A stretch of DNA of 47,304 bases from Candidatus Nanopelagicales bacterium (GCA_041311445.1 JBFYJK010000085.1:1-47304); one strand, 5' to 3'; shown: positions 1-47,304, counted from the first letter of the stretch. Made by a program: numbers and translations. Notes: generated from the sequence alone by a model not told the origin.

Positions 1-71
1 CAGCAGGAGTAAAGGTCGGCAAAACGCCGTCAGAAACTGCAAATCTCATGCGTTCATTGATGGGCCGATAG
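1..71 (+). CDS. sucD: 3' end of succinyl-CoA ligase alpha subunit (partial, runs off the left edge)
   Basis: Frame-3 translation of 3..68 is AGVKVGKTPSETANLMRSLMGR, followed by TAG (69-71). This resembles the C-terminal tail of actinobacterial SucD. Its position upstream of perM-purN-purH matches mycobacterial synteny. Only 22 codons are visible. Confidence 0.45.
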   Translation, partial: AGVKVGKTPSETANLMRSLMGR

Positions 72-74
72 GGT
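69..74 (+). promoter_or_regulatory. candidate -10 hexamer TAGGGT (leaderless transcript starting at GTG 82)
   Basis: A TANNNT hexamer lies 7 nt upstream of GTG 82 with no Shine-Dalgarno between them. It overlaps the sucD stop codon. Confidence 0.35.
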
Positions 75-81
75 TCTCTGC

Positions 82-1131
82 GTGCTTGTACCTGCAATCA
101 CGCAAAGTCTAAAAAGCGTACTCTTCACATTAATTCCGGCTGGAATCATCACCTTTCTAGCCTGGGCGATAGCTGGAAGTGCATACGCAAGTACAACCGA
201 CCCTTTCCGCGGCGCCATTTGGATCTTCCTTGGTACGCATATGGTTCCATTTAATTTACATATTCCACCGAGCGGCATTGATGGCTGGCTTACATATCTT
301 CCCCTTGGCGCAATGGCGCTACCTGCAATCGGAATTACTGCAGGCGCTCGCAAAGTCCTTGATCGCACCAATAGCGATGCAGCGGTCTGGGCTTTCGCTG
401 GTTTCTACACAATCTTGGTAACGATACTTTCATTACTCTCATCAAATAACGATGTTTATGTAACTTGGTATTGGGCGCTCGCATTCGCCACACCATTTGT
501 ATTCGCAGTTTCATTCTTTGCGATTAATCAATTTAGATTTACCGCCTCCATTATTTATGTAACGAAAATTTGGGCAATCATTCTTGGCTTCGCGGCGCTC
601 TGCACCGGCTTATCTTTGATGATAAACATTGGAACAGTTCACAAGTTAACAACCGTGCTACAGCCAGGCTTTATTGGCGGAATTCTGCTCTTCGCACTTA
701 CTCTTCTTTACCTGCCAAATTTCCTAATTTCCGCAGCGGCATATCTGGTGGGTGCAGGTTTTGCGATCGGTAGAGATACTTTAATCTCTCCGCTTCATTT
801 CTCACTAGGAAAAATTCCCGCACTTCCGATTTTAGGAGCGCTGCCAACTGGTCGCCATCCTTTCTATTTAATTGGTGCTCTAGTTGTAATCGGAGTTGGT
901 GCACAAGTTGCAATCTGGACTGTAGATAGTTCGCGCATGGTGCTCCGCCAAACTATCGCGCTCTTTATCTTCAGCTCTTTTGCTCTGGCTTATTTGGGAT
1001 CTGGCGCCTTAATTACTTATGAATTGGGCACAGTAGGGCCATCGCTCTGGAAATTCCCATTGATTATCTCTGCAGAATTCTTACTTGGAGTTGGGTTAAT
1101 TCGCTTAATCCCAATGATTAGCCGCCGATGA
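82..1131 (+). CDS. PerM-like polytopic membrane protein (DUF6350-like)
   Basis: The 349-aa ORF has about 9-10 hydrophobic helices and no catalytic motifs. It sits directly upstream of purN and overlaps it (ATGA), as PerM (Rv0955) does in mycobacteria. The assignment rests on synteny and topology only. Confidence 0.65.
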   Translation: MLVPAITQSLKSVLFTLIPAGIITFLAWAIAGSAYASTTDPFRGAIWIFLGTHMVPFNLHIPPSGIDGWLTYLPLGAMALPAIGITAGARKVLDRTNSDAAVWAFAGFYTILVTILSLLSSNNDVYVTWYWALAFATPFVFAVSFFAINQFRFTASIIYVTKIWAIILGFAALCTGLSLMINIGTVHKLTTVLQPGFIGGILLFALTLLYLPNFLISAAAYLVGAGFAIGRDTLISPLHFSLGKIPALPILGALPTGRHPFYLIGALVVIGVGAQVAIWTVDSSRMVLRQTIALFIFSSFALAYLGSGALITYELGTVGPSLWKFPLIISAEFLLGVGLIRLIPMISRR

Positions 1132-1673
1132 AGTTACTTCTGCTTGCTTCAGGAACAGGTTCTTTAGCGCAGGCAGTAATCGACGCAGGGTTTGATATCG
1201 CTGCAGTAGTGAGCGATATTCCTGGTGCACAAGTCTTGGATAGGGCAAGCGCTGCAAATATTGCAACAAAGGTAATCGAATTTAAGAAACCTCGTGAAGC
1301 TTGGGATTCCGAGCTTTTTGAATTCGTTGAATCAGTTAACCCAGACTTAGTTGTCAGCGTTGGTTTCATGAGAATCTTAAGCGCCGAATTTGTAAGTAAA
1401 TTTAAAGTGATTAATTCTCATCCAGCGTTACTGCCAAACTTTCCTGGCGCGCATGCTGTTCGTGATTCGCTAGCAGCGAAGGTTAGCCAGACTGGCTGCA
1501 CAGTTCACTGGGTGGATGCCGGAGTAGATACCGGGCAAGTGATTGCGCAGGTCGCAGTTGATGTGCTGCCTACCGATGATGAAGCGAGCCTTCATGAACG
1601 CATTAAGATTGTTGAGCGGAAACTGATTGTTGAAACCATTAGAAACTATCAAGAGTCTGGAGAGCCAAAATGA
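1128..1673 (+). CDS. purN: phosphoribosylglycinamide formyltransferase
   Basis: 181 aa with GAR transformylase motifs [13 protein letters not shown] and [20 protein letters not shown] overlaps on both sides. Confidence 0.95.
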
Positions 1674-3205
1674 GCGATCGTAAAGTAATTCGCAGAGCGC
1701 TTCTAAGTGTTTACGATAAGAGCCGATTGGTCGAAATTGGTAAGGCGCTTCATGAAGCAGGCGTCGAGATTCTCTCAACAGGTTCAACTTGCAAAACCCT
1801 TCTGGAAAACGGAATCAAAGTTACTGAAGTCTCTGAATACACAGGTTTCCCGGAAATCATGGGCGGACGAGTAAAGACTCTCCACCCACGTATTCATTCA
1901 GGAATCTTGGCAGATCAAAATAATCCAGAACACTTAGCGAAAATCGCAGAGCTAGATATCGCGCCCTTTGATTTAGTAATTATTAATCTCTACCCATTTG
2001 CAGCAACTATCTCTTCTGGAGCTGGATATGCAGAGTGCATCGAGCAGATTGATATTGGCGGTCCATCAATGCTCCGTGGCGCAGCTAAGAATCACGGCTC
2101 AGTTGCGGTGCTCTCAAGCCCTGCGCAATATGACGGGTTACTAAACGCGCTAAAGAGCGGCGGTTACACGCTGGCCGAGCGCAAGCAGCTAGCAATCGAT
2201 GTCTTCCGTACCACTGCCGAATACGACGCAACTATTGCAATGTGGATGGCAGATGACGATGGCTTCCATGAGTGGATGGCGCACATCTGGAAGAAGAGCG
2301 GCACGCTTCGTTACGGCGAGAACCCACATCAACAAGCGGTTGTGTATTCAGCAAATACACCTGGCATTGTTAACGCAAAACAACTTCATGGCAAAGAGAT
2401 GAGCTATAACAATTACACCGATGCAGATGCCGCGCTACGTGCAGCTTTTGATCATTCAGAACCAGCTGTTGCAATCATTAAACACGCCAACCCGTGCGGA
2501 ATCGCAATCGGTAAAGATATCGCCGCTGCATATAAAGCAGCACACGAATGTGATCCAGTATCTGCATTCGGTGGAGTAGTAGCTGCCAATCGCACAGTTA
2601 CCGTTGCAATGGCCGAACCGCTCTCTGAAGTTTTCACTGAAGTTGTAGTAGCTCCGGATTTCGAACCAGCTGCACTTGAAATTTTAATGAAGAAGCCAAA
2701 TATCCGAATTCTCACAACCGACCTGAAGCAGTATGGTCCAGTAGAGGGACGATTACTTTCTGGTGGTTTGTTACTTCAGACAATTGATTTAATTGATGCT
2801 GAAGGAGATAGCCCTAAGAATTGGAAGCAAGTTTCGGGCGATGCAGTTAGTGCAGATGTTCTTGCAGATTTGGAATTTGCATGGCGTTCTGTTCGCGCAG
2901 TGAAGAGCAATGCAATTCTGCTTGCTAAGAACGGTGCCGCTGTGGGCGTTGGTATGGGCCAAGTAAATCGCGTCGATTCCGCCAAGCTTTCTGTTGATCG
3001 CGCCGGCGACCGCGCTAAAGGTTCAGTTGCGGCAAGTGATGCCTTCTTCCCATTTGCAGATGGCCTTCAGATTCTGATTGATAGTGGTATCACTGCTGTG
3101 GTTTCACCAGGTGGGTCAATGCGCGATGAAGAGGTTATCGCTGCGGCAAAAGCAGCCAATATCGCCCTATTTTTCACGGGAACGCGCCACTTCTCACACG
3201 CTTAA
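1670..3205 (+). CDS. purH: bifunctional AICAR transformylase / IMP cyclohydrolase
   Basis: 511 aa. MGS-like N-domain ([14 protein letters not shown]) and AICARFT domain ([17 protein letters not shown]-terminal GTRHFSH). Confidence 0.97.
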
Positions 3206-3242
3206 GAAGTTGCTCCAGGTTAGTAAATTCCCAGTAATTTAT

Positions 3243-3248
3243 TAAGAT
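3243..3248 (+). promoter_or_regulatory. candidate -10 hexamer TAAGAT for leaderless folD
   Basis: TANNNT lies 6 nt upstream of ATG 3255 with no SD. An alternative TAATTT (3235-3240) lies 8 nt before the in-frame GTG 3249. Confidence 0.35.
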
Positions 3249-3254
3249 GTGACC

Positions 3255-4100
3255 ATGACAGCACAGATTCTTGATGGCAAAGCTTTCGCAAAGAAGATCA
3301 AAGAAGATCTCGCTAAGGAAGTAGTTGGTCTTAAAGCTCGCGGTATTACACCGGGCCTTGGCACAATTCTTGTTGGTGATGATCCAGGATCACGTCAATA
3401 TGTTGGCGGAAAGCATAAGGATTGCGCAGAGGTTGGCGTAAATTCAATTCGCATCGATCTTCCTGCAAATGCAACGCAAGCAGATGTTCTAGCTGCCGTA
3501 AAGGATATGAACAACAATCCAGATTGCACCGGATACATTGTTCAGCTTCCACTTCCAAAAGATGTAAACACACAAGCAATTCTTGAAGCGATTGATCCAG
3601 ATAAGGATGCAGATGGATTGCATCCAATGAACCTTGGTCGTCTGACTGCAGGTTTCGATGGAACACTTCCATGCACACCACGTGGCATCGTTGAACTACT
3701 TCACCACTACAGCATTCCGGTTAAGGGAGCAGAGGTAACAATCGTTGGTCGCGGTCTAACAGTTGGCCGTCCACTAAGCCTTCTTCTTAATCGCCGCGAA
3801 GAGAATGCAACTGTGAATTTGGTTCACACAGGCACCAAGGTAATTAAGGATCACACTCTTACTGCTGACATCATTGTGGTCGCGGTAGGTGTTGGACATT
3901 TCCTAACTCCTGACATGGTTAGCCCAGGCGCTGTTGTTATTGACGTTGGCGTATCTCGAAACGAAAATGGAATTCAAGGCGACGTACATCCTGATGTGGC
4001 AAATGTTGCTGGCTGGATCTCGCCTAACCCAGGTGGAGTTGGCCCGCTAACTCGCGCGATGCTCGTTAAGAACGTCGTAGACGCCGCATCCAAGAAATGA
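3255..4100 (+). CDS. folD: bifunctional methylenetetrahydrofolate dehydrogenase / methenyl-THF cyclohydrolase
   Basis: Canonical N-terminus MTAQILDGK, plus [26 protein letters not shown] and [13 protein letters not shown] 3255 is preferred over the in-frame GTG 3249 used in the ORF track. Confidence 0.95.
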
Positions 4101-4303
4101 TTTCACAGCGCCTGATTAATTTCGCCGCGGCTGTTGGCGTATTACTTGGCGCAGTTGGGTTTGTCCGCTCTGGTTCGATCGTCGTCGGGGCAGCTATCGC
4201 CTTCACCGGTTTACGCCAAGAACGCCGAATTGAACGATATTTACCCCTAGCAATCGGGGTAGCGCTCGTTGCTGTGGCGATTGTCCTTCCTCACGGACGC
4301 TAG
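4097..4303 (+). CDS. small two-helix membrane protein (DUF3017-like)
   Basis: 68 aa with two hydrophobic segments. ATGA overlap with the folD stop. From memory, a small membrane protein after folD is common in Actinobacteria; the family call is tentative. Confidence 0.55.
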
Positions 4304-4306
4304 GAT

Positions 4307-4324
4307 TATCTCGATATCAAGATA
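4307..4324. promoter_or_regulatory. near-perfect 18-bp palindrome TATCTcGATATCaAGATA upstream of mdh
   Basis: The inverted repeat is centred on GATATC with one mismatched pair. It ends 22 nt before ATG 4346. Its right arm overlaps a TAGTTT hexamer (4323-4328). Confidence 0.3.
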
Positions 4325-4345
4325 GTTTTGTAAAAGGACATATAA

Positions 4346-5296
4346 ATGGCTGGAAAAGTAACTGTCGTCGGAGCTGGTTTTTATGGCTCAACTACTGCAA
4401 TGCGATTAGCTGAATACAACGTATTCGATACCGTTGTTTTAACAGATATTCTCGAAGGCAAGCCAGAAGGTCTTGCACTTGATATGAATCAATCGCGATC
4501 AATCGAAGGTTTTGAAACAAAAGTTATTGGCGCAACCACAACTGCAGATGGCGCTGGTTATGAAGCAACTGCAAATTCAGATGTAGTTGTAATTACTGCA
4601 GGCTTACCTCGCAAGCCTGGCATGAGCCGCATGGACTTGATCGGAGTTAATGCCGGAATCGTTCGTGGTGTTGCGGAGAACATCGCAAAGCATTCACCAA
4701 ATGCAGTAATCATCGTGGTTTCAAATCCACTTGATGAAATGACAGCGCTAACTCAGATCGCTTCTGCATTCCCACACAATCGCGTTATGGGACAAGCTGG
4801 CATGTTGGATACCGCTCGCTTTACCAACTTTGTGGCAGAAAAAATAGGTGTTCCAGTATCAAGCGTTGAAACTTTAACTCTGGGTTCACACGGTGACACC
4901 ATGGTTCCAGTTCCATCACGTTGTAAAGTAAATGGTGCACCACTTACTGAGAAGCTTTCAGCAGAAGAGATCGAAGAACTTGTAGTTCGTACACGTAACG
5001 GTGGAGCAGAGGTAGTTGCACTACTTAAGACTGGATCTGCTTACTACGCACCATCTGCAGCAGCAGCGCGAATGGCAAAAGCGGTAATTACAGATTCTGG
5101 CGCGGTAATGCCAGTTTGTGCATGGGTTGATGGCGAATACGGAATCGCTGGCGTCTACCTTGGCGTTGAAGCCGAAATTGGCCGCACCGGCGTAAAGAAG
5201 ATTGTTGAAACAAAGCTAACTGATTCAGAACTAGCGCTTCTTAAGGAAGCCGCTGAAGCAGTTCGCGCTAAGCAAGCTGACGTAAAGGATATGTAA
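4346..5296 (+). CDS. mdh: malate dehydrogenase (LDH-like type)
   Basis: 316 aa. Rossmann motif [10 protein letters not shown], plus [16 protein letters not shown] and GSHGDTMVP. An AAAGGA SD lies 7 nt upstream. Confidence 0.95.
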
Positions 5297-5298
5297 AC

Positions 5299-6513
5299 AT
5301 GGCAAAAATCAAAGTAGAAGGCACAGTCGTCGAACTTGATGGCGATGAAATGACTCGCATCATGTGGCAGTTCATCAAAGACTCTTTGATTCTGCCTTAT
5401 TTGGATGTAAATCTTGAGTATTACGACCTAGGCATGGAACACCGCGATGCAACCGATGATCAGGTGACTATCGATGCAGCTAAGGCGATTCAGAAGCATG
5501 GCGTTGGCATCAAGTGCGCAACTATCACTCCTGATGAAGCTCGCGTTGAAGAGTTTGGTCTTAAGAAGATGTGGAAGTCTCCTAACGGAACTATCCGCAA
5601 CATTCTTGGCGGCGTAATTTTCCGCGAACCAATCATCATCTCAAACGTGCCACGTCTTGTTCCGCATTGGACCAAGCCAATCGTTATCGGTCGTCACGCA
5701 TTCGGCGATCAATACCGCGCAACAGATATCAAGGTTCCTGGTCCAGGAAAGCTAACACTTTCTTATGTTCCAGAAGGCGGCGGAGCGCCAATGGATCTTG
5801 AAGTATTTGATTTCAAATCTTCAGGTGTTGCTATGGCGATGTACAACGTTGATGATTCAATTCGCGACTTTGCACGCGCATCACTTAACTACGGTTTACT
5901 TCGTAAGTTCCCGGTCTATCTATCAACTAAGAACACAATTCTTAAGGCATACGACGGCCGATTCAAAGATATCTTCCAGGAGATCTTTGATGCAGAGTTC
6001 AAGGCTCAATTCGATGCTGCAGGAATTTGGTACGAGCACCGTTTGATTGATGACATGGTTGCAATGTCTCTGCGCATGGAAGGCGGTTACGTCTGGGCAT
6101 GTAAGAACTACGACGGCGACGTGCAATCAGACACCGTTGCTCAAGGTTACGGCTCTCTTGGTTTGATGACATCTGTATTGATGACTCCAGATGGAAAGGT
6201 CTGTGAAGCAGAAGCTGCGCACGGAACTGTTACCCGTCACTACCGCGATCACCAAGCAGGTAAGAAGACTTCAACAAATCCAATCGCATCAATCTTTGCT
6301 TGGACACAAGGCTTAGCGCACCGCGCAAAGCTTGATAACAATCCAGAACTAGCAAAGTTCTCTGCAACTTTGGAACGCGTATGTATCGAAACTGTAGAAG
6401 AGGGCAAGATGACTAAGGATCTTGCGCTACTAATCAGCAAAGATGCACCATGGCAGACCACCGAAGAGTTCTTAGCTTCAATCGATGAGAACCTAAAGAA
6501 GGCAATGGCCTAA
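5299..6513 (+). CDS. icd: NADP-dependent isocitrate dehydrogenase (homodimeric, eukaryote-like type)
   Basis: 404 aa. Motifs [28 protein letters not shown] and NYDGDVQSD. Confidence 0.95.
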
Positions 6514-6588
6514 CCTCCAAAGCTGACCTCGAAAAAGGCCGCTCTAAAACGCGAGCTTTTTCTCAGTCACTTTCTCGGCGTTTTAATT

Positions 6589-6620
6589 AAAAAACCCTCC
6601 GATTTCTCGGAGGGTTTTTT
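6589..6620. terminator. bidirectional intrinsic terminator between icd (+) and the ABC ATPase gene (-)
   Basis: AAAAAA-CCCTCCGA-TTTC-TCGGAGGG-TTTTTT. An 8-bp GC-rich stem (6595-6602 / 6607-6614) is flanked by an A-run and a T-run, so it reads as a terminator on both strands. Confidence 0.85.
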
Positions 6621-6630
6621 ACTAAAGAAT

Positions 6631-7713
6631 TTAGTTCAGGCGAAGACCTGTCTGAGCATGGAATAGGTGAATCGCTGTAGGAATTGCCTTCACCTTAATC
6701 TGATCGCCAGCCTTAGGTGGGTTCTTTGGATCCCAACGAACAATTACCTGTGCGCCTTCATCAGAAGCGTTAGCGAACTTAACGTTGCTATCTGCAGGCT
6801 TTCCGTAAACGAATGCATCAGAACCAAGTTCTTCAACAACTTCAACGTTAACTTCGAAGCCCTCAGATGCTGGTTCCCATCCTTCTGGACGAACGCCAAC
6901 GATTACTGAATTTCCAGCTGATGCCGGAACAGCAATATCTAAGTGGCCAACATGTGCTTTGCCGTCAGATACAGGAACTTCAAGAAGATTCATAGCAGGT
7001 GAACCAATAAATCCAGCAACGAATGCATTGCCTGGCTTATCGTAAAGATTGCGTGGGCTATCCACTTGCTGTAGTAGACCATCCTTAAGAACTGCAACGC
7101 GATCACCCATTGTCATAGCTTCGATCTGATCGTGTGTTACATAAACTGTTGTAATTCCAAGACGACGCTGAAGTGCAGCGATCTGGGTACGTGTAGATAC
7201 GCGTAGCTTTGCATCAAGGTTTGATAGCGGTTCGTCCATCAAGAAAACTTGTGGTTCGCGAACAATCGCACGACCCATAGCAACGCGCTGACGCTGACCA
7301 CCAGATAGCGCCTTTGGCTTGCGCTCTAAATATGGTTCTAGGTCAAGAAGTTTCGCAGCTTCAAGAACTCGCTTGTCGCGTTCTTCTTTTGAAACGCCTG
7401 CGATCTTTAGTGCAAAGCCCATGTTCTCCGCGACTGTCATATGTGGGTATAGCGCGTATGACTGGAAGACCATCGCGATATCGCGATCCTTAGGTGCAAC
7501 GTTTGTTACGTCGCGATCACCAATCAAAATACGACCGGTATCAATCTCTTCAAGTCCTGCCAACATACGAAGTGATGTTGACTTACCGCAACCTGATGGA
7601 CCAACTAGAACTAGAAATTCTCCGTCGTTAACGACTAGATCTAATTTATCTACAGCTGGAACCGGGTTACCTGGATAGATACGTGATGCTTTATCGAATG
7701 TTACTGATGCCAA
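6631..7713 (-). CDS. sugar ABC transporter ATP-binding protein, MsiK/UgpC/MalK-like, with no adjacent permease genes
   Basis: Walker A GPSGCGKST, signature LSGGQRQR, Walker B FLMDEPLSNLD and a C-terminal MalK-type regulatory domain. I chose the TTG start at 7713 because GGAAGGAG lies 8 nt upstream. The ORF-track start at 7785 would add 24 non-conserved residues. Confidence 0.9.
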   Translation of the reverse strand: MASVTFDKASRIYPGNPVPAVDKLDLVVNDGEFLVLVGPSGCGKSTSLRMLAGLEEIDTGRILIGDRDVTNVAPKDRDIAMVFQSYALYPHMTVAENMGFALKIAGVSKEERDKRVLEAAKLLDLEPYLERKPKALSGGQRQRVAMGRAIVREPQVFLMDEPLSNLDAKLRVSTRTQIAALQRRLGITTVYVTHDQIEAMTMGDRVAVLKDGLLQQVDSPRNLYDKPGNAFVAGFIGSPAMNLLEVPVSDGKAHVGHLDIAVPASAGNSVIVGVRPEGWEPASEGFEVNVEVVEELGSDAFVYGKPADSNVKFANASDEGAQVIVRWDPKNPPKAGDQIKVKAIPTAIHLFHAQTGLRLN

Positions 7714-7773
7714 TTTAGGCTCTCCTTCCGGGCAGGTACGTGCCCGACGATCCGTTGGAAGTTGTGCAGGGCT

Positions 7774-7779
7774 TAGATT
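7774..7779 (+). promoter_or_regulatory. candidate -10 hexamer TAGATT
   Basis: TANNNT lies 8 nt upstream of ATG 7788 with no SD. Confidence 0.3.
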
Positions 7780-7787
7780 ACGCATGG

Positions 7788-9104
7788 ATGAGCGGGGAGG
7801 GAAGCCTTTCCGATAGCCTTTTACCTCTCATGGAACTCTTTAAGGCGATCGCATTAGTCCTAGCGCTGATTCTGGTGGCGGCTTTCTTCGTGGCAGCCGA
7901 AATTGCGCTGATCTCACTTCGCGAAGGACAGGTTAAGCAACTTAAAGGAAAGCGCGGCGCTCGCGTTGCAAAGTTAACGCAGAATCCAAATCGCTTCTTA
8001 GCCGCTGCTCAAGTTGGCGTTACGGTCTGTGGTTTTCTGTCGGCCGCCCTTGGCGCTGAAAAACTAGGCGTCTTTGTTGAACCTAAGTTAATTGATGCCG
8101 GGTTATCCGAAAGCACATCGCGAACAGTTTCAATTATTTTGGTTACTTTAGTAATTGCTTATTTCTCTCTTGTATTTGGCGAACTTGTTCCTAAGCGCAT
8201 GGCGCTATTTCGTACTGAGGCAATCTCGCTTAACTCATCTTTGATTATCGAAGGAATTGCGCGCTTCTTCCGCCCGGTTATCTGGCTGCTCTCAAGGTCA
8301 ACCGACTTTGTTGTAAGACTTCTTGGCATTGATCCAAAAGAGGAGCGCAGCCAAATCTCCGAAGAAGAGTTGATGGATTTGGTCTCTGGCCATAACGCGC
8401 TAACTGAAGAAGAGCGCGAAATCGTTGAAGAAGTCTTTAATACCTCTGAAAAGTTAGTTAATGAAGTTATGGTGCCTCGCACCGAAGTTGATTTCATGGA
8501 TGGCTCATTAACAGTAAGTAAAGCCATTGATATGGCGGTAGAGCTTTCACATTCTCGTTATCCGGTAGTTCGCGGTTCAAGCGATGAAGTAATTGGCTTT
8601 ATCCACGTCCGCGATTTATTAGATAAATCAAATGCCAACCCGAATTCAAAGATTCAAGATCTAGTTCGTCCTATCATGTTTCTACCTGGAACTAAGGGCG
8701 TACTGCCATCACTTACAGAGATGCGTAACCAGCGCCAGCATTTAGCGATTGTGCTAGATGAATACGGCGGAACAGATGGCATCATCACTCTCGAAGATTT
8801 AGTTGAGTGCCTAATCGGCGATATTCAGGACGAATATGACGTCGATGAACATGAAATAAGTAGCGAATCACGCACTGGCGATGTCGAAATTGATGGTTTA
8901 ACTTCACTAGATGACCTTGAGAGCGATACTGGAATCACCTTGCCAGACGGTCCATATAAGACTGTTAGCGGCTACATCATGCATTTCTTAGGCCGAATGC
9001 CTAAAGAGCGAGATGCCGTAAGTATTAATGGTGTGAAATTGGTAGTCGTAACTCTTGAAGGCCACCGAGTTGGACAAGTTTTAATTACAAGAAGTGGCGA
9101 GTAA
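7788..9104 (+). CDS. CNNM/CorC-HlyC family transporter (DUF21 membrane domain + CBS pair + CorC_HlyC domain)
   Basis: The TM domain starts at ...MELFKAIALVLALILVAAFFVAAEIALISL, followed by a CBS pair and a C-terminal transporter-associated domain. The start is uncertain. ATG 7788 fits the leaderless geometry. ATG 7830 gives the shortest N-terminus. The ORF-track start 7740 is unlikely. Confidence 0.85.
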   Translation: MSGEGSLSDSLLPLMELFKAIALVLALILVAAFFVAAEIALISLREGQVKQLKGKRGARVAKLTQNPNRFLAAAQVGVTVCGFLSAALGAEKLGVFVEPKLIDAGLSESTSRTVSIILVTLVIAYFSLVFGELVPKRMALFRTEAISLNSSLIIEGIARFFRPVIWLLSRSTDFVVRLLGIDPKEERSQISEEELMDLVSGHNALTEEEREIVEEVFNTSEKLVNEVMVPRTEVDFMDGSLTVSKAIDMAVELSHSRYPVVRGSSDEVIGFIHVRDLLDKSNANPNSKIQDLVRPIMFLPGTKGVLPSLTEMRNQRQHLAIVLDEYGGTDGIITLEDLVECLIGDIQDEYDVDEHEISSESRTGDVEIDGLTSLDDLESDTGITLPDGPYKTVSGYIMHFLGRMPKERDAVSINGVKLVVVTLEGHRVGQVLITRSGE

Positions 9105-9125
9105 GAAGTAGGGCAGAATACGCAC

Positions 9126-10118
9126 ATGAAGAGAGTACTTTCGGGCATCCAGCCAACATCTGAATCGTTCCACTTAGGTAATTACCTTGGCGCGGTTAAG
9201 CAGTGGGTTGATCTTCAAAACGGCCACGAAACCTATTACTCAATCGTTGACCTGCATGCCCTTACCGGCGATGTGGATCCAAAGCTGCTTCGCGCTCGCA
9301 CTTTAGCTTCAGCGGCACAGTTAATTGCTGTTGGTATTGATACCGAAAAGTCTGCGCTATTTGTGCAATCGCATTTACCTGAACATAATCAATTGGGTTG
9401 GGTAATGGAGTGCGTCGCATCTTTCGGCGAAGCAAGCCGTATGACTCAATTTAAAGATAAGTCATCTAAGGGCGGCGCTGATGGCGCACGCGTTGGTTTA
9501 TTTACATATCCAATGTTGCAAGCTGCAGATATTCTGCTTTATCAAGCAGATTTAGTTCCGGTCGGAGAAGATCAACGTCAACACATCGAAATTACTCGCG
9601 ACTTAGCTAATCGTTTTAACACTCGTTATGGCCAGGTATTTACTCTGCCTGATGCCTACATTCTTAAAGAGGGCGCAAAGATTTACGATCTTCAAGAGCC
9701 AACAAATAAGATGTCAAAGTCAGCAAGTTCTGCGAGCGGCGTAATTGAACTTATGGATGCGCCAGAAGTAAATGTTAAGAAGATCAAGAGTGCAGTTACA
9801 GATACCGGTCGCGAAGTAATCTTTGATGTCGAGAACAAACCTGGAATTAGTAATTTAATGACAATCCTTTCAGTTGTTTCCGGCAAGAGCATCGCTGCAA
9901 TTCAAGATGAATTCGCAGGCAAGGGATATGGCGATTTCAAAGGCGCAGTTGCTGAAGCAACTGTTGAATACCTACGCCCAATGCGAGATAAGGCTTTAGA
10001 ACTGCTTAAAGACGAAGGCGAGCTAATTCGCATTCTGAACAATGGTGCAGATAAAGCGCGGGTACTGGCGAGCAAAACTCTTAAAGACTCTTATAAAGCG
10101 CTCGGTATTCTCGGTTAA
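9126..10118 (+). CDS. trpS: tryptophan--tRNA ligase
   Basis: 330 aa class I aaRS with a HIGH-type motif (FHLGNY) and KMSKS (NKMSKSAS). It starts 21 nt after the preceding gene. Confidence 0.97.
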
Positions 10119-10214
10119 GTTTCAACCCTCACTTTAGGGTTCACCAAAACGTGACAAAATCGCGCACTAAGTCGTTAGATATTTTGCGCGCCTACTACTA
10201 GGCTCCCGATTAAG

Positions 10215-10236
10215 AGCTATCAAGGCCTTGATAGCT
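10215..10236. promoter_or_regulatory. perfect 22-bp palindrome AGCTATCAAGGCCTTGATAGCT abutting the binding-protein start codon
   Basis: 9-bp arms around a GGCC centre. It ends 5 nt before ATG 10242, where an SD would normally sit, and no SD is present. It could be an operator or an RNA hairpin. Confidence 0.35.
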
Positions 10237-10241
10237 AACCC

Positions 10242-11315
10242 ATGGGAGGAAAATTGAAGAAGTTCACACGTATTGCTTCAGTTGCTCTTGCAGCAACAAT
10301 GGCAACCGTAGGCTTTATCGCAGCTCCAGCAGATGCAGCATCAAAGGTAAAAGTTGGTATTGCATATGACATCGGAGGCCGCGGAGATAAGTCTTTCAAC
10401 GACTCAGCAGCAGCTGGTCTAGATCGTGCAAAGAAGAAGTTTGGCGTTTCATCTAAGGAAATCACTGTTACACAGGGAACTGACTCAGAGCGCACAGACA
10501 AGCTACGTCTTCTTGCTAAGGCTGGATACAGCCCGATCATCGCAATTGGTTTCTTATACGCAGGTCCTGTAACAACTGTTGCTCAGGAATTCCCAAACAC
10601 ACAGTTCGGAATTGTTGACGATGCATCTGTTGCAGCACTTAACGTAACATCAATGGTTTTCGCTGAAGAGCAGGGTTCATACCTTGCAGGTGTAGCAGCA
10701 GCTCTTGCTTCAAAGTCAGGCAAGATCGGTTACATCGGTGGCGTTCGTATTCCACTACTTCAGAAGTTCGAAGCAGGTTTCGTTGCAGGTGTTAAGGCAA
10801 CTAAGAAGTCAGCATCAGTTGACGTTAAGTACGTAACTGAATTCCCTGATTTCTCAGGTTTCAATGACCCAGCTAAGGCGAAGGTTATTGCTAAGGGCAT
10901 GATCGACAAGGGTGCTGACGTAATTTACTCAGCAGCTGGTGGATCAGGCGCAGGTAACTTCCAGGCTGCGACAGATGCAGCTTCAGCAGGCAAGAAGGTC
11001 TGGACAATTGGTGTTGACTCTGATCAGTACCTAACAGCTTCTTCAGCTGAAAAGAAGAACATGTTGACTTCTATGACCAAGCGCGTTGATAACGCTGTTT
11101 ATGACGTTATCTCAAACGCTGTTTCAGGTCGTACAGTTAACGACATTCTTGATGCTAAGGCTGGTATCTATGGACGTCGCTACGACCTAACAAACGGTGG
11201 CGTTGGCGTTTCATACTCTGGCGGTTACATCACCAAGTACAAGGCTCAGATCGATGCAGCAGCTGCAAAGATCAAGAGCGGTGCAATTAAGGTTCCATCA
11301 GTTCCAGGAAAGTAA
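10242..11315 (+). CDS. BMP/PnrA-family (nucleoside-type) ABC transporter substrate-binding protein
   Basis: 357 aa. Motifs KVGIAYDIGGRGDKSFND, GYIGG and VIYSAAGGSG. The N-terminal signal peptide ends ...APADA/AS and carries no lipobox cysteine. Confidence 0.9.
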   Translation: MGGKLKKFTRIASVALAATMATVGFIAAPADAASKVKVGIAYDIGGRGDKSFNDSAAAGLDRAKKKFGVSSKEITVTQGTDSERTDKLRLLAKAGYSPIIAIGFLYAGPVTTVAQEFPNTQFGIVDDASVAALNVTSMVFAEEQGSYLAGVAAALASKSGKIGYIGGVRIPLLQKFEAGFVAGVKATKKSASVDVKYVTEFPDFSGFNDPAKAKVIAKGMIDKGADVIYSAAGGSGAGNFQAATDAASAGKKVWTIGVDSDQYLTASSAEKKNMLTSMTKRVDNAVYDVISNAVSGRTVNDILDAKAGIYGRRYDLTNGGVGVSYSGGYITKYKAQIDAAAAKIKSGAIKVPSVPGK

Positions 11316-11337
11316 TTCCCTGAAATAAAGTGTGACC

Positions 11338-11375
11338 AAAGTAGCCCGGTTAGGTTTTCCTAATCGGGCTACTTT
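11338..11375 (+). terminator. intercistronic hairpin (partial terminator or mRNA stabiliser) between the binding-protein and ATPase genes
   Basis: AAAGTAGCCCGGTTAGG-TTTT-CCTAATCGGGCTACTTT forms a 17-bp stem (16 Watson-Crick pairs plus 1 G-U) with a UUUU loop, followed by CTTTA. Confidence 0.6.
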
Positions 11376-11417
11376 CTTTAGTATTAGCAAAGTAATTACG
11401 CAGCAAAGGAGCAGTAA

Positions 11418-12923
11418 TTGTCAGTCTCAGTCGAACTAAGACATATCTCGAAGCGCTTTCCAGGCGTAGTCGCGAATAAGGATGTCTCGCTAAAGGTTCA
11501 GAGTGGCTCGGTACATGCTCTAGTCGGCGAAAACGGCGCCGGTAAATCAACCGTCATGAAGATTCTTTACGGAATGCAACGCCCAGATAGCGGCGAAATT
11601 CTAGTAAATGGAAAAGAAGTAAGCTTCAAGAGCGCTAACGAAGCGATCGAAACTGGTATCGGCATGGTGCATCAGCACTTTATGTTGGCCGACAACTTCA
11701 CAGTTTTAGAAAATATCATTCTTGGTTCAGAACCTAAGAAACATAGCCAAATTGATTTCGATGCGGCGCGCACAAAGATCAATGAGATGGCTGCAACTTA
11801 TGGCCTAGAGATTGATCCAGATGAATTAGTTGAGAACCTAGGCGTTGGACAACGTCAACGTGTTGAAATTTTGAAGGTGCTTTACCGCGGTGCAAATATT
11901 TTGATTTTCGACGAGCCAACTGCAGTGTTGGTTCCGCAGGAAGTCGATGATCTATTTGGCGCTTTGCATGGTCTTCGCGAGAAGGGAATGTCCGTCATCT
12001 TTATCTCTCACAAGCTTGATGAAGTCTTGCGAGTTGCAGACGAGGTTACAGTTATTCGCGCTGGTGCCACTGTTGCGGAAGTGAAATCAAAAGATGTAAC
12101 CGCGCAGAAACTTGCTGAGCTTATGGTGGGTTCTGAACTTCCAAAGCCAGAAACAAAGGGCAACACCAAACGCGACAATGTGGTTCTAGAACTTTCAAAT
12201 GTAACTGTGCCTTCAAAGGGCGCTCGTAACCTGCTCTCAGATATCTCATTCAAGCTACATGCCGGCGAAGTAATTGGTATTGCGGGCGTAGAAGGAAATG
12301 GCCAATCTGAACTAACAGAGACCATTTTGGGCCTCTTGGATTATGAAGGCGTAATTACCTTTGATAATTCAAATATTGATTCATTAAGTGTTGCAGATCG
12401 CCGCGATTTAGGAATTGGTTTTATCCCCGAAGATCGCCATCGCCAAGCTCTGATGCTCGGTTCACCACTTTGGGAGAATCGCATCCTTGGTTATCAGCGC
12501 AAGAAGCCAATCTTTAATGGATTTATCTTGGATAAGAAAGCAACCATCGAAGATACCCGCGCGATCATGCAGGAGTTCGATGTTCGTGCACCTGGTCCAA
12601 ATACTTTAGCCACTGCGCTATCAGGTGGTAATCAACAGAAATTTATCGTGGGCCGCGAAATGGTTCACGCGCCAAAACTCCTTGTGGCTTCACACCCAAC
12701 TCGTGGTGTGGACGTTGGTGCCCAAGGTGCGATTTGGGAAGAGCTTCGCAAGGCACGCGAAAATGGAATGGCTATCGTTCTAATTTCAGCTGACCTCGAA
12801 GAGTTAATTGGTATGTCAGACCGACTATTAGTAATGCTTCGCGGAGAAGTCACTGCAGAGCTAAATCCAGCCAACACCACGCCAGAGACGCTTGGCGCAG
12901 CGATGACAGGAGCAAAGAAGTGA
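11418..12923 (+). CDS. ABC transporter ATP-binding protein with two fused cassettes (nucleoside/sugar importer type)
   Basis: 501 aa. First cassette: GENGAGKST, LGVGQRQRVEILK, ILIFDEPT. Second cassette: LSGGNQQK. TTG start with AAGGAG 6 nt upstream. Confidence 0.92.
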   Translation: MSVSVELRHISKRFPGVVANKDVSLKVQSGSVHALVGENGAGKSTVMKILYGMQRPDSGEILVNGKEVSFKSANEAIETGIGMVHQHFMLADNFTVLENIILGSEPKKHSQIDFDAARTKINEMAATYGLEIDPDELVENLGVGQRQRVEILKVLYRGANILIFDEPTAVLVPQEVDDLFGALHGLREKGMSVIFISHKLDEVLRVADEVTVIRAGATVAEVKSKDVTAQKLAELMVGSELPKPETKGNTKRDNVVLELSNVTVPSKGARNLLSDISFKLHAGEVIGIAGVEGNGQSELTETILGLLDYEGVITFDNSNIDSLSVADRRDLGIGFIPEDRHRQALMLGSPLWENRILGYQRKKPIFNGFILDKKATIEDTRAIMQEFDVRAPGPNTLATALSGGNQQKFIVGREMVHAPKLLVASHPTRGVDVGAQGAIWEELRKARENGMAIVLISADLEELIGMSDRLLVMLRGEVTAELNPANTTPETLGAAMTGAKK

Positions 12924-14035
12924 GCCTTTCTCAGAAGTTCAACTCCAAGAAGATTGGCTTAGCTTTAGCAGCGCCAGTCTCAGCAGCTCTTGTTTCAATC
13001 GCAATCTCTTCGTTGGCGCTACTTGTAACCAAGAAGTCTCCAATCGAAGCATTCCGCACCATGTGGGAGTTTGGTTCAACTACCAGCTCAGTTATTGAAG
13101 CGCTCAATTCAGCGACTTCTTATTACATCGCAGCTATTGCAATCGCGATTACTTTCCGCGCCGGACTCTTTAATATCGGTGTCGAGGGACAGCTTCGCTT
13201 AGCGGCGCTCTTCTCAATGTACTTAGGCGCAATGTTCACCTTGCCACCAATCTTGCACGTATTGGCGATCTTCATTATCGCCATGACTGTCGGTGGGCTA
13301 TGGGCAGCAATTGCTGGTATTTTGAAGGTAAAACGCGGTATTAATGAGGTTATCTCCACAATTATGCTCAACAGCATTGCTGGTGGATTTAGCGCATTCT
13401 TATTCTCAACTTACTTCTCGGTTAAAGTCGAAGGTTCAAATAACCTTTCAACTGCAACACTTCCGGAATCAGCTTGGATGCCTAATTTATCTTTCTTAAC
13501 AAGCGGACTAGATAAGGCCGATACTCAAGGTCGTGCCATCTACGGAATGTTTGCCGTAGCAATCGTCTTAGGTGTTGCTTTCTGGTGGATCGTTAACCGA
13601 ACACGTTTTGGTTTCGAACTTCGCGCATCAGGTATTAATCCAATTGCAGCTCGCGTAAGTGGCGTTAACTCAAAGAAGATGATCGTGGTTGCGATGATTT
13701 CATCGGGTGCAATCGCAGGCCTCTCTGGACTTCCTACAATTCTTGCAGAGACTCATGCATACAACATGGGTTTCAGAGCAGGCCTTGGCTTCTCCGCAAT
13801 TGCAGTGGCGCTCCTTGGCCGCAACGGAGCAGTAGGTATGGCATTTGCTAGCTTGCTCTTCTCGTTCCTTGAAGTTTCATCACGTTCGCTCGAACTAATT
13901 GATATTGCGCCAGAAACATATTTCATCATGCAAGGTTCAATCTTGTTGAGCTCTGTAGTCGCTTATGAAGTTGTAAGTAGGTATCGCGTCAAAATTGTTT
14001 CTAATGATTTAGCAAAGGCGGTGGCTCATGCTTAA
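12920..14035 (+). CDS. ABC transporter permease (BMP-type importer)
   Basis: 371 aa polytopic protein. GTGA overlap with the ATPase stop. Typical first permease of BMP/ribose-type importers. Confidence 0.9.
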   Translation: MSLSQKFNSKKIGLALAAPVSAALVSIAISSLALLVTKKSPIEAFRTMWEFGSTTSSVIEALNSATSYYIAAIAIAITFRAGLFNIGVEGQLRLAALFSMYLGAMFTLPPILHVLAIFIIAMTVGGLWAAIAGILKVKRGINEVISTIMLNSIAGGFSAFLFSTYFSVKVEGSNNLSTATLPESAWMPNLSFLTSGLDKADTQGRAIYGMFAVAIVLGVAFWWIVNRTRFGFELRASGINPIAARVSGVNSKKMIVVAMISSGAIAGLSGLPTILAETHAYNMGFRAGLGFSAIAVALLGRNGAVGMAFASLLFSFLEVSSRSLELIDIAPETYFIMQGSILLSSVVAYEVVSRYRVKIVSNDLAKAVAHA

Positions 14036-15278
14036 TCTTTCTAAACTACATAAAGGTGCGCGTCTGGGTATCTACTCATTGGCACTCGTCTTTGGGCTGT
14101 CAACAATTCGCTTAATCACTGGCGCTTCAGATTTAACAAGCGTTGGTACTGCATCTGCAGCGCTATTACTTTCAGTGCCAATTGCGATGGCAGCACTCGG
14201 AGGTCTCTTCTCTGAACGCTCCGGCGTGGTAAATATCGGTCTTGAAGGCATGATGATTATGGGCGCATGGGGCGGCGGCTTTATTGGTTCCAAGCACGGC
14301 CCATGGGCTGGTTTAGTTGCGGGTATCTTCATGGGCGCAGTCGGAGCGTTAATTCACGCGATTGCGACCGTTGGTTTCGGCGTAGATCATGTCGTTTCAG
14401 GCGTGGCGGTAAACATCATTGCAGCCGGCTTGGTTCGCTACTTCTCAACCATTCTCTATAAGAACGGTTCATGGCTTGGACCATCACAATCTCCGGATGT
14501 GGAAGCTATCGGCACAAATGGTCTGCCGATCCTCTCTGGTGGAAATCTATTTGGCTGGCATAGCCCTGATCTCTTTGCAAAGATCGCATCAAAGAATTGG
14601 TTCTTCATCTCTGATCTCTTTGCGATTCTTCGTGGACTTACCGGTGAAGTTTCATATGTAACTATGATTGCAATGGCTTTAGTGCCACTTTCATATTGGT
14701 TCTTATGGCATACCGCATTTGGTCTACGTCTACGTTCTGCAGGCGAAGCCCCAACAGCGGCAGAGTCATTAGGTGTAAATGTTTACAAGATGAAATATGC
14801 AGGCGTACTTATTTCAGGTTCGTTTGCTGGCCTAGGCGGCGCATTCCTTGCAATCGTTGCTGCTAATCATTACCAAGAAGCGCAAACAGGTGGCCGTGGA
14901 TATATCGGTCTTGCTGCTTTGATCTTCGGTAACTGGCGTCCAGGTGGCTTGATGTCTGGAGCTGCGCTATTTGGTTTTGCTGATGCGCTGCAATTACGCG
15001 ATGCTGAAGCAGTGCACGCGCTTCTGATGTTAGTTGCAGTTGCAATGGTCGCCTTTGCAGTGATTAACATTCGCAAGAAGAAGTTCGCAACAGTTGCTGT
15101 CGGATTTGTATTGGCTGTCGCATCTATTGCTCTTTACTACGGTATCGATCAACTTCCAGGTCAGTTCGTAACAATGACTCCATATGTGATGACGCTGTTA
15201 GTGCTAAGCCTTGGTACTCAACGACTCCGTATGCCAGCAGCTGATGGCGTTCCTTATCGCCGTGGTGGCGGCAAGTAA
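14028..15278 (+). CDS. ABC transporter permease (BMP-type importer), second subunit
   Basis: 416 aa polytopic protein with an 8-nt overlap with the preceding permease. Confidence 0.9.
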   Translation: MLNLSKLHKGARLGIYSLALVFGLSTIRLITGASDLTSVGTASAALLLSVPIAMAALGGLFSERSGVVNIGLEGMMIMGAWGGGFIGSKHGPWAGLVAGIFMGAVGALIHAIATVGFGVDHVVSGVAVNIIAAGLVRYFSTILYKNGSWLGPSQSPDVEAIGTNGLPILSGGNLFGWHSPDLFAKIASKNWFFISDLFAILRGLTGEVSYVTMIAMALVPLSYWFLWHTAFGLRLRSAGEAPTAAESLGVNVYKMKYAGVLISGSFAGLGGAFLAIVAANHYQEAQTGGRGYIGLAALIFGNWRPGGLMSGAALFGFADALQLRDAEAVHALLMLVAVAMVAFAVINIRKKKFATVAVGFVLAVASIALYYGIDQLPGQFVTMTPYVMTLLVLSLGTQRLRMPAADGVPYRRGGGK

Positions 15279-15664
15279 TGCAGATTAACTGGGAAGAGAT
15301 TCATAAGGTAGCAATCTCAGCAATGAAGAAGGCATACGCGCCTTATTCAAAGTTTCCAGTAGGTGTTGCTGCACTTGTTGATGATGGTCGAATCATCGAA
15401 GGCTGCAACGTTGAAAATGCCTCATATGGCCTTGGATTATGCGCAGAATGTGGCTTAGTTTCAAACTTAGCAACTACTGGTGGCGGTAAGTTAATTGCGA
15501 TTGTCTGCGTTAGTGGAGATTCACAATATCTCGCACCATGCGGACGTTGTCGCCAATTGCTATTCGAACATGGCGGACCTGAAGCGCTATTAATGACTCC
15601 GGATGGACCACAAAAGATGTCAGAGATGCTCCCATGGGCATTTGGTCCTGACGATTTATTATGA
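15278..15664 (+). CDS. cdd: cytidine deaminase
   Basis: 128 aa with zinc ligand motifs GLCAECG and APCGRCRQLL. TAATG overlap with the permease stop. Confidence 0.93.
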   Translation: MQINWEEIHKVAISAMKKAYAPYSKFPVGVAALVDDGRIIEGCNVENASYGLGLCAECGLVSNLATTGGGKLIAIVCVSGDSQYLAPCGRCRQLLFEHGGPEALLMTPDGPQKMSEMLPWAFGPDDLL

Positions 15665-16941
15665 GCGAAAGATATTCCGCGCCAGAAATAATTGCGCTAA
15701 AACGTGATCACCATGTTTTGAATGATGATCAAATCGATTGGGTAGTAGATGCATATACCCGAGGTGTAGTTGCAGACGAACAGATGTCAGCACTCGCTAT
15801 GGCAATTCTGTTAAACGGAATGGAACGTCATGAAATCAGCCGTTGGACTGATGCAATGATCCGTAGCGGCGAACGTATGAATTGGTCGATGTTGAGCCAG
15901 CCAACTGTTGATAAACATTCAACCGGTGGCGTCGGCGACAAAATTACGCTTCCGTTAGTTCCGCTAGTTGCATCATGCGGCGCATCGGTGCCACAGCTTT
16001 CAGGTCGCGGACTTGGTCATACCGGCGGCACTTTGGATAAATTGGAATCCATTCCAGGTTGGCAAGCAGCGTTGTCCAATGAAGAGATGTTGCACGTTAT
16101 TCAAGAGACCGGTGGCGTTATCTGTGCTGCCGGAACCGGCTTAGCGCCAGCTGATAAGAAACTTTATGCGCTTCGCGATGTCACAGCAACAGTAGAAGCA
16201 ATTCCACTAATTGCATCTTCAATCATGAGCAAGAAGATTGCCGAAGGCACTGGATCGCTTGTTCTTGATGTGAAAACTGGTAGCGGTGCATTTATGAGCG
16301 ATCCTGCAAAGGCGCGCGAACTAGCAACTGTTATGGTTGAAATTGGTAAGAGCGCAGGTGTAAATATCCGCGCACTTATTACTGCAATGGATGTGCCACT
16401 TGGACTTACTGCTGGAAACGCGCTCGAAGTTCGCGAATCAGTTGAAGTCTTGGCAGGCGGTGGGCCGGCCGATGTTGTTGAGCTAACGGTCCTTTTGGCG
16501 CGTGAAATGCTCGAATTGGCAGGTATTTCTGGAGTGGACCCGGCAGATAATTTAAAGAACGGCAAAGCGATGGATCACTGGCGCCGAATGATTAAAGCGC
16601 AGAACGGTGATCCTGACGGCAAGCTTCCGGTTGCAAAAGAGAAATTAGTTATCAACGCCGAGTCATCTGGAACTGTTACACGTATGGATGCTCTTAAAGT
16701 TGGCGTCGCAGCTTGGCGTTTAGGTGCAGGTCGCGCAAAGCAAGGAGAAGCGCTTCAACTTGGCGCTGGAATAGAAATTCATGCGAAGCCAGGCGAAGTG
16801 GTTGTAAAGGGCCAACCGCTCTTTACTCTACATACTGATAAGCCTGAATTATTTACACGTGCAGAGGAATCTCTGCAAGGTGCAGTCGAATACGATTCTA
16901 ATTATCAACGTCTACCTTTAATCTTGGAGCGAATCGGTTGA
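15661..16941 (+). CDS. deoA: thymidine / pyrimidine-nucleoside phosphorylase
   Basis: 426 aa. Motifs HSTGGVGDK and LGHTGGTLDKLE. ATGA overlap with cdd. Confidence 0.95.
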   Translation: MSERYSAPEIIALKRDHHVLNDDQIDWVVDAYTRGVVADEQMSALAMAILLNGMERHEISRWTDAMIRSGERMNWSMLSQPTVDKHSTGGVGDKITLPLVPLVASCGASVPQLSGRGLGHTGGTLDKLESIPGWQAALSNEEMLHVIQETGGVICAAGTGLAPADKKLYALRDVTATVEAIPLIASSIMSKKIAEGTGSLVLDVKTGSGAFMSDPAKARELATVMVEIGKSAGVNIRALITAMDVPLGLTAGNALEVRESVEVLAGGGPADVVELTVLLAREMLELAGISGVDPADNLKNGKAMDHWRRMIKAQNGDPDGKLPVAKEKLVINAESSGTVTRMDALKVGVAAWRLGAGRAKQGEALQLGAGIEIHAKPGEVVVKGQPLFTLHTDKPELFTRAEESLQGAVEYDSNYQRLPLILERIG

Positions 16942-17945
16942 AATCCTTACCAAAAGTTTTATTGCACGATCATTTAGATGGCGGACTGCGACCTGAAACA
17001 ATTATTGAAATCGCAGAAGAGATTGGTTACAAGAACCTTCCAACGCATAAACCAACAGAGCTAGCTGATTGGTATCAGGATGCTTGTGACTCAGGTTCAC
17101 TTGTTAGATATCTAGAGACTTTCGACCACACTATTGCAGTGATGCAGCGCGAGCAGGACATGATCCGTGTCGCCAAGGAAGCGGTAATTGATTTAGCGAA
17201 CGATGGTGTTATTTATGCCGAAGTTCGTGTGGCTCCTGAACATTTCACCAAACAGGGAATGGTGCTTGAGCAAGTTGTCGAGGCGATGCTCGAAGGTTAC
17301 CGACTAGGTGAAGTTGAAACTGGATTAAAGGTAAATACGATTCTCTGCGGAATGCGCCAACTTGATATGTCGCAAACAGTGGCTGAACTGGTTGTTAAGT
17401 ATCGCGATAAGGGAGTTGTGGCCTTTGATATCGCGGGACCGGAAAAGGGTTTCCCACCAACTCTTCAGCAGGAAACTTTCGATTACTTAAAACGAAATGA
17501 AATTCCATTTACTATTCACGCGGGTGAAGCAGATGGCCCAGAATCAATTAATTTAGCGATAAATGCCTGTAGCGCAACGCGAATTGGCCATGGCGTTCGC
17601 ATTGTCGATGATCTACCTGATGGCGCAATCGCGAAGCAGGTCTTGGATCAGCAGATTCATCTTGAGGTCGCACCTACCTCAAATCTTCAAACTGGGGTTG
17701 CAGATACATATGCGCACCACCCAATTGAGCGGTTATTTGACCTCGGTTTCAATATTGGTATTAATACAGATAATCGCTTAATGAGCCGCACCAGCATGAG
17801 CCATGAATTTTCGGAATGTCAGAAGGCTTTTGGATGGGGCTTGGCGGAATTTAGAGAGTTAACTTTAAGCGCAATGAACGCGGCATTTATTGATGACAAG
17901 AGCGCATACTTGAAGCAGATTGGGGCTGGATATGATCAACTTTAA
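16938..17945 (+). CDS. add: adenosine deaminase
   Basis: 335 aa. Motifs LLHDHLDGGL, FTIHAGE and NTDNRLMS. The TTG start overlaps the deoA TGA. Confidence 0.92.
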   Translation: MKSLPKVLLHDHLDGGLRPETIIEIAEEIGYKNLPTHKPTELADWYQDACDSGSLVRYLETFDHTIAVMQREQDMIRVAKEAVIDLANDGVIYAEVRVAPEHFTKQGMVLEQVVEAMLEGYRLGEVETGLKVNTILCGMRQLDMSQTVAELVVKYRDKGVVAFDIAGPEKGFPPTLQQETFDYLKRNEIPFTIHAGEADGPESINLAINACSATRIGHGVRIVDDLPDGAIAKQVLDQQIHLEVAPTSNLQTGVADTYAHHPIERLFDLGFNIGINTDNRLMSRTSMSHEFSECQKAFGWGLAEFRELTLSAMNAAFIDDKSAYLKQIGAGYDQL

Positions 17946-19107
17946 TGATAAAGATTTCTTAGTTAATCCGTATCCGCATTTAGCAAAGTTACGCACTTCA
18001 GGAAAGCCGATCTGGCACGAAGAGACTCAAATGTTCTTGGCTGCCAATTATGATGATGCAAACGCGGTTTTGCGCAATAAAGCTCTCGGCCGTATTTTCA
18101 AACCAAGAACTCCAGAAACAGAATGGGATACATTCAACTGGTTGCATGCTGATTCAATTCTTGATTCCGAACCACCAAAGCACACACGTTTACGTGCGCT
18201 AGTCTCAAAAGCATTTAATAAGAACATCATCGAAAGCCAGCGAGATATCATCAATAAAATAGTTGATCAACTAATTCTTGAGATCAAAGCTAAAGGCGGC
18301 AACTGGGATTTAATCGCAGATTTCGCAGAACCGCTTCCAGTTAAAGTTATTGTGGCTATGCTCGGTTTCCCAGAAGAGGATGAGTACCTACTACGTCCAT
18401 GGTCTCAAGCAATCGTAAAGATGTACGAAGTAAATCCAAGTGCGGAAGTTCAGGCAGAGGCTAAGAAGGCGGCTGCAGAATTTGCGGCATATGTTCAGAA
18501 GCTTGCCGATGAACGCAAAGAGAAGCCTGGCAATGATCTGATCACCGATCTGGTACGCGTTGAAGAGCAGGGCGAGAAGTTAAATGCTCACGAATTGATT
18601 GCTACCTGCGTGCTCCTGCTCAATGCAGGCCATGAAGCGAGCGTAAATGGCTTTGGAAATGGGGCAGTGGCGCTGCTTGAACGCCCGGATCAATTTGAAC
18701 TTCTACGTAATAACCCGGATGGCTTAGCTGCAACCGCTATCGAAGAGTTTCTACGTTTCGATGCACCACTACATTTATTTGAACGAACCGCCACAGCTGA
18801 TACTGAAATCGGCGGAGTAGCGATCAAGAGCGGCCAGAAGATTGCATCGCTACTTGGTTCAGCTAATCGCGATGAGAACCATTTTGCGAATGCAGATCAG
18901 ATGGACATCACCCGCGATCCAAATCCACATATTGGCTTTGGCGCTGGCATTCACTTCTGTTTAGGAGGCCCATTGGCTCGCCTAGAGATGGGTATTGCGC
19001 TACCTAAGCTAGTTAAAGCTTTTCCGGATATGAAGTTGGCAAACGATCCAATTCGTCGCCCAACATTTGTTTTGCGCGGTTATGAAAAGGTAGAGATCTC
19101 TTCATAA
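17932..19107 (+). CDS. cytochrome P450 (soluble)
   Basis: I-helix LLNAGHEAS, EXXR (EEFLRFD) and Cys-heme loop FGAGIHFCLGGPLAR. ATG 17932 (MINFNDKDF...) overlaps the add stop by 14 nt. The ORF-track TTG 17920 is also possible. Confidence 0.9.
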   Translation: MINFNDKDFLVNPYPHLAKLRTSGKPIWHEETQMFLAANYDDANAVLRNKALGRIFKPRTPETEWDTFNWLHADSILDSEPPKHTRLRALVSKAFNKNIIESQRDIINKIVDQLILEIKAKGGNWDLIADFAEPLPVKVIVAMLGFPEEDEYLLRPWSQAIVKMYEVNPSAEVQAEAKKAAAEFAAYVQKLADERKEKPGNDLITDLVRVEEQGEKLNAHELIATCVLLLNAGHEASVNGFGNGAVALLERPDQFELLRNNPDGLAATAIEEFLRFDAPLHLFERTATADTEIGGVAIKSGQKIASLLGSANRDENHFANADQMDITRDPNPHIGFGAGIHFCLGGPLARLEMGIALPKLVKAFPDMKLANDPIRRPTFVLRGYEKVEISS

Positions 19108-19922
19108 GTTGGATAGGAGCTCTGCGCTCCTTTCTTGGTAACGCTCAACCCTGCTGCGATACAACCAGTGCGCATTGCGATTTCAGCACCTTCATGTAAT
19201 TTCGCCGCAAAGGTTCCGACAAAGCTATCGCCAGCGCCAGTGGTATCAACTGCAGTGACTTTAATTGCGGGAACATGCAAACCAGCTGCTAAATGTCGTG
19301 CACCTTTTTCGCCCTCAGTAAGCAAGATATTTGCAGTAACGTCACCTAGCGCCGCATACTCAGTTTCATTTGGAATGATCCAATCTGAATTTTCAATTAA
19401 CTCAGAGCTCAAGGGTTCAAATGGGGCCGGGTTTAAAATTGTGGTGGCGCCTTTATCTTTCGCCGCCTTGAAAATTGCCGTAGTGACTTCTTGCTTGATT
19501 TCGCATTGGCCGATAACGATATCTAGCTTTGGAATCTCTGCAATTGCCTGCAGCGCTTTATTTAAATCGATATCGTGATTAGCGCCAGGAATAATGATGA
19601 TTCGATTCTCGCCACTTGCTTCGACCCAAATATGCGCGACGCCGGTTGGCAGCTCGCTCTTCTGTAGGAACTTGGAGTTAACGCCGCGTGCTTTGAAATT
19701 CTCCTCAATTGCAGCGCCAAATACATCATTTCCGATCGCGCCGATGAAGTAGCTCTCCGCCCCAGCAATTGCAGCCATTACCGCTTGATTAGCGCCCTTG
19801 CCGCCAAATCCGGTGGTAAACGAATCTCCTTTAAGAGTTTCTCCGGCTGCAGGGATGCGATCGATATAAGCACTCAAATCCATCATTGCGCTGCCAATTA
19901 TTGCCACGACTGGTCGGTTCAT
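19080..19922 (-). CDS. rbsK: ribokinase (PfkB family)
   Basis: Motifs GFGGKGANQAV and C-terminal DTTGAGDSFVG. ATG 19922 gives the canonical N-terminus MNRPVVAIIGSAMMD. The ORF-track start 20096 would run antisense through the next gene. Confidence 0.88.
   Translation of the reverse strand: MNRPVVAIIGSAMMDLSAYIDRIPAAGETLKGDSFTTGFGGKGANQAVMAAIAGAESYFIGAIGNDVFGAAIEENFKARGVNSKFLQKSELPTGVAHIWVEASGENRIIIIPGANHDIDLNKALQAIAEIPKLDIVIGQCEIKQEVTTAIFKAAKDKGATTILNPAPFEPLSSELIENSDWIIPNETEYAALGDVTANILLTEGEKGARHLAAGLHVPAIKVTAVDTTGAGDSFVGTFAAKLHEGAEIAMRTGCIAAGLSVTKKGAQSSYPTYEEISTFS
19115..19136 (+). terminator. possible intrinsic terminator of the plus-strand nucleoside operon, lying inside the 3' end of rbsK
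   Basis: AGGAGC-TCTGC-GCTCCT (6-bp stem) is followed by TTCTT and lies 8 nt after the P450 stop. The stem is short and sits inside a convergent coding region. Confidence 0.3.
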
Positions 19923-19929
19923 AAATGCA

Positions 19930-19935
19930 ATTCTA
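19930..19935 (-). promoter_or_regulatory. candidate -10 hexamer TAGAAT for leaderless rbsK
   Basis: On the minus strand, TAGAAT is followed by 7 nt (TGCATTT) and then ATG 19922. No SD. Confidence 0.45.
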
Positions 19936-19939
19936 TGGT

Positions 19940-19945
19940 TAGAAT
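19940..19945 (+). promoter_or_regulatory. candidate -10 hexamer TAGAAT for the leaderless nucleoside hydrolase gene
   Basis: TAGAAT is followed by 8 nt and then ATG 19954. No SD. It lies within the palindrome TTAGAA-T-TTCTAA (19939-19951). Confidence 0.45.
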
Positions 19946-19953
19946 TTCTAATT

Positions 19954-20904
19954 ATGAAGAAGCATCCAATAATTCTTGATGTCGATACTGGTTTTGATGA
20001 CGCTTTTGCGGTTCTTTTTGCTGCGATGAACCCAGAAGTCGACCTACTGGGCATTACCTGCGTAGATGGCAACACAAATGTGCACCAGGTCGTCAAGAAT
20101 ACGCTGATTGTTCTGGATGCAGCAGGTGCCGGAGATATCCCAGTTGCAATGGGCGCGACCAGACCGCTTGTCGAAGAGCCACTCTATGCCGAGCATATTC
20201 ATGGCAAAGATGGAATGGGTGATTTAGGGTTACCAGAATCCATTCGCAAAATTGATCCGCGAAATGCAATTGATTTACTTCGCGATTTAGTCGAGGGAAG
20301 TGATGAGCCAGTTACTTTGGTACCAGTTGCACCGCTAACTAATATTGCAAATTTCATTACTACTTATCCAGAATCAGCAAAGAAGTTAAAAGAGATCTGC
20401 TTGATGGGTGGCTCTGCATCTGTTGGCAATGCAACGGCTATGGCGGAATTTAATATCTGGCACGATCCTGAAGCTGCAGATATAGTTTTCAAGAGCGGCA
20501 TCCCAATCACTATGTATGGTCTTGATGTTTTCTACCACCCATTAGTAACAGAATCGGAAGCGGTTAGACTTTCAGAGAGCTCTCAACCATCTGCGCAATT
20601 TGCCGGAAAGCTATTGCAATCAAGTATCAAAAGGCTAAAGCAATCAGTAACTCTTGGAGATTATGGTGCAGTGGCCACCGTAATTCGTCCTTCGCTAATT
20701 AAGAGCGAGATGTTCGATGTGGGGGTAGAAGTGGCGCAAGGTTTGGTGCGTGGAATGACCGTCGTAGACCGCCGACCACGCCTCGAGCTAATGATTGAAC
20801 CACGCCGAATTCCAGGCGCAGCTAGAGCAAGAGTGGTCCTAGATCTCGATGCAGAGGGGTTCAGACAGCTCTGGTTTAAGACCGTTGATTCAAGCTGGAA
20901 TTAA
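19954..20904 (+). CDS. nucleoside hydrolase (IU-NH family)
   Basis: 316 aa. N-terminal fingerprint ILDVDTGFDDAFA (DxDxxxDD) and WHDPEAA. Confidence 0.92.
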   Translation: MKKHPIILDVDTGFDDAFAVLFAAMNPEVDLLGITCVDGNTNVHQVVKNTLIVLDAAGAGDIPVAMGATRPLVEEPLYAEHIHGKDGMGDLGLPESIRKIDPRNAIDLLRDLVEGSDEPVTLVPVAPLTNIANFITTYPESAKKLKEICLMGGSASVGNATAMAEFNIWHDPEAADIVFKSGIPITMYGLDVFYHPLVTESEAVRLSESSQPSAQFAGKLLQSSIKRLKQSVTLGDYGAVATVIRPSLIKSEMFDVGVEVAQGLVRGMTVVDRRPRLELMIEPRRIPGAARARVVLDLDAEGFRQLWFKTVDSSWN

Positions 20905-21713
20905 ATTCCGACTGTATGCCAAACAGTTTTGGCTTCCATAAACGCCAAGATGCGAGCAGGGTTCTTCAACTTAGTAAATGAATGAACTCGCTTTAGATTC
21001 TCTGCAGCTGCAACTTTGAGTTCGCCTTGTTTCTTAACGCCAGTGATATCAATTCCATCAATATCCATGTGCGAAGCCAACCAAGGCGCTAATTCATCCA
21101 CTTTGCCAGTAAGAATATTGATAACACCTGCAGGAACATCGCTAGTTGCAAGTACTTCAGCAAAACTCATTGCTGGAATTGCTAGTGCACCAGGCGCCAC
21201 AATCACGGTTGTGTTACCGCTTGCAATAACAGCCATTAACGAATCAATAAATTCTAGGAATGTTGGTTTTGATACCACGCCAACTACACCCATTGCTTCT
21301 GGGGTAGTGAAGTTATAGAACGGACCTGATACTGGATTTGTTACACCATCAAGCGCTGCCAACTTATCTGTCCAGCCGGCGTACCAAACGATTAAATCAA
21401 TTGCCTCAGTGATTTTTGTCTTGTCGCCTGTTGACTTTAGTTCGGCTTCAAATTGTTCGCGACGACCTTCGAGCATCTCTGCAATTCGATAAATGATCTG
21501 TCCGCGAAGATAAGCGGTCGAACCGCTCCACTTACCGAAAGCACCACGAGCTGCTACGACGCTATCGCGTAAATCTTTACGAGAAGCAAGCGCAGGGTTT
21601 GCAATAAATGCGCCCTTTGCATTGGTCACTTCGTAAACGCGTCCTGATTCTGATCTTGGGAAAGCGCCATTGATATATAGCTTGTAAGTCTTCTTCACAT
21701 CGATACGTGACAT
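20901..21713 (-). CDS. ALDH-superfamily protein lacking the catalytic domain (270 aa)
   Basis: It aligns by eye with the N-terminal NAD-binding part of the upstream 477-aa ALDH (YRIAEMLEGRREQF ~ YRIARILQERAREF; WYAGWTDKL ~ YHAGWADKL; VPAGVINILTG ~ LPAGVVNIVTG) and with the extreme C-terminal strand. The ELGGK Glu and the catalytic Cys region are absent, and PWNFP is replaced by SKPTF. Confidence 0.8.
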   Translation of the reverse strand: MSRIDVKKTYKLYINGAFPRSESGRVYEVTNAKGAFIANPALASRKDLRDSVVAARGAFGKWSGSTAYLRGQIIYRIAEMLEGRREQFEAELKSTGDKTKITEAIDLIVWYAGWTDKLAALDGVTNPVSGPFYNFTTPEAMGVVGVVSKPTFLEFIDSLMAVIASGNTTVIVAPGALAIPAMSFAEVLATSDVPAGVINILTGKVDELAPWLASHMDIDGIDITGVKKQGELKVAAAENLKRVHSFTKLKNPARILAFMEAKTVWHTVGI

Positions 21714-23147
21714 TTACTTAACCGCCTTTAAGTACGCCGCTAAACCATGTCGGCCACCTTCGCGGCCCCAACCTGATTCTTTATAGCCGCCAAATGGTGA
21801 AGCAGGATCGAATTTATTAAAGGTATTAGCCCAAATTACGCCTGCACGTAGCTGTTGCGCGGTCCAGAGCACCTTCGAACCCTTCTCTGACCAGATACCG
21901 GCAGAGAGACCAAATGGAGTGTTATTTGCCTTCTCAATCGCTTCTTGTGGAGTGCGGAAGGTAAGTACCGAGAGCACCGGTCCGAAGATCTCTTCGCGTG
22001 CGATGCGATGAGCTTGGGTAACTCCAGTAAAGATTGTTGGTGCAAACCAGAAACCATTCTTAGGAAGTTCGCATGCAGGCGACCAAACTTCGCCACCTTC
22101 AGCGCTTCCGGATGCAGCTAACTCTTTAATCTTTTCTAGCTGCGCCTTTGAATTGATTGCACCGATATCGGTGTTCTTATCGAGAGGATCACCTAAGCGA
22201 ATCTTCTCCATGCGACGTTGCAACTTCTTTATCACTTCGTCGGCAATATTCTCTTGAACTAATAGGCGAGAACCCGCACAGCAGACATGTCCTTGATTGA
22301 AGAAGATCCCATTAACAATTCCTTCAACGGCTTGATCGATCGCTGCATCTTCAAAGACGATATTTGCGCCCTTGCCACCAAGTTCCAACGTTGCAACCTT
22401 CTTGGTATCTGCAATCGCTCTAGCGATGGACTTACCAACTTCAGTTGAACCGGTAAATGCAATCTTTGAAACTCCAGGGTGGTTAACCAGTGCAGCACCA
22501 GTTTCGCCAGCACCGGTAACAATATTTACGACACCAGCTGGCAGCTCTGCTTGTTGGCAAACTTGCGCGAAAAGAAGCGCAGTTAGCGGAGTCGTTTCAG
22601 CCGGCTTCAATACAACTGTATTTCCAGCTGCAAGCGCTGGAGCAACTTTCCACGCAAGCATTAATAGCGGGAAGTTCCAAGGAATAATCTGTCCAACTAC
22701 GCCATGCGCTTTTGGTGATGATCCAACACCTACATAATCAAGTTTGTCGGCCCAGCCTGCGTGATAGAAGAAATGAGCTGAAACTAAAGGAATATCAATG
22801 TCACGGGTTTCGCGGATTGGCTTTCCATTATCCATAGTTTCAAGAACTGCGAATTCACGCGCACGCTCCTGCAGGATTCGAGCAATTCGATATAGATATT
22901 TGCCGCGCTCAGCGCCAGATAACTTCGACCAAACTTTTGTATATGCAACTTGAGCAGCTTGAACTGCCTTATCAATATCGCCTTTATCGCCATTTGCGAT
23001 TTGAGATAGGACCTCTTCGGTGGCCGGATTGATAGTTGCGAAGTGCTTCTTTCCCTTAACGAACTTACCGTTGATGAAGTGGCCATACTCTTTTTCAATC
23101 TTAACGACTGATTTCGATTCAGGAGCCGGTGCATATTCGAATGTCAT
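21714..23147 (-). CDS. NAD(P)-dependent aldehyde dehydrogenase (full length)
   Basis: 477 aa. Motifs IIPWNFP, TLELGGKG (catalytic Glu), FFNQGHVCCAGSR (catalytic Cys) and EEIFGPV. It starts 9 nt after the deoC stop. Confidence 0.93.
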   Translation of the reverse strand: MTFEYAPAPESKSVVKIEKEYGHFINGKFVKGKKHFATINPATEEVLSQIANGDKGDIDKAVQAAQVAYTKVWSKLSGAERGKYLYRIARILQERAREFAVLETMDNGKPIRETRDIDIPLVSAHFFYHAGWADKLDYVGVGSSPKAHGVVGQIIPWNFPLLMLAWKVAPALAAGNTVVLKPAETTPLTALLFAQVCQQAELPAGVVNIVTGAGETGAALVNHPGVSKIAFTGSTEVGKSIARAIADTKKVATLELGGKGANIVFEDAAIDQAVEGIVNGIFFNQGHVCCAGSRLLVQENIADEVIKKLQRRMEKIRLGDPLDKNTDIGAINSKAQLEKIKELAASGSAEGGEVWSPACELPKNGFWFAPTIFTGVTQAHRIAREEIFGPVLSVLTFRTPQEAIEKANNTPFGLSAGIWSEKGSKVLWTAQQLRAGVIWANTFNKFDPASPFGGYKESGWGREGGRHGLAAYLKAVK

Positions 23148-23156
23148 ATTTCCGCC

Positions 23157-24104
23157 TTAGTCCAGAGTCACGTAGTTTGGGCTCTCATAGTAGCCATCGG
23201 TTAGTTTCATTCTTTGAAGCAGTAAGTCATTTAAGAGTGCGCTTGCGCCAAGGCGGAAGTACTTATTATTTAGCCAATCCGCACCAGCGGTTTCATTTAC
23301 AAGAACAAGTTGCTTGATTGCATCTTTAGTAGTGCGGATACCACCTGCTGGCTTTACGCCAATCTGGTGGCCAGTAATTTCACGGAAGTCGCGAACCGCT
23401 TCGAGCATAATCATTACAACTGGTGGGGTAGCAGCAGGCGCCACTTTGCCAGTTGAGGTCTTGATGAAGTCGCCGCCAGCAAGCATCGCCAAGTAAGAAG
23501 CTTTGCGAACATTGTCATAAGTAACTAATTCGCCAGTTTCGAAGATAACTTTTAAGTGCGCCTTATCGCCGCAGATCTCTTTGATCTTTACGATCTCATC
23601 AAAGACTTCGCCTAAACGCCCCGAGAGAAATGCGCCGCGATCAATCACCATATCAATTTCAGTTGCACCTGCATCAATTGCATCTTGAGTATCTTGCAAT
23701 TTCACCGCCATTGACGCTCGACCTGAAGGAAAAGCAGTGGAAACTGCGGCTACTGGGATATGCGCCCCGCCAATTGCATCTAAATGTGTACGAGCAACCT
23801 TAACCATGTCGTTGTAAACGCAGACCGCGCCAACGCTTGGGACGCTTGGATCAGAAGGGGCTGGGCGAACTGCTTTAGTGCAGAGCGCCTTCACTTTGCC
23901 AGGAGTATCCGCGCCTTCGAGGGTAGTTAAGTCCACCATTGAAATTGCAGTATCAATCGCCCAAGCCTTACTTGAGCTCTTGATGCTTCGGGTACCAAGA
24001 GTTGCAGCGCGAGCCTCCGCGCCAACTTGATCCACCGGTGGCAAGTTATTTAGAAATGACTTAAGAGAGCTTTCGGAGCCATCAACTAGCCCAAAGAATT
24101 TCAA
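23157..24104 (-). CDS. deoC: deoxyribose-phosphate aldolase (long actinobacterial form)
   Basis: 315 aa class I aldolase. Motifs AVCVYNDMV, HLKVIFETGEL and FIKTSTGK (Schiff-base Lys region). Confidence 0.92.
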   Translation of the reverse strand: MKFFGLVDGSESSLKSFLNNLPPVDQVGAEARAATLGTRSIKSSSKAWAIDTAISMVDLTTLEGADTPGKVKALCTKAVRPAPSDPSVPSVGAVCVYNDMVKVARTHLDAIGGAHIPVAAVSTAFPSGRASMAVKLQDTQDAIDAGATEIDMVIDRGAFLSGRLGEVFDEIVKIKEICGDKAHLKVIFETGELVTYDNVRKASYLAMLAGGDFIKTSTGKVAPAATPPVVMIMLEAVRDFREITGHQIGVKPAGGIRTTKDAIKQLVLVNETAGADWLNNKYFRLGASALLNDLLLQRMKLTDGYYESPNYVTLD

Positions 24105-24127
24105 TTCGCGCTCCTTATATAACTTGC

Positions 24128-25729
24128 TTAAGCAAGTAATTCTTTCAGTGGGCCGCGCAATGTGGCAAGTTTTGCAAGCGCTTCATCTTCAGTAGGACTA
24201 ATTACTTCTATGTAACACTTCAATTTAGGTTCAGTGCCGGAAGGGCGAACGATTACACGAATATCGCCGAGCCAAATTCGAAGACCATCAGTAGGTGGCA
24301 GGTCATTCTTCGGATTAGCTAAATCATCGATTGAAGTAACTTCAAATCCAGCAATCTCTTTAGGGGGATTGGTGCGGAACTTTTCAAGAACCTTTCCAAC
24401 CAACTTGATGTTCTCAACGCGAATTGAGATCTGTTCGGTTGCATGGAAACCAATGAGCTTCCAGATTTCCTGTAAACGATCGTAAATAGTCTGGCCATTT
24501 GCAGCCAACTCTTCGGCTAATTGTGCAAGTGCGATTGCAGCGCTTACGCCATCTTTATCTGAAACAGTTGCGCTATCTACTGAGTAGCCGATGGCTTCTT
24601 CGTATGCAAATGCCAAATTTGGAATCTGAGCAAGATATTTAAATCCGGTTAGAGTCTCTTGGAAATTGCGGCCATAGTGTTTGCAGATTTTGCTTAAACC
24701 AGAGGAGGAAACAATGGAATTGCCGTAGTTTCCGTCGCTCTTTCGCGCAATCCAATCACCAAGCAAAATGCCCAATTCATCGCCTTTAAGCATGCGCCAA
24801 CCATGTTTTGGATCGTTAATAGCAGCAGCGCAGCGATCAGCGTCAGGGTCATTAGCAATAACTAAATCTGCGCCAACCGCTTTTGCCTTTGCGAGACTTA
24901 GATCGATTGCACCTGGCTCTTCAGGATTCGGAAATGCAACTGTAGGGAAATCTGGATCTGGTTGCACTTGTTCCTCAACCAAGATCGGAGGATTAAATCC
25001 AGCGCGCTTAAATACTGCTTCTACAGTTTCAAGGCCAACACCATGCATCGCGGTGTAAACAATCTTTAACTTACCTGGCGTCTTGCCAATGGCTGCGGTC
25101 TGAGCAACATAATTATCAAAGACATCATCATTGAGATTATTCCAAGAGGTGCCGCGAGGTTGGCTCTTTAATGATGTAATTTTGTCGATCTCAGCCGAAA
25201 TCAATTTATCTGTCGGCGTGATGATCTGTGAACCTTGATATTTAATGCCATCAACTTCTGCATTTAAGTAAACCTTGTAACCATTATCCATAGGAGGGTT
25301 ATGGCTTGCGGTAACCATAATTCCCACGTGGGCGCCAAGCTTCTTAACTGCATGCGCCAATACTGGAGTTGGAAGTGGGCGAGGTAGAACGCTTACATCT
25401 AGCCCAGCACCACTTAGGATCTCTGCACTTTCACGGGTGAAATCTTCTGAACCATAACGAGCATCACGACCAATAACTACTGAGGTGAGATTGCGCTGCT
25501 TCATGTATTGGGCAATCGCAGCGGCGGTACGACCAACAACTGCGCGATTCATGCCAGATGGGCCAGGTGCAATAGGGCCACGAAGTCCAGCGGTACCGAA
25601 AGTTAAGAAGCCTGCAAATAATTTATCTAGAGCAACTTCATCATTAGCATCGAGAAGTTTCTGTAGCTCTGCAGCAGTCTTTGGATCTGGATCGTCTGCG
25701 ATCCAATTTTCAATTTCGGTGCGGTTCAT
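24128..25729 (-). CDS. phospho-sugar mutase (alpha-D-phosphohexomutase superfamily; probable phosphopentomutase role)
   Basis: 533 aa. Phosphoserine loop TASHNPPMDNGYKV, metal loop ANDPDADR, plus EEAIGY and RPSGTEP. From memory, it is in the same family as pmmB, which neighbours nucleoside genes in mycobacteria. Confidence 0.88.
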   Translation of the reverse strand: MNRTEIENWIADDPDPKTAAELQKLLDANDEVALDKLFAGFLTFGTAGLRGPIAPGPSGMNRAVVGRTAAAIAQYMKQRNLTSVVIGRDARYGSEDFTRESAEILSGAGLDVSVLPRPLPTPVLAHAVKKLGAHVGIMVTASHNPPMDNGYKVYLNAEVDGIKYQGSQIITPTDKLISAEIDKITSLKSQPRGTSWNNLNDDVFDNYVAQTAAIGKTPGKLKIVYTAMHGVGLETVEAVFKRAGFNPPILVEEQVQPDPDFPTVAFPNPEEPGAIDLSLAKAKAVGADLVIANDPDADRCAAAINDPKHGWRMLKGDELGILLGDWIARKSDGNYGNSIVSSSGLSKICKHYGRNFQETLTGFKYLAQIPNLAFAYEEAIGYSVDSATVSDKDGVSAAIALAQLAEELAANGQTIYDRLQEIWKLIGFHATEQISIRVENIKLVGKVLEKFRTNPPKEIAGFEVTSIDDLANPKNDLPPTDGLRIWLGDIRVIVRPSGTEPKLKCYIEVISPTEDEALAKLATLRGPLKELLA

Positions 25730-25745
25730 GCACCTAATTTAGTTA

Positions 25746-27461
25746 TTAATCCAGGATTTCACAAAGAATTGTGCCGCTAGCGACAGTTTCGCCAATCACA
25801 GCAACTAGCTTTGAAATCTTGCCTGACTTATGCGCCGTTAGCGGCTGTTCCATCTTCATAGCTTCAAGAACAATAACTAGATCGCCCTTTTCAACAGACT
25901 CGCCTTCTGTCACCGCAATTTTGACCACTGTTCCTTGCATCGGCGCAAGTAAGCCATCTCCAGTTGCGCCGCCCGATGCTCCCTTGCGAGCACGATGACG
26001 CTTGTGAACAGGTTCTGGTGCATGAACTAATACTTCGAAGCGGTGACCATTAACTTCAGTGATGATGTGTTCTGGAGCGGCATGGCTTTGAACAACTGGT
26101 GCGCTAGCTTCGTATTGAGGAATTTCATTTACGAATTCGTTCTCAATGTAACTTGTATAAACCTTGAAATTCTCTGTGTAATTTTTATCTTCGAGAATTG
26201 CGCGGTGGAATGGAAGAGCAGTTGCTAAACCTTCTACTTTAAATTCCGCTAATGCGCGTCTTGAACGCTGGATTGCTTCTTCACGAGTGCTGCCTGTGAC
26301 GATTAGCTTTGCAAGAAGTGAATCGAAGTTTCCTCCGATTGAATCATCTTTCTTGAAACCTGCATCTACGCGCACGCCAGGGCCAGTTGGTAGCTGCCAT
26401 TCAGTGATTTGGCCAGGCGCAGGTAAGAAGCTGCGTCCTGGATCTTCACCATTGATACGAAATTCAATTGAATGTCCACGAATTTCTGGATCACCAAAAC
26501 CGAGCGCTTCACCTTCTGCAATACGGAATTGCTGGCGGACCAGGTCGATACCAGTAACCTCTTCAGATACTGGATGCTCTACCTGTAGGCGAGTATTAAC
26601 TTCAAGAAATGAGATTGTTCCATCTAGACCTACTAAGAATTCGCAGGTACCAGCGCCAACATAACCAGCCTCTTTCATGATCGCCTTACTTGCGCGATAA
26701 AGCTCTTCGTTCTGCTCTTTAGAAAGGAAAGGAGCAGGAGCTTCTTCAACTAACTTCTGGTGGCGACGTTGCAGAGAGCAATCGCGAGTTGAAACCACAA
26801 CCGCATTGCCATGTTTATCAACTAAAACTTGAGTCTCTACGTGGCGAGGCTTATCTAAATAGCGCTCTACGAAACATTCACCGCGTCCAAAGCCGGCAAT
26901 AGCTTCGCGTACCGCAGAGGCATAAAGTTCTGGAATCTCTTCAAGAGTGCGAGCAACCTTTAAACCGCGGCCACCGCCACCATGCGCTGCTTTGATTGCA
27001 ACAGGGAGTCCGTGTTCTTTAGCGAATGCCACAACTTCGTCATGGTTATCGACAGGATCTTTAGTTCCGGCAACAAGAGGGGCACCAGCAGCAGATGCAA
27101 TTTTGCGAGCAGAGACTTTGTCACCAAGTGCACGAATTGCAGCAGGAGGTGGTCCGATCCAGATAAGTCCTGCATTGATAACCGCTTCAGCAAAATCAGC
27201 GTTCTCCGAAAGGAATCCATAGCCTGGGTGCACTGCATCCGCGCCTGATTCTTTCGCTGCTTCAATTAATTTTTCAATATTCAAATAAGTCTGCGCTGCA
27301 GTAACACCTTTAAGTGAATACGCAGCATCTGCCATTGATGCATGGATAGAAGCGCGATCTTCATCTGAATAAACTGCAACAGATTCGATGCCGTGATCGC
27401 GACATGCTCGGATAACGCGAACCGCAATCTCGCCACGGTTGGCAATTAATACGCGCTTCAT
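25746..27461 (-). CDS. acyl-CoA carboxylase alpha subunit (biotin carboxylase + biotin carboxyl carrier domain)
   Basis: 571 aa. N-terminus [19 protein letters not shown], an ATP-grasp domain, and a C-terminal biotinyl domain with EAMKME. Confidence 0.93.
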
Positions 27462-28063
27462 TTTGCTCCGATCTTCTTAGCCTCTGGCCAGGAATAGCCT
27501 AAGTGTTCCAAACTCTTGCGCAAATAGGCCATAGAAATACCGACCACATTTGTGTAATCCCCGTCAATCGCGCTTATAAGCGGGGAGCTAAAGCCATCTA
27601 ATGTAAATCCACCCGCAACATTTAGCGGTTCGCCGGTCGCTACATAATCTGCGATCAGTTCATCATTAAGTTCATCGAAAGTAACTGATGTAGTTACGCG
27701 GTCTGCAAGCTCTCGACCTTGTTTAGTGTCAATGATGCAATGTCCGGTATGAAGCAGCCCAGTCTTGCCACTTAAGCGTTTCGCTCTTTCGATTGCAATT
27801 GCAGGCGTTTCTGGCTTTCCAAATGATTCACCTTCGAATTCGAATGTGGAATCGCATCCAATAATGATTGCATCGCCTTCAATTTGCTCTCGAACGGTGT
27901 GAGCCTTTGTTATTGCAAGTGCGATCACCATATCTACTGGAGACATTGCGCTGAAATGTTCAGTCTCTTCATCCACATGGCTGACGATAATTTCAGGGTG
28001 CAGACCAGCGCCTTCAAGAAGTCTCTTACGTGAAGGGGATTGAGATGCTAAAACCAGACGCAT
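27458..28063 (-). CDS. maf: Maf-family nucleoside triphosphate pyrophosphatase
   Basis: 201 aa with N-terminus [20 protein letters not shown]-type overlap with accA. Same position as the maf-like gene in the mycobacterial accD5-accE5 cluster. Confidence 0.9.
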
Positions 28064-28251
28064 TAGATGTTTCTGCCTGCTCCAAACTTAATTGCTTGCG
28101 GCATGGCTGAGCGCATAATTGGTTGCGCCCATGTGCTTCGCTTAACTACAGGATCTTTTTCAACGCGCTTATGCTGATTTAAGACTTGTGTCAGCACTGC
28201 GAGTTCTTCATTAGTCGGCTTACCGCTAATGATTGAGAAACGAACTGTCAT
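28063..28251 (-). CDS. acyl-CoA carboxylase epsilon subunit
   Basis: 62 aa containing [15 protein letters not shown]. It overlaps both neighbours. Its position after the carboxyltransferase gene matches accE5. Confidence 0.7.
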
Positions 28252-29819
28252 AGAGGAATGTTTCCGTGCTTGCGTGGAGGCAATGAATCGCGCTTGGTCT
28301 TCAAGGTGCGTAGTACCTTTGTAATGTATTCTCGTGATTGATTTGGCTCAATAACTGCATCAACGATGCCGCGTTCTGCTGCGTTATAAGGGTTCGCAAG
28401 AGATTCGTTGTATTCAGCAACCAACTGTGCACGAAGTGCTTCAGGATCTTTCGCTTCAGCAATCTCTTTGCGATAAAGAATATTTACAGCGCCTTGTCCG
28501 CCCATAACTGCAATTTCAGCAGTTGGCCAAGCGAAGACAACGTCGCCACCGATCTGCTTAGAACCCATAACAATGTAAGCGCCGCCATATGCCTTGCGAG
28601 TTACAAGTGTTACTAGAGGAACTGTTGCTTCGGCGTACGCATAAAGAAGCTTTGCGCCACGGCGAATAATTCCGTCCCATTCCTGTTCGGTGCCAGGTAG
28701 GAATCCTGGTACATCTACCAAAGTAATAATTGGAATATTAAATGCATCGCAGAAACGTAAGAATCGCGCTGCTTTTTCGGAAGAATCAATATCTAGCGTT
28801 CCAGCTAATTGCTGTGGCTGGTTCGCGATGATTCCTACAGTTTCACCTTCAATACGTCCGTATCCAACAATGATATTCGGCGCGAAGTTTGCATGAATCT
28901 CTAGGAATTCGCCTTCATCAACTAGCGCATGGATAACTGTCTTCATGTCATAAGGCTGATTTGGTGAATCTGGAATCAAAGTATCAAGCGCAGTGTCAGT
29001 TGCCTTACGCGCCAGAGTTTCAGTGGCTGGAAGATGCGGTGCACCATCCATATTGTTACTTGGAAGATAAGAGAGGAGCGCTTTCACATAATCAATTGCG
29101 TCTTCTTCGGAATCAGCTAAGTAATGAGCATTACCAGTCTTGGTTGCGTGTGTATGAGCGCCACCAAGTTCTTCCATACCAACTTCTTCGCCGGTTACAG
29201 TCTTGATTACATCCGGGCCAGTAATAAACATGTATGACTTCTCGTTAACCATGACTGTGAAGTCAGTTAGCGCAGGAGAGTAAGCCGCACCACCTGCACA
29301 TGGACCGAGAATCAAAGAAATCTGTGGGATCACGCCAGAGGCGCGAGTATTTAATCTAAAGATATGGCCATATCCACCAAGCGCTTGAACGCCTTCTTGA
29401 ATTCGAGCTCCACCTGAATCGTTAATGCCGATCAATGGCACACCATTCTTAAGTGCGAACTCCATGATCTTCTTGATCTTTTCAGCCATAACTTCGCCGA
29501 GAGAACCACCGAAAATTGTGAAGTCTTGAGAGTAAACCGCAACGCTTCGACCATCGATAGTTCCGAAACCAATTACAACGCCATCGCCGTAAGGTCGGTT
29601 CTTCTCCATGCCAAATGAATATGAACGATGGCGAGCGAACTCATCCATCTCCTGGAAAGAGCCTTCATCAAGAAGTAGCGCAATACGTTCGCGCGCAGTC
29701 AGCTTGCCTTTTGCATGTTGCTTGGTTACCGCAGTTTCAGATGCGGCGTGTACCGCCTCATCCAAACGGGCGCGTAAATCTTCAATCTTGCCGGCTGTGG
29801 TTTTCAGATCCTTGCTCAT
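28248..29819 (-). CDS. acyl-CoA (propionyl/acetyl-CoA) carboxylase beta subunit, carboxyltransferase
   Basis: 523 aa with tandem crotonase-like carboxyltransferase domains ([35 protein letters not shown]). Confidence 0.95.
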
Positions 29820-29824
29820 GGGCT

Positions 29825-29831
29825 TACCGTA
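29825..29831. promoter_or_regulatory. palindromic TACCGTA giving a TANNNT hexamer on both strands (pccB-like / birA divergent pair)
   Basis: On the plus strand, TACCGT is followed by 7 nt and GTG 29838. On the minus strand, TACGGT is followed by 6 nt and ATG 29819. The whole intergenic spacer is 18 bp. The match to the consensus is weak. Confidence 0.25.
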
Positions 29832-29837
29832 CCTGCT

Positions 29838-30551
29838 GTGGGTATCGAAGGTCTAAGGCTCGAGCAGATAAATCAAAAAGTTGCGCAGTACTGGTCAGTA
29901 AGCGTGACGGAAGAAACTTCCTCAACCCAAATTGATTTGGCCAATAATTTCAAAGTCGGAAATGTTTTGGTCGCTGAATATCAAAGCGCTGGCCGTGGTC
30001 GCTTGGATAGAAAATTTGAAGTACCACCGCGCAAAGGTTTAACTTTTTCATTCTGCATTGATGCGCAAGAAGACTTGGGTTGGATTCCGCTAATTACAGG
30101 TCTTGCAGTTTCAAATGCAATCAATAAATATTTCAATCAGAACTTAACGTCAGTTAAATGGCCGAATGATTTACTAGTAAATGGCAAGAAGTTGGCTGGC
30201 ATATTAAGTGAGAGAAATTCAAACGGAGTCATAGTTGGAGTAGGAATAAATATTTTTCAAACTCAAGAGGAACTTCCAATTGAAAACGCCGTATCGCTCT
30301 CAATGTTTGGCGAAGTAGACCGAAGCGAATTGCTAATTTCAATTTTGAATGAATTGGGTGTCGCGTTATCTAATTTAGCTCAGCATAAGAATGAATACCG
30401 CTCAAAATGTGCAACTCTAGGTATGAAAGTCAGGGCCACTTTGCCAAGCGGTGAAGTTATTGAAGATGAGGCAATTGCCATTTCAGATGACGGCGCTTTA
30501 CTGCTTAAGAACCGTGAAATTAGTGTCGGCGATATTCTCCATTTAAGATAG
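29838..30551 (+). CDS. birA: biotin--[acetyl-CoA-carboxylase] ligase, group I (no DNA-binding domain)
   Basis: 237 aa. Biotinyl-AMP loop GRGRLDRKF and [17 protein letters not shown]. It is too short to carry an N-terminal winged-helix domain. GTG start. Confidence 0.88.
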
Positions 30552-30555
30552 CCAA

Positions 30556-31662
30556 GTGAAAAACTTTCCACGCGTTGGTGTAATTGGCTCAGGCCAATTA
30601 GCCCAGATGACGCTGGCACCTGCTGCGGCGCTTGGAATTGATTTCGTAACACTTGCAAATTCATCAAATGATTCAGCGGCGCAAAGTTCTCCACATGTAG
30701 TTGGCGACTTCAAGGATATTAATACTGTTCGCGCATTTGCGAAAAACTGTGACATTCTCACTTTTGAACATGAGTTAATTCCACTATCTATCGTCAAAAC
30801 CTTAGAAGCGGAAGGTATTAAGTTCTCACCATCTTCAAGTGCTTTTCAGTACTCTCAAGACAAAGCGCTAATGCGTGAAAAACTTGCTCACTTGCCTAAT
30901 CCAAAGTGGTGCGTAGTTACAGAAGCAATCGATTGGGAATATCCAGCAATTGCTAAGGCTATTTCAGGCGGATATGACGGGCGTGGAGTTTGGAAGCTCG
31001 AATCGAAATCAGATTTAGAGAAGTTACTCAAAGAAGTCCCAAAATTAATTTTAGAAGAGTTGGTTGACTTCGATTTTGAAATTGCAGTAATGGTTGCGCG
31101 ATCTCCGCACGGTCAGGGGGCAAGTTGGGCGCCAACGCGAACCGTTCAACGAGATGGCATTTGCATCGAAACAGTTACGCCTGTTCCAGAATTTAATGAG
31201 AGCCAATCTCAAGCAGCGCAAGATTTGGCGCTAAAGATTGCAGATGAAATTGGTTTAGTTGGTGTCATGGCTGTAGAGATGTTTGTTAAGGGCGATCAAC
31301 TTCTGATTAATGAATTAGCGCTACGACCACATAACTCTGGCCACTGGACAATCGAAGGTTCAGTTACAAGTCAGTTCGAACAACATTTACGTGCAATCCT
31401 CGACCTGCCATTGGGAGATACCTCAATGACCGCAAAGTGGGCAGTGATGGGAAATGTTCTCGGCGGCAGCAAAGAGGATATGTACCGCCCATATCTTCAT
31501 TTAATGGCGCGTACGCCTGCGCTTAAGTTTCATCAATATCGTAAGGAGGTACGTCCAGGTCGCAAGATTGGCCACGTAACTATTACCGGAGATGACCTCG
31601 TAGAATTACGCCAAGAAGTCGAACACGCACTTGCATATATGAGCGGAGAGATTGATGAGTGA
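30556..31662 (+). CDS. purK: 5-(carboxyamino)imidazole ribonucleotide synthase
   Basis: 368 aa ATP-grasp protein. N-terminus [12 protein letters not shown], plus [14 protein letters not shown] and the C-terminal GRKIGHVT. Confidence 0.93.
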
Positions 31663-32161
31663 TGTAGCAATCATCATGGGTTCAGATTCAGATTGGCCGA
31701 CCATGGAAGGCGCTGCCACCGTATTAGAAGAATTTGGAATCTCTTACACGGCTGAAGTCGTTTCTGCTCATCGCATGCCTGAAGAGATGGCGGATTTTGC
31801 GAAGAACGCTACAAAGAGTGGATATAAAGTAATTATCGCTGGCGCTGGCGGTGCCGCACATTTACCAGGAATGGTTGCATCATTAACGGCGCTTCCTGTC
31901 ATTGGCGTTCCAGTTCCTCTAGCTAACTTAGAAGGAATGGATTCACTTCTATCAATCGTGCAAATGCCTGCAGGCATTCCCGTGGCAACTGTTGGAATCG
32001 GAAATGCAAAGAACGCCGGAATCTTGGCAGCACGTATTTTGGCGACAGCTGATAGCGCGTTACTCGCAAAAGTAGAGTCAGCTATGCAGAAATTAAATGA
32101 AGAAGCTAAAGCAAAAGGCGCAGCGCTTAAAGCGCGACGCAACCAAAAGACTGGTTTCTAA
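31655..32161 (+). CDS. purE: N5-carboxyaminoimidazole ribonucleotide mutase
   Basis: Motifs IIMGSDSDW and [13 protein letters not shown] 31655 overlaps the purK stop. The ORF-track TTG 31652 is one codon upstream. Confidence 0.95.
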
Positions 32162-32556
32162 CGTTTCTTATATTCAATAGCAGGGCAGCGATCCATAATC
32201 GCAATCAACCCTGCTGCTTCAGCTCTAGCAACAGCAGCTTCATCAATAACATCTAATTGCAACCAGACTGCTTTTGCACCGATAGCAATTGCTTCATCGA
32301 CAACTTTGCCAACTAAATTGGCATTAACAAAACAATCAACGACATCAACTTCAAAAGGAATTTCTGAGAGCGTTTTGTATCCAGTTTCACCATGAACTAT
32401 TTCAGCTCTTGGATATATAGGGACTATTCGGTGACCTTTATCTTGCAATAACTTTGAAACGCCGAAAGCAGCACGATCTGGGTTATTACCTAGACCAACA
32501 ATTGCCCAAGTCTTTAACTTTAAAACCTGGTCAATTGTTTCGTCAGTGAATCCCAT
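32158..32556 (-). CDS. CoA-binding domain protein (YccU/YneT-like)
   Basis: 132 aa containing [33 protein letters not shown], a Rossmann-like CoA-binding fold. Confidence 0.8.
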
Positions 32557-32563
32557 TTGAGAT

Positions 32564-33856
32564 TTATGCTCGACCTAAAGCGTGGAAATCCCAGCCGGCA
32601 GCGCGCCACTTATCGCGATCCAACATATTGCGACCATCAAGGATCTTTGCCTGCTTCACTAATTTCTTAATTGCAGCAGGATCTAGTTCGCGATACTCCT
32701 TCCACTCTGTTAAGTGGAGGATTAAGTCAGCACCCGCTACGCAATCTTCGATTTTTTCAGCGAAGTTGAGCGCAGGAAAACGCTTACGAGCAGGTTCGAT
32801 GCCCTTAGGGTCATGAATAGTTACTTGCGCGCCTGCAGCATGAATCTGTGCGGCAATATCAAGTGCAGGGGAGTCACGAACGTCATCTGAATCAGGCTTA
32901 AATGTTGCACCAAGCACGGCGATCTTAAATGACTTAAGGTCTAGGCCAAGTTCTTTTTCAACCACGTTAATCACGCGCTTACGTGCACGTAAGTTAATTG
33001 CATCAATATCTTTTAAGAATTCAACTGCTTGAGATGCACCAAGTTCCTCTGCGCGGGCCATAAATGCGCGGATATCTTTAGGTAAGCAACCGCCACCAAA
33101 ACCAATACCTGCCTGCAAGAAACGATTGCCGATACGTGGGTCATAGCCAATCGCTTTAGCTAGAACAGTTACATCGCCGCCAGCAGTTTCGCAGATTTCA
33201 GCCATCGCATTAATAAATGAAATCTTGGTTGCAAGGAATGAGTTTGCTGAAACTTTAACAAGCTCTGCAGTTGGAAGGTTTGCACGAACCCAAGGTGTGC
33301 CTTCTTGTAAGTTGACTGCATAAACTTGCTTTAACAACTCTTCTGCGCGATCAGAGGTCACACCAATTACCAAACGGTTAGGGCGCAGAGTATCTTCAAC
33401 TGCGAAACCTTCACGCAGGAATTCTGGGTTCCAAGCTAATTCGGTATGAGCAGGAATGGTCTTTGAAAGCTCTTCAGCAGTTCCAACTGGAACAGTTGAT
33501 TTACCAACTAGAAGTGAACCTGGTTTAGCTACAGCAGCAACTGCTGCAAATGCGCTCTTTACATAACTTAAATCAGCAGCAAGTCCATCTTTCATCTGCG
33601 GTGTACCAACACAGATGAAGTGAACATCGCAATCTGCGATCTCTGAGTAATCGGTTGTGAACTTTAACTTTCCACCCTGAACGTGCTTAGAGAGAAGTTC
33701 AGGAAGCTCTGGTTCGTAGAAAGGAAGTTCACCGCGAGAGAGCGCTTCAATCTTTGAAGCATCACTATCGATGCCAACTACATCCAAGCCCAATTCCGCC
33801 ATGCAGGCAGCATGGGTAGCGCCTAGATAACCAGTACCAATTACCGAGATTTTCAT
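32564..33856 (-). CDS. ugd: UDP-glucose 6-dehydrogenase
   Basis: ATG 33856 gives the canonical N-terminus MKISVIGTGYLG. The catalytic motif GGGCLPKD is present. The ORF-track GTG 33898 would overlap the LCP gene by 32 nt. Confidence 0.92.
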   Translation of the reverse strand: MKISVIGTGYLGATHAACMAELGLDVVGIDSDASKIEALSRGELPFYEPELPELLSKHVQGGKLKFTTDYSEIADCDVHFICVGTPQMKDGLAADLSYVKSAFAAVAAVAKPGSLLVGKSTVPVGTAEELSKTIPAHTELAWNPEFLREGFAVEDTLRPNRLVIGVTSDRAEELLKQVYAVNLQEGTPWVRANLPTAELVKVSANSFLATKISFINAMAEICETAGGDVTVLAKAIGYDPRIGNRFLQAGIGFGGGCLPKDIRAFMARAEELGASQAVEFLKDIDAINLRARKRVINVVEKELGLDLKSFKIAVLGATFKPDSDDVRDSPALDIAAQIHAAGAQVTIHDPKGIEPARKRFPALNFAEKIEDCVAGADLILHLTEWKEYRELDPAAIKKLVKQAKILDGRNMLDRDKWRAAGWDFHALGRA

Positions 33857-33866
33857 GTTGGGGAGT

Positions 33867-34982
33867 TTAATACTTAACTTGACCGCAAGGGTTTTCACTT
33901 GCGGTAGTTGTTCTAAATTTATCGATCACAGATGGCGATGCAGAAGAGTTCTTCTTGGCACTTGGTGATGGCGATGCCTGGTCTACAACTGGCTGGTCGT
34001 TACGTAGGCGGTTAAATAGCTCAGGAGCCAATGTTTCGTGCCAAATCACAACAGAACCGACACCTGGGGCATACCCGTTTGATGTGCCGAGTGGAATTGT
34101 CATGGTGCGCATCTTGCTTGGAGATAAATTCTTAATCTGTTTAGCCAAGTTAACGATATCGCCTTGGCCAAGAGTCTCATCTGTCTTAACAGTCTTAAAT
34201 ACTGCAGAGATCAAATTCTTCAATTTAAATGGATTCAAGAGAACGCCAGTGCTTGTCGCTTTACGGAAAACTGCAGAGACGAATTGTTGTTGACGTTGCA
34301 TACGTCCGATATCGCCAAGTCCATCGAAATCGCGAGTACGAACATATTTAAGCGCTTCGATGCCATCCAGAGTATGAACGCCGGCAGACATGACCAAGTG
34401 GCTCTTAGGATCGTTAATTGCAACCTTCGAGCAGACTTGAATGCCACCAAGTGCATCGACAACATTCTTAAAGCCAGCAAAGTTAACTTCTACATAGTGA
34501 TCGATGCGAAGGTTTGTTTTCTGTTCGATAGTTTGAATTAGTAATGGAGCGCCACCCCATGCAAATGCAGCATTGATCTTTGATTGCATTTCAGGAACTT
34601 GTGACTTGCCGTCCATTCCGACGTGAGCAGGAATAGTTACCAAGCTATCGCGCGGAATAGAGATGACTACCGCGTTATCGCGAGACTTACTGATGTGAAC
34701 CAACATCATGGTGTCAGAACGTGCGCCAGCTGCGGTCTTTGTAGATCCAACACGAAGCAACTTCAATTCTGCTGCAGATAAACCTTCGCGAGTATCTGAA
34801 CCCACAACCAAGTAATTAACTGCACTAGAAGCGCGTTCTGGTCGGTTAATTAGATTGTCGAAGACGCTAACGCGAGTGATCGCGCCGCTAATCTGACTTA
34901 AACCAGCCCAAGCAACTGCAGATACGAGAACAATGCCAATTGAGGCCCAGGTCAGATATTTGATTGCTTTAGGTGATTTCAC
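33867..34982 (-). CDS. LytR-CpsA-Psr (LCP) family glycopolymer transferase
   Basis: 371 aa. One N-terminal TM helix, then NYLVVGSDTRE, SDTMMLVHI and ISIPRDS. Confidence 0.9.
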   Translation of the reverse strand: MKSPKAIKYLTWASIGIVLVSAVAWAGLSQISGAITRVSVFDNLINRPERASSAVNYLVVGSDTREGLSAAELKLLRVGSTKTAAGARSDTMMLVHISKSRDNAVVISIPRDSLVTIPAHVGMDGKSQVPEMQSKINAAFAWGGAPLLIQTIEQKTNLRIDHYVEVNFAGFKNVVDALGGIQVCSKVAINDPKSHLVMSAGVHTLDGIEALKYVRTRDFDGLGDIGRMQRQQQFVSAVFRKATSTGVLLNPFKLKNLISAVFKTVKTDETLGQGDIVNLAKQIKNLSPSKMRTMTIPLGTSNGYAPGVGSVVIWHETLAPELFNRLRNDQPVVDQASPSPSAKKNSSASPSVIDKFRTTTASENPCGQVKY

Positions 34983-34989
34983 GGGCGAA

Positions 34990-34995
34990 AGCCTA
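34990..34995 (-). promoter_or_regulatory. candidate -10 hexamer TAGGCT for the leaderless LCP gene
   Basis: On the minus strand, TAGGCT is followed by 7 nt (TTCGCCC) and GTG 34982. No SD. Confidence 0.35.
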
Positions 34996-35015
34996 CAAGA
35001 GCGACCTTAACGCGA

Positions 35016-35021
35016 TAGCGT
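35016..35021 (+). promoter_or_regulatory. candidate -10 hexamer TAGCGT for the glycosyltransferase operon
   Basis: TAGCGT is followed by 9 nt and ATG 35031. No SD. The spacing is at the long end of the range. Confidence 0.3.
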
Positions 35022-35030
35022 TTCCCCGTT

Positions 35031-35999
35031 ATGACCGAGGTGACATCCAGCGCAGTCTCAGTAATCCTCCCAGTATTAAACGAAGAGCATTATTTGGCCA
35101 ACGCAGTAAGCGCAATTCTCCGCCAGGATTTCAAAGGCCAGCTCGAAGTAGTTCTGGCAATCGGTCCTTCAAAAGACCGCACTATGCAGATTGCAGAAGG
35201 ACTTGCCGCGGATGATGCGCGAGTAAAGATCGTCGAAAACCCAACTGGCAGAACAGCGGCTGGGTTAAACCTGGCGATTGCCAATTCAAGTTATCCGATT
35301 ATTGTCCGAGTTGATGGACATGCGAATATTCCAAATGATTACATTTCAATTGCAGTGGATTTACTAAATAAAACTGGCGCAGTAAATGTTGGTGGCGTAA
35401 TGGCCGCTGAAGGCCAGACTCCTTTTGAATCCGCAGTCGCAAGTGCAATGCGTAGCCCACTAGGAGTCGGCGCTGCGAAATTCCATACCGGTGGTAGTGC
35501 TGGTGAATCAGACACTGTTTATCTCGGAGTTTTCAAAAGAGAAGCGATAAATGCAATCGGTGGATTTGATGAACATTTCACACGCGCCCAAGATTGGGAA
35601 TTGAATTTCAGACTTCGAAAGAATGGCGGAAAGATCTATTTCGATCCGCGATTAACCGTGACTTATCGCCCACGACGATCATTGGCAGCGCTAGCGAAAC
35701 AGTATTTTGAGTATGGACGCTGGCGCCGCGTGGTTGCTCGCACACATAAGGGAACTATCAACCTTCGTTATTTAGCTCCACCATTTACTGTAATTGGCAC
35801 TCTTGCATCAATAATTGGCGGAATCTTCGCGCCAATTCTTTTCATACCGGCTGCGATTTACGGATCCTTCTTAGCTCTTGCTTCACTCAAAATCGGAAAG
35901 AACTTTAAAGAGCGTTTCTACCTGCCAGCTATCTTGTTTACGATGCATATGAGTTGGGGAGTAGGTTTCATAACCTCTACTCGCCGCTTTGTCAGGTAA
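35031..35999 (+). CDS. family 2 glycosyltransferase with C-terminal membrane helices
   Basis: 322 aa. GT-A N-terminus VSVILPVLNEE, plus RVDGH and the QDWELNFR region, with hydrophobic C-terminal segments. Confidence 0.85.
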   Translation: MTEVTSSAVSVILPVLNEEHYLANAVSAILRQDFKGQLEVVLAIGPSKDRTMQIAEGLAADDARVKIVENPTGRTAAGLNLAIANSSYPIIVRVDGHANIPNDYISIAVDLLNKTGAVNVGGVMAAEGQTPFESAVASAMRSPLGVGAAKFHTGGSAGESDTVYLGVFKREAINAIGGFDEHFTRAQDWELNFRLRKNGGKIYFDPRLTVTYRPRRSLAALAKQYFEYGRWRRVVARTHKGTINLRYLAPPFTVIGTLASIIGGIFAPILFIPAAIYGSFLALASLKIGKNFKERFYLPAILFTMHMSWGVGFITSTRRFVR

Positions 36000-36009
36000 C
36001 CTTTCCCTT

Positions 36010-36846
36010 ATGTCCCAATCGGTAAAGCCAGTAGAGGTTTACGAACCTTTCCGCGCCGGCCTACCTCCACTTGGGCGATATTGGCGCTCGCTATGGGCAC
36101 GCCGCTCATTCATGAACGAATATGCTCGCTCCGAACTCCATGCCAGCCACTATGACTCTGTATTTGGTCAACTCTGGCTAATTCTTAATCCGCTCTTGCT
36201 TTCAGCAATCTATTTCGTTTTGATCAAAATTATTGCAGGCAATGCAGATAGCACTCGCTACGCGCATCTAACTGCAAGTCTCTTCCTCTTTTACTTAGTA
36301 AGTAATGCAATGAATAGCGGAACGCGTTCAGTAACTTCAAGTGAGAGCTTGATTCTAAATACTGCATTTCCAAGAATTGCGCTGCCACTATCAACCACAA
36401 TTGTTGCTCTATTTAAATTCCTGCCAACGATCCCAGTATTTCTTGCAATCAAGTTAATTCTTGGCTTGCCATTTGATTGGAAAATGTTGTGGGGCGGGGT
36501 AGTAGTTTTCGTAGCTTTAGTTTTCGGACTCGGTATTGCAATCTTGATCTCTGCTGCAAACGTTTACATCAGAGATATTGCAAACTTCCTTCCATATTTA
36601 AATCGTATGTTGCTTTATATATCTCCAGTTTTATTTGAAGCTTCAAGTGTTAACGAGAAGTTATCTTTCTTGAAGAATATCAATCCATTCTTTCCAATCC
36701 TTGATTCCTGGTCACGAGTTATGGTTCATAACGAAGCTCTAAATTGGGGCCAAGTAGGACAGGCATCGATTTGGGCATTTGGTACCTTCGCAATCGGTAC
36801 TTATTTATTCTTATCCCGCGAGCGAGAGTTTGCTGTCCGTGTCTAA
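36010..36846 (+). CDS. ABC-2 type polysaccharide/teichoic-acid exporter permease
   Basis: About 6 TM helices with a Wzm/TagG-like organisation. I chose ATG 36010. The ORF-track TTG 35989 is also possible. Confidence 0.85.
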   Translation: MSQSVKPVEVYEPFRAGLPPLGRYWRSLWARRSFMNEYARSELHASHYDSVFGQLWLILNPLLLSAIYFVLIKIIAGNADSTRYAHLTASLFLFYLVSNAMNSGTRSVTSSESLILNTAFPRIALPLSTTIVALFKFLPTIPVFLAIKLILGLPFDWKMLWGGVVVFVALVFGLGIAILISAANVYIRDIANFLPYLNRMLLYISPVLFEASSVNEKLSFLKNINPFFPILDSWSRVMVHNEALNWGQVGQASIWAFGTFAIGTYLFLSREREFAVRV

Positions 36847-37627
36847 TTTACATAACCAAGGCGAATTAGCAGTCTCAGTTCAAAACTTGGGACTGATTTA
36901 TAAGACCACAATCGACAAGAAACTCTCATTAACTAATCGCATTAAGCAATTAGGTCGTGGCACAAAACAGACTCGTGTTGTTAACGCTCTTAACGGAGTT
37001 AATCTAGATATTGATTACGGCAGCGTGCTTGGCGTAGTTGGCGCCAATGGTGCTGGTAAATCAACAATGATGCGCGTTATCAGCGGAATTTTGCCTCCAA
37101 CAACTGGTCGCGTTGAAGTTTATGGAAAAGTTTCAACCTTGTTAGCGCTTGGCGTTGGTTTTAATAAACAGTTAACAGGTCGCGAAAATGTAATTCTGGG
37201 CGGCTTAGCTTCAGGACTTTCACGCGATGAGATCGAATCACATTTCGAAGAGATTGCTGATTTCGCAGAGTTGGGCGATGTAATTGATGCGCCAATGCGT
37301 ACCTATTCATCCGGCATGTATGCACGTTTAGGTTTTGCGGTCGCGGTAACAGTTAAGCCAGATATTTTGATAGTTGATGAAGCGCTAAGCACCGGTGATG
37401 CTCGATTTAAAGAGAAGAGCCTCGCAAAGTTAAAAGAGCTTCGTGGCGATAATCGCGCATTGATTTTGGTTAGCCATGCACTAGGAACAATTCGCGAAGT
37501 ATGTAATGACGTTGCCTGGTTGCATAAAGGCAATTTAATTCAACGTGGTAATCCAGGCGATGTTGTAGATGCATATCAAGATTTCCTTGCAGTTGGAAAG
37601 AGCGCTGTAATTAATGAGGATGTATAA
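36839..37627 (+). CDS. ABC exporter ATP-binding protein (Wzt/TagH/RfbE-like)
   Basis: Walker A GANGAGKST, signature YSSGMYARL and Walker B ILIVDEALS. I chose GTG 36839, which overlaps the permease stop by 8 nt. The ORF-track start 36779 lies deep inside the permease gene. Confidence 0.88.
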   Translation: MSNLHNQGELAVSVQNLGLIYKTTIDKKLSLTNRIKQLGRGTKQTRVVNALNGVNLDIDYGSVLGVVGANGAGKSTMMRVISGILPPTTGRVEVYGKVSTLLALGVGFNKQLTGRENVILGGLASGLSRDEIESHFEEIADFAELGDVIDAPMRTYSSGMYARLGFAVAVTVKPDILIVDEALSTGDARFKEKSLAKLKELRGDNRALILVSHALGTIREVCNDVAWLHKGNLIQRGNPGDVVDAYQDFLAVGKSAVINEDV

Positions 37628-38783
37628 AAGCGCACTTGCGCTACTTCTTTCACTGATCTTTATCTCACCTGCAAGCGCGGTGGAGTCATTTACCTTTACC
37701 GGCAATGGATATGGCCACGGCGTCGGCATGAGTCAAATTGGCGGTAAAGCCATGGCGCTCGAAGGTAAGAGCGCAGAGGAAATTATCAAGTATTACTATT
37801 CCGGAGTTGTTGTCGAACCTGTAGCGGATTGGTTCGACGTTCGAGTAAATATCGGACATCAATTAACCAGCGCTTCAATTTCTTTAGCGAGCAGCGTTGG
37901 ATTTATTGATATCAATGGTTATCAGATTTCAGATAAATCCACGGTGGCCAATTTCAAAATGACCTCAACGGGAATTGTTACGACGATATCTAAATCGAAA
38001 GTCGTGATTTCAACTTTACCTACAGTCAAAGAGATATTAATCCAGTGGAGCGGCACCAGAAACTTGGCCGGAGCTACTGCAGTAGTGGCATTTAATACAG
38101 GCAAATCTCAGCGCTATCAATTTGGTTTCATGAACTTGCTGGTTGTAGGAAAATATTTTGAAGCTACAAATTCATTGAGATTAAAAGACGAATACCTCTA
38201 TGGAATTTCAGAAGTTTCCAGCGCTTGGCCTACTGAAATGTTGAAAGCGCAAGTGATTGCAGCTCGCTCTTATGCGGTAGCTAAAGCCGGCATTTATCGA
38301 CCAAGCTGCGATTGCGATCTATACGGAACCGTGCAAGACCAGTTGTTCGTGGGGTTAGGCAAGTTATCTGAAGCGAAATATGGTGCGCTCTGGAAGGCTG
38401 CTGTTGATTCAACAAACGTTGATGAAGAGAGCGGCTTAACAGCAACCTATATGGGCAATCCGATTAGCGCCTATTACTCATCTTCAACCGGCGGAATGAC
38501 AGAGAGTGCGTACAATGCATTCGGAACTGATGTTGAATATTTGCAACCTGTAGCCGATCCAGTGAGTTTGGATCCAAAGCGAAATCCAAATTATGCGGTT
38601 TGGAAACGCACAGTAAGCGCTGCAATAGTTGCAAAAGCTTTTGGATTATTAGATGTGCAGAAATTAGTAGTAAAAGATAAGCGAATTGAAGCAACTAGCT
38701 TTACCGGCGCTAAAGCATCATTAAGGCTTGAGACATTTAGATCTCGAGCGGGGCTGCCTTCTTCGTTCTTTACTGTTAATTAA
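37614..38783 (+). CDS. SpoIID/LytB domain protein (secreted)
   Basis: 389 aa. Signal peptide ending SPASA/VE, plus GNGYGHGVGMSQIGG and YYSSSTGGMTES. It overlaps the ATPase gene by 14 nt (alternative ATG at 37620). Confidence 0.85.
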   Translation: MRMYKSALALLLSLIFISPASAVESFTFTGNGYGHGVGMSQIGGKAMALEGKSAEEIIKYYYSGVVVEPVADWFDVRVNIGHQLTSASISLASSVGFIDINGYQISDKSTVANFKMTSTGIVTTISKSKVVISTLPTVKEILIQWSGTRNLAGATAVVAFNTGKSQRYQFGFMNLLVVGKYFEATNSLRLKDEYLYGISEVSSAWPTEMLKAQVIAARSYAVAKAGIYRPSCDCDLYGTVQDQLFVGLGKLSEAKYGALWKAAVDSTNVDEESGLTATYMGNPISAYYSSSTGGMTESAYNAFGTDVEYLQPVADPVSLDPKRNPNYAVWKRTVSAAIVAKAFGLLDVQKLVVKDKRIEATSFTGAKASLRLETFRSRAGLPSSFFTVN

Positions 38784-38785
38784 TA

Positions 38786-39703
38786 TTAATTTGAATGAAG
38801 AATTGAATTTAAGCCGCCCCAAGAACCAGTCTTTGAAACTACTTCAAGCGCGCCAGTCTGAGAGTTGCGACGGAAAAGTAAATTATCTTCACCGCTTAAC
38901 TGTGCAGCTTTAACGACTTCGCCATCTGGCAGAGTTACTTTTGCTGCAGCGGTTACATATGTGCCAGCTTCGACAACACAATTATCGCCAAGTGAAATTC
39001 CAAGACCTGAATTAGCACCAAGAAGTGACTTCTCTCCAATAGAGATAACTTGCTTGCCGCCGCCAGATAGCGTTCCCATGATTGATGCGCCACCGCCAAT
39101 ATCACTGCCGTCTCCGACAACAACACCAGCGGAGATTCTTCCTTCGACCATTGAGGTACCAAGAGTTCCGGCATTGAAATTAACGAAACCTTCGTGCATA
39201 ACGGTGGTGCCGCTTGCTAAGTGCGCACCCAAGCGAACGCGATCGGCATCTGCAACGCGCACGCCAGTTGGAATTACATAATCAACCATGCGTGGGAATT
39301 TGTCGACTGAATAAACAGTTACTTGGCCATACTTAGCGCGCAATTTAGCGCGAACCATTTCGAATCCTTCAACTTCGCATGGACCAAAATTTGTCCAAAC
39401 CACATTCGCAAGTAACCCAAAGATGCCATCAAGTGATTGACCATGTGGTTTAACTAAACGGTGTGAAAGAAGATGTAAACGTAGGTATGCATCTTTAGCG
39501 TCAGCTGGCGCCTTATCGGTGTCAATTTCGACAGATACAACTTCACGCTTTACTCCGCGGATTTCGTCATTACCTGCAAGCGCGTTTAGCTCTGCAGATG
39601 GTTGACCGCTTAGAGGGGTGAGCGCTGGGTTTGGGTACCAAACATCCAGCACTACGCCGCTTGAGGTGATTGTCGCAATACCGTGACCTGATGCAATAGA
39701 CAT
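38786..39703 (-). CDS. dapD: 2,3,4,5-tetrahydropyridine-2,6-dicarboxylate N-succinyltransferase
   Basis: 305 aa. The N-terminal domain resembles actinobacterial DapD ([19 protein letters not shown]). The C-terminal half carries left-handed beta-helix hexapeptide repeats. Confidence 0.88.
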
Positions 39704-39709
39704 GTGCGC

Positions 39710-39715
39710 ATATTA
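39710..39715 (-). promoter_or_regulatory. candidate -10 hexamer TAATAT for leaderless dapD
   Basis: On the minus strand, TAATAT is followed by 6 nt (GCGCAC) and ATG 39703. The intergenic spacer to the LOG gene is only 16 bp. Confidence 0.4.
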
Positions 39716-39719
39716 GTCT
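39714..39719 (+). promoter_or_regulatory. candidate -10 hexamer TAGTCT for the leaderless LOG gene
   Basis: TAGTCT is followed by 6 nt and the second in-frame GTG (39726). It overlaps the dapD -10 candidate by 2 nt. Confidence 0.3.
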
Positions 39720-40259
39720 GTGCGAGTGCATATCAGCGTCTTCTGCTCATCATCGCCAACGATCGACGAGAAACATATTCAACTCGCCACCGATTTAGGC
39801 TCAGGTATCGCTGCTCGAAATTGGAACTTGGTGTCCGGTGGTGGGCGCGTTTCATGTATGGGCGCTGTCGCCAAAGCTGCGAGAGCAGGCGGCGCAAAAA
39901 CTATTGGCGTAATTCCAGATGCGCTAGTCAAGATTGAATTTGCGGATCACGATTCAGATGTTCTACATGTCGTAAAAGATATGCGCGAACGCAAAGGCAT
40001 GATCGAAGAGTTATCAGATGCTTTTGTTGTTCTACCTGGCGGCGCCGGAACCCTTGAAGAGTTATTTGAAATTTGGGTAGGGCGTTATTTGAAATTCCAT
40101 AATAAGCCAATCGTTATTTTGGATCCCTATGACCTATATAAACCATTGCTGGATTTGATCAATCACTTAGAGGGTGAAAATTTCGTTAAACCAGGCATGC
40201 AGGAATTAATTTTCTGGGCTCGCTCTGTCGATGAAGCGCTCAACCACATCGCGGTTTGA
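39720..40259 (+). CDS. LOG family protein (TIGR00730; nucleotide 5'-monophosphate phosphoribohydrolase)
   Basis: Motifs VSGGGRVSCMGAVA and PGGAGTLEE. The true start may be GTG 39726 (MHISVFCSSS...) if the transcript is leaderless. Confidence 0.88.
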   Translation: MRVHISVFCSSSPTIDEKHIQLATDLGSGIAARNWNLVSGGGRVSCMGAVAKAARAGGAKTIGVIPDALVKIEFADHDSDVLHVVKDMRERKGMIEELSDAFVVLPGGAGTLEELFEIWVGRYLKFHNKPIVILDPYDLYKPLLDLINHLEGENFVKPGMQELIFWARSVDEALNHIAV

Positions 40260-40260
40260 G

Positions 40261-40266
40261 TAAACT
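40261..40266 (+). promoter_or_regulatory. candidate -10 hexamer TAAACT before the sigma-region-4-only ORF
   Basis: TAAACT is followed by 8 nt and GTG 40275. No SD. It lies 2 nt after the LOG stop. Confidence 0.25.
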
Positions 40267-40274
40267 TTCTTATT

Positions 40275-40460
40275 GTGGAGCGTTTAATTGTGGAAGTTAT
40301 TCAATCGCTCCCTGAGGAGTACCAATTTGTGCTCCGTGCACATTACTTGGGCAATAAAAGCGCCGAAGAAATCGCAAAAATCTTAGGCGTACCCGCCGAA
40401 TCTGTGGCGCGAATCATTAAAGCGGGCAGAGCAGCCTTGGCCAGAGAGCTTGGTCTGTAA
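40275..40460 (+). CDS. stand-alone sigma-70 region 4-like HTH protein (61 aa)
   Basis: LPEEYQFVLRAHYLGNKSAEEIAKILGVPAESVARIIKAGRAALAREL matches the region 4.2 pattern of ECF sigma factors (LPxxxRxVxxLxxxxGxSxxEIAxxLGxxxGTVKSRxxRA). No region 2 is encoded upstream in any frame, because the LOG stop lies only 15 nt upstream. Confidence 0.5.
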   Translation: MERLIVEVIQSLPEEYQFVLRAHYLGNKSAEEIAKILGVPAESVARIIKAGRAALARELGL

Positions 40461-40536
40461 GGATCTTTAGCTCTCGATTTGTTAGGTGCCACTCAATACG
40501 AGATAATTAACCCCTTGTTCAACGGAGGGTTTTACT

Positions 40537-40716
40537 ATGGCAGCAATGAAGCCGCGCACAGGTGACGGACCTATGGAAGTCACTAAAGAGGCACGTAGCC
40601 TTGTTATGCGCATCCCTCTAGAAGGCGGCGGACGCCTAGTTGTTGAATTAAATGCAGAGGAAGCGGCAAACCTCGGTAGCTGCCTCCAGGCTGCAGTTCA
40701 ATTAATCAAGAAGTAA
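40537..40716 (+). CDS. DUF3117 family small conserved actinobacterial protein (59 aa; below the ORF-track cutoff)
   Basis: My own translation is MAAMKPRTGDGPMEVTKEARSLVMRIPLEGGGRLVVELNAEEAANLGSCLQAAVQLIKK*. GGAGGG lies 7 nt upstream of the ATG. From memory, MAAMKPRTGDGP...PLEGGGRLVVEL is the hallmark of the Rv1209-type protein. Confidence 0.85.
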   Translation: MAAMKPRTGDGPMEVTKEARSLVMRIPLEGGGRLVVELNAEEAANLGSCLQAAVQLIKK

Positions 40717-40739
40717 ACGAAAAACACCTCAACTCGGTG

Positions 40740-40745
40740 TAGTTT
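40740..40745 (+). promoter_or_regulatory. candidate -10 hexamer TAGTTT for leaderless pepA
   Basis: TAGTTT is followed by 7 nt (TACGCGC) and ATG 40753. No SD. Confidence 0.4.
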
Positions 40746-40752
40746 TACGCGC

Positions 40753-42198
40753 ATGCTAACTTTCAAGCGCGCAGATAAGCTCTCGAAAAAAGCCAACCAA
40801 ATCTTCCTTCCAGTAATCGAGGGAAAAGTTGCTGCGCCAGAAATCGCAGAGCTATTCGATTTAAATCTGGCAGATGAATTAGCTTTCATCGCGCCGAGCG
40901 ATAAGCCGCTCAAAGCCGGCGAAATTTTCGAAATCCCCGTAAGCGCTTCTGGTTACCAATGCGATCGTCTGCATTTTGTTTCGCTTGGCAAATTATCTAG
41001 CGCAGACTTACGCGCTGCAGGTGCTGCGATGGGTCGCAAATTGCGCGGCAAAGACCTAGAAGTTTTTCTAAATACAAACTTGAAGTCTGCGCAGATTAAG
41101 AGCCTTCTAGTTTCAATGAACTTAGGCAACTTCACTTGGAATTTAAAAACTGGTGCAAAAGCACTAACAGCCAAAGTAGAAGTTGCAAATATCGATGAGA
41201 GCACAATCAACTCTGCACAAATTGTCTCTGATGCGGTAAATCGCGCTCGCTCTTTGATTCACACACCTTCCAACATCAAGAATCCAGAGTGGATGGCTAA
41301 GCAAGCGAAGAAGTTTGCAAATGGCGTAAAGGTAGAAGTGAAATCTGGCGCAGAGCTTAAAGAGTTCGGTGGCTTACGCGCAGTCGGTGGTTCGGTACCA
41401 AAACCAGGCCCACGTTTTATCAAGATGACTTACGCGCCAAATAACTCAAGAGCTAAACACTTGCAGCATATCGTCTTGGTTGGTAAAGGGATTACTTATG
41501 ACACCGGCGGAATTTCATTAAAACGTCCTTACGACATCATGATTCCGATGAAGAGCGATATGGCTGGCGCCGCTGCATGTTTAGCGGTTATGAGTGCACT
41601 TAAAGATATAAAAGCGAATGTAAAAGTAACAGCGCTATTGATGTGTGCTGAAAATGCAGTGTCATCAACTGCTCAACGCCCTGGTGACGTGATTACTCAT
41701 TACGGCGGAAAAACAGTTGAAGTTTTAAACACAGATGCCGAGGGACGTTTGGTCCTTGCAGATGGCCTTGCGTATGCAGTTAAGAATCTAAAACCAGATT
41801 ACTTATTAGATATTGCAACGTTAACTGGTTCAGCAACACTTGGACTCGGTAAGCAATATGCAGCGCTTTATTCCAGAAATCCAAAGTGGATCAAGGCGCT
41901 TCGCGAAGCCGGAGAAGTTTCGGGCGATCGCGTCTGGCACATGCCACTAATCGATGATTATCAAATTGCACTTGAATCAGATATTGCTGATATCAATCAC
42001 ACCGCAGATAAAGGCGATTTCAACGGTGGATCTATTACTGCAGCGCTCTTCTTAGAAGAGTTCGTAGGCGAAGTTAATTGGGCCCACTTAGATATTGCTG
42101 GCGTGGGTAGAGCAGAGGGTGATGCCGGCGAGAATCCAAAGGGTGGCACTGGCTGGGGAGTACGTCTACTTCTTGAATGGATCGGTTCATTTAAATGA
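40753..42198 (+). CDS. pepA: leucyl aminopeptidase (M17 family)
   Basis: 481 aa. Motifs VGKGITYDTGGISLK and NTDAEGRLVLAD. Confidence 0.93.
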   Translation: MLTFKRADKLSKKANQIFLPVIEGKVAAPEIAELFDLNLADELAFIAPSDKPLKAGEIFEIPVSASGYQCDRLHFVSLGKLSSADLRAAGAAMGRKLRGKDLEVFLNTNLKSAQIKSLLVSMNLGNFTWNLKTGAKALTAKVEVANIDESTINSAQIVSDAVNRARSLIHTPSNIKNPEWMAKQAKKFANGVKVEVKSGAELKEFGGLRAVGGSVPKPGPRFIKMTYAPNNSRAKHLQHIVLVGKGITYDTGGISLKRPYDIMIPMKSDMAGAAACLAVMSALKDIKANVKVTALLMCAENAVSSTAQRPGDVITHYGGKTVEVLNTDAEGRLVLADGLAYAVKNLKPDYLLDIATLTGSATLGLGKQYAALYSRNPKWIKALREAGEVSGDRVWHMPLIDDYQIALESDIADINHTADKGDFNGGSITAALFLEEFVGEVNWAHLDIAGVGRAEGDAGENPKGGTGWGVRLLLEWIGSFK

Positions 42199-42821
42199 AA
42201 TTTGATTTAGCGCAATTCTCAGATCTCTACATTCCAGAAGATCCACATCAAAATGTCGCTCGCGAAAAAGGCATTGAACTTGGAGTTGTAGATGCAACTC
42301 CTGGCTCTGGTGCCTATTTGAAATATGTTGCTTCACTTATTTCAGCGCAATCAGTTGTCGAAATTGGCACAGGCTCTGGAGTCGGAACACTCTGGTTACT
42401 CAAAGGAGTAATGAGCTCTGGTGTTATCACCACAATTGATCCTGAAGTGCAGCACACACAAATTGCGAAGCAATCTTTGGTTGATGCAGATGTTGCGCCA
42501 AATCGATATCGTTTAATCACAAGCGATTACTTAGATGTAATGCGCAAGCTTGCTGATCGTGGTTACGACCTAGTTGTATTCCGCGGTAATCCTGAAGATA
42601 TTTTCGATGTAATTGATGAAGCGCATCGCATCTTGCGAGTCGGTGGCATCTTGGCGATTGACCATTTCTTTGGCGGTGGCAAAGTTCCAGATCCAGCGCA
42701 GCGTGACCCAAAGACAGTAGCGCTTCGCGATGCGGGTAAATTCCTAAAGTCGCAGAGTGAGGCTTGGTCTATCTCACTTAACCCAGTAGGCGACGCAGTT
42801 TTACTCGCGACCAAACTATAA
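42195..42821 (+). CDS. class I SAM-dependent O-methyltransferase (caffeoyl-CoA OMT-like)
   Basis: 208 aa with the SAM motif VVEIGTGSGVGTLWL. ATGA overlap with pepA. From memory, it occupies the same position as Rv1220c in mycobacteria. Confidence 0.85.
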   Translation: MKFDLAQFSDLYIPEDPHQNVAREKGIELGVVDATPGSGAYLKYVASLISAQSVVEIGTGSGVGTLWLLKGVMSSGVITTIDPEVQHTQIAKQSLVDADVAPNRYRLITSDYLDVMRKLADRGYDLVVFRGNPEDIFDVIDEAHRILRVGGILAIDHFFGGGKVPDPAQRDPKTVALRDAGKFLKSQSEAWSISLNPVGDAVLLATKL

Positions 42822-42822
42822 A

Positions 42823-42828
42823 TACCCT
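42823..42828 (+). promoter_or_regulatory. candidate -10 hexamer TACCCT before tatB
   Basis: TANNNT is followed by 6 nt and ATG 42835. No SD. The match is weak and could arise by chance. Confidence 0.2.
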
Positions 42829-42834
42829 TAGCGC

Positions 42835-43140
42835 ATGTTCGGAGATCTAGGGTTTGGCGAATTAATCGGATTAGCCATCCTTGCGCTATTTCTAGTTGGT
42901 CCAGATCGACTACCTACTCTTGCTGCAGATGCCGCAAAGTTAGTTAAGAAATTGCGCGCATATGCAGTAAGTGCAACCGACCAGATTAAAGATTCGCTGG
43001 GACCAGGATACGAAGATTTAAAACCCGAAGATTTACACCCAAAAACCTTCATCAAGAAGCAGCTAAATGAAGCTCTTAGAGATGATGCCAAGCTCGCGCC
43101 TAAGAAAACCAGCGCCAAATTAGATCCGGAAATGTTATGA
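42835..43140 (+). CDS. tatB: Sec-independent protein translocase subunit TatB
   Basis: 101 aa. N-terminus MFGDLGFGELIGLAILALFLVGPDRLP, followed by an amphipathic helix. Confidence 0.85.
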   Translation: MFGDLGFGELIGLAILALFLVGPDRLPTLAADAAKLVKKLRAYAVSATDQIKDSLGPGYEDLKPEDLHPKTFIKKQLNEALRDDAKLAPKKTSAKLDPEML

Positions 43141-44249
43141 GCCAATTATTAGATGCCCTTAGCAAAGTTATTGACCCTGAATTACGTCGATCAATTACTG
43201 AATTGGGAATGGTCGAAAGAGCAGAGCTAAGCAATGGTCGCGCCGATATCAAAGTCCTGCTCACAATTGCTGGATGCCCAATGCGTGAAACTTTAACTAA
43301 CGATATTCAAAAAGCGTTGGGCGAAGTTCCAGAAGTAAAGGAGATTGCTCTCGAATACGGCGTAATGAATGAAGAGCAACGCGAAAAGGTTCGCGAAATT
43401 GTGCGCGGTGGCAAAGCAAAAGAAATTCCATTTGCGCGACCTGATTCATTAACGCGCGTAATTGGTGTTTCATCTGGAAAAGGTGGAGTAGGTAAATCTT
43501 CACTTACAACCAACTTAGCTATCGCTGTTGCAAAAGAAGGTTTCAACGTTGGCATCTTGGATGCAGATGTTTACGGACATTCAATTCCGCGTTTACTTGG
43601 AATTATCGGCCAACGCCCAACTGCGATTGATGAAATGTTTATTCCATTGGAAAGCCATGGCGTTAAGTGCGTTTCTATGGAAATGTTCAAACCAGATCGC
43701 GCAGATGCGGTCGCATATCGTGGACCAATTCTTCATAAGGTACTTTCGCAATTACTTACCGATGCATATTGGGGCGATTTAGATTTCTTATTCCTTGACT
43801 TGCCACCTGGAACTGGCGATCTTGCAATCTCACTTGGCCAATTAATTCCTGGCTCTGAATTGATTGTGGTGACTACTCCACAAGTTGCGGCCGCTGAAGT
43901 TGCAGAACGTTCTGGTCGAATTGCACACCAGATGAAGCAGCAGATTGTTGGCGTTATTGAAAACATGTCAGCATTCCCTTGCCCTAAGTGCGGCGAGAAG
44001 ATCGAACTATTTGGAAGTGGAGGCGGCGAAGCTACAGCGGAACGTCTTAGCCAATTAGTAGGCGCAGAGGTTCCAGTACTTGGCCATGTTCCATTTAGCC
44101 AGGCACTTCGAAATGGTGGAGATGGTGGCCAACCTGTAGTTATGGCCGCTGAATCAGATCCATCTGCAAAAGCAATTACCGAAATTGCTTCAAAATTAAC
44201 TGCTCGCAAGAAATCTCTCCTTGGGGTTCCGCTTAAATTAAACGTTTGA
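43137..44249 (+). CDS. mrp: Mrp/ApbC-type Fe-S cluster carrier ATPase
   Basis: 370 aa. N-terminal DUF59-like domain, deviant Walker A SGKGGVGKSS and CxxC (FPCPKCGE). ATGA overlap with tatB. Confidence 0.93.
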   Translation: MSQLLDALSKVIDPELRRSITELGMVERAELSNGRADIKVLLTIAGCPMRETLTNDIQKALGEVPEVKEIALEYGVMNEEQREKVREIVRGGKAKEIPFARPDSLTRVIGVSSGKGGVGKSSLTTNLAIAVAKEGFNVGILDADVYGHSIPRLLGIIGQRPTAIDEMFIPLESHGVKCVSMEMFKPDRADAVAYRGPILHKVLSQLLTDAYWGDLDFLFLDLPPGTGDLAISLGQLIPGSELIVVTTPQVAAAEVAERSGRIAHQMKQQIVGVIENMSAFPCPKCGEKIELFGSGGGEATAERLSQLVGAEVPVLGHVPFSQALRNGGDGGQPVVMAAESDPSAKAITEIASKLTARKKSLLGVPLKLNV

Positions 44250-44264
44250 GCTTCTAGCCTCAAT

Positions 44265-44270
44265 TAGAAT
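44265..44270 (+). promoter_or_regulatory. candidate -10 hexamer TAGAAT for the MgtE_N-CBS / NRMT-like / EamA unit
   Basis: TAGAAT is followed by 7 nt (TCGCGGT) and ATG 44278. No SD. Confidence 0.45.
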
Positions 44271-44277
44271 TCGCGGT

Positions 44278-45579
44278 ATGACAAAGACCGCGACCCCAGC
44301 AAAAGCGGTCCTTACTCGAAAAGGTATCCAGGGATCCTTGGTATCTGTGGCCGGAATTATTGGTCGCCCTGTAAAAGATCAAGATGGCAAAGATTTAGGA
44401 AAGCTGCTTGATTTCGTGGTGCGCCACGGTGGCGAGACTTATCCACCAGTATCTGGACTAATCGTAAGAGTTGCAGGACGCCGCGCTTATATCGATGGTG
44501 CGCGCATTGCAAAGTTAACTAACGATGAAATTACTTTATCTTCAGCAAAAGTTAATTTAACCGAATATCAGCGTCGCACTGGCGAACAGCTATTAGATGG
44601 CGATGTTTTGGATCATCAAATTGTTGATGTTAATGGTCTACGTGTAGTTCGCACTTCAGATCTCTATTTAGCGCCACTAGATAAAGAGATTCGACTTGTA
44701 GGCGTTGACGTATCGTTCCGTTCTTTTGTTCGACGTATTTTCCCAGGCACTTTTGGTCGTAAACCAGGTGTGGATCAAGTAATTGATTGGGCGAGCGTTG
44801 CATCGTTGGCGGACGATGGAGGCGTGGTTCGTACTACCGCAACTCGCGAAGCACTTAGCAAGCTACGTCCTGCAGATATTGCCGACATCATTGAAGATTT
44901 AGAAGGTCGCGAACAGAGCGCTCTTATCGAATTGCTTGATCCAGATCTTGCAGCTGACGCTCTCGAAGAGATGGAAGACGATGAACTTCAAGGTTTGCTT
45001 CGCGGTATTTCAGACGAACGCGCAGCGGAACTCTTGTCGCACATGGAACCGGATGAATCAGCTGAAGTACTTCGTGACTTGGATGATGAGCACTCCGAAA
45101 GTATTTTGGCTCAAATGGCGCCAGCAATGGCAAAGCAACTTCGCCGACTAGTTGAATTTGATGAGACACATGCCGGCGGCATCATGACCACACACATGTT
45201 GATTGTTAAAGAGAGCGACACCGTTTCTGATGCGCTGAAACTATTAGTTGAGCATCGCGAACGCGACATCTCGGATGGCGTTACGGTTGTTGATTCAAAG
45301 GGTAAATTGCTCGATCACATCCAAATTATCGAACTTATTGCGGCAAAACCATCTGAAAAATTGGAAACACTAGTGAAAGCTCCATTCCCAACTGCAGTAG
45401 GAATTGAAACCTCGCTTGATGATGTGATTGAAGAATTCTCTAACAACCGCGGATCATCAGTAATTGTGGTTGATGAAAAGGGCAAACCAGTTGGAAGAAT
45501 TTTGGCCGATGACATTATCGATGCAATGGTTCCGGCTGAGTCTTCAGGATTTGCGCAGGGAAGTGGTGCGCTTTCATGA
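44278..45579 (+). CDS. soluble MgtE-like regulatory protein (PRC-barrel-like N-terminus + MgtE_N domain + CBS pair, no membrane domain)
   Basis: 433 aa. Acidic helical region DIIEDLEGREQSALIELLDPDLAADALEEMEDDELQGLL...EPDESAEVLRDLDDEHSESILAQM, linker THAGGIMTTHMLIV, and a second CBS motif GSSVIVVDEKGKPVGRILADDIIDAM. There are no hydrophobic helices. Confidence 0.88.
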   Translation: MTKTATPAKAVLTRKGIQGSLVSVAGIIGRPVKDQDGKDLGKLLDFVVRHGGETYPPVSGLIVRVAGRRAYIDGARIAKLTNDEITLSSAKVNLTEYQRRTGEQLLDGDVLDHQIVDVNGLRVVRTSDLYLAPLDKEIRLVGVDVSFRSFVRRIFPGTFGRKPGVDQVIDWASVASLADDGGVVRTTATREALSKLRPADIADIIEDLEGREQSALIELLDPDLAADALEEMEDDELQGLLRGISDERAAELLSHMEPDESAEVLRDLDDEHSESILAQMAPAMAKQLRRLVEFDETHAGGIMTTHMLIVKESDTVSDALKLLVEHRERDISDGVTVVDSKGKLLDHIQIIELIAAKPSEKLETLVKAPFPTAVGIETSLDDVIEEFSNNRGSSVIVVDEKGKPVGRILADDIIDAMVPAESSGFAQGSGALS

Positions 45580-46820
45580 GCAATAAATTAGATTCTCGTA
45601 AATTGCGCTTAGGCGCATTTCTTGCTGTTATGGGCCCAGGAATTATTGCTGGACTTTCAGATGATGATCCTGCAGGTATCACTACCTACTCACAACTTGG
45701 TGCGCAATTTGGTTACCAATTACTTTGGACACTCGGTGTTTCAACTATCGCGTTGATTCTTTTCCAGGATCTTGGCGCACGAATCGGTGTGGTTACTCGC
45801 CAAGGTTTAGTTGGGCTGGTGCGCCAGAAGTACGGTGCACGTTCTGGAATGTTAAGTGCGCTTGCGTTGGTTCTTGCCAATATCGGCACCATGACAGCGG
45901 AGTTTGCTGGTATTGCTGCAGCTGGAAATTTATTTGGAGTCTCTAAGTACATTACCGTGCCGCTTGCTGGAATTGTGGTTTCATTCTTAGTACTTCGCGG
46001 CAGCTTTGCGCGCGTTGAAAAAGTTTTCTTCTTACTTGCATCGGTTTTCATTGCTTATGTAATTGCTGGCTTTATGGCAAAACCAGATTGGTCTGCAGCA
46101 GCACAAGGGCTATTGGTTCCATCAATGCCGCTAAGTCGCGACGCACTCTTTATTGCGACTGCAACTCTCGGTACAACTTTGGCACCATGGGGTTTGGCTT
46201 TTATACAGAGCTACGCTGTCGATAAGCGTCTAACTAAAGAAGATTTAAAGTTGCTCCGAGTAGATGTTTGGACTGGCTCACTTTTAACCGGAATTATTGG
46301 CTTTTTCGTAGTTATTACCTGCGCAGCTACTTTAAACGGAAGTGGCCAGACCACTATCAATGATGCAGCCCAGGCTGCAGTTGCGCTAAAGCCACTAGCT
46401 GGAACGCTGGCGAAAGAGTTATTTGCAGTGGGTCTAATTGGTGCAGCTTTACTTGCGGCATCAATTTTGCCGCTATCAACTGCCTATGCAGTTACAGATC
46501 TAACCGGTCGTCCAGCTGCGCTGGATGACAAAGTTGATGAAGCTCCACTTTTCTATGCAACTTTTGCAGCAATCACAATCGTCGCAGCTTCTTTAGTTTT
46601 GATTCCAGGTGCGCCTTTGATTCGTATCTTGGTTTTGACTCAGATTCTTAATGCAATCTTGTTACTGCCATTATTGATCTACATGTTTGGCATTGCCCGA
46701 GATGGACGACTAATGGGCGAGTACAAAGCCTCAAATCGAATGTTGGGTGTTTACGCAATTATTATCGGACTTATCTTTCTCTGCGTTGGCACGTTGCTCT
46801 GGTTTACATTCGCAGGATGA
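45576..46820 (+). CDS. NRAMP/SLC11-fold transporter with NRMT-type (Mg2+-like) metal-site residues
   Basis: 414 aa polytopic protein. TM1 reads VMGPGIIAGLSDDDPAGITTY against the canonical ...DPGN.... TM6 reads ATLGTTLAPWGLAF against the canonical ...GATVMPHNLY.... ATGA overlaps with both neighbours. Confidence 0.85.
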   Translation: MSNKLDSRKLRLGAFLAVMGPGIIAGLSDDDPAGITTYSQLGAQFGYQLLWTLGVSTIALILFQDLGARIGVVTRQGLVGLVRQKYGARSGMLSALALVLANIGTMTAEFAGIAAAGNLFGVSKYITVPLAGIVVSFLVLRGSFARVEKVFFLLASVFIAYVIAGFMAKPDWSAAAQGLLVPSMPLSRDALFIATATLGTTLAPWGLAFIQSYAVDKRLTKEDLKLLRVDVWTGSLLTGIIGFFVVITCAATLNGSGQTTINDAAQAAVALKPLAGTLAKELFAVGLIGAALLAASILPLSTAYAVTDLTGRPAALDDKVDEAPLFYATFAAITIVAASLVLIPGAPLIRILVLTQILNAILLLPLLIYMFGIARDGRLMGEYKASNRMLGVYAIIIGLIFLCVGTLLWFTFAG

Positions 46821-47304
46821 GCGAAAAGAAACATTTAGCATTTCCTAACAAGGCTGATGCAATTCGCTTAAGCATTGGAGTCATGGGCATTGGCACTTCA
46901 GGGCCATTAATCGCGATGAGCACGATGCCAGTTTTAACGTTAATTTTCTGGCGCAACTTAGGCGGCGCTATCGCCACCTACTTCATCAACATCAAGAAGT
47001 TGGAACTCAAGAATCGCGAAGGCTTCAAGTGGTCGGCAATAGCTGGCGTAGTACTCGCGGCACACTTCGTCGGATTCTTTCTGGCTATGCGATTATCTTC
47101 GGTCGCATCTGGAACCGCACTTGCGGCGCTACAGCCTATCTTCGCCACAATATTTGCCGTCTTCACCGGTCATCACGTGTCTAAGACGGCTTGGGGAGGA
47201 ATGCTCGTTAGTTTCGTCGGTGTACTTTTTATCTCCGGCGTAGATCTACATTTCTCATGGCGCGCATTTCAAGGCGATTTAGCAGCAATTATCTGTGCAG
47301 CGCT
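46817..47304 (+). CDS. EamA/DMT-superfamily transporter (partial, runs off the right edge)
   Basis: My own translation is MSEKKHLAFPNKADAIRLSIGVMGIGTSGPLIAMSTMPVLTLIFWRNLGG...LQPIFATIFAVF...GGMLVSFVGVLFISG..., open to the end of the window. It is absent from the ORF track because there is no stop codon. The hydrophobic repeat pattern is typical of EamA. Confidence 0.75.
   Translation, partial: MSEKKHLAFPNKADAIRLSIGVMGIGTSGPLIAMSTMPVLTLIFWRNLGGAIATYFINIKKLELKNREGFKWSAIAGVVLAAHFVGFFLAMRLSSVASGTALAALQPIFATIFAVFTGHHVSKTAWGGMLVSFVGVLFISGVDLHFSWRAFQGDLAAIICAA

Follow-up and report, generated by a model that had tools for sequence, protein, structure and literature searches.

A candidate split magnesium system: an MgtE-like sensor gene overlapping an NRMT-type transporter gene in a freshwater actinobacterium

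NRMTs form a subclade of the SLC11/NRAMP family in which Asp/Gly/Thr/Ala takes the place of the Asp/Asn/Ala/Met soft-metal site and the histidines for proton release have been lost. According to Shin et al. 2014 (PMC4072509; PLoS Genet 10:e1004429), most nrmT genes adjoin a gene for an MgtE cytoplasmic domain, as in the C. acetobutylicum Ca_c0685 operon and the A. capsulatum Acp2976-Acp2977 pair, and the MgtE fragment was proposed to act in feedback regulation, with a chaperone role also suggested. The closest structurally solved relative of the transporter considered here is EleNRMT from Eggerthella lenta (PDB 7qia/7qic; Ramanadane et al. 2022, eLife e74589), which was studied on its own.

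Here we analyze a comparable gene pair from a Candidatus Nanopelagicaceae (acI) genome, a freshwater actinobacterium, located in a 47,304-nucleotide stretch of DNA (GCA_041311445.1 JBFYJK010000085.1:1-47304; hereafter the window). An earlier note, made from the sequence alone, had read the locus as a split Mg2+ system and held that NRMTs have no described regulatory partner. The second statement was wrong, as Shin et al. describe a conserved MgtE-fragment gene beside nrmT (PMC4072509). The first survives in its protein identities and in the pairing of the genes but is not new. Since the pairing was reported in 2014, the window is a well-supported new example and not a new kind of system. What is new here is the extent of co-occurrence, an Eggerthellaceae partner gene, the conservation of Mg2+ ligands, the lineage-specific flanks and a DUF1003-paired sensor clade.

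The sensor and transporter genes

Open reading frame coordinates, both codon overlaps, the EamA identity and the hexamer position in the earlier note all proved correct against the sequence and Pfam (Table 1). The gap between mrp and the sensor gene is 28 nt. The sensor and NRMT genes are translationally coupled, the stop codon of the first and the start codon of the second sharing the sequence ATGA (45576-45579, a 4-nt overlap), and the NRMT stop and EamA start share a second ATGA (46817-46820), both read directly from the sequence.

Table 1. Features of the sensor-NRMT locus, in window coordinates.
Feature	Coordinates	Strand	Basis
mrp/apbC-type Fe-S cluster carrier ATPase gene (context)	43137..44249	+	Pfam ParA/NUBPL E 3e-85, FeS_assembly_P
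TAGAAT hexamer	44265..44270	+	read from sequence, 7 nt 5' of sensor ATG
Sensor gene (putative PRC-PRC, then MgtE_N-CBS-CBS; soluble, 433 aa)	44278..45579	+	ORF, Pfam, AF2 model
Two putative PRC-like beta-barrels (sensor residues ~20-90, ~100-176)	44335..44805	+	Pfam, AF2, Foldseek
MgtE_N helical domain (sensor residues ~187-296)	44836..45165	+	Pfam, site mapping
CBS pair (sensor residues ~299-424)	45172..45549	+	Pfam, PDB matches, site mapping
NRMT-type SLC11 transporter gene (414 aa)	45576..46820	+	Pfam Nramp, PDB search, site residues
EamA/DMT-family membrane protein gene, 5' part (162 codons)	46817..47304	+	Pfam EamA

The 433-aa sensor matches Pfam MgtE_N with E 6.5e-23 over residues 196-296, has two CBS domains (E 4.1e-14), gives no Pfam match to the MgtE membrane domain (PF01769) and ends 11 residues past the CBS pair. 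A full MgtE transporter is ruled out by this missing domain, by the lack of a plug helix and by the TIGR00400 mgtE model, which covers the protein over profile positions 21-252 only and scores 97, far under its cut-off of 233. MgtE cytosolic domains are matched in a PDB sequence search (E about 1e-19), and Foldseek aligns the AF2 model (pLDDT 90.2) with 2yvy, the Mg2+-bound MgtE cytosolic domain (E 1.5e-17, target-normalised TM 0.84, rmsd 2.5 A over 237 columns). When the cytosolic Mg2+ sites of T. thermophilus MgtE (TtMgtE), as defined in PMC5882242, are mapped onto the sensor, five of the six ligand positions tested are acidic: E59 (Mg7) corresponds to D227, D91 (Mg4) to D259, D95 (Mg6) to E263, D247 (Mg4) to D412 and D250 (Mg5) to D415. 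The sixth, the Mg5 ligand D226, corresponds to R391 and is Arg in the clade to which the window sensor belongs. Of 56 diverse sensors, between 47 and 53 have an acidic residue at each of the five positions, and by this alignment the window sensor retains the acidic ligands of Mg4, Mg6 and Mg7 together with one of the two at Mg5. The ligands of Mg1, Mg2 and Mg3 are missing, those of Mg2 and Mg3 because there is no plug helix. Profile matches, fold and ligands together bear out the initial description of the protein as the cytoplasmic half of MgtE without its pore. Its nearest unsplit relatives are PRC-MgtE_N-CBS-MgtE proteins of 585-601 aa; the soluble sensor therefore resembles a PRC-type MgtE minus the pore, and looks like one whose pore was lost.

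The PRC-barrel-like repeats proposed for the N-terminus are faint in the window protein by itself, where Pfam PRC (PF05239) matches residues 27-84 below the cut-off (E 0.019), and are better seen in sensor homologs, where the same family is significant (E 1e-12 to 4e-11), and in the AlphaFold model for residues 1-185, which is confident (pLDDT 88). The best Foldseek match of this model is 8qzo, the tandem PRC-barrel proteins CdpB1/CdpB2 (E 4.7e-4), with further matches to the reaction-centre H subunit, MTH1859, CdvA and RimM; the top PDB matches are all PRC barrels, one of which reaches E <= 1e-3. The first barrel is probably a PRC domain, and the second is provisionally assigned as such from one match, the tandem arrangement of 8qzo.

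The 414-aa product of the overlapping gene matches Pfam Nramp (PF01566; residues 35-386, E 7e-84), and the best hit in a PDB search is 7qia, EleNRMT (E 3.5e-86, 293 bits, about 50% identity), compared with E about 1e-20 for MntH structures and no more than 82 bits for any MntH, NRAT or NRAMP1/2 chain. In TM1, D31-P-A-G34 of the motif DDDPAG aligns with EleNRMT D55/G58; in TM6, G-T200-T-L-A203-P-W205 aligns with T224/A227/W229; and E109 and Q356 are the counterparts of E133 and Q379. Every functionally tested EleNRMT residue is kept, including T200, the counterpart of the T224 whose mutation abolishes Mg2+ transport. W205 is the counterpart of W229, which replaces the helix-6b His of the proton pathway (residue roles, including the His-to-Trp change, after PMC8806188). 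DDDPAG and GTTLAPW are near-invariant in 57 sampled type-A transporters, the few changes all falling outside the metal-site residues. These site residues, the closeness of EleNRMT and a score of 129 bits against a cut-off of 430 for the NCBIfam MntH model led us to reject a canonical MntH. The profile searches and the alignment with NRMTs and MntH that the earlier note had suggested thus find EleNRMT nearest and confirm the site residues it had read, and by its sequence the protein is an NRMT-type SLC11 member.

Pairing across genomes and the DUF1003-paired clade

The suggested survey of gene neighbourhoods places the pair well beyond this genome. An NRMT-type NRAMP gene lies directly 3' of a sensor relative in 78 of 80 genomic loci, comprising 54 Nanopelagicales-like loci and 26 more distant ones, mostly from Acidimicrobiia, with sensor identity down to 42%. 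NRAMP genes also adjoin 10 plasmid-borne sensor copies and the more distant sensors P0143, P0144, P0145 and P0136, while P0152 has no membrane-protein gene alongside. All NRAMP partners with a readable site region are NRMT-type, and DPGN or Met is found in none of them. An Eggerthellaceae locus encodes an NRAMP that is 92% identical to the EleNRMT crystal construct, with the gene for a PRC-MgtE_N-CBS sensor 3 nt upstream.

Sensor relatives paired with DUF1003 proteins near mrp in other Actinomycetes had been described in the earlier note, and these do exist as a separate clade, in which 72 of 80 metagenomic loci have DUF1003 as the partner, usually with mrp after it; such pairs near mrp are also seen in Nocardia, Tsukamurella and Nonomuraea. 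Rv1232c/Rv1231c of M. tuberculosis presumably has the same sensor-DUF1003 arrangement. The accompanying idea that the membrane partner was swapped in the window is too simple. The window sensor is only 26-29% identical to the DUF1003-paired sensors, which form a clade of their own, and falls inside the NRMT-paired clade with 100% bootstrap; on the tree and the identities, we rejected it as an ortholog of the DUF1003-paired clade. No DUF1003 (PF06210) homolog was found by tblastn anywhere in the window, where the gene 3' of the sensor is the NRAMP, and the literature searched held no paper linking DUF1003 to MgtE. Judged from these comparisons, it is the entire sensor-plus-partner cassette that differs beside mrp, not one orthologous sensor that has acquired a new partner.

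Upstream of the sensor gene, the TAGAAT hexamer put forward as a consensus-like promoter element is where it was said to be, but it is not statistically distinguishable, a sigma-70 scan does not flag it, and its conservation is limited. The four closest loci (90-95% identity) and a few others keep it at -12/-13, the count being 11 of 35 loci with start codons crudely assigned, and it may serve as the -10 element for a transcript with little or no leader. An Rfam scan of the whole window found no M-box riboswitch, its sole match being msiK RNA; among published mgtE-fragment/nrmT members, an M-box Mg2+ riboswitch lies upstream of only a subset.

A possible feedback mechanism and its alternatives

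The reading we favor, with some confidence, is that the two-gene nrmT cassette joins a Mg2+ transporter to an MgtE-like sensor that gives feedback. If it works as EleNRMT does, the NRMT would be an H+-uncoupled uniporter through which the membrane potential drives the uptake of hydrated Mg2+ and also of Mn2+. The sensor would dimerise through its CBS pair, as in MgtE, and would clamp shut at high cytoplasmic Mg2+, with one of its two states binding the cytoplasmic face of the NRMT so that transport is blocked or permitted. If true, an otherwise unregulated uniporter would gain the kind of negative feedback that is intrinsic to MgtE and CorA. A split Mg2+ system is a reasonable reading of the pair, within which we infer that sensor and NRMT make physical contact, which way the regulation runs, and that Mg2+ is the physiological ligand and substrate. 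Several points count against this reading. In the sole published test, described below, the MgtE fragment had no effect. The sensor is without the Mg2 and Mg3 ligands that join sensor to pore in MgtE and has Arg for one Mg5 ligand, the window has no M-box, and some sensors, such as P0152, have no neighbouring membrane-protein gene. NrmT works without a partner in vivo (PMC4072509), and EleNRMT does so in proteoliposomes (PMC8806188).

It is unlikely, though it deserves serious consideration, that the pair instead handles Mn2+ or another transition metal, in which case the NRMT would physiologically take up Mn2+ and its MgtE-like neighbour would sense the same metal. In PMC4072509, the A. capsulatum NrmT encoded beside an MgtE fragment gave full rescue of a Mn2+-uptake mutant but only partial rescue of a Mg2+ mutant, and behaved mainly as a Mn2+ transporter; EleNRMT moves Mn2+ too (PMC8806188). 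Plasmid sensor-NRAMP modules adjoin ArsR/SmtB regulators, heavy-metal P-type ATPases and mer genes, and two NRAMP genes and two ArsR-type regulators flank P0143. Magnesium is nevertheless indicated by the full EleNRMT site of the window NRMT, including the Thr required for Mg2+ transport, at about 50% overall identity; by the hard-oxygen carboxylate ligands of MgtE retained in the sensor; by Mg2+-related neighbours of such pairs elsewhere (MgtC, CNNM/CorC and CorA); and by the M-box Mg2+ riboswitches that control the original NrmT genes (PMC4072509).

Near-exclusive pairing in both directions, the overlap of start and stop codons, the movement of the pair as a unit among chromosomal contexts and plasmids, and sensor clades that follow partner type, as expected of co-evolving subunits, all speak for a sensor that acts on its neighbour. 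These make it improbable, and less likely again than a Mn2+ system, that the sensor has no gating role and is a metal buffer or chaperone, or a Mg2+- or nucleotide-responsive regulator of some other target, its adjacency to the NRMT reflecting shared regulation only. Such a role would nonetheless agree with the sole published test, in which co-expression of the A. capsulatum MgtE fragment with NrmT left the rescue of Mg2+-transport-deficient B. subtilis unchanged, and with the chaperone role suggested by Shin et al. (both from PMC4072509). It would also agree with the sensor relatives that adjoin unrelated membrane proteins (DUF1003, DUF502) or none, and with the absence of the plug-helix ligands coupling the MgtE sensor to its pore.

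The sensor, NRMT and EamA genes had been treated as a trio, yet they are not a conserved unit and outside the window were found together only in Nanopelagicales loci with mrp. The EamA gene, cut by the window end, matches the first repeat of Pfam EamA (PF00892, E 6.4e-12), and its full-length orthologs in loci L001 and L006 are 292-295 aa. Of the 54 Nanopelagicales-like loci, 35 have EamA after the NRMT, and every one of these is of the mrp-type context. None of the 26 remoter genomic loci, which come mostly from Acidimicrobiia, has it there; it was not found in the Eggerthellaceae loci or in any plasmid locus examined. A second Nanopelagicales context is also without EamA, the gene 3' of the NRMT being CtaG or an opposite-strand hydrolase. 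EamA and mrp are lineage-specific flanks, outside the core of the sensor-NRMT system. That all three genes form one functional system, with EamA exporting, for example, a counter-substrate or chelator, is very improbable in view of these loci, even though the NRMT and EamA genes overlap at ATGA in the window and the order sensor-NRMT-EamA(-PHP) is kept in the mrp-type Nanopelagicales context to 65-70% sensor identity.

Comparison with described systems

As in the mgtE-fragment/nrmT pairs of Shin et al. 2014, the window has a soluble MgtE-domain homolog immediately 5' of an NrmT-group gene, and a cytoplasmic feedback role has been proposed for both. The window sensor is one 433-aa polypeptide with two predicted N-terminal PRC barrels, whereas the excerpted text of PMC4072509 describes a small protein and does not mention PRC; the window further differs from the pairs described there in its lack of an M-box, its freshwater acI host and its mrp and EamA flanks.

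The sensor-DUF1003 pairs of other Actinomycetes share with the window a homologous sensor architecture, a sensor gene directly 5' of a membrane-protein gene, often overlapping it, and the closeness of mrp. Where the window has an NRAMP, they have a small DUF1003 protein with two helices, and the order is sensor-DUF1003-mrp as opposed to mrp-sensor-NRMT.

EleNRMT resembles the window transporter over its whole length, with an identical D, G, T, A site, helix-3 E, helix-10 Q and helix-6b Trp, while TM1 reads D-P-A-G in the window and D-A-G-G in EleNRMT. Although EleNRMT was characterised alone, the locus of its close Eggerthellaceae relative has a sensor gene upstream. With T. thermophilus MgtE (2yvx/2yvy), the window sensor has in common the fold of the N domain and CBS pair and the ligands of Mg4, Mg6, Mg7 and half of Mg5. 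It differs in lacking the transmembrane domain, the plug helix and the Mg1-Mg3 ligands, in carrying Arg at the position of D226, and in having an additional N-terminus predicted to form tandem PRC barrels.

Gene layout and identity of the transporter

The three open reading frames at the end of the window lie exactly where the earlier note had placed them, and direct reading of the sequence bears out the two ATGA overlaps it reported, one joining the sensor (a soluble protein with MgtE_N, a CBS pair and probable PRC barrels) to the Nramp-related magnesium transporter (NRMT), the other joining the NRMT to an EamA gene. Close homologs carry the source name Candidatus Nanopelagicaceae, the freshwater acI Actinomycetota. 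The best interpretation of the annotations "CBS domain-containing protein" and "Nramp family divalent metal transporter" is a sensor and an NRMT that together form an Mg2+ uptake pair.

Features of the window discussed in the text
Feature	Coordinates	Strand	Remarks
Gene 1, sensor	44278..45579	+	433 aa; Pfam MgtE_N and two CBS domains
Gene 2, NRMT	45576..46820	+	414 aa; full-length Pfam Nramp match, E 7e-84
Gene 3, EamA	46817 to window end	+	First half of the protein only
TAGAAT hexamer	44265-44270	+	7 nt 5' of the sensor ATG, 15 nt 3' of the mrp/apbC-type stop
CNNM/CorB-type protein	7740-9104	+	Pfam CNNM (E 8e-42), CBS and CorC_HlyC
msiK RNA motif	7714-7772	-	Rfam, 57.9 bits; 5' region of the ABC ATPase gene
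MsiK/MalK-type ABC ATPase gene	6631-7785	-	

When all PDB sequences were searched, the best match of the window NRMT was EleNRMT, the Mg2+ transporter of Eggerthella lenta (7qia; E 3.5e-86, 293 bits, about 50% identity over residues 11-408), with MntH, NRAT and eukaryotic NRAMP chains each scoring 82 bits or less. In the PDB alignment D31, G34, E109, T200, A203, W205 and Q356 correspond to D55, G58, E133, T224, A227, W229 and Q379 of EleNRMT, all seven of them functionally characterized residues, so the metal-site assignments made from the sequence in the earlier note were right; an intact DPGN/MPH site is absent. According to the EleNRMT study (PMC8806188), D55 and Q379 are required for transport, the T224A substitution abolishes Mg2+ transport, Trp and Asn replace the helix-6b histidines of proton-coupled NRAMPs, and transport is uncoupled from H+. 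The site residues and the PDB similarity rule out a canonical MntH.

The TAGAAT hexamer, which had been seen as the trio's own consensus-like element, fares less well as a demonstrable promoter: it drew no call in a sigma-70 scan and lacks statistical support, and its conservation is local, the -12/-13 position being kept in the four closest loci and a few others. A leaderless sensor transcript beginning at the ATG is plausible and in line with an actinobacterial host. No M-box or other riboswitch was found 5' of the pair. Elsewhere in the window, the CNNM/CorB-type protein may export Mg2+ or act as a regulator; a tblastn search of the window for CorA, the MgtE membrane domain, MgtC, DUF1003 and DUF502 gave no homolog. 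The msiK RNA motif overlaps the annotated start of the MsiK/MalK-type gene, so the true start of that gene is probably further downstream.

Domains, fold and Mg2+ ligands of the sensor

Pfam assigns MgtE_N (E 6.5e-23, residues 196-296) and two CBS domains (E 4.1e-14) to the sensor and detects no membrane domain, and the NCBIfam mgtE model covers only profile positions 21-252 at a score far below its cut-off. A PDB sequence search returned only MgtE cytosolic domains (E about 1e-19, residues 186-422). The AlphaFold model, for which 56 diverse homologs were aligned, has high confidence (pLDDT 90.2, pTM 0.84). Superposition of its C-terminal 237 residues on 2yvy, the MgtE cytosolic domain with Mg2+ bound, gives a TM-score of 0.84 (target-normalised) and an rmsd of 2.5 A.

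The mutationally defined regulatory sites of the Thermus thermophilus MgtE channel (TtMgtE; PMC5882242) were mapped onto the window sensor and 56 diverse sensors. Five ligand positions are acidic in the window sensor and in 47 to 53 of the 56: E59 of Mg7 (window D227), D91 and D247 of Mg4 (D259 and D412), D95 of Mg6 (E263) and D250 of Mg5 (D415). At the other Mg5 position, TtMgtE D226, the window has R391, and 41 of the 56 sensors have Arg or Asn. Only 11 residues follow the CBS pair, so the sensor lacks any equivalent of the plug-helix ligands of Mg2 and Mg3. The positions R187, D188 and F227, which we take to form the MgtE ATP site, are not conserved in the window sensor (I351, E352 and G392), a difference to which we attach no weight.

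The N-terminal 185 residues match PRC only below threshold (E 0.019), with homologs of the sensor matching it at 1e-12 to 4e-11. Modelled separately, this region is again confident (pLDDT 88) and is best matched by the tandem PRC-barrel proteins CdpB1/CdpB2 (8qzo; E 4.7e-4, 177 columns), the weaker matches being exclusively to other PRC barrels, namely the reaction-centre H subunit, MTH1859, CdvA and RimM. The protein is thus an MgtE cytoplasmic sensor whose N-terminal region probably forms a first PRC barrel and, on the strength of the tandem match to 8qzo, may form a second. Four homologs of 585-601 aa (P0161, P0163, P0183 and P0213) are full MgtE channels in which PRC, MgtE_N and CBS precede an MgtE membrane domain; with their N-terminal PRC barrel, they stand closest to the soluble sensor among unsplit proteins. 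In two others, P0238 (616 aa) and P0248 (611 aa), PRC-MgtE_N-CBS is joined to some 190 C-terminal residues that contain about five hydrophobic helices and give no Pfam match; this part could be a divergent MgtE pore or a different membrane partner.

Membrane partners of the sensor family

Scanning one genome per species with a sensor alignment gave 80 loci, and the gene directly downstream of the sensor encodes an NRAMP in 78 of them; in the two exceptions the NRAMP gene lies 4 kb away or the contig ends. Nanopelagicales-like loci account for 54, with sensors 65-95% identical to that of the window, and the 26 more distant loci (42-46%) are mostly from Acidimicrobiia. Metagenomic sensors at 32-38% identity likewise adjoin NRAMP genes, as do plasmid copies, in a set that includes replicons filed as plasmids, from Leifsonia, Arthrobacter, Pseudarthrobacter, Cellulomonas, Mycobacterium, Mycolicibacterium, Rhodococcus, Streptomyces, Alicyclobacillus and Citrobacter. 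Every NRAMP partner with a readable site region has an NRMT-type site (TM1 D-x-G/A/S-G; TM6 G-T-T-x-A/T/S-P-W/Y), and none has DPGN or Met. Of the two main variants, the window, EleNRMT and the plasmid copies share T..A, and most Acidimicrobiia-type loci (L061-L086) carry T..T (G-T-T-I-T-P-Y-M), with Thr at the canonical Met position, or Ser in two loci; we found no description of the selectivity of the T..T variant. On Eggerthellaceae-type contigs, a 450-aa PRC-MgtE_N-CBS gene ends 3 nt before the start of a relative 92% identical to the EleNRMT crystal construct. The available text of the eLife EleNRMT paper (PMC8806188) contains neither "CBS", "operon" nor "genomic context" and no mention of a partner gene, its five references to MgtE being to the unrelated channel.

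Six plasmid modules (L097, L098, L100, L102, L106 and L107), whose NRAMPs are mostly 530-580 aa with an NRMT-type site, adjoin ArsR/SmtB regulators, heavy-metal P-type ATPases, mer genes or MgtC/SapB, which hints at a metal-stress role for some pairs. L107 has a second, 414-aa NRAMP upstream (DDDPSG / GTTITPY), and at the metagenomic locus of P0143 the sensor lies between two NRAMP genes (404 and 571 aa) accompanied by two ArsR-type HTH regulators.

The statement in the earlier note that sensors of this kind pair with DUF1003 membrane proteins holds for other Actinomycetes. Nocardia farcinica has a DUF1003 gene (Pfam PF06210, E 1.6e-35) next after the sensor, mrp lying on the downstream side and CorA 2 kb upstream; in Tsukamurella the DUF1003 gene and an annotated CBS-domain protein overlap by 4 nt; and Nonomuraea shows the order sensor-DUF1003-mrp. 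When the three sensors served as queries against metagenomes, 80 loci were returned. DUF1003 is directly downstream in 72, among them all 71 that leave space for it; 45 have mrp within the flank, and no locus carries an NRAMP. CorA, a further gene linked to Mg2+, precedes the sensor-DUF1003 pair by 1-3 kb in Nocardia (L095, 678-1745) and in the metagenomic loci L142, L146, L148, L159, L172 and L174. A third kind of membrane neighbour occurs at L092 (251-3086), where a gene for a DUF502 membrane protein and after it one of CNNM/CorC type lie downstream of the sensor homolog P0176, and one sensor was seen without any membrane-protein neighbour.

In a neighbour-joining tree of 35 sensors (midpoint root, bootstrap), the window sensor falls among the Nanopelagicales and Acidimicrobiia-type sensors that are paired with NRMTs (100%), and the DUF1003-paired sensors form a clade of their own (100%), whose sister clade (79%) comprises sensors paired with long NRAMPs from plasmids of actinomycetes; PRC-MgtE fusions, together with a few others, lie across the midpoint root (97%). 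The membrane partner has clearly changed during evolution of the sensor family. The window sensor itself is not an ortholog of the DUF1003-paired sensors, given the tree and an identity of 26-29%, and the whole cassette beside mrp differs. On this distance-method, midpoint-rooted tree, NRAMP pairing would be the older state among split sensors.

The partners seen comprise the fused MgtE pore, NRMT transporters, DUF1003 proteins and possibly DUF502/CNNM. It is conceivable, if tentative, that PRC-MgtE_N-CBS is a portable cytoplasmic Mg2+-sensing subunit employed on unrelated membrane proteins, each sensor clade keeping to a single partner. In that case the uncharacterised two-helix DUF1003 proteins would belong to a hitherto unrecognised Mg2+ channel or transport system in which an MgtE-like sensor does the gating, and NRMT activity in vivo would depart from measurements on the isolated transporter. 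The loci point to the DUF1003 proteins of mycobacteria and relatives, presumably including M. tuberculosis Rv1231c, as a second, unstudied client of such a sensor. A profile search for a Mycobacterium ortholog of the sensor returned only Acidimicrobiia-type sensors, and the literature searched held no paper linking DUF1003 to MgtE.

A candidate gate for a putative uncoupled Mg2+ transporter

NRMTs are a fourth class of bacterial Mg2+ importers. They are uncoupled uniporters according to the EleNRMT work (PMC8806188), so cells need a means of stopping uptake, for which the conserved MgtE-like partner is an obvious candidate. The identities of both proteins, the metal-site residues kept in both and their translational coupling are established by the sequence. 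The near-exclusive pairing with NRMT-type sites, the Mg2+ ligands kept by the sensor and the sensor clades that track partner type sharpen the hypothesis of a regulatory subunit. The soluble sensor would dimerise and clamp on cytoplasmic Mg2+ like the MgtE cytosolic domain and, in one state, would dock on the NRMT and throttle an otherwise unregulated uniporter driven by membrane potential. The putative PRC barrels, a feature that the matched MgtE structures lack and the PRC-MgtE fusions share, may play a part in assembly or docking.

The earlier note knew of no described partner, which was mistaken: Shin et al. 2014 (PMC4072509), who named the family NrmT, described one and speculated on cytoplasmic feedback regulation or a metal chaperone. 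The main counter-evidence comes from the same paper, in which rescue was no better in a single test when the A. capsulatum pair was co-expressed and A. capsulatum NrmT behaved mainly as a Mn2+ transporter. With the EleNRMT-like site of the window transporter on the other side, we judge it unlikely that the pair handles Mn2+ or another metal; that the sensor does not gate its NRMT, as the negative co-expression might suggest, appears somewhat more doubtful still in light of the near-exclusive pairing and of sensor clades that track partner type. Gating of Mg2+ uptake by the sensor remains our preferred reading.

The extent of the unit is delimited by its flanks. The 54 Nanopelagicales-like loci fall into two contexts, one, including the window, with the order mrp, sensor-NRMT pair, EamA and a PHP gene, and a second (L015, L034, L043 and about 10 other loci) without mrp and EamA, in which an unrelated gene on the opposite strand, CtaG or a hydrolase, lies downstream, which indicates that within the order the pair moves as one. 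The 26 more distant genomic loci, the Eggerthellaceae loci and the plasmid loci lack EamA as well. The sensor-NRMT pair is thus the unit and EamA a lineage-specific neighbour, and a three-gene unit, for which the second ATGA overlap might speak, is highly improbable with EamA ruled out as a core component by this distribution.

The finding of the earlier note is real and its sequence-level reading correct. The comparative results sharpen the question of the partner's role without answering it. Sensor-NRMT systems have been known since 2014 (Shin et al., PMC4072509), and the window holds another member. What goes beyond the literature searched is the breadth and exclusivity of the pairing, the partner gene beside a 92%-identical EleNRMT relative and the conserved Mg2+ ligands, together with the probable tandem PRC barrels and the second, DUF1003-paired sensor clade.
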